Shown: positions 1-35,745, numbered from the stretch's first letter. The stretch: 35,745 bases of DNA from an uncultured archaeon (GCA_964493715.1 CAZBPC010000025.1:1-35745), one strand, 5' to 3'. Numbers and translations: made by a program. Notes: generated by a model not told the origin, from the letters alone.

Positions 1-2
1 TG

Positions 3-2156
3 TTATTATCTCCAACATTTATGATTCCAACAGTTTATTCTGCTGAAATCCAAGGTACAAGTGTTCCAAAAAGTTCTCAGATGCTTAGTAATCCTATTAG
101 CGTAGCGATTTATGATGATGCTAATACCACCGTACCTTCATATGCTGGTCCTGTAACATTAACAAATAACCATTCTAATATTCAAACTGCTTTATTAACA
201 GCAGGGTATGAAGTCACACTTCTATCGACTAATCAAATTTACAATCACGAGCTCCAAACTGCTAAATATGACATCTTTATTATAGCTGACCACATGCCAA
301 AGACTAATATTACAAATTTCGTCAAAGAATACTGGTTAGGTGGAGGTTCATTACTTTCAATGGATAGCGCTCTTAGCTTTCTTTGCTATGCTGGTATTCT
401 ACCTCCAGAATCTGTTGGTGATGAAGGATTAGGAACTTATTGGTATTATCAAAGCTCCACAATTCAAAATATTACTACCCGACATCCAGTTTCAAAATCT
501 TATTCCGTGGATGATACTTTTACCATAAGTAATCCAACGTTATCTGCTACTATTGACTGGGCTGCCCTTCAAGGCACAAGCATTGCAAGTGAATTAGTTA
601 AAATCGCCACTATACCTGGATTTCCTAATGCTGCTACAGTTGTGGCCTATGATCCGCAATCGAGAGGAGGAAAAGTTGTTTATATTGTAAATCATCGAGA
701 CTTAGAAGATGATGCGATACTAATCGATGCGATTGAGTGGTTATGTCCACGACCAAAAGCAAGAATACTATTCGATTTGTCCCACCTTTCCTACTATGGG
801 TTGGATTCATGGGATGATGTTGTTTTGAGTACTGTTTACGGAATTTGGAGAGACACTCTTGTAAGTAGAGGATACACTATTGATAAATTGTATCCTTCAA
901 TTTTGGGGAATCTTACAGCAAGTAATCTGCTTCCATATGATATGCTTTTCATTTGTATGCCAAGAAATAATTTTACATCAAATGAAGTAGCAGCTGTAAC
1001 TCAATGGGTTAGTAATGGTGGAGGACTTATCGCAATCGGAGAAAATTCTGCATTTATTGATGAGAATAACAATATTAACTATCTCTATGGAAATTATGAT
1101 TTACAATTGCTTTCTATTACTGAAACTAATGGTGCAACTTATTTTGTGGAACATCCTACTACTGAGGCATGTACCGAAATAACTGCTTTTGGTCCTGGAT
1201 CTATTAATTACTCTGGAGATGCCTTCCCAATTTGGGGACATGATGCTTCAGAAATATATGTAGCTGGACAAGAGTATGGTAATGGACGAATTGTCTTAAT
1301 GTCAGAGGTTAGTCCATTTCGAGATTCTGACATAAATGATGTGAGTAATCTCCAGTATGCCATCAACGTTGCGAATTGGTTAACTGCATCTAAGGCTGAG
1401 GTACTACTCTATGTTGATGAACCTTATAGTCCAAATTATTACCGAACTCCGGTTTCTAATGCTCTCAATGAATTGGGTATTGATTTCTACTTAACTTTTG
1501 ACGATTATTATCTGAACTTATCACTGAATTTGTACGATTGGAAAATAGTGATAATAGATAATCCCTGGTCGACTTTTAGTACTTCCGTGTTAACAACATT
1601 AAATGAGTATGTTAAAGAAGGGGGTAGATTATTAATGTCTACGTTCAGAGTTGATTTAATTCCAACTCATCCTTTATGGGCACGATTAGGATTTGCATTT
1701 GATCTAGAGCAACCTGGTTCATCGTCGCTGTATATTTGGGCTGCAACACATGCTATTTTTAATGTGCCAGTTGATTATGGGGCAGCAAGATTTGATCCAA
1801 TTAGGGATTATGGTGATGAGGGCGATCTTCTTAGAGTATATCCAAATGCTACAGCTTTAGCAGGATATACTGCAACTGAAACTGCTAATAATTCAAATAT
1901 AGTCTTAGGTAATGGTGGAAGAACACTATATAATGGTTATCTTATTGATCAATTTACTGGAGATATAGACGATTCTACTTATGCGGATAATTTTGAACTG
2001 TGGGTGAATGAAATAGCTTTTATGTGGGCACAGATTCAAACAACAACTCCACCATCCGGAATTCCTGGTTATGACATGTTTATCGTATTTGGGTCAATTT
2101 GCCTTACAATGGGAATTTTAGCAATAATTACTATCCGAAAGAAACGTTTACTATAA
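3..2156 (+). CDS. Cell-surface protein with three tandem class-I GATase-like/DUF4350(GIFT)-like modules and a C-terminal IPGY-TM-basic sorting signal (Loki-CTERM-like); probably 5'-truncated by the window edge
   Basis: Frame is open from base 3 (LLSPTF before the M at 21), so the true start is probably upstream. Three repeats of the pattern YDxxxI...xGGxL (YDIFII..EYWLGGGSLL; YDMLFI..QWVSNGGGLI; WKIVII..EYVKEGGRLL). Ends TTTPPSG-IPGY-hydrophobic helix-RKKR. Confidence 0.75.
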   Translation, partial: LLSPTFMIPTVYSAEIQGTSVPKSSQMLSNPISVAIYDDANTTVPSYAGPVTLTNNHSNIQTALLTAGYEVTLLSTNQIYNHELQTAKYDIFIIADHMPKTNITNFVKEYWLGGGSLLSMDSALSFLCYAGILPPESVGDEGLGTYWYYQSSTIQNITTRHPVSKSYSVDDTFTISNPTLSATIDWAALQGTSIASELVKIATIPGFPNAATVVAYDPQSRGGKVVYIVNHRDLEDDAILIDAIEWLCPRPKARILFDLSHLSYYGLDSWDDVVLSTVYGIWRDTLVSRGYTIDKLYPSILGNLTASNLLPYDMLFICMPRNNFTSNEVAAVTQWVSNGGGLIAIGENSAFIDENNNINYLYGNYDLQLLSITETNGATYFVEHPTTEACTEITAFGPGSINYSGDAFPIWGHDASEIYVAGQEYGNGRIVLMSEVSPFRDSDINDVSNLQYAINVANWLTASKAEVLLYVDEPYSPNYYRTPVSNALNELGIDFYLTFDDYYLNLSLNLYDWKIVIIDNPWSTFSTSVLTTLNEYVKEGGRLLMSTFRVDLIPTHPLWARLGFAFDLEQPGSSSLYIWAATHAIFNVPVDYGAARFDPIRDYGDEGDLLRVYPNATALAGYTATETANNSNIVLGNGGRTLYNGYLIDQFTGDIDDSTYADNFELWVNEIAFMWAQIQTTTPPSGIPGYDMFIVFGSICLTMGILAIITIRKKRLL

Positions 2157-2167
2157 AATCTAATAAA

Positions 2168-2188
2168 CTCTCTTTTTTTTTTAATTTT
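2168..2188 (+). terminator. Oligo-T tract, candidate archaeal intrinsic terminator
   Basis: CTCTC followed by a T10 run starting about 17 nt after the stop at 2156. Confidence 0.45.
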
Positions 2189-2404
2189 ATATTAACGATA
2201 AATTCAATTGAATTATATAAGTTGATAGTACCATTATTTTTGGAAAAACTCCCAACTTTAAATATGAATGATCACTAATTGAATTCTCATTTTAGGAAAA
2301 GAATTGGAGACAATATATTGTTAAAGGTAGATATATTTATATATTGAAATAGGCCTAATACCATATCAACACTAAATTTTAAAAGAAATTTAATGTGAAT
2401 AAAT

Positions 2405-4189
2405 ATGAAATCAAGAAACATAAGAATTACTGTAGTAATTTCTATTCTAACAATGATACTCGCCATAAATGGTGGAGTTATTTCTGTTGGTTCATTAATT
2501 TCAGAAGTTGAAAATCAACCAATATTTTATGGGGGGTTAAAAACATCAACAACTCATACTAGCGCAATAGAGATTGATGATACCAATCCAGCTAGTAATT
2601 GGGCAGCAGCGAAAATTGCAGGTATTTGTACTGGTTTTGGAACATCTGGAGATCCTTACATTATAAGTAATGATTTGTTTAATACAACGACAGGTAGTAT
2701 ATGTTTAAGCATTGTTAATTCAAGAAAATATTTTCGAGTTCTGAATTGTGAATTTATAATATCTGGTTTTAGTGCAGGAATTCTGCTCGATAACACTACG
2801 AGCGGTTTAATTGAAGATAATCAATTACCAAGAAATGTTTTTGTAAATATTTTAATTGATAACTGTAGTCTAATAACTATAAGGGATAATAATTGTTCAG
2901 TAAGCGGAACTGGAATAGCTGTAGCAAATTCAGATCACGTAAATTTATATTCTAACATTGTTAATGACAATTTTGGTTATGGAATTAGCTATGATAACTG
3001 TAAGAATTGTACTATTGAAGGTAATGATGCAATAGGAAATAGTAATGATGGGATATATCTCAATGATTGTGATTTCTTAATAATTAAGACTAATAAGATT
3101 ATAAATAATTCTATTGGTATTGAAAACGAGCTCACAAATAATACACAAGTATTGGATAATACTATTATGAATAATGACAATCATGGTATTTCAATTTATC
3201 AGAGTCATTGGTGTGAAATAACTGGAAATGCAATTTCCGAAAATGCTAATGATGGAATCAGAGTACAAGAAAGCACTCATAACCTGTTTGAATCCAATAT
3301 AGTAAATAACAACTTTTACGGAATACATTTGATTACATCCTCAGATTTTAACACAATTTCAAAAAATACTGTTAATAATAATCAAGATGACGGACTTTTT
3401 CTAAACTCCGGTAATTTTAATATTATTGATCAGAATACAGCTAATCATAATGGAGATGAAGGAATTTGGCTTACAGGATGTTATAATTCAAACATAACCA
3501 ATAGCATTGCTTATAATAATATCGGAAATGGCATTAGACTAGATTCTGGAGGAAATATGACTTGTAATGATAATACAGCCTACAGTAACCTTGAAAATGG
3601 AATTAGATTATATAATATGGATGATTGTACTGTGAAAGCAAATAATGCGCAACATAATGGGGAATATGGTATCGCATTTTATTTTGGTTCTGAAAGAAAT
3701 ATGATTAGAGGAAATATAGCCTCTTATAATAATTTAAGTGGATTTTTTTTCATTTCTTCTTCAGACAATAACTTATTATTATCAAACATTGTAAATGACA
3801 ATCTTGACCATGGAATTTATTTACAAACGAGTGATAATAATCTAATAACTCAGAACATAGCTAATCATAATGGATTAAATGGGATTTACTTGGTTTCAAG
3901 TAATAATAATTACATTACTTACAATACAGCAAATGGAAATGGCATTGGAACTTTTCTAGAAGCTAGCAATAATAATTTTGTTATCGGAAATATTTTATTA
4001 AATAATGACGTCTGCTATAATGAAACCGGAAGTACGGGCAATGTTTTTGAAGATAACATATGTCATTCTAGCCAACTTCCTCCTCTTGAAACAGATCTTT
4101 CAATGTTCTTTCTAATAATCGCGATAGCTGAAGGTGTAGCAATAGGAATCCTCATATTGATTACAATCTTGAAGAAAAGAAAATTATAA
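2405..4189 (+). CDS. Membrane-anchored right-handed parallel beta-helix protein (NosD/CASH-type repeats)
   Basis: N-terminal signal/TM segment; the GxGTxxDPYII motif typical of archaeal NosD-like proteins; many approx. 22-23 aa GIxLxxSxxNxIxxNxxxxN repeats; C-terminal TM followed by KKRKL. Confidence 0.85.
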   Translation: MKSRNIRITVVISILTMILAINGGVISVGSLISEVENQPIFYGGLKTSTTHTSAIEIDDTNPASNWAAAKIAGICTGFGTSGDPYIISNDLFNTTTGSICLSIVNSRKYFRVLNCEFIISGFSAGILLDNTTSGLIEDNQLPRNVFVNILIDNCSLITIRDNNCSVSGTGIAVANSDHVNLYSNIVNDNFGYGISYDNCKNCTIEGNDAIGNSNDGIYLNDCDFLIIKTNKIINNSIGIENELTNNTQVLDNTIMNNDNHGISIYQSHWCEITGNAISENANDGIRVQESTHNLFESNIVNNNFYGIHLITSSDFNTISKNTVNNNQDDGLFLNSGNFNIIDQNTANHNGDEGIWLTGCYNSNITNSIAYNNIGNGIRLDSGGNMTCNDNTAYSNLENGIRLYNMDDCTVKANNAQHNGEYGIAFYFGSERNMIRGNIASYNNLSGFFFISSSDNNLLLSNIVNDNLDHGIYLQTSDNNLITQNIANHNGLNGIYLVSSNNNYITYNTANGNGIGTFLEASNNNFVIGNILLNNDVCYNETGSTGNVFEDNICHSSQLPPLETDLSMFFLIIAIAEGVAIGILILITILKKRKL

Positions 4190-4220
4190 AAAAAAAGACT
4201 ATTAAATACCTTTTTTTTTA
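4186..4220. terminator. Bidirectional A-tract/T-tract terminator between convergent genes
   Basis: An A run followed by a T run in the 28-nt gap between the convergent stops at 4189 and 4218. Confidence 0.4.
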
Positions 4221-4961
4221 TCTAATTTTATTTCCAGTGACCCCTACATAAATAGATGTTTCTTTAATTCCATCAATTTCTAACAATTTATTTAATTCAT
4301 TATCATAGATGGCGCCAATTGTACACGCTCCTAATCCTAAAGCTTCTGCAACCAAATAAAAATTCTGTCCAATATGCCCCGCATCCATATAGATATATCG
4401 ATAGCATCTTTGAAGATATTTCCATTTCGATCGCTCTATAATTGCCGTCCAAATAAAAGTAATAGCAGAATTATATACCATTTTTTGATCTAAACATGCT
4501 TCCATTGCTTCACTACGAAAATCTCCAAATTTTAAGCATTCTAGTTCATGATTTTTTATATTGTAATGATAAAGACCGGGATCAATTCCATTTACATTGT
4601 TTATTACAGCATAGCTTTCAATGGGAAAAAGACCACCTGCAGAAGGAACTGTTCGAAATGCAAATTGAGGGAAGTTTCTCGTGATTCCTGAAATTCCAAA
4701 AAGCAATAAACTTACTTGTTCTAAATCAAGAGCTCCCCGACTAAATTTCCTCAAAGATTGCCTATTTATGATAACTTCCCAAAAAGATAAATCTTCTTCA
4801 AACTTAGGAGGCGGTAAAGGAATCCTTTTTTTAGCGTCAGGATATTCCTTATACGTTTTTGGTTTATTCACCCAATCTAAATAATGTTGAGGTAACTTTC
4901 CTCTAAGATATTTTGACTTTTGTTGAAAATTATCTCCATAAGTATCTGAATTATTTTCCAT
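4218..4961 (-). CDS. SagB/ThcOx-family FMN-dependent nitroreductase-like dehydrogenase
   Basis: Motifs RQSLRKF, RTVPSAGGLFP, GLYHY, KYxxRxYRY, DAGHIGQN, LGACTIGA. Confidence 0.9.
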   Translation of the reverse strand: MENNSDTYGDNFQQKSKYLRGKLPQHYLDWVNKPKTYKEYPDAKKRIPLPPPKFEEDLSFWEVIINRQSLRKFSRGALDLEQVSLLLFGISGITRNFPQFAFRTVPSAGGLFPIESYAVINNVNGIDPGLYHYNIKNHELECLKFGDFRSEAMEACLDQKMVYNSAITFIWTAIIERSKWKYLQRCYRYIYMDAGHIGQNFYLVAEALGLGACTIGAIYDNELNKLLEIDGIKETSIYVGVTGNKIR

Positions 4962-5145
4962 AAGTTAATTCCATATGCTTAAAATTAAAAAGTTTAACGT
5001 AATAATTCAAAAGGTATAATTAAGTTCAAATTAAAAATATATCAATTAGAAAAAAAGAGAAAAAAGAACTCTTGAAAATAATACAGTATTCATAAGTGTA
5101 GGTTTTTTTATTTAATATAAGCTAATAAAATTCATAACATAAAAA

Positions 5146-6363
5146 ATGCCAGATAATAGTATTGAATTGATTACGAAATTCTTGGATAAATCAAAAATTA
5201 TCAATATAAAAAAGCTAAGATTAGAAGATATTGCTAATTTACCTACTTCCAACTTTAAGTTCTTAACGGATGCTGATGCTTCGTTATTTTCAGAATTATT
5301 TAAAATTTCAACCATCAGTCAATTTGCTGAACTAGATCCTGAAGAACCATTCTCAATTTTATATGAAAATGAAGCATCTCAGAGAAGGATCGAACATATG
5401 CTCCAAGCAGATCTTGAAATTGAAGAGAAACTTAAGAAAGCTGTTACGATAAGCTGTATAATTAAAAGGATTCAAGAAGAATCTGAGTCATACGTGAGCA
5501 AGGAACAAAAAATTGTGGTAGTTGGATTGGGAAATGCTGGTAAAACAACCATTCTAAGGAAATTTGGTGGACAAATTGGTATTAAAGATCTTGCTAAATT
5601 AACTCCTACAAAAGGTGTGCAACGAAAAGAGATTGTAACTTCAGATATGGCTCTAATTTTATGGGATTTTGGCGGACAAGAAGAATATAGAGATGTTTAC
5701 TTGAGTAATCCAGAAAAGTATTTTCTCAAGGTTGATCTGGTGATTTATGTTATTGATTTGCAAGATTCTGATAATTTTGAAAAAAGCATCAATTATTTCA
5801 CGCAAATCCTAGAAGTATTTAATAAATTAGAAGAAAATCCCTATATTTTAATTTTCATACATAAATTTGACCCGGATGTAAAGGATGATCCGGAAATAAT
5901 CTTAAATGTTGAATTGATTAAAGATTTGATTAAGGAGGTGTTTCAAGAAAATAAAAGATTCGAATATGACATGTATTTTAGTTCAATATACTCGGCAATT
6001 GCAAATGAACCAAAATTTTCGAGATATTTGAAAAATACCATGCAAAAAACAGCTACATTATCTGATATGAAGTTGGAAGGCATGTCAACTGTATTAGAGA
6101 GTACTTTAAATGGAATTATACGACTTTCTGAAAGTGTACTTACCCAATATAATGATTTGGATAGAAGGATTAGAACTCTTGAAATGAGAACTCCAATAGA
6201 TAAAGGGGCATTAAAGCCTTCAACTACAGTAGAATTATCCCCTGAACTAACTCCAACTCAAAGGTTCGAAGCAACAATAAGACCTGAAAGGCACGTAAAA
6301 TCGGCGATTTTAGCTGAACTAAATGATTTATTTGATAAAACAAAAAGACGGGATGCTACGTAA
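5146..6363 (+). CDS. Multidomain small GTPase (Ras superfamily, Rag/Arf-like) with N-terminal helical domain and C-terminal coiled coil
   Basis: G1 GLGNAGKT, G2 PTKG, G3 WDFGGQ, G4 HKFD, G5 SSIY. About 120 aa N-terminal and about 120 aa C-terminal extensions. Confidence 0.9.
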   Translation: MPDNSIELITKFLDKSKIINIKKLRLEDIANLPTSNFKFLTDADASLFSELFKISTISQFAELDPEEPFSILYENEASQRRIEHMLQADLEIEEKLKKAVTISCIIKRIQEESESYVSKEQKIVVVGLGNAGKTTILRKFGGQIGIKDLAKLTPTKGVQRKEIVTSDMALILWDFGGQEEYRDVYLSNPEKYFLKVDLVIYVIDLQDSDNFEKSINYFTQILEVFNKLEENPYILIFIHKFDPDVKDDPEIILNVELIKDLIKEVFQENKRFEYDMYFSSIYSAIANEPKFSRYLKNTMQKTATLSDMKLEGMSTVLESTLNGIIRLSESVLTQYNDLDRRIRTLEMRTPIDKGALKPSTTVELSPELTPTQRFEATIRPERHVKSAILAELNDLFDKTKRRDAT

Positions 6364-6482
6364 AATCCATTTTCTCTGCTAATACTTTTTGTTAATAAAA
6401 CTTCAAAATCATTCCATAGGGTTTTATAATTATTAAATATCGTTATAAAATTAATCTTAAAATAATATAGTGAGTGATAAGA

Positions 6483-6815
6483 ATGAGTTTTGAAGAAGAT
6501 TTTAATGATGAATTAGAACCAGTTAAATCAAAAACACCCGCTTCAAAGATACCATCTTCGGGAAAGAAGTCAACTCTATATTTTATGTCAACAATAGGAC
6601 CTGGAGAAAAAAAGGAAAAGCTTACCGTGAATGATGCTAATCGCGTGAGTGATGTAAAAAGAACCCTTGGTAATCTGTTTGGTTTGGATCCTGATGAATT
6701 TCATCTAAGTTCAGGAGGTGTTACTATGGATGAAAATAATCAATTAAGGGATTATAACTTGAATAATGGCGATGATATTCTTTTAATTCCTGCAAGTACG
6801 GCTGGTATTTTTTAG
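6483..6815 (+). CDS. Ubiquitin-like (beta-grasp) protein with a disordered N-terminal extension
   Basis: VSDVKRTLGNLFGLDPDEFHLSSGGVTMDENNQLRDYNLNNGDDILL aligns by eye with ubiquitin [47 protein letters not shown]. ATG 6483 is preferred over the GTG at 6474. Confidence 0.85.
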   Translation: MSFEEDFNDELEPVKSKTPASKIPSSGKKSTLYFMSTIGPGEKKEKLTVNDANRVSDVKRTLGNLFGLDPDEFHLSSGGVTMDENNQLRDYNLNNGDDILLIPASTAGIF

Positions 6816-7070
6816 ACAAATTTTTATAGAAGACTATTGGATATAATAATAATGGGTCTCTAATTATTTTTTTTAATTTTTTTAATATGCACGTTATTTT
6901 ACAATCTAATTAGCATACTAGAATCCAATAATCGGATTCCTTTAATGTTATAAATTTATGAATTCATTATTGAAATTAATAATTTTTCTAACAAAATAAA
7001 AATCAAAAATTATTAAATATGGATCTTATAACTAAAACATTTAAGTTATAAATAAATAAAGGAATTTATT

Positions 7071-8378
7071 ATGGAATTCGTCCGTGAAAAAATTAAACTC
7101 TCTAAATTGGATGTTCATACAAAACAAATAATTTTGGTATTAAAAAAAATCAGTTATATCTTCTTTCCTATTGTATGTCTTTTCATGTGGGCTTTCCTAG
7201 CGTTGTATAGAGATGGATTTATACTCAATGGTTTTGATAGCCATATTTTTTATAACGCGGGAAAGACAATTTTCACGGATACTGGTAACGTATATGGTCA
7301 ATCGTATTATTATTTACCGAGTTTCGCTGAGTTATATTCAATTATAAGTTTTTTATTTGATTTTCACACTTCTGAATGGATATTCTTTATAATCTTATTA
7401 ATTTTCGGGGGTTATTCTATAATCTTATTCGACAAGATTCTTGTTTTAAAAGGATGGGAAAACAAATTTATTAGATTTTTGTGTTTAATGGTAATAAGTA
7501 ATGGACACAAAATATTTTTACAATTTGACGGTCTTAATGTAAAAATAATTACTCTATGTTTTTTTTTATTGTTTATTAAAAGAGAAATAGAGCATAGAAA
7601 TAAAAATAATTCAAATGAATTTCACTTGAAATTCTCATTCATTCAATTTACGATACTGTCGTTAGTTATCGCTGTGTTACCGTATGCATTTTTCATTATC
7701 CCACTTTATTTTTTAAATGGTGTAAAAATTAATGAATTATGTGATAAAGAACAATTAAAAAAATATATTTTATTCGGGATTGTTTTTATTTCCCAAAATT
7801 TCATGTTTTTAATAAATCCAAGCTTGGTTTCTCAATTTTTTACGGGGTTTACGTTTAGAACTTCGAACGATGAAATTTCTTGTATATTGTCATGTATATA
7901 CGTCATTTTTAATTTGCAATACAATTTAGTGTTACCTATCTTATCCCTTAGTTTAATGACCTTTTTTACACTTTATATTATTTTTAAAAATCATTCTACT
8001 ATAGAATATAAATTTGGCATCTATTTTTTATTTTCAATTTTTTTTAGTATTTATATAAGGCCTTCACAGTTCATTGCTTTCATTCCATTAATTTTAATTT
8101 TATTTGTAGACGTAATTAATAGTGATATCAATGGAATTAAAGATTATAAGAAAGTCTCGAATTATAGGGTGTTTATTAAAGAAAATTATCTCTTCTTGTT
8201 AGCTTTGATTTGCTTTTCTTTATTGCTTTTTTTCCCGGGATACATATTTATTTATAAGATAATACCATTCATGAAAATAATCCCAGTTCAAATTATAATA
8301 TTATATTATACCGTAGTGAGCTCGATTCTTCTAATTGATCTAATAATTTTTTTAAAAAAACATAAAAAAATCGTGTAA
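7071..8378 (+). CDS. Polytopic membrane protein, GT-C fold glycosyltransferase (GT87/DUF2029-like)
   Basis: About 10-11 hydrophobic segments; first loop DSHIFYNAG...NVY...YYYLPSFA matches the D-x-x-x-F/Y-Y-x-A...Y...Y-x-Y-x-P-x-F pattern of GT87-like enzymes. Confidence 0.6.
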   Translation: MEFVREKIKLSKLDVHTKQIILVLKKISYIFFPIVCLFMWAFLALYRDGFILNGFDSHIFYNAGKTIFTDTGNVYGQSYYYLPSFAELYSIISFLFDFHTSEWIFFIILLIFGGYSIILFDKILVLKGWENKFIRFLCLMVISNGHKIFLQFDGLNVKIITLCFFLLFIKREIEHRNKNNSNEFHLKFSFIQFTILSLVIAVLPYAFFIIPLYFLNGVKINELCDKEQLKKYILFGIVFISQNFMFLINPSLVSQFFTGFTFRTSNDEISCILSCIYVIFNLQYNLVLPILSLSLMTFFTLYIIFKNHSTIEYKFGIYFLFSIFFSIYIRPSQFIAFIPLILILFVDVINSDINGIKDYKKVSNYRVFIKENYLFLLALICFSLLLFFPGYIFIYKIIPFMKIIPVQIIILYYTVVSSILLIDLIIFLKKHKKIV

Positions 8379-8399
8379 AGCCCGAAATTAAAAATCATG

Positions 8400-8713
8400 T
8401 AGCATTTCAGCAATATTACAAATGGGTCAATAGGATCTAGACTCTATGGTTATTAGTTTGATTAATTCTAATCAAAGTTTTTCATCCTCAACCACTTTAA
8501 AAAATTCAGAATATATTTTTTCTGGAAATTTTTCATTTCGATAAATCATTTCGTATTAGAGAAAAAGAATGTAGCGAATGATTTTAATCCAGCAAGAATA
8601 GTATGATCAAAATTGTCCACCATTTTAATTTTAACCATTGCATCATAATAGTATTCGATATTAACCTCCATCAGATTCAAGGCTTTAATCTCGTCAATCT
8701 TTTCAAACTCTAT
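8400..8713 (-). pseudogene. Possible decayed gene remnant
   Basis: Protein-like frame 8713-8546 (IEFEKIDEIKALNLMEVNIEYYYDAMV..., 55 codons), then a shifted frame 8549-8472 (MIYRNENFPEKIYSEFFKVVEDEKL*) that continues through further stops. Confidence 0.3.
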
Positions 8714-8848
8714 AGATCTCTTATCCTTAAACTTTTTTTATTCCCTTCTATTTTATAATAGAGTATTATTATTATTAAAAGTTAATAATAGCTTAAAATC
8801 GAAATCAAGAAGATTTCAATTCCAGAATAATTAGCTATAAGACGACAT

Positions 8849-9130
8849 TTATAGTTTTCTTAACTTCTTCTTTTTTTCCTTATTTAGTTGTATCATATCT
8901 CTCTTTATCTTTAAAATCGCAGAATTCAGTTCCATTTTTTTAGATTTTAATGAAGAAAGATTTGATTGATAAATCTTTTTTTCTTCATGTTTTATTAGTT
9001 GTTCGGTTTGGTTTAATTCCTTATGTTTTATTGCTAGTTTTGATTCTAATTCTTTTATTTGTTTATGATATTCTGCTTGTATTTTATTAATCAAATCGGA
9101 TTTTGAAGAAACACTCATGAGGATCATCAT
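8849..9130 (-). CDS. Small basic coiled-coil hypothetical protein
   Basis: 93 aa, K/E/Q/L-rich heptad pattern, same strand as upstream neighbours. Confidence 0.6.
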   Translation of the reverse strand: MMILMSVSSKSDLINKIQAEYHKQIKELESKLAIKHKELNQTEQLIKHEEKKIYQSNLSSLKSKKMELNSAILKIKRDMIQLNKEKKKKLRKL

Positions 9131-9243
9131 ATCATATTATAAATTAATTTAGGAATTTCATATATATAGGATTTTCTAAAGACAATTTGATGTCGATAAT
9201 TCACGTAAGTAGTAAAAACCGTGAAAATGATAAAATATTTGCT

Positions 9244-9702
9244 TTATTGTTCTATGAAATCATCCATTAAAAGCTTTTGAACATGTTCGAGAGCTCTTTT
9301 ATTATCTTCCAATGATAGAAGATTCATGGCAACCTCATATGAACACCATTTCCAATCGTCATGTTCAAGAGGGTCTATTTTAGGGGGATCTGGTTGATGT
9401 ACAATTGCAACAAAAAGATATTCAGGAATTTGTTTAGTGTCTTTAGGATATATATTTTTCCATCTATCTTCCATGGGAATTATATAAGAGATATCTGTTT
9501 TTATTAATTTTACTGAAATAAAACCAGTTTCTTCAAATAATTCTCTATTTGCAGCCTCCATAAGAGTTTCAAATCCTTTAGGTGCTCCAGTCACTCCTTG
9601 CCAAAAGCCACCTCGACCTTTAACTCTTTTAAGCATCAAATAATCCCAATCATCATTGTTTTTCTTAACTGGATAAACTAATACTTGTATAGGAATTCTC
9701 AC
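9244..9702 (-). CDS. NUDIX hydrolase, NudB (dihydroneopterin triphosphate/dATP pyrophosphatase)-like
   Basis: FWQGVTG followed by Nudix box ETLMEAANRELFEETG; EHDDWKW near the C-terminus. Confidence 0.85.
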   Translation of the reverse strand: MRIPIQVLVYPVKKNNDDWDYLMLKRVKGRGGFWQGVTGAPKGFETLMEAANRELFEETGFISVKLIKTDISYIIPMEDRWKNIYPKDTKQIPEYLFVAIVHQPDPPKIDPLEHDDWKWCSYEVAMNLLSLEDNKRALEHVQKLLMDDFIEQ

Positions 9703-9737
9703 ATTTTATTACCAAGGCTTTTAATATTCTTTTTATT

Positions 9738-10727
9738 TTAATTTTTTTTCAGGTTCACCAGAGTGATACCCAAAATTACTAATACTAGGGCAAAAGGATA
9801 AATAATAATATCAAATTCTTCTTGCAAAAATATGGCAGAGAAAATTACCCCAAATAATGGGACCAAAGTTTGAAATATTGCTGCTCTACTAGCATTTAAA
9901 CGTTTCACACCCTCTAAGTAAAAAGTGTATGCACAGATCGTGCTTATGAATGCCAAATATGAAATGCCAATCCATACTCGCGAGGGAATTGTTAAATAAG
10001 ATATTGGATTTAAATATTCTGGACTGATGATTAATGCGATAGGAGTGGTTATCAAAAATCCAAACAAGGAAACCCAGGTCATGATCCAAATAGAGCTTGG
10101 TTGATAACAATCAGTATTTTCGCGAGTTTTATTAAGGAAAAACCGTGAAATAACTGTATAAGTAGCATATCCAAGTGCAGCAATAAGTATTAAAACATCC
10201 CCAAGAATACGATTCTCCACATTTATATTCGGGGAAAACCCCACAACAATTACTACTGCTATGAATGCTAACAACGAGCCAACTATCTTTCTCCATGAAA
10301 ATCGCTCAGTCTTCAAAAATGAACTTGATAGTATAATTACCCAGACTGCATTAGTCGCAACCATGATACTCGCATCGCTAGCACTGGTAAGAAATTCTCC
10401 GATTAAATAACCCGCTTGATAGATTGTTACCGACAACAATCCCATTAAAGCCAAAATCTTCCAATTTTTTTTTGCAAACTGCCAATTTAAAGTTTTTTCC
10501 TTGAATCTAAGAATAAGAAAAAAACAAGTAACAGCAAGGAAATATCGAATTACCGCAATCATGAATGGAGGGATCGTCGCTCCTCCAACTTCCTCAGATA
10601 CTAACCAACGACCCAAGGGCCACGTGCCTCCCCAGATAATAGTTGTTAAGATCAATAATATATATGCGATAAATTCTTGCTTTCTAGTTGCATCAAAGCT
10701 CGAGTTTATTAATTTGTCATTTATCAA
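9738..10727 (-). CDS. DMT superfamily (EamA) transporter
   Basis: About 10 TM helices in two repeats; IIWGGTW, GDVLILIAALGYATY, ASRAAIF, FLQE motifs. Confidence 0.9.
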   Translation of the reverse strand: MINDKLINSSFDATRKQEFIAYILLILTTIIWGGTWPLGRWLVSEEVGGATIPPFMIAVIRYFLAVTCFFLILRFKEKTLNWQFAKKNWKILALMGLLSVTIYQAGYLIGEFLTSASDASIMVATNAVWVIILSSSFLKTERFSWRKIVGSLLAFIAVVIVVGFSPNINVENRILGDVLILIAALGYATYTVISRFFLNKTRENTDCYQPSSIWIMTWVSLFGFLITTPIALIISPEYLNPISYLTIPSRVWIGISYLAFISTICAYTFYLEGVKRLNASRAAIFQTLVPLFGVIFSAIFLQEEFDIIIYPFALVLVILGITLVNLKKN

Positions 10728-10838
10728 TGTGATAATCTATAATGTATAATCTAAAATAATAATTTTTAATAGAAAATTGAATAATAAATCAAATATTGAG
10801 TAATTAGAATAAATTAAAATTATTAAAAAGGTGAAATT

Positions 10839-11579
10839 GTGGAAGTTAAAAATGACTACTATATTAAGAAAAAAAACAAATTTATGAGAGATTTTGATGA
10901 TAGCTTGCATGCAGTGAAGCAGTTCCTCCTTAAAAAATATGATATGAAAGAAACAGAAGAATTCATCAATAGCATGAAGGTAGAATTCGAAAATATGATT
11001 CCAGATATCCCTTTTATAGGAGGACAAAAAAATCCTACGACCTTAATACTTGTAAAATGCATCTCCGATTTAGCAGTCTTTCGGGTATTAGAAAGAGCAG
11101 AGTATGATTTTATTGAAATTGGTGCATTTCATTACAATTATAGCATGAAAATTCACGAAGAAAGAAAAACTATGTTGGAGAAAGCCGGGAGAGACTCATC
11201 ACAATATCCTTTTGAAGCAGCATACAAGGATTATCAAAAAACGTTATGCGAAAATACATTAAAAAAAACATATCCCGATGATTTCGTTATGGAATATGTT
11301 CCAGGTGATGATAAAACATTTGATTGGGGATGGAATATTCATGAATGTGCAGTTCAGAAAGCATTTACGAAGTTAGGTAATGAAAGATACCTTCCTTTTA
11401 TTTGTTTAGGCGATCATTATGAAGGAGAAGGTTTAGGATTTGGGTTTAGTCGGACTCAAACCTTAGGATTTGGAGCGCCATCATGTGATCATCGTTTTGT
11501 AAAAAATTCTAAAACACCTACAGCATGGCCACCTTATGATTTGAAGGAGTATAATGAAAAATATTTCAAGAGGAATTAA
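10839..11579 (+). CDS. L-2-amino-thiazoline-4-carboxylate hydrolase (ATC_hydrolase)-family protein
   Basis: IPFIGG N-terminal motif; ECAV...YLPFICLGD...RTQTLGFGAPSCDHRF with the three conserved Cys. Confidence 0.8.
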   Translation: MEVKNDYYIKKKNKFMRDFDDSLHAVKQFLLKKYDMKETEEFINSMKVEFENMIPDIPFIGGQKNPTTLILVKCISDLAVFRVLERAEYDFIEIGAFHYNYSMKIHEERKTMLEKAGRDSSQYPFEAAYKDYQKTLCENTLKKTYPDDFVMEYVPGDDKTFDWGWNIHECAVQKAFTKLGNERYLPFICLGDHYEGEGLGFGFSRTQTLGFGAPSCDHRFVKNSKTPTAWPPYDLKEYNEKYFKRN

Positions 11580-11676
11580 CTTTAAAAGAATAATAAGGAT
11601 AATGCTTTTATAGTTGGGCTAATTATAATTAAAAGTCATGTTTTTCAATTAAGATAAATCTTAGGTGATTATAAAA

Positions 11677-12036
11677 ATGGCAGATCTTGGAGCTATTATG
11701 ATTGAGATACTCCTTTATTTGATTGCTCTTATCATAATAACGATTTTTATGAAAATAGCATTAGGTTTTTTCAGTAAAGCTAACCATACGGAGTTTGGTC
11801 AAGTGTTCCTCACTTCATTCTTGATGACGCTAATTCTATTCCTTTTTGATTGGTTCTGGCCTGGTATACTTGGTTTAATAATTGCTCTAATATTAATTTG
11901 GATTTTAATTAGCGTGCGACATAATACCGGCTTTTTTGGGGCAATATTAATAACCATAATTGCAATTATACTTTATATTGTAGTAGCCATATTAATTGGG
12001 ATATTATTCGGAGTTACCTTGTTAATTCTATTTTAA
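11677..12036 (+). CDS. Small 4-TM membrane protein, hypothetical
   Basis: Four hydrophobic segments. GGTGA Shine-Dalgarno-like site upstream of ATG 11677 (the track starts at GTG 11665). Confidence 0.7.
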   Translation: MADLGAIMIEILLYLIALIIITIFMKIALGFFSKANHTEFGQVFLTSFLMTLILFLFDWFWPGILGLIIALILIWILISVRHNTGFFGAILITIIAIILYIVVAILIGILFGVTLLILF

Positions 12037-12113
12037 TGCTTTTATTAACAACATTATTTTTTTTTCTTTCAATGAATTGAAAGACTTAATTTTTACCACA
12101 ATTTAAATTCCTT

Positions 12114-12689
12114 ATGAAAGTAGTTATTTTTAATGGAAGTCCGAGAAAAGAAGGAAATACATATCAATGTCTTCAAGTGGTAATTAAAGAATTGGAAAAA
12201 GCTGGAATTGAATATGAGTACATTTGGATCGGAATGGATAACATTCAAGGATGCATTTCTTGTTATCAATGTGCAAAGAATCGGGACAAGAGATGTGGAG
12301 TAAAAACAGATAAATTAAATGAATATCTTGCGAAAATGATTGAAGCAGATGGCATTATATTAGGTTCACCAACCTATTTTGCTGACACGTCAACTAGAAT
12401 GAAAGCATTAATTGAGAGAGCAGGTCTCGTTAGTAAAATAAATGGAAATCTTCTAAAACATAAAGTAGGTTCTGCCGTCGTAGCAGTAAGGAGAGCAGGA
12501 GCAACTCACGTATTTTCTAGTATAAATTATTTCTTCTTGATAAACCAAATGTTTGTTGTTGGATCGAGCTATTGGAATTTAGGTATCGGTTTAAATCCTG
12601 GAGATGTTATGAATGATAAAGAAGGTATAGCTACATTTAAAGATTTAGGGCAGAATTTTGCTTACTTGCTCCAGAAATTAAAAACATAA
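12114..12689 (+). CDS. Iron-sulfur flavoprotein (Isf)/flavodoxin-like FMN reductase family
   Basis: GSPRKEGNT, CISCYQC-x7-C cluster motif, ADGIILGSPTYF, RRAGA. Confidence 0.9.
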   Translation: MKVVIFNGSPRKEGNTYQCLQVVIKELEKAGIEYEYIWIGMDNIQGCISCYQCAKNRDKRCGVKTDKLNEYLAKMIEADGIILGSPTYFADTSTRMKALIERAGLVSKINGNLLKHKVGSAVVAVRRAGATHVFSSINYFFLINQMFVVGSSYWNLGIGLNPGDVMNDKEGIATFKDLGQNFAYLLQKLKT

Positions 12690-12799
12690 ATTAAAAATTA
12701 ACAGTTATTTTTTCATACTTTAAGTTATGTAAGTGATTTATTCCAAATATCATAAAGATTGGAATTATAACTACTTAATTTTAGAATTTATTAAAAAAT

Positions 12800-13417
12800 T
12801 TAAATTGATTTTAATTGGGTGATTAAAGAGTTCCAAAATATTTCTTTAAATTTACCAGATTGATTAATCCCATCAATAGTTAACTCTATTGCCTCTTGAG
12901 AACATGCATTTACGCAAGAACCGCATTTTATGCAACTTTTTCCATTGAATGCTGGTTTCGATTTTTTGTTCTTAGATCCTTCTTCATTTTTAGGTAATTG
13001 TTTTGTAAAGCAACTAGTAGGACACACATTAACGCAAGACATGCAGGATATACATTTTTTCCAATCTACTTCGACATTCCCACTTAAGAACATTTTAGCT
13101 TCAGTAGTTGGATTTTCAAGTTCAACCAATTCATAGTCTAATTTTGGAACAATATTTTTATTTACAATCTTGAAATCCTTTTGTTTAATATATTTCCCAT
13201 CTTTTTTTAACCAAATTGATGATGTTGGACAAAGATAGGCACATGTACCACAAAAAGAACAATCTCGTGGATTAGGGATTGATGGAATCAGATCTCCTCG
13301 ATTCACTCTTATCTTACCTTCTGTAGAAGGGAAATGAATTACTTGGTTTGGACATGCTCTCGAACAAATTCCACACCCTATACACTTACATCTATCAAAT
13401 TCGATGGATTGTTCCAA
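12800..13417 (-). CDS. Polyferredoxin with 4 x [4Fe-4S] motifs (Fwd-associated-like); N-terminus possibly truncated
   Basis: Four CxxCxxCxxxC motifs: CIGCGICSRACP, CSFCGTCAYLCP, CISCMSCVNVCP, CIKCGSCVNACS. TTG start, with a stop 8 codons upstream. Confidence 0.85.
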   Translation of the reverse strand: MEQSIEFDRCKCIGCGICSRACPNQVIHFPSTEGKIRVNRGDLIPSIPNPRDCSFCGTCAYLCPTSSIWLKKDGKYIKQKDFKIVNKNIVPKLDYELVELENPTTEAKMFLSGNVEVDWKKCISCMSCVNVCPTSCFTKQLPKNEEGSKNKKSKPAFNGKSCIKCGSCVNACSQEAIELTIDGINQSGKFKEIFWNSLITQLKSI

Positions 13418-13426
13418 AAGATAAAA

Positions 13427-14023
13427 TTGAAAAAAGAATTAGAAAAAGTACAGCTCTTATTAAAAGATAGTAAGGCGGAGACATCTGGATTTAGTGAAAA
13501 ACTCCAGCAGTTGACTCTCGAAAGTATCATCCAAAAATCAAAAAACAAAAAATACATGAAAGAAAAATATGGATGTAAATTCTGTGCTTTTTTCCATCAA
13601 ATAGATCTACCAGATGAACAACTTGAGGAACTAATTTACAAGCAACTCATTAAAAAGCTCTATACGTTAACTAATATTGATTTTTCAGGCTATAAAATAG
13701 AAGAACTCGACTTGTTGAACATTCATAATAAAATTTCAACTGATAAGGATTCGTTAATCAAATCAATCCTTCTCAATTATATGCAAAAAATCAAGCAACA
13801 ATTACCTTCTTTATGCATTTATAAGAATGAAATTAACACTAAACCGTGCGTACATTATGAACTAAAAGTACTGGATGTGAATATAAGAGAACGTTTGGAA
13901 TATCTTAACTCCAAAATTGAAAGAAGATATAACACTCTTTCTGTTTTTTTATCTTCTATCTTAAGTGTTATAGCTATTGCTATTAGTATTTTTTCGCTAA
14001 TGCTTAATTTATATTACGTCTAA
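13427..14023 (+). CDS. Hypothetical protein with CxxC plus two distal Cys and a C-terminal TM anchor; start uncertain (TTG 13427 or ATG 13556)
   Basis: CKFC...LC...KPCVHY suggests a metal site; hydrophobic C-terminal helix. The track start at 13334 overlaps the polyferredoxin and is unlikely. Confidence 0.5.
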   Translation: MKKELEKVQLLLKDSKAETSGFSEKLQQLTLESIIQKSKNKKYMKEKYGCKFCAFFHQIDLPDEQLEELIYKQLIKKLYTLTNIDFSGYKIEELDLLNIHNKISTDKDSLIKSILLNYMQKIKQQLPSLCIYKNEINTKPCVHYELKVLDVNIRERLEYLNSKIERRYNTLSVFLSSILSVIAIAISIFSLMLNLYYV

Positions 14024-14439
14024 ATGCTAAAGCATATTAATCACTAATTTTTGGTGTGTTAAGTTCCATACATTCCAATCCCTCATAATAATTTTTAATA
14101 ATTTATTATTTAACATTACATTGAAATAAACTAATTTAATGGTATAGTTATCAAAACACTATCAACTCTAAAAGAAAGTAGAGATAAAAATCAGAAGTAA
14201 TGAATTCATATTTTATGAAGAATATTAGGTTCTAGATTTACTATTAAGGTAAGACTTGACAAGAACAGGCATTTAAATCCATTAGGTTATATTTTTCATT
14301 ATTCTGATTTTTATATTAATTAAATGAGATGGATTTTTATATAAATAAATTTATTATAAGTTAGAAATAGTTATTAAATAATAGAGCTTAAACGATAAAA
14401 ATTTGATTTGGATATCTCTAATTATATAGATGATCAAAA

Positions 14440-14955
14440 TTGATTAAATACATCATTCTAAAAAGCTCAAGATTATTGCTTCGAACACTTTTAGTAGAAG
14501 ATATTCAAGGAATTATTGAGCTTCAAAAAGAAAATAACATGCTTAATTGGTTTCTATCTAAAAATGATAATGAGAAATTTATTCAAGATCTTGAAAATGA
14601 AAAGTTTAATTATTACATTTTTTCAATAATTCTAAGAAGTTCTAATTCTTTTATAGGTTGTTGTGGATTAGAAATCATAGACATTAAATTTCAAGCTAAA
14701 ATTTTTTATGCATTATTTTCCAATTTTTGGGGTAATGGGTATTGTCACGAATCAATTAAGCAACTCTTAAATTTTGCATTTAAAGAGCTTTCATTGAATA
14801 AAATTACTGCTCATATCAGTGATGGTAATGCAAGAGGCTGGAAAGTTGTAGAAAGAGCGGGTTTGAAATATATGGGCCAATTAAATGTTAATAATAACAA
14901 ATTAATGCTCTTTTCAATTAATAAGAAAGAATATTTAAATCAAAATTGGTATTAA
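14440..14955 (+). CDS. GNAT N-acetyltransferase, RimJ/RimL type
   Basis: SSRLLLR, FIGCCGL, FWGNGYCHE (motif A), NARGWKVVERAGL (motif B). Confidence 0.88.
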   Translation: MIKYIILKSSRLLLRTLLVEDIQGIIELQKENNMLNWFLSKNDNEKFIQDLENEKFNYYIFSIILRSSNSFIGCCGLEIIDIKFQAKIFYALFSNFWGNGYCHESIKQLLNFAFKELSLNKITAHISDGNARGWKVVERAGLKYMGQLNVNNNKLMLFSINKKEYLNQNWY

Positions 14956-15006
14956 CTCATTAGTTCATATCTTTATTTTAATTATATCAAATAATTGGAG
15001 ATTATA

Positions 15007-15603
15007 GTGCAGTTATATAGTGTAGCTGAAAATGGTGCTTTAAGAAAGGTTAAAAAAATTGATTTTGATGCTAGCAAAGTTTATCTTATTGATGACATAA
15101 AAACACTTTACATCTGGATTGGAAGCAAATCATCCAATAAAAAAACGGAATATAGTAATAAACGAGCCGAGGATTTAAACAAAAAAAGAAAAAAAAATGC
15201 AAAGATTGTCATTGAATATCAAGGAAAGGAATTTGGATCGTTTTTAGCTATTATGGAATTGCTTAATAAAGGAGAAATCGATGAAACGAGCGAGAAACGA
15301 CGTTTAGAACTGAAAATAAACTATAAGGACACATTAGAATTACTTGAAGCAGGAATAGAACCTGATTTCGAAGGAAAGGTTACAGTAGCAAGTCATGATT
15401 TAATTGAGGAAGGGCATTCTTATGAAATACTATGCGAAAAACTAGCAAAAATCCAATTGCACATGTTAAAGGGGAAAGGAAAGATAACAGCTGAAGAAAT
15501 AGATCAAAAATCTCATGAAATTTTTAAATCATCATCAACTTATGAAGAACTTTGCTGGTTAATTTCCGAATTAAGTGCTTTATTAGAAAAAAAATCCATC
15601 TAA
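15007..15603 (+). CDS. Gelsolin-domain protein with C-terminal helical domain (1DGelX-like Asgard actin regulator)
   Basis: KVYLIDD..LYIWIGSKSS...IEYQGKEFGSFL is the gelsolin repeat signature; C-terminal duplicated YExLC(W) helices. GTG 15007 is the probable start (track: TTG 14995). Confidence 0.82.
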   Translation: MQLYSVAENGALRKVKKIDFDASKVYLIDDIKTLYIWIGSKSSNKKTEYSNKRAEDLNKKRKKNAKIVIEYQGKEFGSFLAIMELLNKGEIDETSEKRRLELKINYKDTLELLEAGIEPDFEGKVTVASHDLIEEGHSYEILCEKLAKIQLHMLKGKGKITAEEIDQKSHEIFKSSSTYEELCWLISELSALLEKKSI

Positions 15604-15660
15604 TGAACCTTCTAGCTAATGAAGGATGTAGTTAATTTCAACAAAAGAATGAAAAAAAAT

Positions 15661-16044
15661 CTATAAATAGAGATTAAGCTTATCTAAGTTCTTTTGCATT
15701 ATAGCTTGTCGTTTTTCTTGATCTATTTTTTCTGCCTCCATGCCTTGGGAATCATCTTCTGAGATCTCTGCCTCCTCAGCTTCATATGCTTTCTCAACCA
15801 TCATCCCATATTTCATTGCATTAGCAACTAATTCAGGAATCAGAGAAATCATGCTTTTAAAACTAAATATACCACTTAAATGACTTAATATTTTGATCAT
15901 ACGACCAAAAGGGTCATCATCTACCTCGGGTTTTTTCACAATGTCCATAATTCTTTTAAATAAAACTTCATAAAAAACCTCAAGTTCTGTTGCATTGAGA
16001 GCAAATTCATTATCTTCATCTTCTTCTGTTTCTTCCTCTTCTAT
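15661..16044 (-). CDS. Acidic hypothetical protein, probably starting at an ATA codon 32 codons upstream of the track start
   Basis: Frame is open and protein-like upstream of 15948 (IEEEETEEDEDNEFALNATELEVFYEVLFKRI); GGTGA lies 6 nt before ATA 16044. Confidence 0.6.
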   Translation of the reverse strand: MEEEETEEDEDNEFALNATELEVFYEVLFKRIMDIVKKPEVDDDPFGRMIKILSHLSGIFSFKSMISLIPELVANAMKYGMMVEKAYEAEEAEISEDDSQGMEAEKIDQEKRQAIMQKNLDKLNLYL

Positions 16045-16193
16045 TTTTCTTCACCCGTATATTAATAAATATGTAAAAATAATCATCTAATATTAAAAAT
16101 TTAGTCATTTTATGAAATATCAAAGTGTAAAAAATTTTAAATTATTGTTGTAGTAATAAGTGTCTTTAATTTAATTTGACTCCATTAAATTTT

Positions 16194-16556
16194 ATGGCAG
16201 AAGTAAGTATGAGAAAGTTATTTTTTGAATGGAATGAGTTGAATAAAAAAGCTGAAAAATTTTTTGGTGAGTTTAATTTCTCGAAAATAAAAGAGATTCG
16301 AAGAGAGCAGAACATACTTGAAGATAAAATATATAATGAAGTTAAAAAGAATGCTCCCGAGCAAATAAACAAAATTCTCCCTGATGATGTTGGAGAATTA
16401 GAGGTTGGATATGAGGTAAATGGTAGCATTTTTTACTTCGTGATGATCGATCCCTCTTTGGAAGATGATGAAGAAACAAGACTAATCGCAATTACTTTTG
16501 ATGAAAATAAAAAAATAGAGTTAATCAATAATTTTAAAATTAATGAGGAAAATTAA
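16194..16556 (+). CDS. Hypothetical protein
   Basis: Typical codon and residue composition; ATG at 16194 or 16209 is more likely than TTG 16176. Confidence 0.65.
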   Translation: MAEVSMRKLFFEWNELNKKAEKFFGEFNFSKIKEIRREQNILEDKIYNEVKKNAPEQINKILPDDVGELEVGYEVNGSIFYFVMIDPSLEDDEETRLIAITFDENKKIELINNFKINEEN

Positions 16557-16560
16557 AGCA

Positions 16561-18090
16561 TTAAAACTTGTCAGAATCCTTATACCATGAAGGGTACCAT
16601 TCGTAATAACTTAAAGGAAATGCTTTTTGTAATCCATCATACGAGGCTTTCACTAAAGTAGTTTTTCCTTGGCGATCTTTGTTTGATACTATGAGTTTTT
16701 TCTCTTCTAATGACTCCAATATTTTCCGAATTTCAGATCGACTCCCCCCTATATCTTCCCTCACATCATCTGGTGTGATATATAGCCCCGGGCTGACTTT
16801 ATAGTCGTGTGCTATGACTTTCAATACATTTTCTTCATTTACTTCCATGCCTTTAAATTTGGAGTCTCTTGTTGATATAATAGGTGCGTTAACATCATAA
16901 TTCCATCTATATCTAAGGTTTGTATTAAACAATGGAAGCATTGCAGAGAAACGATATATGATCATTTTTTGAATTTCATTTGTACCTGCTACTATTTCTC
17001 CTACTTTAGCTTCTCGTAATATCCGTTCTATTGGAAGGAATTTAGTGAGTCCGTCACCGCCAAGAATTTGAATAGCTTTTACTCCAATTTCTCTTGCATA
17101 TTCTGTATTAAATAATTTTGAAATTGAAGCTTCAATCATGGGTTCCTTACCTTCATCCAGTAAATGTGCGCAATAATAAGTATACAATCGAGATACTTTA
17201 GTCTTCATAATTATATCAGCAATTTCGCTTTGAACACCTGGAAATGTAAGAGTTGGGCGATTAAATTGAATTCTACGTTTGGTATAATTGAATAATACTT
17301 GAACAACATCTTCAAAAAGGCCACCAAACACTGCAGCACCTATGAGTCTTTCAAAGTTAAGCCCTGCCATCATGACATTCCATCCTTTTCCTACTTCTCC
17401 GACACGATTTTTATCTGGAATTCTTACGTGATCAAAATTAATGACACCATTCGGAACATTATCGAAACCAATTAATGGATTAATCTTTTCTAAAGTAAAA
17501 CCTGGTCTTCCTCTTTCTACTAAGAACGAAGTCAAATGACTGTACTGTTTGCGATCTCCGGGATCATCACTAGTTTTAGCATAGATGAAATACCTTCCAG
17601 ATACACCTGCTCCCGTTATAAATCGTTTCTTACCATTTATAACCCATTCATCACCATCCTTTGTTGCTGTTGTATGTACATTAGCCGCATCACTTCCAGC
17701 AAAAGGTTCTGTAATACAAAGTGCTCCCAATTCTTCGCCACTGGCAATTTTAGGAAGCCATTCTTGTTTTTGCTCTTCAGTACCAAACCTCAATATTTGC
17801 TCTAATCCAGCTAACATTGATACAGTGAAAACATGACCAACCGCATATAATCTTCCTAATTGCTCAGCAACAATACAGCTCCCAGTAGGACCTAATTCCA
17901 TTCCACCATACTTTTTTGGTACCCCTGCTCCAAAATAACCTTCCTTAGCAACTTTTTTGACTAAAGGCCAAGGAAATTCTGTTTTCCAAAAATAGGTTTC
18001 CGCTTCTTCATAATTTTTAGCAACAAATTCCCTTACTTGCTTAGAAATAGCTTTTTGTTCTTCTGTCCACCAAAAATATTCTTCACTCAT
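16561..18090 (-). CDS. Acyl-CoA dehydrogenase (isovaleryl-CoA dehydrogenase-like catalytic arrangement) with C-terminal winged-helix-like extension
   Basis: CITEPFAGSD, INGKKRFIT, RIQFNRP, QILGGDG, GTNEIQK; about 125 extra C-terminal residues. Confidence 0.92.
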   Translation of the reverse strand: MSEEYFWWTEEQKAISKQVREFVAKNYEEAETYFWKTEFPWPLVKKVAKEGYFGAGVPKKYGGMELGPTGSCIVAEQLGRLYAVGHVFTVSMLAGLEQILRFGTEEQKQEWLPKIASGEELGALCITEPFAGSDAANVHTTATKDGDEWVINGKKRFITGAGVSGRYFIYAKTSDDPGDRKQYSHLTSFLVERGRPGFTLEKINPLIGFDNVPNGVINFDHVRIPDKNRVGEVGKGWNVMMAGLNFERLIGAAVFGGLFEDVVQVLFNYTKRRIQFNRPTLTFPGVQSEIADIIMKTKVSRLYTYYCAHLLDEGKEPMIEASISKLFNTEYAREIGVKAIQILGGDGLTKFLPIERILREAKVGEIVAGTNEIQKMIIYRFSAMLPLFNTNLRYRWNYDVNAPIISTRDSKFKGMEVNEENVLKVIAHDYKVSPGLYITPDDVREDIGGSRSEIRKILESLEEKKLIVSNKDRQGKTTLVKASYDGLQKAFPLSYYEWYPSWYKDSDKF

Positions 18091-18331
18091 TATATTCTAT
18101 ACCTTAAAGAGTTAATATTTATGCTTGATAAAATTCTTCGTATATCTAAAAGTTTGGGGATTTTATCCACATTTTAAATCCAAATTCATGTATCGTTTAC
18201 AATTTTAATTCGGTTTTAAAAAATTTATCTCATAAATTTTTCGAGAGGATAAAATTAAATTACTTAGCTCTCATTATTCTTAAAAAATGCATAATAAATT
18301 GGATTTTTAATAAATAAAAAAGTGAATTACC

Positions 18332-19939
18332 ATATCAATTCCTGCATCTATCAGAGAAGGACCTCGAACGACCAATACCTTAGCAAAAAAAAGATATATT
18401 ATATATTACATTGCCATAATGGTCCTTGGAGCGCAACCTGCGTTATTTTGGATGTGGTATAGCTGGCAATTATTTCCTGTCAAAAATTTGTTATTTTATT
18501 CTCTATTTCCCTTATTATTTTTCATTGACATTATTTTCTTAATTCTAGGTTCCTCTATAGTTGCTAAAATATTTCTTATTTTTGCTAATTTATTTCATAA
18601 ACCTCAAGAGGGAGTCTATGAAATTTCAAAGCATGATAAAGATTATTCTTCATGGAGTTTAAGAGCAGTTATTAGAAAATGGCCTCTATGGTTAACACGG
18701 CAATTATCTTTACCAAGTCTTGAAAAATTAGTTACTAAATTTTTAGGAGTAAAATTATCCTATTCAAGTTCAATCCATGAAGCCTGGATAGATAGTGAGT
18801 TTGTTGAAATAGGCAAAAATGTAAAACTTGGCCAAGGATGTATAATTTCCAGTAATTTATTGGTAAAAAACAAGTTAATAATTAAAAAGGTAGTAATTGG
18901 CGATAATGTGATCATTGGTGCTCATTGCGTTATAGCTGCTGGGACTGTTATTGCCCCTAACACTGTATTACATTCAAATACAATGACAATAATTAATCAA
19001 CAACTTAAAACGAACTCATTATATCAAGGAGCTCCAGCAAATTCTCTTGGAAATAATAACTTGATACATGATAAAAACTTAATTGAAAAACAAATTTTTA
19101 AACCGGATAAAAAATATTCTGAAGAAGATTTGCGAACTCATGGAAAAGAACTTTCAGTTCCTTTCTATTTTTACATAGTTAGTGGATTTATTATCGTTGG
19201 AGTTTCATTTGTTTTACCCGGGATATTATTTTTTCTAACGTTTTATGGACTCTTAATTCCAACCATTTTCAACAACCCACTTACAATGACTCTAATTAGT
19301 GAATCGAATTTTTACGCAGTAATGTTACTGATTCCGCTCATCTTCATCGGAATTTATCTTTTACATCTATTTTGTATAATTCTGTTAACTCGTTGGTGGT
19401 ACCGACGTGCTGATGAAAGGGGGCCCTCTCAAGGAATCTTTGATAGAAACATGGAAATGGCTTCAACTAAATTAGATTATTATCATTTTGGATCGTTTCT
19501 CATGAAATATCCTATATTTGCAGTCTCTCGTTCTCCTTTTCCTTGGATACTTAATTGGGAATTAAATTTTATTGGATCAAATAAAATCGGTAAAGAAACT
19601 GTATTGGAAGAGACTTTTATTCATAGTCACGTGAATTTTGGAAAAAATTGTTATTTAGGAACTTCCTCTCACATGACGAATCACGTAGTAGATGGGGTAT
19701 ATGGAGAAGAAAATTTAACATTTGTAGGTATAGAAATAGATGACAATAGCATTTTGAATTTAGTAACTGGAGGATTACCAGGGACAGAAATAGGGAAAAA
19801 TTCCACATTTTTACCTGGAGCAACTACTATTAAATACGATAAAGTAGGTAATAACGGCGTGTATGGAGGATTTCCAGCTAAAAAGCTAAGTAAAAAGGAA
19901 ATTTTGTACTTTTTAGGAGGTGAATATGATGGAGAATGA
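18332..19939 (+). CDS. Membrane protein with two [2TM + left-handed beta-helix hexapeptide] units, acyltransferase-like; probable ATA start upstream of the track start 18419
   Basis: Hexapeptide runs VEIGKNVKLGQGCII / VVIGDNVIIGAHCVI and VNFGKNCYLG / TEIGKNSTF, ending in YQGAPA and YGGFPA; two TM pairs; frame open back to 18326. Confidence 0.8.
   Translation: MSIPASIREGPRTTNTLAKKRYIIYYIAIMVLGAQPALFWMWYSWQLFPVKNLLFYSLFPLLFFIDIIFLILGSSIVAKIFLIFANLFHKPQEGVYEISKHDKDYSSWSLRAVIRKWPLWLTRQLSLPSLEKLVTKFLGVKLSYSSSIHEAWIDSEFVEIGKNVKLGQGCIISSNLLVKNKLIIKKVVIGDNVIIGAHCVIAAGTVIAPNTVLHSNTMTIINQQLKTNSLYQGAPANSLGNNNLIHDKNLIEKQIFKPDKKYSEEDLRTHGKELSVPFYFYIVSGFIIVGVSFVLPGILFFLTFYGLLIPTIFNNPLTMTLISESNFYAVMLLIPLIFIGIYLLHLFCIILLTRWWYRRADERGPSQGIFDRNMEMASTKLDYYHFGSFLMKYPIFAVSRSPFPWILNWELNFIGSNKIGKETVLEETFIHSHVNFGKNCYLGTSSHMTNHVVDGVYGEENLTFVGIEIDDNSILNLVTGGLPGTEIGKNSTFLPGATTIKYDKVGNNGVYGGFPAKKLSKKEILYFLGGEYDGE
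19916..19923 (+). promoter_or_regulatory. Strong Shine-Dalgarno site inside the upstream gene (translational coupling)
   Basis: GGAGGTGA 5 nt before ATG 19929, which overlaps the 3' end of the upstream CDS (stop 19939). Confidence 0.65.
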
Positions 19940-20813
19940 TGAACCAATCGAAAGTAAGCTTGAAACATTAGATATAACTCAATTCCCTATTACAACAAGT
20001 GCCTTTACGTGGTTTCCAATGGGATCTGTGATTTACATTATCTTAAATATTCTTTCATTAATGATGCCCTCAGTAATGATTCTTACATTCTTTGAAGTTG
20101 CTATGAATTCAAGTTTCTTCCATTGGAGAGTTTATACCATTTTTGTTGATATATTCCTATGGTGGGGGAGTTATATTTTATGTACTTTATTTTTAAGTAA
20201 ACTATTCTTAATTTTGCTGAAATTAATTCATGTTCCTAAAGAGGGATTATTTAAATTAGATAAATCTGATAAGGATTATTATTATTATTGCTTGAGAGTA
20301 GTTGTTAAGAAATTTATTTTTTGGACATGGAATAATTTCTGTTTCCCTTGGGCAACTAATGCTGCTTTTAAATGGTGTGATATGAGAGCTGATTTTAAAA
20401 GTACCATGTTTGATGGTTGGTCAGATGTAGAATTTATTGATTTTGGAAATAACATGATGATCGGTCAGGGGGCCGTAATCTTATCGAGTATAATTATAAG
20501 AATTGATAATGAAGATTATTTTTTGATCAAGAAAGTTATAGTAGGTGATCATGTTGTTCTAGGCGGTCATGCCATCGTAGCACCGGGAACAGTCATAGGA
20601 AAAGGTACGACTCTTGGAATTTGGAGTATAACTCAAATTGGACAAGTTTTGGAACCCGATTACATCTATATTGGTCAACCTGCGAGAAAATATCAACCTT
20701 CCCAAAAATTTATTGAGTATGGCAGGAAATTAAAGGTACGAAGGTTGGTTGATTCAGAAGAAAAAGTGCCATATGATATCAGTACATTCACCGCCGATAA
20801 TATTGACGATTAA
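19929..20813 (+). CDS. Membrane protein with one [2TM + left-handed beta-helix] unit, paralogue of the upstream gene
   Basis: HVPKEGLFKLDKSDKDY resembles HKPQEGVYEISKHDKDY upstream; IDFGNNMMIGQGAVI, VIVGDHVVLGGHAIVAPGTVIG, YIGQPA. The track start at GTG 19920 lies within the SD site. Confidence 0.82.
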   Translation: MENDEPIESKLETLDITQFPITTSAFTWFPMGSVIYIILNILSLMMPSVMILTFFEVAMNSSFFHWRVYTIFVDIFLWWGSYILCTLFLSKLFLILLKLIHVPKEGLFKLDKSDKDYYYYCLRVVVKKFIFWTWNNFCFPWATNAAFKWCDMRADFKSTMFDGWSDVEFIDFGNNMMIGQGAVILSSIIIRIDNEDYFLIKKVIVGDHVVLGGHAIVAPGTVIGKGTTLGIWSITQIGQVLEPDYIYIGQPARKYQPSQKFIEYGRKLKVRRLVDSEEKVPYDISTFTADNIDD

Positions 20814-20821
20814 TGAGATCG

Positions 20822-21529
20822 TTAATTTTTATCTATTTTTTTTATCTTTTTTTTAACTCGTATTAAATATATGGAACTTGTCAAAACTCCAAAAAATAGA
20901 AAATAATTCCCCATTGGGATAATAATAATTAACTTATCCTCATTTAATTCCCATTTATATACTGTAGACCCATTAGTAATAGATTCTATTATTGTTGAGA
21001 TACCTTGCGAGTTCAATGTTATCTCTACAGTTGATAGATTCCCATAATCTAAAATTAATTTATTATTATCAATCGAATAATTTAAAAATCCCGCTGATTT
21101 AATAGCATTCCCAACTAAAGGTAAATTTATAGGAATTGGAACTAAATATATGTTAGCTCCTCGATAACTCATGCTTGACCAATTTAGAAAATTTAAGGTG
21201 TTATTGTATGCCATGTAAAACAAATTATCTTGATACCTAATCCAAGATCCCCCAATAATATTATATTCTTCAATAGAATAGTTAACAATCAAGGATGGAG
21301 TACCCTCAAAAGTTTCGTTATAAACAGAATCAACAATAAATTTGGTTAGATCTCCAATATTATGATTATCTCCAGTTGAATTTACGCAACGCCAGATATA
21401 ATAATCTCCATTTTCAGATGGAAACGTTGAATCTCCAAGAGTAGTATTTCCAATAGCGTAGGGAGATGTTAATATAAAGAATATTAACAAATTAATTGTG
21501 ATTATTAATGCCTTATAGCTAGTCTTCAT
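20822..21529 (-). CDS. Secreted, C-terminally anchored glycoprotein-like hypothetical protein
   Basis: Signal peptide; many N-x-S/T sequons; C-terminal IPMGNY-hydrophobic-KKKIKK anchor. Confidence 0.7.
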   Translation of the reverse strand: MKTSYKALIITINLLIFFILTSPYAIGNTTLGDSTFPSENGDYYIWRCVNSTGDNHNIGDLTKFIVDSVYNETFEGTPSLIVNYSIEEYNIIGGSWIRYQDNLFYMAYNNTLNFLNWSSMSYRGANIYLVPIPINLPLVGNAIKSAGFLNYSIDNNKLILDYGNLSTVEITLNSQGISTIIESITNGSTVYKWELNEDKLIIIIPMGNYFLFFGVLTSSIYLIRVKKKIKKIDKN

Positions 21530-21708
21530 TGTATTCGGTTATTTTTTTAATCTAGGAGTTAATAATAATATTAAGCCATTTAATAATATAATTTTCATCA
21601 ATTTAAGTTTAAATGATTGGGAATTCTTTTGTCAAAAAAAGGAATAGATTTAAAATATTCAAGGTATAATTCTATTTTAATTAAAATTCTATAACAAATG
21701 AAAATATT

Positions 21709-23118
21709 ATGGAAAATTTAATACAACCAGCCAAGTTTTCAACAAGACAAAGAATTAACTGGGCCTCTGCAAGTTTCGGAGGATCGCTAATTAGTGGAAT
21801 ATATGGCGCACTTCTCCCAATATTCTATATTGATTATCTTGGATTAGTAGAAAATGCAAATGTAATCTACATGATTCAAATCATATATCTCTTTGTTAAC
21901 GCTTTAAATGATCCCATATTCGGTTTTATCTCAGATAAAACTCGTGCTAAGAAGGGAAGAAGAATTCCATATATGCGTTATACTGCACCATTTTTAGCTT
22001 TGACATTTATCTTAATATGGTTTTCGCCTACTCAAAGTAGTGGTGATTGGGCTATATTTTGGTGGATGGTAATCATGACATGTCTCTATGATACGGCGTA
22101 TACAATAATATTCTTAGTATATTCTGCTTTATTGCCTGAAATCACGGAAAATGAAGATGAACGACAAGGTATGAAAATAATGGCATCATTCTTTAATTTA
22201 ATTGGGATGATTCTTGGATTTATAATACCAGATCTCTTTAGAAATCAATCCGCTTTCTTGTTACAGATGAGCATGATTGGAGTTGGAATTATTGGGGGTG
22301 CTCTTATAATGTATACAACATATAAGTTTAAGGAAAGACCAGAGTTCACGAAAGTAGATGAACCATTAGGATTAGTAGCAGCAATTAAAGCTACGCTCAA
22401 AAGAAAATCTTTCTTGGTTTTGGTAAGTGCTAATTTTATGGCTATCTTGATTCAATCATTAATTATAGGCTCGCTTTTCTATATTGCCGATTATATTACT
22501 CAAAGTTCGACAATACTGCTCCTCATAGCCATTTTCTTGCCCTTGATAATTGGGATATGGATTGTTCCAAAATTTACCAAGAAATGGGGTGTGGCGCGTG
22601 CAAATCAGTATTTACTCGCAATAGGAGGAATGGGACTTTTATTGCTATTCTTTTTCACTGATCCTATTTTCCCAACAGAATTAATATATCTACCCTTAGT
22701 AATAGCAGGGTTTGGATTTGTTGGACCATTAGTACTTAACGATATCATGTTTTTTCAAGTGACAGATGAAGACGAATTGGACACTGGAGTTAGAAGAGAA
22801 GCTGCTTTTTTTGGAATAAATGCGTTAATAACGAAACCAGCCCAGAGTCTAGCGATTGTAATCCCAACAGCATTATTAGCTATATCTAGTTTTATCCCAC
22901 GAGATGAATTTGGTCTTCCTGTATTACCCCAACCTGCTGCGGCAATTTTAGCTATTAGACTTTTTATAGGTCTCATACCAGGTATCGCCTTAATACTTGC
23001 AGCAATTATTCTTCAATTCTATCCACTAAAAGGAGAACATTGGGCAACGATGCAACAAAAGATATTGATATTGCATGATGAAAAACATAAAAAGCTCCAA
23101 GAAATGACACGTGAATAA
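21709..23118 (+). CDS. MFS transporter, GPH (MelB/glycoside-pentoside-hexuronide:cation symporter) family
   Basis: NALNDPIFGFISD, GRRIPY, YSALLPEIT, DEDELDTGVRREAAFFG; about 12 TM helices. Confidence 0.92.
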   Translation: MENLIQPAKFSTRQRINWASASFGGSLISGIYGALLPIFYIDYLGLVENANVIYMIQIIYLFVNALNDPIFGFISDKTRAKKGRRIPYMRYTAPFLALTFILIWFSPTQSSGDWAIFWWMVIMTCLYDTAYTIIFLVYSALLPEITENEDERQGMKIMASFFNLIGMILGFIIPDLFRNQSAFLLQMSMIGVGIIGGALIMYTTYKFKERPEFTKVDEPLGLVAAIKATLKRKSFLVLVSANFMAILIQSLIIGSLFYIADYITQSSTILLLIAIFLPLIIGIWIVPKFTKKWGVARANQYLLAIGGMGLLLLFFFTDPIFPTELIYLPLVIAGFGFVGPLVLNDIMFFQVTDEDELDTGVRREAAFFGINALITKPAQSLAIVIPTALLAISSFIPRDEFGLPVLPQPAAAILAIRLFIGLIPGIALILAAIILQFYPLKGEHWATMQQKILILHDEKHKKLQEMTRE

Positions 23119-23245
23119 AATTTTTCATCTTTTTTTTATTTATTTTCTATTATCTTATAAACTTTAATAAATTGTAGAGCAAAATTATATAATTTTCCGA
23201 TACTTATCTTTTCTTAATTACCAACAAAAAAAAGTTAGATTTAAT

Positions 23246-23992
23246 ATGATAAAATTAGTCCTTTTACGACATGGAGAGAGCATCTGGAACAAGGAAAATA
23301 GGTTTACCGGTTGGACAGATGTTGGATTAAGTCTTAAAGGAATTGAAGAGGCAAAAAAAGCAGCGCAAGAACTTAAAAAGGGAGGGTTTACTTTTGATCT
23401 CGCGTATACATCAGTCCTTAAGCGTGGGATTCACACTCTATGGATAGTATTAGAAGAGATGGATTTAATGTGGATCCCCATACATAATTCTTGGCGTTTA
23501 AACGAAAGGCATTATGGAGCATTGCAAGGACTATATAAAACGAAGATAGCTAAACAATTTGGTGAAGAACAAGTCCATATATGGCGTAGAAGTTATGATG
23601 TACCACCTCCACCACTTAAAACTACTGATCCTCGATATCCTGGTAATGAACCTAAATATGCTGACTTAAAAATTAACGAGATTCCATTAACAGAATGTTT
23701 AAAAGATACTGTAAATAGATTCCTGCCATACTGGTCTGAGGTGATTTCTCCAGAGGTGAAAAAGGGTAAAAAAATTTTAATTTCTGCTCATGGAAATAGT
23801 TTGCGAGCCTTAGTTAAAATAATAGATGATGTCCCTGAAAATGAAATTATAGATTTGAATATACCAACAGGAATACCGTTAATATATGAATTTAATGATG
23901 ATCTAACACCAATTCGCAATTATTATTTAGGAGATCCAGAAGAAATAGAAAAAGCTGTCAAACTTGTAGCCGATCAAGGTAAAGCAATCTAA
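23246..23992 (+). CDS. gpmA: 2,3-bisphosphoglycerate-dependent phosphoglycerate mutase
   Basis: [49 protein letters not shown]. Confidence 0.97.
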
Positions 23993-24056
23993 GATTTAGA
24001 TTTATACTAATCTAAAATTTACATATTTATTTTAATATACTGTGATAACTTAACAT

Positions 24057-24845
24057 ATGGGAAAAAACTTAATTATTGATAATCAAGCAGTTTCAAATAT
24101 AGTTTTTTATCCAAGAAAAACCTCAATTCCAACTAATTTAGCACCAAATATTCATAAACTTCAATTTAAAATCTCCCAAAGAATCTTGATCGGGGGATTA
24201 TTTTTTCAGAAAGAAGAAAATCTCCCTACTATTCTTTTATTTCATGGAAATGGTGAAATTGCTACAGATTACCTTCTTTTCGCACGAATGTTCTTTGAAT
24301 GTGGCGTCAATTTGGCAGTTATGGATTTTCGTGGTTATGGATTTAGTACTGGAGAGCCCTACTACACAAGTCTAATTTCAGATGCAATGCCAATCTATTT
24401 TGGTTTGAAAAAATGGATGGACTCAAGGGAATTAAACGATTCAATTTTCGTTTTGGGAAGATCTTTAGGGAGTGTGTGTGCAAGTGAAATCGGAGCCAAT
24501 AACCCTAATGAGCTCAAAGGAATCATTTTTGAGAGTGGATTTGCTAGTGTATATAATATAATGACTCAATTATTCCGTGTTAAAAGTTCTCAAATGACAC
24601 CATCATCCCTCGATAAATATTCTAATGATTTTCGTGCAAGAAAATTGAAGAAACCTGTCTTAATAATTCATGGATCTTCCGATATGATAATTCCCCATTC
24701 GGAAGCAAACTTGTTATATAAAAACATACCTGAAAATGTGGAAAAAAAATTGGTTATTATTGAAGGAGCAGGTCATAATGATATTATTAATTATAGGGTA
24801 GAATATTTCTCAGCATTGGAAGAGTTTATTACTAAAAATAAATAA
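24057..24845 (+). CDS. Alpha/beta hydrolase, BEM46/ABHD13-17-like
   Basis: FHGNGE, DFRGYGFSTG, nucleophile GRSLG, HGSSD, GAGHND. Confidence 0.9.
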   Translation: MGKNLIIDNQAVSNIVFYPRKTSIPTNLAPNIHKLQFKISQRILIGGLFFQKEENLPTILLFHGNGEIATDYLLFARMFFECGVNLAVMDFRGYGFSTGEPYYTSLISDAMPIYFGLKKWMDSRELNDSIFVLGRSLGSVCASEIGANNPNELKGIIFESGFASVYNIMTQLFRVKSSQMTPSSLDKYSNDFRARKLKKPVLIIHGSSDMIIPHSEANLLYKNIPENVEKKLVIIEGAGHNDIINYRVEYFSALEEFITKNK

Positions 24846-24865
24846 TTTAAAAAATAATTCATATT

Positions 24866-25690
24866 TTACTTTTTTTTTAATTTTATAAAAGGCATTTCTG
24901 AATAGGGTTTGCGAGAAAGCTTTTCGGGACCCGCATAAACTAAGACAGCTATTAAATATGCTCCGATCATAATACCTCCACCGATATAAAATACCATCGT
25001 AGGTAATAATCCAAATAATCCTGTAATAAATGCTCCGTTAAAGTTAAAGCTAAAATGGAAGATTATCGTGATTATTAAACTTCCTTTTGTATTGTTGTAT
25101 CCCCAAGTCATTAATATCGAAATTACTAACACAAGGAATATAAAAATGTAGAATGGAATCCGATCTTCAACAAAGTATAATGGAATGTGCCAACATGCCC
25201 ATATGAGTCCCAGAATTAAGCTTGAAGAAACTGCATTGAATTTAGACTGAAGCTTTGGTAAAGCAAATCCACGCCAACCTGTTTCTTCACTTAGAGGACC
25301 CGATACCAAAGTAAAAAGTAAATTAGAAAAAATTAATGGTATTGTTATTTCTTGTATAGGTCCTGGCACTGAACCTCCAAATAGAATGTAAAATCCAGTA
25401 AAAATGAGGGGACCAACCATGAGAAAAAAACTAGCAAGATACCATTTAATTCCAACTTTCCACCTTAAAAACCCACGTAATAGCTTTTTAATCTCTAACC
25501 AACCTCCTATTATTCCGGATACTATAATAGCAGAAAATGTAGGACTCCAAACAGTCAAAATCCAAAAAAGAATCATTGGTATAAATTGAGGAAAGATGAT
25601 TTTAATAATAACAGGGATAATCATTAACGCATATGAAATTAAGAAAAAGATCGTAAGAGAGTATTTCTTGATAATTTGATTTAGTTTCAT
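24866..25690 (-). CDS. CPBP-family (Abi/type II CAAX) intramembrane glutamic endopeptidase
   Basis: EETGWRG, WACWH, YNNTKGS, HFSFN motifs; multiple TM helices. Confidence 0.92.
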   Translation of the reverse strand: MKLNQIIKKYSLTIFFLISYALMIIPVIIKIIFPQFIPMILFWILTVWSPTFSAIIVSGIIGGWLEIKKLLRGFLRWKVGIKWYLASFFLMVGPLIFTGFYILFGGSVPGPIQEITIPLIFSNLLFTLVSGPLSEETGWRGFALPKLQSKFNAVSSSLILGLIWACWHIPLYFVEDRIPFYIFIFLVLVISILMTWGYNNTKGSLIITIIFHFSFNFNGAFITGLFGLLPTMVFYIGGGIMIGAYLIAVLVYAGPEKLSRKPYSEMPFIKLKKK

Positions 25691-25812
25691 AATTAATTTT
25701 AGCTTGATAATTATATAAAAAATTAATTTTTTACAAATAAATTTAAAAAATTTTGAATAAATAGTAAAATATAAAGTATCGAAATTCTTTTTTTGGAGAT
25801 TGAAAGAGAAAA

Positions 25813-27450
25813 ATGAAGGTTAAAGTACTTTCTAGTAAGAAAATATTAATTTCTATAATATTTGCGTGCATTATCGTGAGCTTAACTATTTTGATTTATT
25901 TTCTTGTGCTTCCGGGAGATATTAATCAAAATATTGAACCAACTTTCAAGGGAGGGACGATTACTCAAGATGAAACGTGGTCAGGCAGTATATTTGTAAA
26001 TGAAAGCATTTTAGTTCCAAAAGGAGTTACATTAACTATTCTACCAGGAACCCAAATTAATTTCAAACCGTGTCGAGATTATAAATCGCTTCAATACATA
26101 GGATTTGCAATAGTTGAGGGCACGATAATAGCGAATGGAACATCAACGGGACAAATATGGTTTACTTCTGATACCGAAAATCCAATAAATGGCGATTGGG
26201 GGGGAATAGAATTGTACAGAACAAATAATTCAATTTTTAACTATGTTATAGTGGAATATGCCAATATGGGAATTGCTCAATTTGATTCAAACGCAAGCAT
26301 CAGTCATTCAATTGTTAGATGGGTAAATAGTGAAGGAATCTACATGGAAAGATCAGCCCCAATTATTGAATATAACTTACTTTATCAAAATGGATATCAT
26401 GAAATAGCTCTTGAGCAATATAATTATGATGTAAAAATCAGGAATAACATTTTTGCTGGGGGGCATGTACCTTTCATTACTTTTGACTCAAACGTGACAC
26501 TCGAAGGTAATTATTTTTATAATTATAATAATACCGATTTATCAGCAGTTCAAGTGGCAGGTTATTCAAATGCAATCGTCATTGGAAATAAATTCGAGGG
26601 TTTTGATAATAACACTGCAATAAAATTATTACAAAATTCCAGTACTCTTACTAGTAGCAACAATGACTTCGGTGAAGATTTTATTTCTATACCCTATCTT
26701 GATTATGAAGATATCACACATTCTAAATTAGGATATATTCCAGGAGATCCTGAAGATAAATTCCTCTATGTTTACTCACCAGTTGATGAAACCCGAAGTG
26801 TTGTGAGGAGAATAGGGGCTGGATTAGGATTTGGTTGGGCCTTAGAATATGCTAATGGTTTTATTTGGAAACTCGAAACGGGAAAATTGTTAAAAATAAA
26901 TCCAATAAATTCTAGCTATACTGAATACCCAGTTAATGCTTCCCAAATATTTGGACCAAGAGGACTTTGTTATGACGGAGAATTTTTTTGGACCCAAGAT
27001 CATTCTCTTTTAAAAATTGTCAAGTTTAAAGTGAATGAAACGGGTGTAACTGTTCTTGACTCTTTTCCCATTCCAGAAAATCAAACTGGTGGTCGACAAG
27101 GTTTAGCAACTGATGGTACCTATCTTTATCTTTCTAATAGAGGTGGGAACAAATTATTCGAATTAAACAAAAATGGAACCATACATGGAACGATAGACTT
27201 AATTGGGATTGATTTATATAGCCCTTTCACGTGGAATGGAACTCATTTTTGGTCAAGTGCTGGAAACAAGCTTGCCGCTTGGACAAAAGAGGGTATTATA
27301 GTAGGTAGTGTATATGATGTTGCAGGAGGATGTGTTGGATTGTCTTGGGATGGAAACTATATATGGGGAATTTATAGAACTTGCGAAACTTGGAATGATT
27401 CCAAGATTTTTCAAATTGAAATCCTGAATGATTCGTTTATTAATTCTTAA
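25813..27450 (+). CDS. N-terminally anchored extracellular protein: right-handed beta-helix plus C-terminal beta-propeller
   Basis: N-terminal TM; GVTLTILPGT and WGGI beta-helix cap motifs; C-terminal GLxxDGxxxW repeats (GLCYDGEFFW, GLATDGTYLY, FTWNGTHFW, GLSWDGNYIW). Confidence 0.8.
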   Translation: MKVKVLSSKKILISIIFACIIVSLTILIYFLVLPGDINQNIEPTFKGGTITQDETWSGSIFVNESILVPKGVTLTILPGTQINFKPCRDYKSLQYIGFAIVEGTIIANGTSTGQIWFTSDTENPINGDWGGIELYRTNNSIFNYVIVEYANMGIAQFDSNASISHSIVRWVNSEGIYMERSAPIIEYNLLYQNGYHEIALEQYNYDVKIRNNIFAGGHVPFITFDSNVTLEGNYFYNYNNTDLSAVQVAGYSNAIVIGNKFEGFDNNTAIKLLQNSSTLTSSNNDFGEDFISIPYLDYEDITHSKLGYIPGDPEDKFLYVYSPVDETRSVVRRIGAGLGFGWALEYANGFIWKLETGKLLKINPINSSYTEYPVNASQIFGPRGLCYDGEFFWTQDHSLLKIVKFKVNETGVTVLDSFPIPENQTGGRQGLATDGTYLYLSNRGGNKLFELNKNGTIHGTIDLIGIDLYSPFTWNGTHFWSSAGNKLAAWTKEGIIVGSVYDVAGGCVGLSWDGNYIWGIYRTCETWNDSKIFQIEILNDSFINS

Positions 27451-27499
27451 ATTCTCTTAATTTCAATACATAGTCCTATATATATAAAAAATACAAGAA

Positions 27500-28390
27500 C
27501 TATAATAATTCTCCCTTTGCAACGAGAATAACCTTCCCTCCAACTGAAACATAATACTTTCCTCCTTTCTCTTCTGATCTTAATAAGAGAAGTGAAGGTC
27601 TTCCAATTTCATGGCCTTGTTCTACTTTAATATCTATTATCTTTTTACCGAAATATTCGTGATTTACTAAATACGCAGCTAATGAACCATTTCCAGAACC
27701 AGTTGCTGGATCTTCAGGAACTCCGTAATAATTCGCAAAAAACCGGACATGTAAATCATTTTTTTTATCAATCGGTTCGGGGCAAAATATTAAAATTGTT
27801 TTAGCTTGGATTTTATTAACTAATTCGTAATACTTATCTTCACTAATCTTTGCTTTTTTCACAGCAGCTAAAGATTTGAGGGGAACTATAATTGTTGGAA
27901 CTCCAGTTGATACTTCTTGTATCTGAAACCTTCCATCAAAATCTTCCTCATTTAATCCAAGAATATTCGCTAATAGTTCTGTTGAGAAATAATTTGAAAA
28001 TACCGGTTGCTTTTGATCCATCCATACTTCACTGATTTCTTCTCCTTTATATTTGAATAAAACAGCAATTTCTCCTATTTTCATGTTTAATGATATGGTT
28101 TTTATCTTTTCTTTAATGAATTCCTTTGCAAGTATATATGCTCCTCCTAAAGTAGGATGACCTGCAAATGGTAATTCTGTTTCAGGAGTGAAAATTCTTA
28201 CTTTATAATTTTTGATGGATGTTATAAAAATGGTTTCGGAAAAATGCATCTCTTTAGCAATTAATTGCATTAAAGATTCAGGAAAATCTTCATTACAAAT
28301 TATCACAGCAAGTTGATTTCCTTCATATTTATGTTCAGCAAAAACATCTACAATGTAATAAGGAATTTTACTTATTTGGATTTCTTTCAT
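27500..28390 (-). CDS. PhzF-family isomerase/epimerase
   Basis: VDVFAE..GNQLAV, FSET, RIFTPETELPFAGHPTLG, EDPATGS, EQG..IGRPS. Confidence 0.95.
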   Translation of the reverse strand: MKEIQISKIPYYIVDVFAEHKYEGNQLAVIICNEDFPESLMQLIAKEMHFSETIFITSIKNYKVRIFTPETELPFAGHPTLGGAYILAKEFIKEKIKTISLNMKIGEIAVLFKYKGEEISEVWMDQKQPVFSNYFSTELLANILGLNEEDFDGRFQIQEVSTGVPTIIVPLKSLAAVKKAKISEDKYYELVNKIQAKTILIFCPEPIDKKNDLHVRFFANYYGVPEDPATGSGNGSLAAYLVNHEYFGKKIIDIKVEQGHEIGRPSLLLLRSEEKGGKYYVSVGGKVILVAKGELL

Positions 28391-28575
28391 GAAATATTTA
28401 CCAACGATAAATATTATTACTTAAAATTACTTGTACAAATTTAATATAGATTTAACCGATTCTATATAATAAATTTTATTAAAATTTAAATTATAAAGTT
28501 TAAAATCATTATATTTTAAAGATGAAATCAAATATCTTAAGATGTTTCAACTAAATATTTAAGCAGGGTATTATT

Positions 28576-29364
28576 TTGGAGAAATTTAGCGTATTTATGC
28601 TTTCTTTGGCTGGTTTTTTTACATTTTTTGTAATTATATCAATTTTCTATCTTTTTTCAGCATTAAGTTATGGGCCTTTAATCTTAGAATTTTTATTTAG
28701 TCAACAAGTATTACTCGCCTTATGGGTCAGTATTAGCTCTTCAACCGTTGTAATGATAATTTCTCTGATACTTGGTGTCCCTACCGCATGGATGTTAGCA
28801 AATAAGGATTTTAAAAACAAGAACATATTAGAAACGTTAATCGTGGATGTTCCCCATTCTTTTCCTCCTGGTGTAGTAGGAACAACTTATCTTTTAATGT
28901 TCCAACCAACAAGCCCTATTGGGGTCCTGCTAGATAGCCTAGGATTACATATTATCAATACCTTTTGGGCAATGATTTTAGTAAAAACATTTATTTCTGC
29001 CCCTTTTTTAGTAGGTATTTTGACAGTAAAATTCCGCGATCTCAGAAAATCAGAGCTTGAAGTAATTGCAAAATCTTTAGGTGCGTCTGATTTTAAAACA
29101 TTTTATACAATAACTTTACCTTTATCAAGAAAAGCAATGGTATCAGGAAGTGCGAGGTGTTGGGCTAGAGCTTTAGGAGAAGTTGCTGGTACAATTGTAT
29201 TTGCCGGGGCAATTATTTCAGGTGTAACGCAAACTATGCCCGCAATAATTGTTTTTGAAGCGCAAACTTCATTACCAGCAGCATTAACCTTGGCGTTAAT
29301 TCTTGCAACTATTTCAATTATCATATTGGTTGCATTTAAACTACTATTAGAGAGGAAAGAATAA
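28576..29364 (+). CDS. Molybdate/tungstate-type ABC transporter permease (ModB/WtpB-like)
   Basis: DVPHSFPPGVVG, EAA-like loop LEVIAKSLGAS, WARALGE, TQTMP. Confidence 0.85.
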   Translation: MEKFSVFMLSLAGFFTFFVIISIFYLFSALSYGPLILEFLFSQQVLLALWVSISSSTVVMIISLILGVPTAWMLANKDFKNKNILETLIVDVPHSFPPGVVGTTYLLMFQPTSPIGVLLDSLGLHIINTFWAMILVKTFISAPFLVGILTVKFRDLRKSELEVIAKSLGASDFKTFYTITLPLSRKAMVSGSARCWARALGEVAGTIVFAGAIISGVTQTMPAIIVFEAQTSLPAALTLALILATISIIILVAFKLLLERKE

Positions 29365-29367
29365 CCT

Positions 29368-30099
29368 ATGGTCGCTGTAAAATTACAAGGGATCTTTAAG
29401 AATTTTGGCGATAATAAGATATTGGAAAACATTAATTGGGATATCGAAGAAGGAGAATTAATGGTATTAGTAGGTCCGAGTGGATGTGGAAAAACAACCT
29501 TGCTAAAAATAATCCTTGGTTCTATAAATCCTAATAGTGGTTATATTTATTTTAACCAAAAATTAATGAATAATGTTCCAATCTCGCAAAGAAATATTGG
29601 ATTTGTCCCTCAAAATTTTGGTCTTTTTCCCCATTTAAATGTAAACGACAATATAAGCTATGGATTGAGAATGCATAAGTTTTCAAAGAGTAAAATTAAC
29701 GCTCAAGTCTCTATGTTTATAAAAATGTTAAAATTCGAGAATTTAGAGTTAAGAATCCCCACCCAACTTAGTTGGGGACAGCAACAAAGAGTAGCTTTAG
29801 CAAGGGCATTAGCAATAGAGCCTCAACTCTTGCTTTTAGACGAACCCCTAAGCTCTGTTGATTGGGCTGCTCGTAGAGAAATTACAGAGGAAATACATAG
29901 AATGCAAAAAGATCTTAAAATCACCACAATTTACGTTACCCATGATATCAATGAAGCCATTGATATAGGTGATAGAATAACGATTATGAGCTGTGGTAAA
30001 ATTGAACAATGCGATAGTCCAAAAGAATTAATAGAAAACCCAAAAAGCAATTTTGTCTCAGATTACCTCAGATACATTAATAATCTTAAAAAAATATAG
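29368..30099 (+). CDS. ABC transporter ATP-binding subunit (ModC/WtpC/CysA-like)
   Basis: Walker A GPSGCGKT, signature variant LSWGQQQR, Walker B LLLLDEP, H-loop YVTHD. Confidence 0.93.
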   Translation: MVAVKLQGIFKNFGDNKILENINWDIEEGELMVLVGPSGCGKTTLLKIILGSINPNSGYIYFNQKLMNNVPISQRNIGFVPQNFGLFPHLNVNDNISYGLRMHKFSKSKINAQVSMFIKMLKFENLELRIPTQLSWGQQQRVALARALAIEPQLLLLDEPLSSVDWAARREITEEIHRMQKDLKITTIYVTHDINEAIDIGDRITIMSCGKIEQCDSPKELIENPKSNFVSDYLRYINNLKKI

Positions 30100-30153
30100 A
30101 ATATAATGCAATTTTTTCCGGTTTAGAACTTAAAATTTGACCTTTGAAAAAAA

Positions 30154-30354
30154 TTAACGCAGTTCTTGTATTAAAATGTTTTTAATATAAGATTCTGTTT
30201 CAACACTGTGACTCACATAATTCTTCTTTAAAGGTTTGATAAATTCAGAATATGGTATGATAACACTCGATACGTCGAATTCTAAGTCTGAGATAACTTC
30301 TTGAGATTTCTCAATTAGGTCTTCATAGGTTATGACAATATTTTTTGTACTCAT
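30154..30354 (-). CDS. Small hypothetical protein (66 aa)
   Basis: ATG-initiated, third gene of a same-strand run that begins with the RHH gene. Confidence 0.55.
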   Translation of the reverse strand: MSTKNIVITYEDLIEKSQEVISDLEFDVSSVIIPYSEFIKPLKKNYVSHSVETESYIKNILIQELR

Positions 30355-30397
30355 GGTCGTAAATTCTCAAAATTTTTATTCCTATTTTGTAGATTCT

Positions 30398-30574
30398 TCA
30401 GATTAAAGAATTTATGTCTTGTAAATAACTACGAATACATTTTTCAAATTCTAATTTCATCAAAGTTTTAAATATGGGATGCTGATTATTGAAACTAGTT
30501 TTCTTGACTGTAGAATAAGAATCATAAAGTTGATTTCGAGCAATTTCTTTTAATTTATTGTTTAATGAATCCAT
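30398..30574 (-). CDS. Small hypothetical protein (58 aa), absent from the ORF track
   Basis: ATG 30574, 5 nt after the stop of the RHH gene: MDSLNNKLKEIARNQLYDSYSTVKKTSFNNQHPIFKTLMKLEFEKCIRSYLQDINSLI*; fills the gap between its neighbours. Confidence 0.6.
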   Translation of the reverse strand: MDSLNNKLKEIARNQLYDSYSTVKKTSFNNQHPIFKTLMKLEFEKCIRSYLQDINSLI

Positions 30575-30579
30575 TTCTT

Positions 30580-31023
30580 CTATTCTTTGTATATTCTATC
30601 ACCCTTGTATTTTAGATTCAATCCTAATTTTGTAATTTTTTCAGCTTGCGTAAAAATTAAATGTTTTACTGCCTTGACGTTGATTTTCAGATGCTCGGCT
30701 AGATCAATTAGACTAATATCATCAACCAACTGGAAGATTAAAGGAAATTTATTAATTATCTCGTCAACTGAACCAATCATTGATGCTAAAGCAATTTCTT
30801 GGGTGATCATTTCAGTATCCACTCCATACCTGAGTTTCAATTTTTCTGAATTAATTTCAATCCAATTGTGAATAACTCTTCTAGTTGTTTCTGACAAACT
30901 AAGATTTCTATTTGTTGACATATTGCATATGACTTTATAATCATATTCATCCAAACTAACAGTAATACGATCCATTTTTGGTTGCTTTTTTTCATTTTCT
31001 TCACTGCTGCTAGCTGGAGTCAT
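30580..31023 (-). CDS. Ribbon-helix-helix (CopG/Arc-like) DNA-binding protein with C-terminal HTH-like segment
   Basis: RITVSLDEYDYKVICNMSTNRNLSLSETTRRVIHNWI fits strand-helix-helix with S-x-S-E; C-terminal ISLIDLAEHLKINVKAVKHLI is HTH-like. Confidence 0.7.
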   Translation of the reverse strand: MTPASSSEENEKKQPKMDRITVSLDEYDYKVICNMSTNRNLSLSETTRRVIHNWIEINSEKLKLRYGVDTEMITQEIALASMIGSVDEIINKFPLIFQLVDDISLIDLAEHLKINVKAVKHLIFTQAEKITKLGLNLKYKGDRIYKE

Positions 31024-31062
31024 TTTTTTGGACCGACAAAAAATTTGAAGTTACCCAGCAAA

Positions 31063-31131
31063 TGATCACAAGAGTATTTAAATTTTTGCATAATTGATCA
31101 CGCAGTGATCACGGAGTGCAACATTTAAATA
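31063..31131. promoter_or_regulatory. Symmetric bidirectional promoter with central inverted-repeat operator
   Basis: TGATCAC-GCA-GTGATCA at 31095-31111, flanked at 12 bp on each side by outward-facing TTTAAATA boxes (31075-31082 minus, 31124-31131 plus); third TGATCAC at 31063-31069. Confidence 0.7.
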
Positions 31132-31213
31132 ATAGTTATGTTATTTGTATATTATCAAAATATCATGTAGATATTTTAATTTAAATTGTAGAACTATAGG
31201 TCGTGCGTGTCAA

Positions 31214-31855
31214 ATGTTGGAATTGATTGTCCCTAATTATGAAGAAATTAATACAAAAACAAGAATCACCATTGATTTAATAAAAGATGGTAAGGAATTT
31301 TTAGAAAATTTTGATATAAATCCTGATCTACTAATGGATACTGTAAATGTGGTCTATCGCTACTTAAAATTACAAGATAAAATTCCTCATAATCTATATA
31401 AATTTTATATTGGAGCATATTATATCATTTCAAGGCATCCTTTTGCTTTCCCAGCTCATCAAACAAAAGAAGATTTTTGTAAACAGTTTAACATGAAGGT
31501 TAGCTCATTAGAATACTGTATCGATTTCTTAATAAATTCGCTGAATTATATCAAAATATTAGATGATATGAATTTCCCTTATTTTATCGATCCGAAATCA
31601 GACTTAAGTCTAAAGGTAATTAAAAATATTGTCAAAAATAAAGTAGATAATGCAATGATGAACTTCCTTCTCAATAATCAGTCAATTAACTCACAAATTC
31701 TTACAGAGGAATTAGTAGGTGACATTATCTTTGAACATAAGGCTTTTCCGGAAGAATTATTTAGACAGTTATATGAAATCGTTTTCGAACAAGTTGAAAA
31801 ACACATGCAAGATTATACTGAATATACAAAATTGCAACAAAAATATTTTTTCTAA
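31214..31855 (+). CDS. Hypothetical all-alpha protein with a cyclin/TFIIB-repeat-like segment
   Basis: IGAYYIISRH...QTKEDFCKQFNMKVSSLEYCIDFLINSL resembles the TFIIB repeat pattern AxxYxxxR...TxxEIxxxxxVxxxxIxxxxxxLxxxL. ATG 31214 is preferred to TTG 31145. Confidence 0.55.
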   Translation: MLELIVPNYEEINTKTRITIDLIKDGKEFLENFDINPDLLMDTVNVVYRYLKLQDKIPHNLYKFYIGAYYIISRHPFAFPAHQTKEDFCKQFNMKVSSLEYCIDFLINSLNYIKILDDMNFPYFIDPKSDLSLKVIKNIVKNKVDNAMMNFLLNNQSINSQILTEELVGDIIFEHKAFPEELFRQLYEIVFEQVEKHMQDYTEYTKLQQKYFF

Positions 31856-31874
31856 ATAATTTCTTAGTACCTTT

Positions 31875-32834
31875 TTATTTGAAGTTAGAAAAAAATTGAA
31901 AATAATCAAGAAAATTATCCTTAGATTCAATCTTATTTAATGGAATTCTCGCATCAAAACATAATATCCTACTTCCATAATAGTTCTGCCATTCCGTTAA
32001 AGCAAGAACAATGTTTAAGAATTGTTTCTGGAAATTTAAAGGTGTTGAAAATTCATAAAAGTGGAGATATGGATTAAACTTGGATATTTTTCTTCTCGAA
32101 AGCCATCTTCGTTTAGCTATTTTGGAATGTACGATCCTGCCACATTTATCATTTTTTGGACTCAACCTATTAGAGGTTAATCGAATACCCACTAAGTTGG
32201 AACCATCTTTCTTAGGTTTGCCAATTTTAAAGTGAAAATTAAATAAGATATAGAAATCGTCTTTTAATTGAATAATGAACTTATCATAAAATAATGCCCA
32301 AAATATTGGTATAATAAGGCTTAAAGTTAGATATACCGAAAATGTAAATATAAAAAAGCCACTTCCAAGAGTATCTTCGAATTTAATCCATCCCAGATCG
32401 ATGTATATGAGGATGCTAATTGAAATACTATTAAGCAGCAAAAAGATTTGTCCACTATTGAATTCTTTTTTAAAGTCAAATCCTAGGTTTTTGGATTCAT
32501 ATTTAATAAAACTAATTAATGAGGGAGTGTATTTAAGATAGGTAATTTTTAAGAAATAAACGAATAAGAAAGTAGTCGTGCTAAATAAAATCCACTCAAT
32601 AGTTAAATTAGAGAAATATGAATGATTTATTAATCTTATAAACGTGTTTTCAAATAATTCTGGTCTTATCGTAATAAGGGAATATATAATGTAGATTGCT
32701 AATAATATGAGTATATAAAGAACAGTTTTTACAGTTTTCCTGAAGAATTCTTTCTGGATGACCTCAATCGATTTGAATGAATTTTCTTCATTTTCAAAAT
32801 TTAAGCCCGGGAAAGCTTTCTTTTGTTTCTTCAT
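31875..32834 (-). CDS. 4-TM membrane protein with basic C-terminal soluble domain, hypothetical
   Basis: Four hydrophobic segments; ATG 32834 overlaps the upstream TGA (ATGA), suggesting coupling (track start 32849). Confidence 0.65.
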   Translation of the reverse strand: MKKQKKAFPGLNFENEENSFKSIEVIQKEFFRKTVKTVLYILILLAIYIIYSLITIRPELFENTFIRLINHSYFSNLTIEWILFSTTTFLFVYFLKITYLKYTPSLISFIKYESKNLGFDFKKEFNSGQIFLLLNSISISILIYIDLGWIKFEDTLGSGFFIFTFSVYLTLSLIIPIFWALFYDKFIIQLKDDFYILFNFHFKIGKPKKDGSNLVGIRLTSNRLSPKNDKCGRIVHSKIAKRRWLSRRKISKFNPYLHFYEFSTPLNFQKQFLNIVLALTEWQNYYGSRILCFDARIPLNKIESKDNFLDYFQFFSNFK

Positions 32835-33295
32835 TTCTGATCCCTCCATTTATTTACTCTTGCTTCTTCTTCCTCTGGACTAATCCAGAACTTTTGTATG
32901 ATCTCTCGAAATAATGTAAAATCGGGATTATCTTTTTCATTAAGCTTAATCACATGGAATTTTGATGTTTTTTTCTCGATATTGATGTAGTTGTTTTCTT
33001 CTAAATAATCGAAAGCGTGCAATAATTTTTCTAACCGATCAATATTCAAGCTTCTTTTTATGTCAGTTTTGTTAATGACTGTTTCAGATTTTTCTAGTTT
33101 TGCTAGACTCATTAGTACTTGTCCACCTCTGATTGAAGCAATATTTGTGAGTTTGTCAAAGATTCTCGAGATACTTTTTATGATTTCGATGAATTCGTTG
33201 TAAAATTTTACTTTTTCCTGGCCCTTTAATTCTAATATTTTGGTAAAGTTATCAATGTCGTATTTTTGTATAAATTCTTCAAATGATATACTCAT
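32831..33295 (-). CDS. Winged-helix (MarR-like) DNA-binding protein
   Basis: QVLMSL...INKTDIKRSLNIDRLEKLLHAFDYLEENNYINIEK...HVIKL fits helix-HTH-LExxxxI-wing. Confidence 0.6.
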   Translation of the reverse strand: MSISFEEFIQKYDIDNFTKILELKGQEKVKFYNEFIEIIKSISRIFDKLTNIASIRGGQVLMSLAKLEKSETVINKTDIKRSLNIDRLEKLLHAFDYLEENNYINIEKKTSKFHVIKLNEKDNPDFTLFREIIQKFWISPEEEEARVNKWRDQK

Positions 33296-33422
33296 AGTAA
33301 ATTACAATACTTGAGCATTTATAAAAAAATACAACAGATGATAAGAAAAAAAATTGCTTAATATACATTTTTACATTTAGTCTCATTTTAAATACAAAAT
33401 TAGTGTATTAGAGTCACAGAAA

Positions 33423-33467
33423 TCCCCATAGAATGGGAAATTCACTATGTCCCATTACTCTCCCACG
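33423..33467. promoter_or_regulatory. Candidate operator with repeated CCCA half-sites between divergent winged-helix genes
   Basis: AATGGGA-N11-TCCCATT (33432-33456), overlapping CCCAT-AGA-ATGGG (33425-33437), and TCCCAC at 33461. Confidence 0.45.
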
Positions 33468-33586
33468 AATACATAAACTTCGTCTTCGTAACTTAAATAT
33501 TAGTAATCAAAAACAAAAAATTGTAAAGTCAATTTTTAAAGGACCTTATTGATATAATTTTCAGTATAAAATTTTCAGTAAAAAAC

Positions 33587-33811
33587 ATGGTGAATTTTAC
33601 GCAAAAATTAATGAGAACTTATGAAGAAATCTGTTTAGAAAAGTTAAAAGAAATAGGACTAGCAAGTGCAAAGGAATGGGCTTTTGCCATGGGTTATAAT
33701 AATCCTAATGCTCTTGCAAAGGTTATTAGGCGTATAATTAAGACAACTCCAGAAAAACTCATCGTATTATATGAAAGAAAACCAAGACAATATAGATGTA
33801 AAGATTGTTAA
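33587..33811 (+). CDS. Small basic winged-helix-like protein (74 aa)
   Basis: LEKLKEIGLASAKEWAFAMGYNNPNALAKVIRRI followed by a beta-hairpin ending KPRQY. Confidence 0.6.
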   Translation: MVNFTQKLMRTYEEICLEKLKEIGLASAKEWAFAMGYNNPNALAKVIRRIIKTTPEKLIVLYERKPRQYRCKDC

Positions 33812-33816
33812 AGCTT

Positions 33817-34680
33817 TTACTCATCGAATGAATCAGTATTACTTAGGATTAAGTTAATTTTAGAGAAAAATCCCATGATAAGGCTTAATTCTTTTTTTGA
33901 AATTAAGCTTCTTTCAAGCACGTTCTTGAAAGATAATAATAAATTTTCTTTTTTGTGAGTTCTAATCTTGAGGCATGATATAATGCGTGAAATTATGTCA
34001 TATAATATTTTTCGATCCTTATTATTTGCCAGCAATATGGGTTTTATACCTCGACCAATACTAATACTGTGAGTTTGCTTGAAGATTTCGTAGCAAATAA
34101 TTCCACAAGCTTGAGAAATGTTCAGCGTAGGATAAGCATTTCCCGTAGGAATACGTATTACGATGTCTGTAAGTTTAATCTCATCATTTGTTAAACCTCG
34201 AGATTCTTTTCCAAAGATAATTGCGATATTTAATGGTTTTACTGAAACCGGTAGGTTCAGTTCATGAGGAAATATAGGTACACGTTTAATGTTTTGATAA
34301 TTGCTTCCTTTTGCCGTGGTTCCAAAAATTAAATCGAATTTTTGCAAGAAATCTGAGAGTGCTTGAATGTGATTTTCTTGGCTGATATTAGTGATAATAG
34401 TAGAATTGTAAAGCACATCTTTACCGTGCATTGCGTATCCTTCAGTTGTTCGGCATAAGATGTTTTCTTCTTTTTCGATTGGATTAAAAATAACTAATTG
34501 TTTTAAATCAAAATTTTTCATTATGCGAGCAACTGAGCCAATATTACTTGCATGCTCGGGTTGAGTTAAGAGGATAGTGAATTTTAAATTTCTGAATCTT
34601 GGAGTAATATGAGTTTCTTGGAATTGATTTAATTCCTCTTGGATATTTTTCTTATTCATTCTAAATCTTTCTCCTTCCAT
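33817..34680 (-). CDS. trmJ: SPOUT RNA methyltransferase, TrmJ/LasT family (tRNA C32/U32 2'-O-methyltransferase-like)
   Basis: NIGSVARIMKNF, IFGTTA, FGKESRGLTNDEI, IPT..YPTLNISQA; start may be the second Met (MNKKN). Confidence 0.85.
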   Translation of the reverse strand: MEGERFRMNKKNIQEELNQFQETHITPRFRNLKFTILLTQPEHASNIGSVARIMKNFDLKQLVIFNPIEKEENILCRTTEGYAMHGKDVLYNSTIITNISQENHIQALSDFLQKFDLIFGTTAKGSNYQNIKRVPIFPHELNLPVSVKPLNIAIIFGKESRGLTNDEIKLTDIVIRIPTGNAYPTLNISQACGIICYEIFKQTHSISIGRGIKPILLANNKDRKILYDIISRIISCLKIRTHKKENLLLSFKNVLERSLISKKELSLIMGFFSKINLILSNTDSFDE

Positions 34681-34802
34681 TTAAATTGCTTTTTCTTTAA
34701 AAGGTTCAATCTTTTTTCTTTATTTGTTATAGATTTACATCTAAAATGTAATAAATCAATACTATTGAAAATTTAAATATTTATTTCACAAATATACTTA
34801 TT

Positions 34803-35745
34803 ATGAATCTAAAAAATATATTAGAAAAAGCTAACGGAAATAAAAAGAAGATAGTTAAAACCATAATAATAATCATATTTGTTATTGTTATAAGTCCAAT
34901 CGCGTATTTAGGATCGTGGATTATATATAATGATTTAAGACCTGCTCCGAATTATACATATGATCCTATTCTACAATTGACGCATTGGACTGTCGTAGAC
35001 ACTGGTGATATTATAGGAAAGACTCATAATTCAAATACGGATATGATTTTTTATGACAATTATTATTATCTGGTTTTTCAGCAAAGTAAATGGCATATTG
35101 AGGATACAGATGGATCCTTGGTTGTGATTAGATCCCCAGATGCTTCTAAGGGTAGCTGGGAACAGATCCATAGGATTACTCTCCCTAATACTGATGTAAG
35201 AGATCCTAAGTTTGCTAATATTAGTAATAGACTATTTATTTATTTCCTTCCGAACTATAACTTTGATCCTGCACCTAACACTACATATTATCTGTATAGT
35301 GATGATGGTATCAATTTTACTCCGCCTCAAGAACTTGCAGTCAATGTAACTTATTCATATGATACGGGTATTAAAGAAAATGTCATTACTGCTGGATGGA
35401 ATCTTTGGAGACCTAAAACTCCTGATAATTTAAACTGGTATGTACTAGCGAGTGGAAGAAAATATAAAGAGGATCCTGGTAGTGTAGGGGATGCTGATGT
35501 AACTGGTACAATCACAATATTACTTAAAACTCAAGATGGGCTCAATTGGACCGAAGTATCAGAAGTTTACACAACTCATGGAAATGGAGAAGCTTGTTTG
35601 GAATTTTTACCAAGCGGGGAAATCATTACTACTCATCGAGTAGGTTCAATGGGTCTTCCAGGTTATGCCTTTGGTAATCCTCAAGGTGGAACAATAATCG
35701 GAACATCATATAATAACCTCCTAAATTATTCTTTTGCGCCTGAAT
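34803..35745 (+). CDS. N-terminally anchored beta-propeller protein with Asp-box (BNR) repeats, sialidase/glycosidase-like; 3'-truncated, absent from the ORF track
   Basis: Open from ATG 34803 to the window end: MNLKNILEK..TM..HNSNTDMIFY..DVRDPKF..YSDDGINFT..WNLWRPK..KTQDGLNWT. Confidence 0.75.
   Translation, partial: MNLKNILEKANGNKKKIVKTIIIIIFVIVISPIAYLGSWIIYNDLRPAPNYTYDPILQLTHWTVVDTGDIIGKTHNSNTDMIFYDNYYYLVFQQSKWHIEDTDGSLVVIRSPDASKGSWEQIHRITLPNTDVRDPKFANISNRLFIYFLPNYNFDPAPNTTYYLYSDDGINFTPPQELAVNVTYSYDTGIKENVITAGWNLWRPKTPDNLNWYVLASGRKYKEDPGSVGDADVTGTITILLKTQDGLNWTEVSEVYTTHGNGEACLEFLPSGEIITTHRVGSMGLPGYAFGNPQGGTIIGTSYNNLLNYSFAPE

What the first reader, a model, noticed from the sequence alone, without database searches (positions are those of the whole stretch)
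18332..20813. Split Pls-like membrane module (6 TM + 3 left-handed beta-helix domains) with no NRPS part
Seen: two overlapping, SD-coupled genes encode 2 + 1 copies of one unit, [TM-TM]-PxxGx(F/Y)-linker-hexapeptide beta-helix-GxPA, giving six TM helices and three beta-helix domains. Only unit 2 has a His at the equivalent turn (MTNHVVDG versus ISSNLLVK in unit 1 and LSSIIIRI in unit 3). Established: epsilon-poly-L-lysine synthetase Pls of Streptomyces albulus has six TM segments and three tandem acetyltransferase-like domains behind its A-T didomain, and left-handed beta-helix acyltransferases act as trimers. Inference: the two proteins assemble as a 2+1 asymmetric pseudo-trimer with perhaps one active site. 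This would be a stand-alone membrane acyltransferase or polymerase in an Asgard archaeon that takes acyl-CoA or a trans-acting carrier, since no A/T domain is encoded nearby. Possible products include a polyamide or an acylated lipid or glycan.
Basis: partly seen in the sequence, partly recalled or inferred. Interest (0 to 1): 0.8.

Follow-up and report, generated by a model that had tools for sequence, protein, structure and literature searches.

The report
Split Pls-like membrane acyltransferase, Asgard
Two overlapping genes of a Lokiarchaeia-type Asgard archaeon encode three copies of a membrane-anchored beta-helix acyltransferase unit. The arrangement resembles the polymer-making end of bacterial polylysine synthetase without its amino-acid-activating part, and its substrate is unknown.

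Summary
Gene A (18332/18419-19939) carries two units and gene B (19929-20813) one. Each unit is a TM hairpin, a PxEGxF strand, two helices and a left-handed beta-helix. The units are paralogues (BLASTP E 2e-37, 5e-8, 1e-9).

- **Linkage:** the pair is adjacent in 28 of 29 related loci, and natural 1-2-3 fusions exist.
- **Unit types:** there are three unit types, kept in one cyclic order in every locus examined.
- **His:** only the middle type has the turn His, conserved in 185 of 190 units. Four bacterial single-chain relatives also carry it only in the middle unit.
- **Relation to Pls:** a family profile reaches a true A-T-(TM-LbH)x3 synthetase at E 5.6e-30. TIGR02353 is the best NCBIfam hit but scores far below its cut-off (83.8 against 423 bits), so this is a distant relative, not a member.
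- **Donor:** the genome has no carrier (PP-binding) domain, and 59 of 69 family genomes have none. A CoA thioester donor is therefore the likelier inference.
- **Not shown:** Substrate and product are unknown.

This scan had already noted similar systems on other DNA (e1-5574714, e1-2986577). No paper was found. Verdict: a new variant of a known kind.

The parts
18320..18325 (+). Shine-Dalgarno-like AAGTGA, 6 nt before ATA 18332
   Evidence: (A/C)GTGA lies 6 nt before the ATA/ATT codon in 5 of 6 relatives and GTGGA in the sixth. Independent metagenome contigs match this stretch with 0 differences and no indel.
18332..19939 (+). Gene A: unit 1 (type 1) fused to unit 2 (type 2). The probable start is ATA 18332. 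The first canonical start is ATG 18419 (506 aa).
   Evidence: ORF. Homologues of 531-542 aa carry the conserved N-terminal stretch. 174 homologues were found, and every organism label shown is Asgard. AlphaFold2 model: mean pLDDT 84.9, pTM 0.84.
18389..18595 (+). TM1 (residues 22-49) and TM2 (55-90) of unit 1
   Evidence: Hydropathy. Model helices H22-35, H37-49 and H55-90, with block pLDDT 81-97 across them.
18596..18619 (+). Post-TM motif H-K-P-x-E-G-x-Y of unit 1 (short strand at the membrane face)
   Evidence: P93 is invariant; H91 and G96 are kept in 90% or more of 47 orthologues. Strand E96-99 in the model.
18773..19054 (+). Left-handed beta-helix 1 (residues about 150-243)
   Evidence: Pfam Hexapep 49.3 bits. 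TIGR02353 positions 98-220. In the model of the orthologue, residues 20-177 align with maltose O-acetyltransferase 3igj_A: Z 14.1, 150 aligned.
19163..19420 (+). TM3 (residues 280-315) and TM4 (327-365) of unit 2
19583..19870 (+). Diverged beta-helix 2 (residues about 420-515), the candidate catalytic unit
   Evidence: Invariant cluster in 47 orthologues: Y385 Y386 H387, S403-W407, E428, H433, H449, N452 H453, D456 G457. The orthologue model aligns to QdtC, SAT, PglD and MAT at Z 13-15.
19682..19684 (+). Codon of His453 (His422 in the 506-aa numbering), the only turn His among the three units
   Evidence: Kept in 185 of 190 type-2 units. The same column holds His only in the middle unit of 4 of 5 bacterial three-unit proteins, and only in the third unit of the NRPS-type P0361.
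19917..19924 (+). GGAGGTGA Shine-Dalgarno of gene B, inside A's codons for G-G-E
   Evidence: The junction is conserved in relatives.
19929..20813 (+). Gene B: unit 3 (type 3). Alternative starts are ATG 19926 and GTG 19920.
   Evidence: 209 homologues. In relatives the aligned start codon reads ATG, CTG or TTG.
20013..20231 (+). TM5 and TM6 of unit 3 (B residues about 30-60 and 70-102, counted from 19926)
   Evidence: Hydropathy. The orthologue model has H497-526 and H533-569.
20229..20252 (+). Post-TM motif H-x-P-K-E-G-x-F of unit 3
   Evidence: H102 and G107 are invariant; P104 and E106 are kept in 90% or more of 50 orthologues.
20418..20690 (+). Left-handed beta-helix 3 (B residues about 165-255)
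   Evidence: Hexapep 22.1 bits, below the cut-off. TIGR02353 positions 131-233. Strands at 639-720 in the orthologue model.

Best explanation
Genes A and B encode the three subunit types of one membrane enzyme.

**Build of a unit.** Each unit is a TM hairpin followed by a complete maltose/galactoside-O-acetyltransferase-like domain: a strand, two helices and a left-handed beta-helix. This domain lies on the cytoplasmic side.

**Inferred assembly.** The three beta-helices, units 1 and 2 from A and unit 3 from B, pack into one pseudo-trimer above six TM helices. This is how the C-terminal module of Pls/PosA synthetases is modelled.

**Inferred catalysis.**
- Only the middle unit (type 2) keeps the turn His and a block of invariant polar residues, so the complex would have one catalytic interface.
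- Types 1 and 3 would act as scaffold.

**Inferred chemistry.**
- No carrier protein is encoded, so the acyl donor is most likely a CoA thioester.
- The acyl group would go to an acceptor at or in the membrane.
- Whether the reaction is single or repeated (polymerising) is open.

**Shown:** the anatomy, paralogy, linkage, fusions, cyclic order, His pattern and distant homology to Pls-type modules.
**Inferred:** the assembly, the single site, the CoA donor and the acceptor.
For: **Paralogy.**

**Linkage.**
- The pair is adjacent in 28 of 29 loci.
- 21 of 28 relatives' junctions have an ATG that overlaps A's end.

**Natural 1-2-3 fusions.**
- P0028: 808 aa, 55-56% identical to A and B.
- P0268: 797 aa.
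- P0271.

**Three unit types.**
- By bit score, the type-2 group scores 145-344 within itself and 70 or less to the others.
- In 12 loci typed with my own HMMs, the order is 2->3->1 wherever type 3 was called. This holds whether the genes are separate or 2-3 is fused.
- The window's (1-2)(3) arrangement is the same cycle.

**Own-genome census.** 4 type-2 units and 8 others, 12 in all.

**His.**

**Homology.**
- The profile search gave 94 hits at E <= 1e-30. They include the NRPS P0361 at 5.6e-30, with TIGR01733 at 338.6 bits and TIGR02353 at 201 bits.
- A 253-aa single-unit ORF from another Asgard family matches TIGR02353 positions 5-238 at 93 bits. At that threshold only 1 of 14 control genomes rings.
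- That ORF aligns to the family profile with hhalign probability 97.9 and E 3.4e-13.

**Models.**
- The fused orthologue has pTM 0.75, and each unit shows the strand + two helices + beta-helix.
- Gene A has pTM 0.84.
- This matches the published description of the PosA model (PMC10522769, passages read).

**Fold.** Each unit aligns with a whole MAT-family chain: 149-153 residues, Z 14.0-14.3.

**No carrier.** 0 PP-binding matches in the own genome, which is rated 100% complete. 10 of 69 family genomes have one, against 66 of 66 that have the TM-LbH family.

**Cytoplasmic side.** The N-terminus and the post-TM2 segment are rich in K and R (5 and 7), while the TM1-TM2 loop has 1.
Against: - The membership score fails by far: 55.6, 30 and 83.8 bits against 423.1.
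- Weak TIGR02353 hits are unspecific: 14 of 14 control genomes ring at E <= 0.01.
- HMMs of the TM pair plus linker alone hit two bacterial three-unit proteins only weakly (17.3 bits; full-sequence E 5.7e-4). They did not hit the NRPS-type P0361 or P0408. Homology to true synthetases is therefore shown for linker plus beta-helix, not for the TM part.
- hhalign against P0361 covers 125 columns only.
- The three-fold packing was not measured.
- Several arrays hold two or three (2-3) fusion genes per type-1 gene, so 1:1:1 gene stoichiometry is not strict.
- The C89 locus has two units and no type 2.
- Gene neighbourhoods differ between lineages and name no substrate.
- No activity data exist.
Confidence: 0.55

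Rival explanations
1. The complex is a true Pls-like polymerase. It repeatedly condenses a thioester-activated monomer (aminoacyl-, hydroxyacyl- or similar CoA) onto a free growing chain, and the six-TM bundle passes the polymer out of the cell.
For: - Same architecture as the only characterised enzymes of this build, which are polymerases (PMC10522769 and PMC8506220, passages read).
- A carbon-nitrogen hydrolase lies directly downstream of the (2)(3)(1) triplets in 5 of 10 paralogue loci.
- An alpha/beta hydrolase lies near the A-B pair in 11 of 13 loci.
- Acyl-CoA dehydrogenase is a neighbour in 8 of 13 loci. Enoyl-CoA hydratase, three 3-hydroxyacyl-CoA dehydrogenases and an SDR are neighbours in another genus.
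Against: - No activating or carrier domain is linked to the pair.
- Similarity to Pls is distant.
- The neighbours are common Lokiarchaeial genes, and their adjacency may be inherited synteny.
- A bacterial relative sits in a sugar-nucleotide and glycosyltransferase operon, which points to single acylation.
Confidence: 0.15
2. A and B do not work together. Each forms its own homo-oligomer, as ordinary hexapeptide acyltransferases do, and the adjacency is only operon organisation of two paralogous enzymes.
For: Left-handed beta-helix acyltransferases are homotrimers as a rule (established knowledge). A single-unit relative with its own turn His exists in another Asgard family.
Against: - Fusions occur at the 1-2, 2-3 and 1-2-3 junctions, always in the same cyclic order.
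- The own genome has 4 type-2 units to 8 others.
- Types 1 and 3 lack the His.
- A alone holds two beta-helices, so a homotrimer of A would hold six.
Confidence: 0.1
3. The module is not an acyltransferase. It is a structural or metal-binding beta-helix cap on a membrane complex, like the gamma-carbonic-anhydrase heterotrimer on plant complex I.
For: The best PDB sequence hits are CA-like subunits of complex I (7ar9_x, E 6.1e-7). Orthologues of unit 2 carry four invariant His: 433, 435, 449 and 453.
Against: - Three of those His are not kept in paralogues.
- The gamma-CA NCBIfam score is 32 bits against a cut-off of 250.
- Fold matches are led by CoA-dependent acetyltransferases.
- No partner complex genes are linked.
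Confidence: 0.05

Closest known systems
C-terminal polymerisation module (TM1-6 + C1-C3; NCBIfam TIGR02353) of Pls/PosA single-module synthetases
   Same: - Three repeats of TM pair + linker + left-handed beta-helix.
- The linker has a strand and two helices, as described for the PosA model (models).
- Best NCBIfam hit.
- The profile reaches an NRPS of this build at E 5.6e-30.
- One of the three units carries the turn His.
   Different: - Split over two genes.
- No A-T didomain and no carrier in the genome.
- Scores 55.6, 30 and 83.8 bits against the 423.1 cut-off.
- The His unit is the middle one, not the last.
- Similarity in the TM region to true synthetases was not detected.
- Product unknown.
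Maltose/galactoside O-acetyltransferase family (MAT, LacA, WcaF; also YvoF-type heptaprenylglyceryl-phosphate O-acetyltransferase, NF058585)
   Same: - The soluble part of a unit aligns with whole chains: 3igj_A Z 14.1 (150 aligned), 3nz2_C Z 14.3 (153 aligned), 3srt_A Z 14.0 (149 aligned).
- These are the best Foldseek hits.
- NF058585 is the second-best NCBIfam hit: 73.6 bits for P0028.
   Different: - Those enzymes are soluble homotrimers of about 185 residues with three equal sites.
- Here each unit has a TM hairpin, the three units differ, and only one keeps the His.
- All scores are far below those families' cut-offs (192-314 bits).
Unnamed bacterial single-chain three-unit proteins (650-690 aa; records labelled Elusimicrobiota, Planctomycetales, Omnitrophota) and an SDR fusion (P0332, 960 aa)
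   Same: - Three TM-LbH units without A-T.
- His only in the middle unit in 4 of 5.
- The P-x-x-E-G-x-F type motif follows TM2.
- Weak collinear matches to the TM + linker HMMs.
   Different: - One polypeptide.
- TIGR02353 scores of 157-184 bits.
- The units within one protein are more alike.
- One sits in an operon with a GT1 glycosyltransferase, a GMC oxidoreductase, an SDR and RmlA/B/D-like genes.
- Annotated only as hypothetical.
Gamma-carbonic-anhydrase (CA/CAL) heterotrimer of plant and protist complex I
   Same: A membrane-attached heterotrimer of left-handed beta-helix subunits with degenerate sites. This is an analogy recalled from knowledge. Its chains are the top PDB sequence hits.
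   Different: No own TM hairpins of this kind. It is part of complex I. The Zn-ligand pattern was not tested here. The NCBIfam gamma-CA score is far below its cut-off.

Membership tests
TIGR02353 Pls/PosA NRPS terminal domain | Whole-protein score at or above the curated cut-off of 423.1 bits | tested here: not met
   Gene A scores 55.6 bits and gene B 30 bits. The natural fusion P0028 scores 83.8 bits. 0 of 299 Asgard genomes are over the cut-off.
TIGR02353 Pls/PosA NRPS terminal domain | Six TM segments in three pairs, alternating with three acetyltransferase-like beta-helix domains | tested here: met
   Met only when the two gene products are taken together.
TIGR02353 Pls/PosA NRPS terminal domain | Lies behind an adenylation-thiolation didomain in the same polypeptide | tested here: not met
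   No A or T domain in genes A or B or elsewhere in the window. 0 PP-binding matches in the genome. The 13 AMP-binding ORFs all lie on other contigs.
TIGR02353 Pls/PosA NRPS terminal domain | The three beta-helices pack into one pseudo-three-fold domain above the TM helices | tested here: inconclusive
Some fold alignments combine unit-1 helices with the unit-2 beta-helix (model range 31..454).
TIGR02353 Pls/PosA NRPS terminal domain | Iterative amide-bond formation that gives a homopoly(amino acid) | not testable with these tools
   Needs biochemistry.
Hexapeptide-repeat (left-handed beta-helix) acyltransferase superfamily, Pfam PF00132 | Hexapeptide repeats detected at or above the gathering score of 27 bits | tested here: met
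   Gene A scores 49.3 bits, with the best stretch in unit 1. Unit 3 scores 22.1 bits, below the cut-off. Unit 2 is recognised by fold only (Z 13-15).
Hexapeptide-repeat (left-handed beta-helix) acyltransferase superfamily, Pfam PF00132 | A conserved general-base His at a coil turn or loop near a subunit interface | tested here: inconclusive
   The turn His is kept in 185 of 190 type-2 units. Its equivalence to the catalytic His of MAT/GAT or LpxA was not aligned residue by residue.
Maltose/galactoside O-acetyltransferase family (NF007499, NF007076, NF007797, NF058585) | Score at or above the family cut-offs (183-347 bits) | tested here: not met
   Best scores are 43.4 bits (NF058585, gene A), 38.3 bits (NF007797) and 25.1 bits (NF007499). 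The fold is shared.
Gamma-class carbonic anhydrase (NF050158) | Score at or above the 250-bit cut-off | tested here: not met
   32.1 bits for gene A and 13.3 bits for gene B.

The most novel reading that the evidence does not exclude
Lokiarchaeia carry a multi-copy family of carrier-independent, Pls-type heterotrimeric membrane synthases, with four sets in this genome.

- Each set would have one catalytic subunit and two scaffold subunits.
- Each would use CoA thioesters directly.
- The product would be either a secreted polyamide or polyester, or ester-linked acyl groups on membrane lipids.
- The second case would supply a missing acyltransferase for bacterial-type or mixed lipids in the archaeal relatives of eukaryotes.

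The neighbours fit such a role but do not show it:
- acyl-CoA dehydrogenase, hydratase and hydroxyacyl-CoA dehydrogenase genes;
- alpha/beta hydrolases;
- an ADP-forming acyl-CoA synthetase-like gene;
- glycerophosphodiester phosphodiesterases;
- a carbon-nitrogen hydrolase.
Probability: 0.12. Interest if true: 0.9.

Novelty: new variant of a known kind. Interest (0 to 1): 0.62.

Why it matters
**For enzymology.** The Pls/PosA terminal module is the only known amide-polymerising machine of its build, and it has no solved structure.
- A natural version cut into separate subunits, free of the A-T part, offers small pieces to express, mix and solve.
- Its three clearly different unit types, of which one carries the conserved His, make it possible to test directly which of the three pseudo-equivalent sites does the chemistry.

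**For Asgard biology.**
- This is a lineage-wide family. It was found in 66 of 66 genomes sampled in the window's family, in 7 of 7 genomes of the one other family sampled in its order, and in 1 of 1 in a third family of its class.
- It is multi-copy, of unknown product, and sits at the membrane.
- Databases label it only as 'acyltransferase' or 'hypothetical'.
- One member lies in the cultured Lokiarchaeum ossiferum, so experiments are possible.

**For gene calling.** The pair also shows probable AUA/AUU initiation that gene callers miss. This cuts the first TM helix from most database entries.

Tried and rejected
- Four MAFFT attempts to align both A and B orthologues onto a fused protein failed (A4, A5, A6, A9). 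MAFFT stacked the paralogous units on one another. The fused model was therefore run with A orthologues plus one fused paralogue (A7), which left unit 3 with a very shallow alignment.
- Model coordinates were not in the script box, so helix-helix packing and the place of His453 at an interface could not be measured.
- The Atlas did not hold gene B. A stored homologue gave only Promethearchaeota clusters and one Bdellovibrionota cluster.
With one protein it gave 2 loci.

**Searches that found nothing useful**
- PDB sequence searches with gene A and with the profile A1 found only generic beta-helix chains and no Pls-like membrane chain. Foldseek against the PDB gave the same result.
- The 'longer' word search found no NRPS-fused form.
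- Literature searches with 0 hits: 'polylysine synthetase' + 'cryo-EM'; 'TIGR02353'; Asgard + hexapeptide + acyltransferase + transmembrane.

**Weak or rejected leads**
- Type-2 HMM against Pls-like proteins: the best stretch falls in the last unit, but at only 11.6-18.6 bits and downstream of the His. I do not rest any mapping of type 2 to C3 on this alone.
- RNA: one metatranscriptome run holds a 156-nt contig identical to 18876-19031, and a 143-nt piece with 8 differences. Since DNA can be present in such libraries, this does not show transcription.
- I considered a frameshift or sequencing error at A's start. I rejected it because two independent runs give 0 differences and no indel there.
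Full report
**1. What is in the sequence**

*The two genes.* Between 18326 and 20813 the + strand holds two overlapping ORFs.
- Gene A ends at TGA 19937-19939.
- Gene B begins at ATG 19926 or 19929 (GTG 19920 is also in frame) and ends at 20813.
- GGAGGTGA at 19917-19924 lies inside A's last codons.

*The junction in relatives.* It is conserved. Among 28 related loci, 21 have an ATG that overlaps A's end by 7 to 16 nt. Six have no ATG there. In my reading of the printed junctions, three of those six carry CTG and one TTG at the aligned position.

*The start of gene A.*
- The first canonical start is ATG 18419 (506 aa).
- The frame is open from 18326, and the 29-31 codons before the ATG are conserved.
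- Homologues of 531-542 aa begin with this stretch.
- Six close relatives have ATA or ATT at that codon. An (A/C)GTGA lies 6 nt upstream in five of them and GTGGA in the sixth. Only one has a canonical TTG nearby.
- Contigs from two independent metagenome runs match the region with 0 differences and no indel, so this is not an assembly error.
- In the AlphaFold2 model of the 537-residue form (counted from 18326), residues 22-49 form the first TM helix at block pLDDT 82-96.
- I therefore take 18332 as the probable start.

**2. Three units**

*Paralogy.* Unit 3 (gene B) matches unit 1 at 36% identity (E 2e-37) and unit 2 at 20% (E 5e-8). Units 1 and 2 match at 22% (E 1e-9).

*Anatomy.* Hydropathy and the models give six TM helices in three pairs. 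After each pair come:
- a short strand carrying the P-x-E-G-x-(F/Y) motif,
- two helices,
- a left-handed beta-helix ending in G-x-P-A.

This is the same sequence of elements that the PosA paper describes for its AlphaFold/RoseTTAFold model of the Pls-type terminal domain (PMC10522769, passages read). I did not see its Supplementary Fig. 20.

*Fold.* The strand, helices and beta-helix of a unit align with whole chains of maltose O-acetyltransferase-type enzymes, with 149-153 residues aligned at Z 14.0-14.3. These are also the best Foldseek matches. No solved chain of the whole membrane build was found.

*Side of the membrane.* The K/R-rich N-terminus and post-TM2 segment put the beta-helices on the cytoplasmic side by the positive-inside rule (inference).

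**3. Who has it**

- Gene A has 174 homologues and gene B 209 in the word-indexed search. Every organism label shown is an Asgard label, apart from one 'marine sediment metagenome'.
- In a sample of 299 genomes of the phylum, a gene-B-like match at E <= 1e-10 occurs in 82. These are 66 of 66 in the window's family, 7 of 7 and 1 of 1 in two sister families, 6 of 21 and 1 of 5 in two others, and none in the remaining 25 families.
- The strict orthologue of the pair is patchier: 9 of 27 genomes in the window's own genus, G000 included. Paralogues are in all of them.
- In 29 loci fetched around gene-B orthologues, gene A lies directly upstream in 28. The 29th locus begins inside gene B.

**4. Three unit types, one cyclic order**

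*Other members in the own genome.*
- Contig C86 has five genes with six units.
- Contig C89 has two units.
- Contig C9 has one lone unit.

*Types.* Bit scores sort the units into three types.
- Type 1: unit 1 of A, and C86 312 and 316 aa.
- Type 2: unit 2 of A, C86 311 aa, and the first half of the C86 633-aa protein.
- Type 3: gene B, C86 303 aa, and the second half of the 633-aa protein.

*Order.* C86 reads (2)(3)(1) and (2-3)(1), while the window reads (1-2)(3).
- Wherever type 3 was called, the order is 2 then 3 then 1, either as separate overlapping genes or with 2-3 fused.
- In genus g4, the middle gene scores as type 1.
- Full 1-2-3 fusions exist in three clusters: P0028, P0268 and P0271.

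*Reading.* Fusions at the 1-2, 2-3 and 1-2-3 junctions, and 3-1 gene overlaps, all keep one cycle. This is what a ring of three different subunits predicts. A single-chain pseudo-trimer like Pls would be the fully fused form.

*Census and exceptions.*
- The own genome has 4 type-2 units and 8 others.
- Several arrays in relatives have two or three (2-3) genes per type-1 gene.
- C89 has no type 2.
- So type 1 may be shared, and gene stoichiometry is not strict.

My typing agrees in spirit.

**5. One His-bearing unit**

- Among 47 gene-A orthologues, unit 2 has a dense invariant block: Y385 Y386 H387, S403-W407, E428, H433, H449, N452 H453, D456 G457 and others.
Domain hits under 80 bits or covering 200 or fewer HMM positions were dropped.
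- In that set, His453 is kept in 122 of 122 orthologue-level and 63 of 68 paralogue-level units. H387 is kept in 122 and 55. H433, H435 and H449 are orthologue-specific.

| Protein(s) | Residue at the His453 column, unit 1 / 2 / 3 |
|---|---|
| Window and P0028 | N / H / S |
| P0323 | S / H / L |
| P0326 | S / H / V |
| P0332 | N / H / C |
| P0373 | N / H / V |
| P0351 | H / H / third unit not captured |
| NRPS-type P0361 | S / A / H |
| Single-unit Asgard ORF of another family | H |

One His-bearing unit out of three, in the middle position, is thus shared with distant bacterial stand-alone forms. I did not align this His residue by residue with the catalytic His of MAT/GAT or LpxA-type enzymes.

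**6. Relation to Pls**

*For a specific relation.*
- TIGR02353 is the top NCBIfam hit for both proteins and for 8 of 11 pieces. The match always falls on the profile's first unit (positions about 69-226) and starts before the beta-helix.
- The exhaustive profile search with alignment A3 gave 8014 proteins at E <= 0.001, 967 at 1e-10 and 94 at 1e-30.
- At 5.6e-30 it hits P0361 (1711 aa, three stretches). P0361 has a bona fide adenylation domain (TIGR01733, 338.6 bits, above its cut-off) and TIGR02353 at 201 bits.
- A 253-aa single-unit ORF in three genomes of another Asgard family matches TIGR02353 positions 5-238, TM pair included, at 92-93 bits. At that threshold only Corynebacterium glutamicum rings among the 14 controls.
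- That ORF aligns with the family profile at probability 97.9 and E 3.4e-13 over 149 columns.

*Against over-reading.*
- The fused orthologue reaches only 83.8 of the 423.1 bits needed.
- At E <= 0.01 TIGR02353 rings in all 14 control genomes.
- HMMs of TM pair plus linker alone find two bacterial three-unit proteins only weakly, and find no NRPS-type protein.
- hhalign to P0361 and P0408 covers 125-134 columns.

*Conclusion.* This is a distant homologue with the same architecture. It is not a member of the curated family.

**7. No NRPS part**

- The own genome is rated 100% complete. It has no PP-binding match and 13 AMP-binding ORFs of acyl-CoA-ligase size, all on other contigs.
- In the window's family, 10 of 69 genomes have a PP-binding match, six of them inside ORFs of 881-3525 aa. 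The other 59 have none.
- By contrast, the TM-LbH family is in 66 of 66.
- 0 of 299 genomes of the phylum sample pass the TIGR02353 cut-off.
- A CoA thioester is therefore the most economical donor. This is an inference.

**8. Models**

- The natural fusion P0028 (808 aa, lacking TM1) folded with mean pLDDT 76.1 and pTM 0.75.
- Gene A (537 aa) folded with mean pLDDT 84.9 and pTM 0.84.
- Such pTM values argue for a defined mutual arrangement of the units.
- Several fold alignments join unit-1 helices to the unit-2 beta-helix.
The three-fold bundle is therefore not shown here.

**9. Context**

*Around the A-B pair within the family.*

| Neighbour | Loci of 13 |
|---|---|
| Acyl-CoA dehydrogenase, divergent | 8 |
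| Small unknown ORF | 9 |
| Histidine phosphatase | 10 |
| Alpha/beta hydrolase | 11 |
| MFS_2 transporter | 5 |

*Other contexts.*
- In a more distant genus the neighbours are an enoyl-CoA hydratase, three 3-hydroxyacyl-CoA dehydrogenases and an SDR.
- Paralogue arrays keep a CxxCxxCC protein (7 of 10 loci), a zinc alcohol dehydrogenase (5 of 10) and a carbon-nitrogen hydrolase directly after the (2)(3)(1) triplet (5 of 10).
- The lone type-2 gene on C9 lies among three alpha/beta hydrolases, an ADP-forming acyl-CoA-synthetase-like gene and three glycerophosphodiester phosphodiesterases.
- A Planctomycetales single-chain relative heads an operon with a GT1 glycosyltransferase, a GMC oxidoreductase, an SDR and RmlA/B/D-like genes.

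These fit acyl-CoA and lipid or glycan chemistry, but they name no substrate. Shared ancestry explains much of the synteny.

**10. Novelty**

- I found no paper on stand-alone Pls-type modules.
- The papers I read in passages treat the module only as part of synthetases.
- Yamanaka 2008, Kito 2013 and Hamano 2014 are known to me only through those passages.
- This scan had already flagged look-alikes on other DNA.
- I rate this a new variant of a known kind, of solid interest for NRPS and biopolymer enzymology and for Asgard membrane biology, with its function still open.

Noticed in passing
window 18320-18421; loci L048-L053: Gene A probably starts at a non-canonical ATA (ATT or ATA in relatives), 6 nt after an (A/C)GTGA motif (GTGGA in one relative). 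Gene callers start at ATG 18419, so most database entries (506 aa) lack the first TM helix. Independent metagenome contigs confirm the DNA.
   Followed up: partly
window 19917-19939; loci L017-L045: Gene B's start codon position varies between ATG, CTG and TTG in relatives. The Shine-Dalgarno GGAGGTGA is encoded by A's conserved G-G-E-Y tail, a dual coding constraint.
   Followed up: partly
own genome G000: C86:6317-12510 (L046), C89:5202-6782 (L047), C9:37481-38284 (L078:6503-7288): Three more loci of the family: two full triplets, a two-unit locus without type 2, and a lone type-2 gene. The genome holds 12 units in all.
   Followed up: yes
L068-L073 (G223, G250, G049, G190, G274): Larger arrays hold two or three (2-3) fusion genes before a single type-1 gene. 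This suggests interchangeable catalytic modules sharing one scaffold subunit.
   Followed up: partly
L068:13737-14534 and equivalents; window 24057-24845; L078:3251-5870: Hydrolases recur beside the family. A carbon-nitrogen hydrolase lies right after the triplets (5 of 10 loci). An alpha/beta hydrolase lies near the A-B pair (11 of 13). Three alpha/beta hydrolases lie beside the lone type-2 gene.
   Followed up: partly
L083:1519-2277 (-), also L084, L085: A 253-aa single-unit TM-TM-LbH ORF in another Asgard family matches TIGR02353 positions 5-238 at about 93 bits and carries the turn His. It is a possible homotrimeric, ancestral-like form.
   Followed up: partly
P0323, P0326, P0351, P0373, P0332, P0408; L066:8971-17407: Stand-alone single-chain three-unit proteins exist in bacteria (labels Elusimicrobiota, Planctomycetales, Omnitrophota). 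One is fused to an SDR. One cluster holds a Goniomonas transcriptome protein. One heads a glycosyltransferase and dTDP-sugar operon.
   Followed up: partly
window 20736-20810 (gene B residues 271-295): Conserved acidic C-terminal tail of type 3 in orthologues: R272 and R273 are invariant; D276, E279 and D284 are kept in 90% or more. It lies in a low-confidence helical region of the model. It may be a docking motif.
   Followed up: no
window 16561-18090 (-): The acyl-CoA dehydrogenase is 509 aa. It has about 130 extra C-terminal residues beyond the three Pfam domains, which end at residue 380. It is divergently transcribed from gene A and conserved there in 8 of 13 loci.
   Followed up: no
window 5146-6363, 6474-6815, 14995-15603: Eukaryote-signature genes typical of Asgard archaea: a Rag/Arf-type GTPase, a ubiquitin-like protein and a gelsolin-repeat protein.
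   Followed up: no
L047:999-1643 and 1660-2391: An MFS_2 transporter is split into two ORFs on C89, which may be a frameshift or a pseudogene. An intact MFS_2 gene lies at window 21709-23118, near the A-B pair.
   Followed up: no
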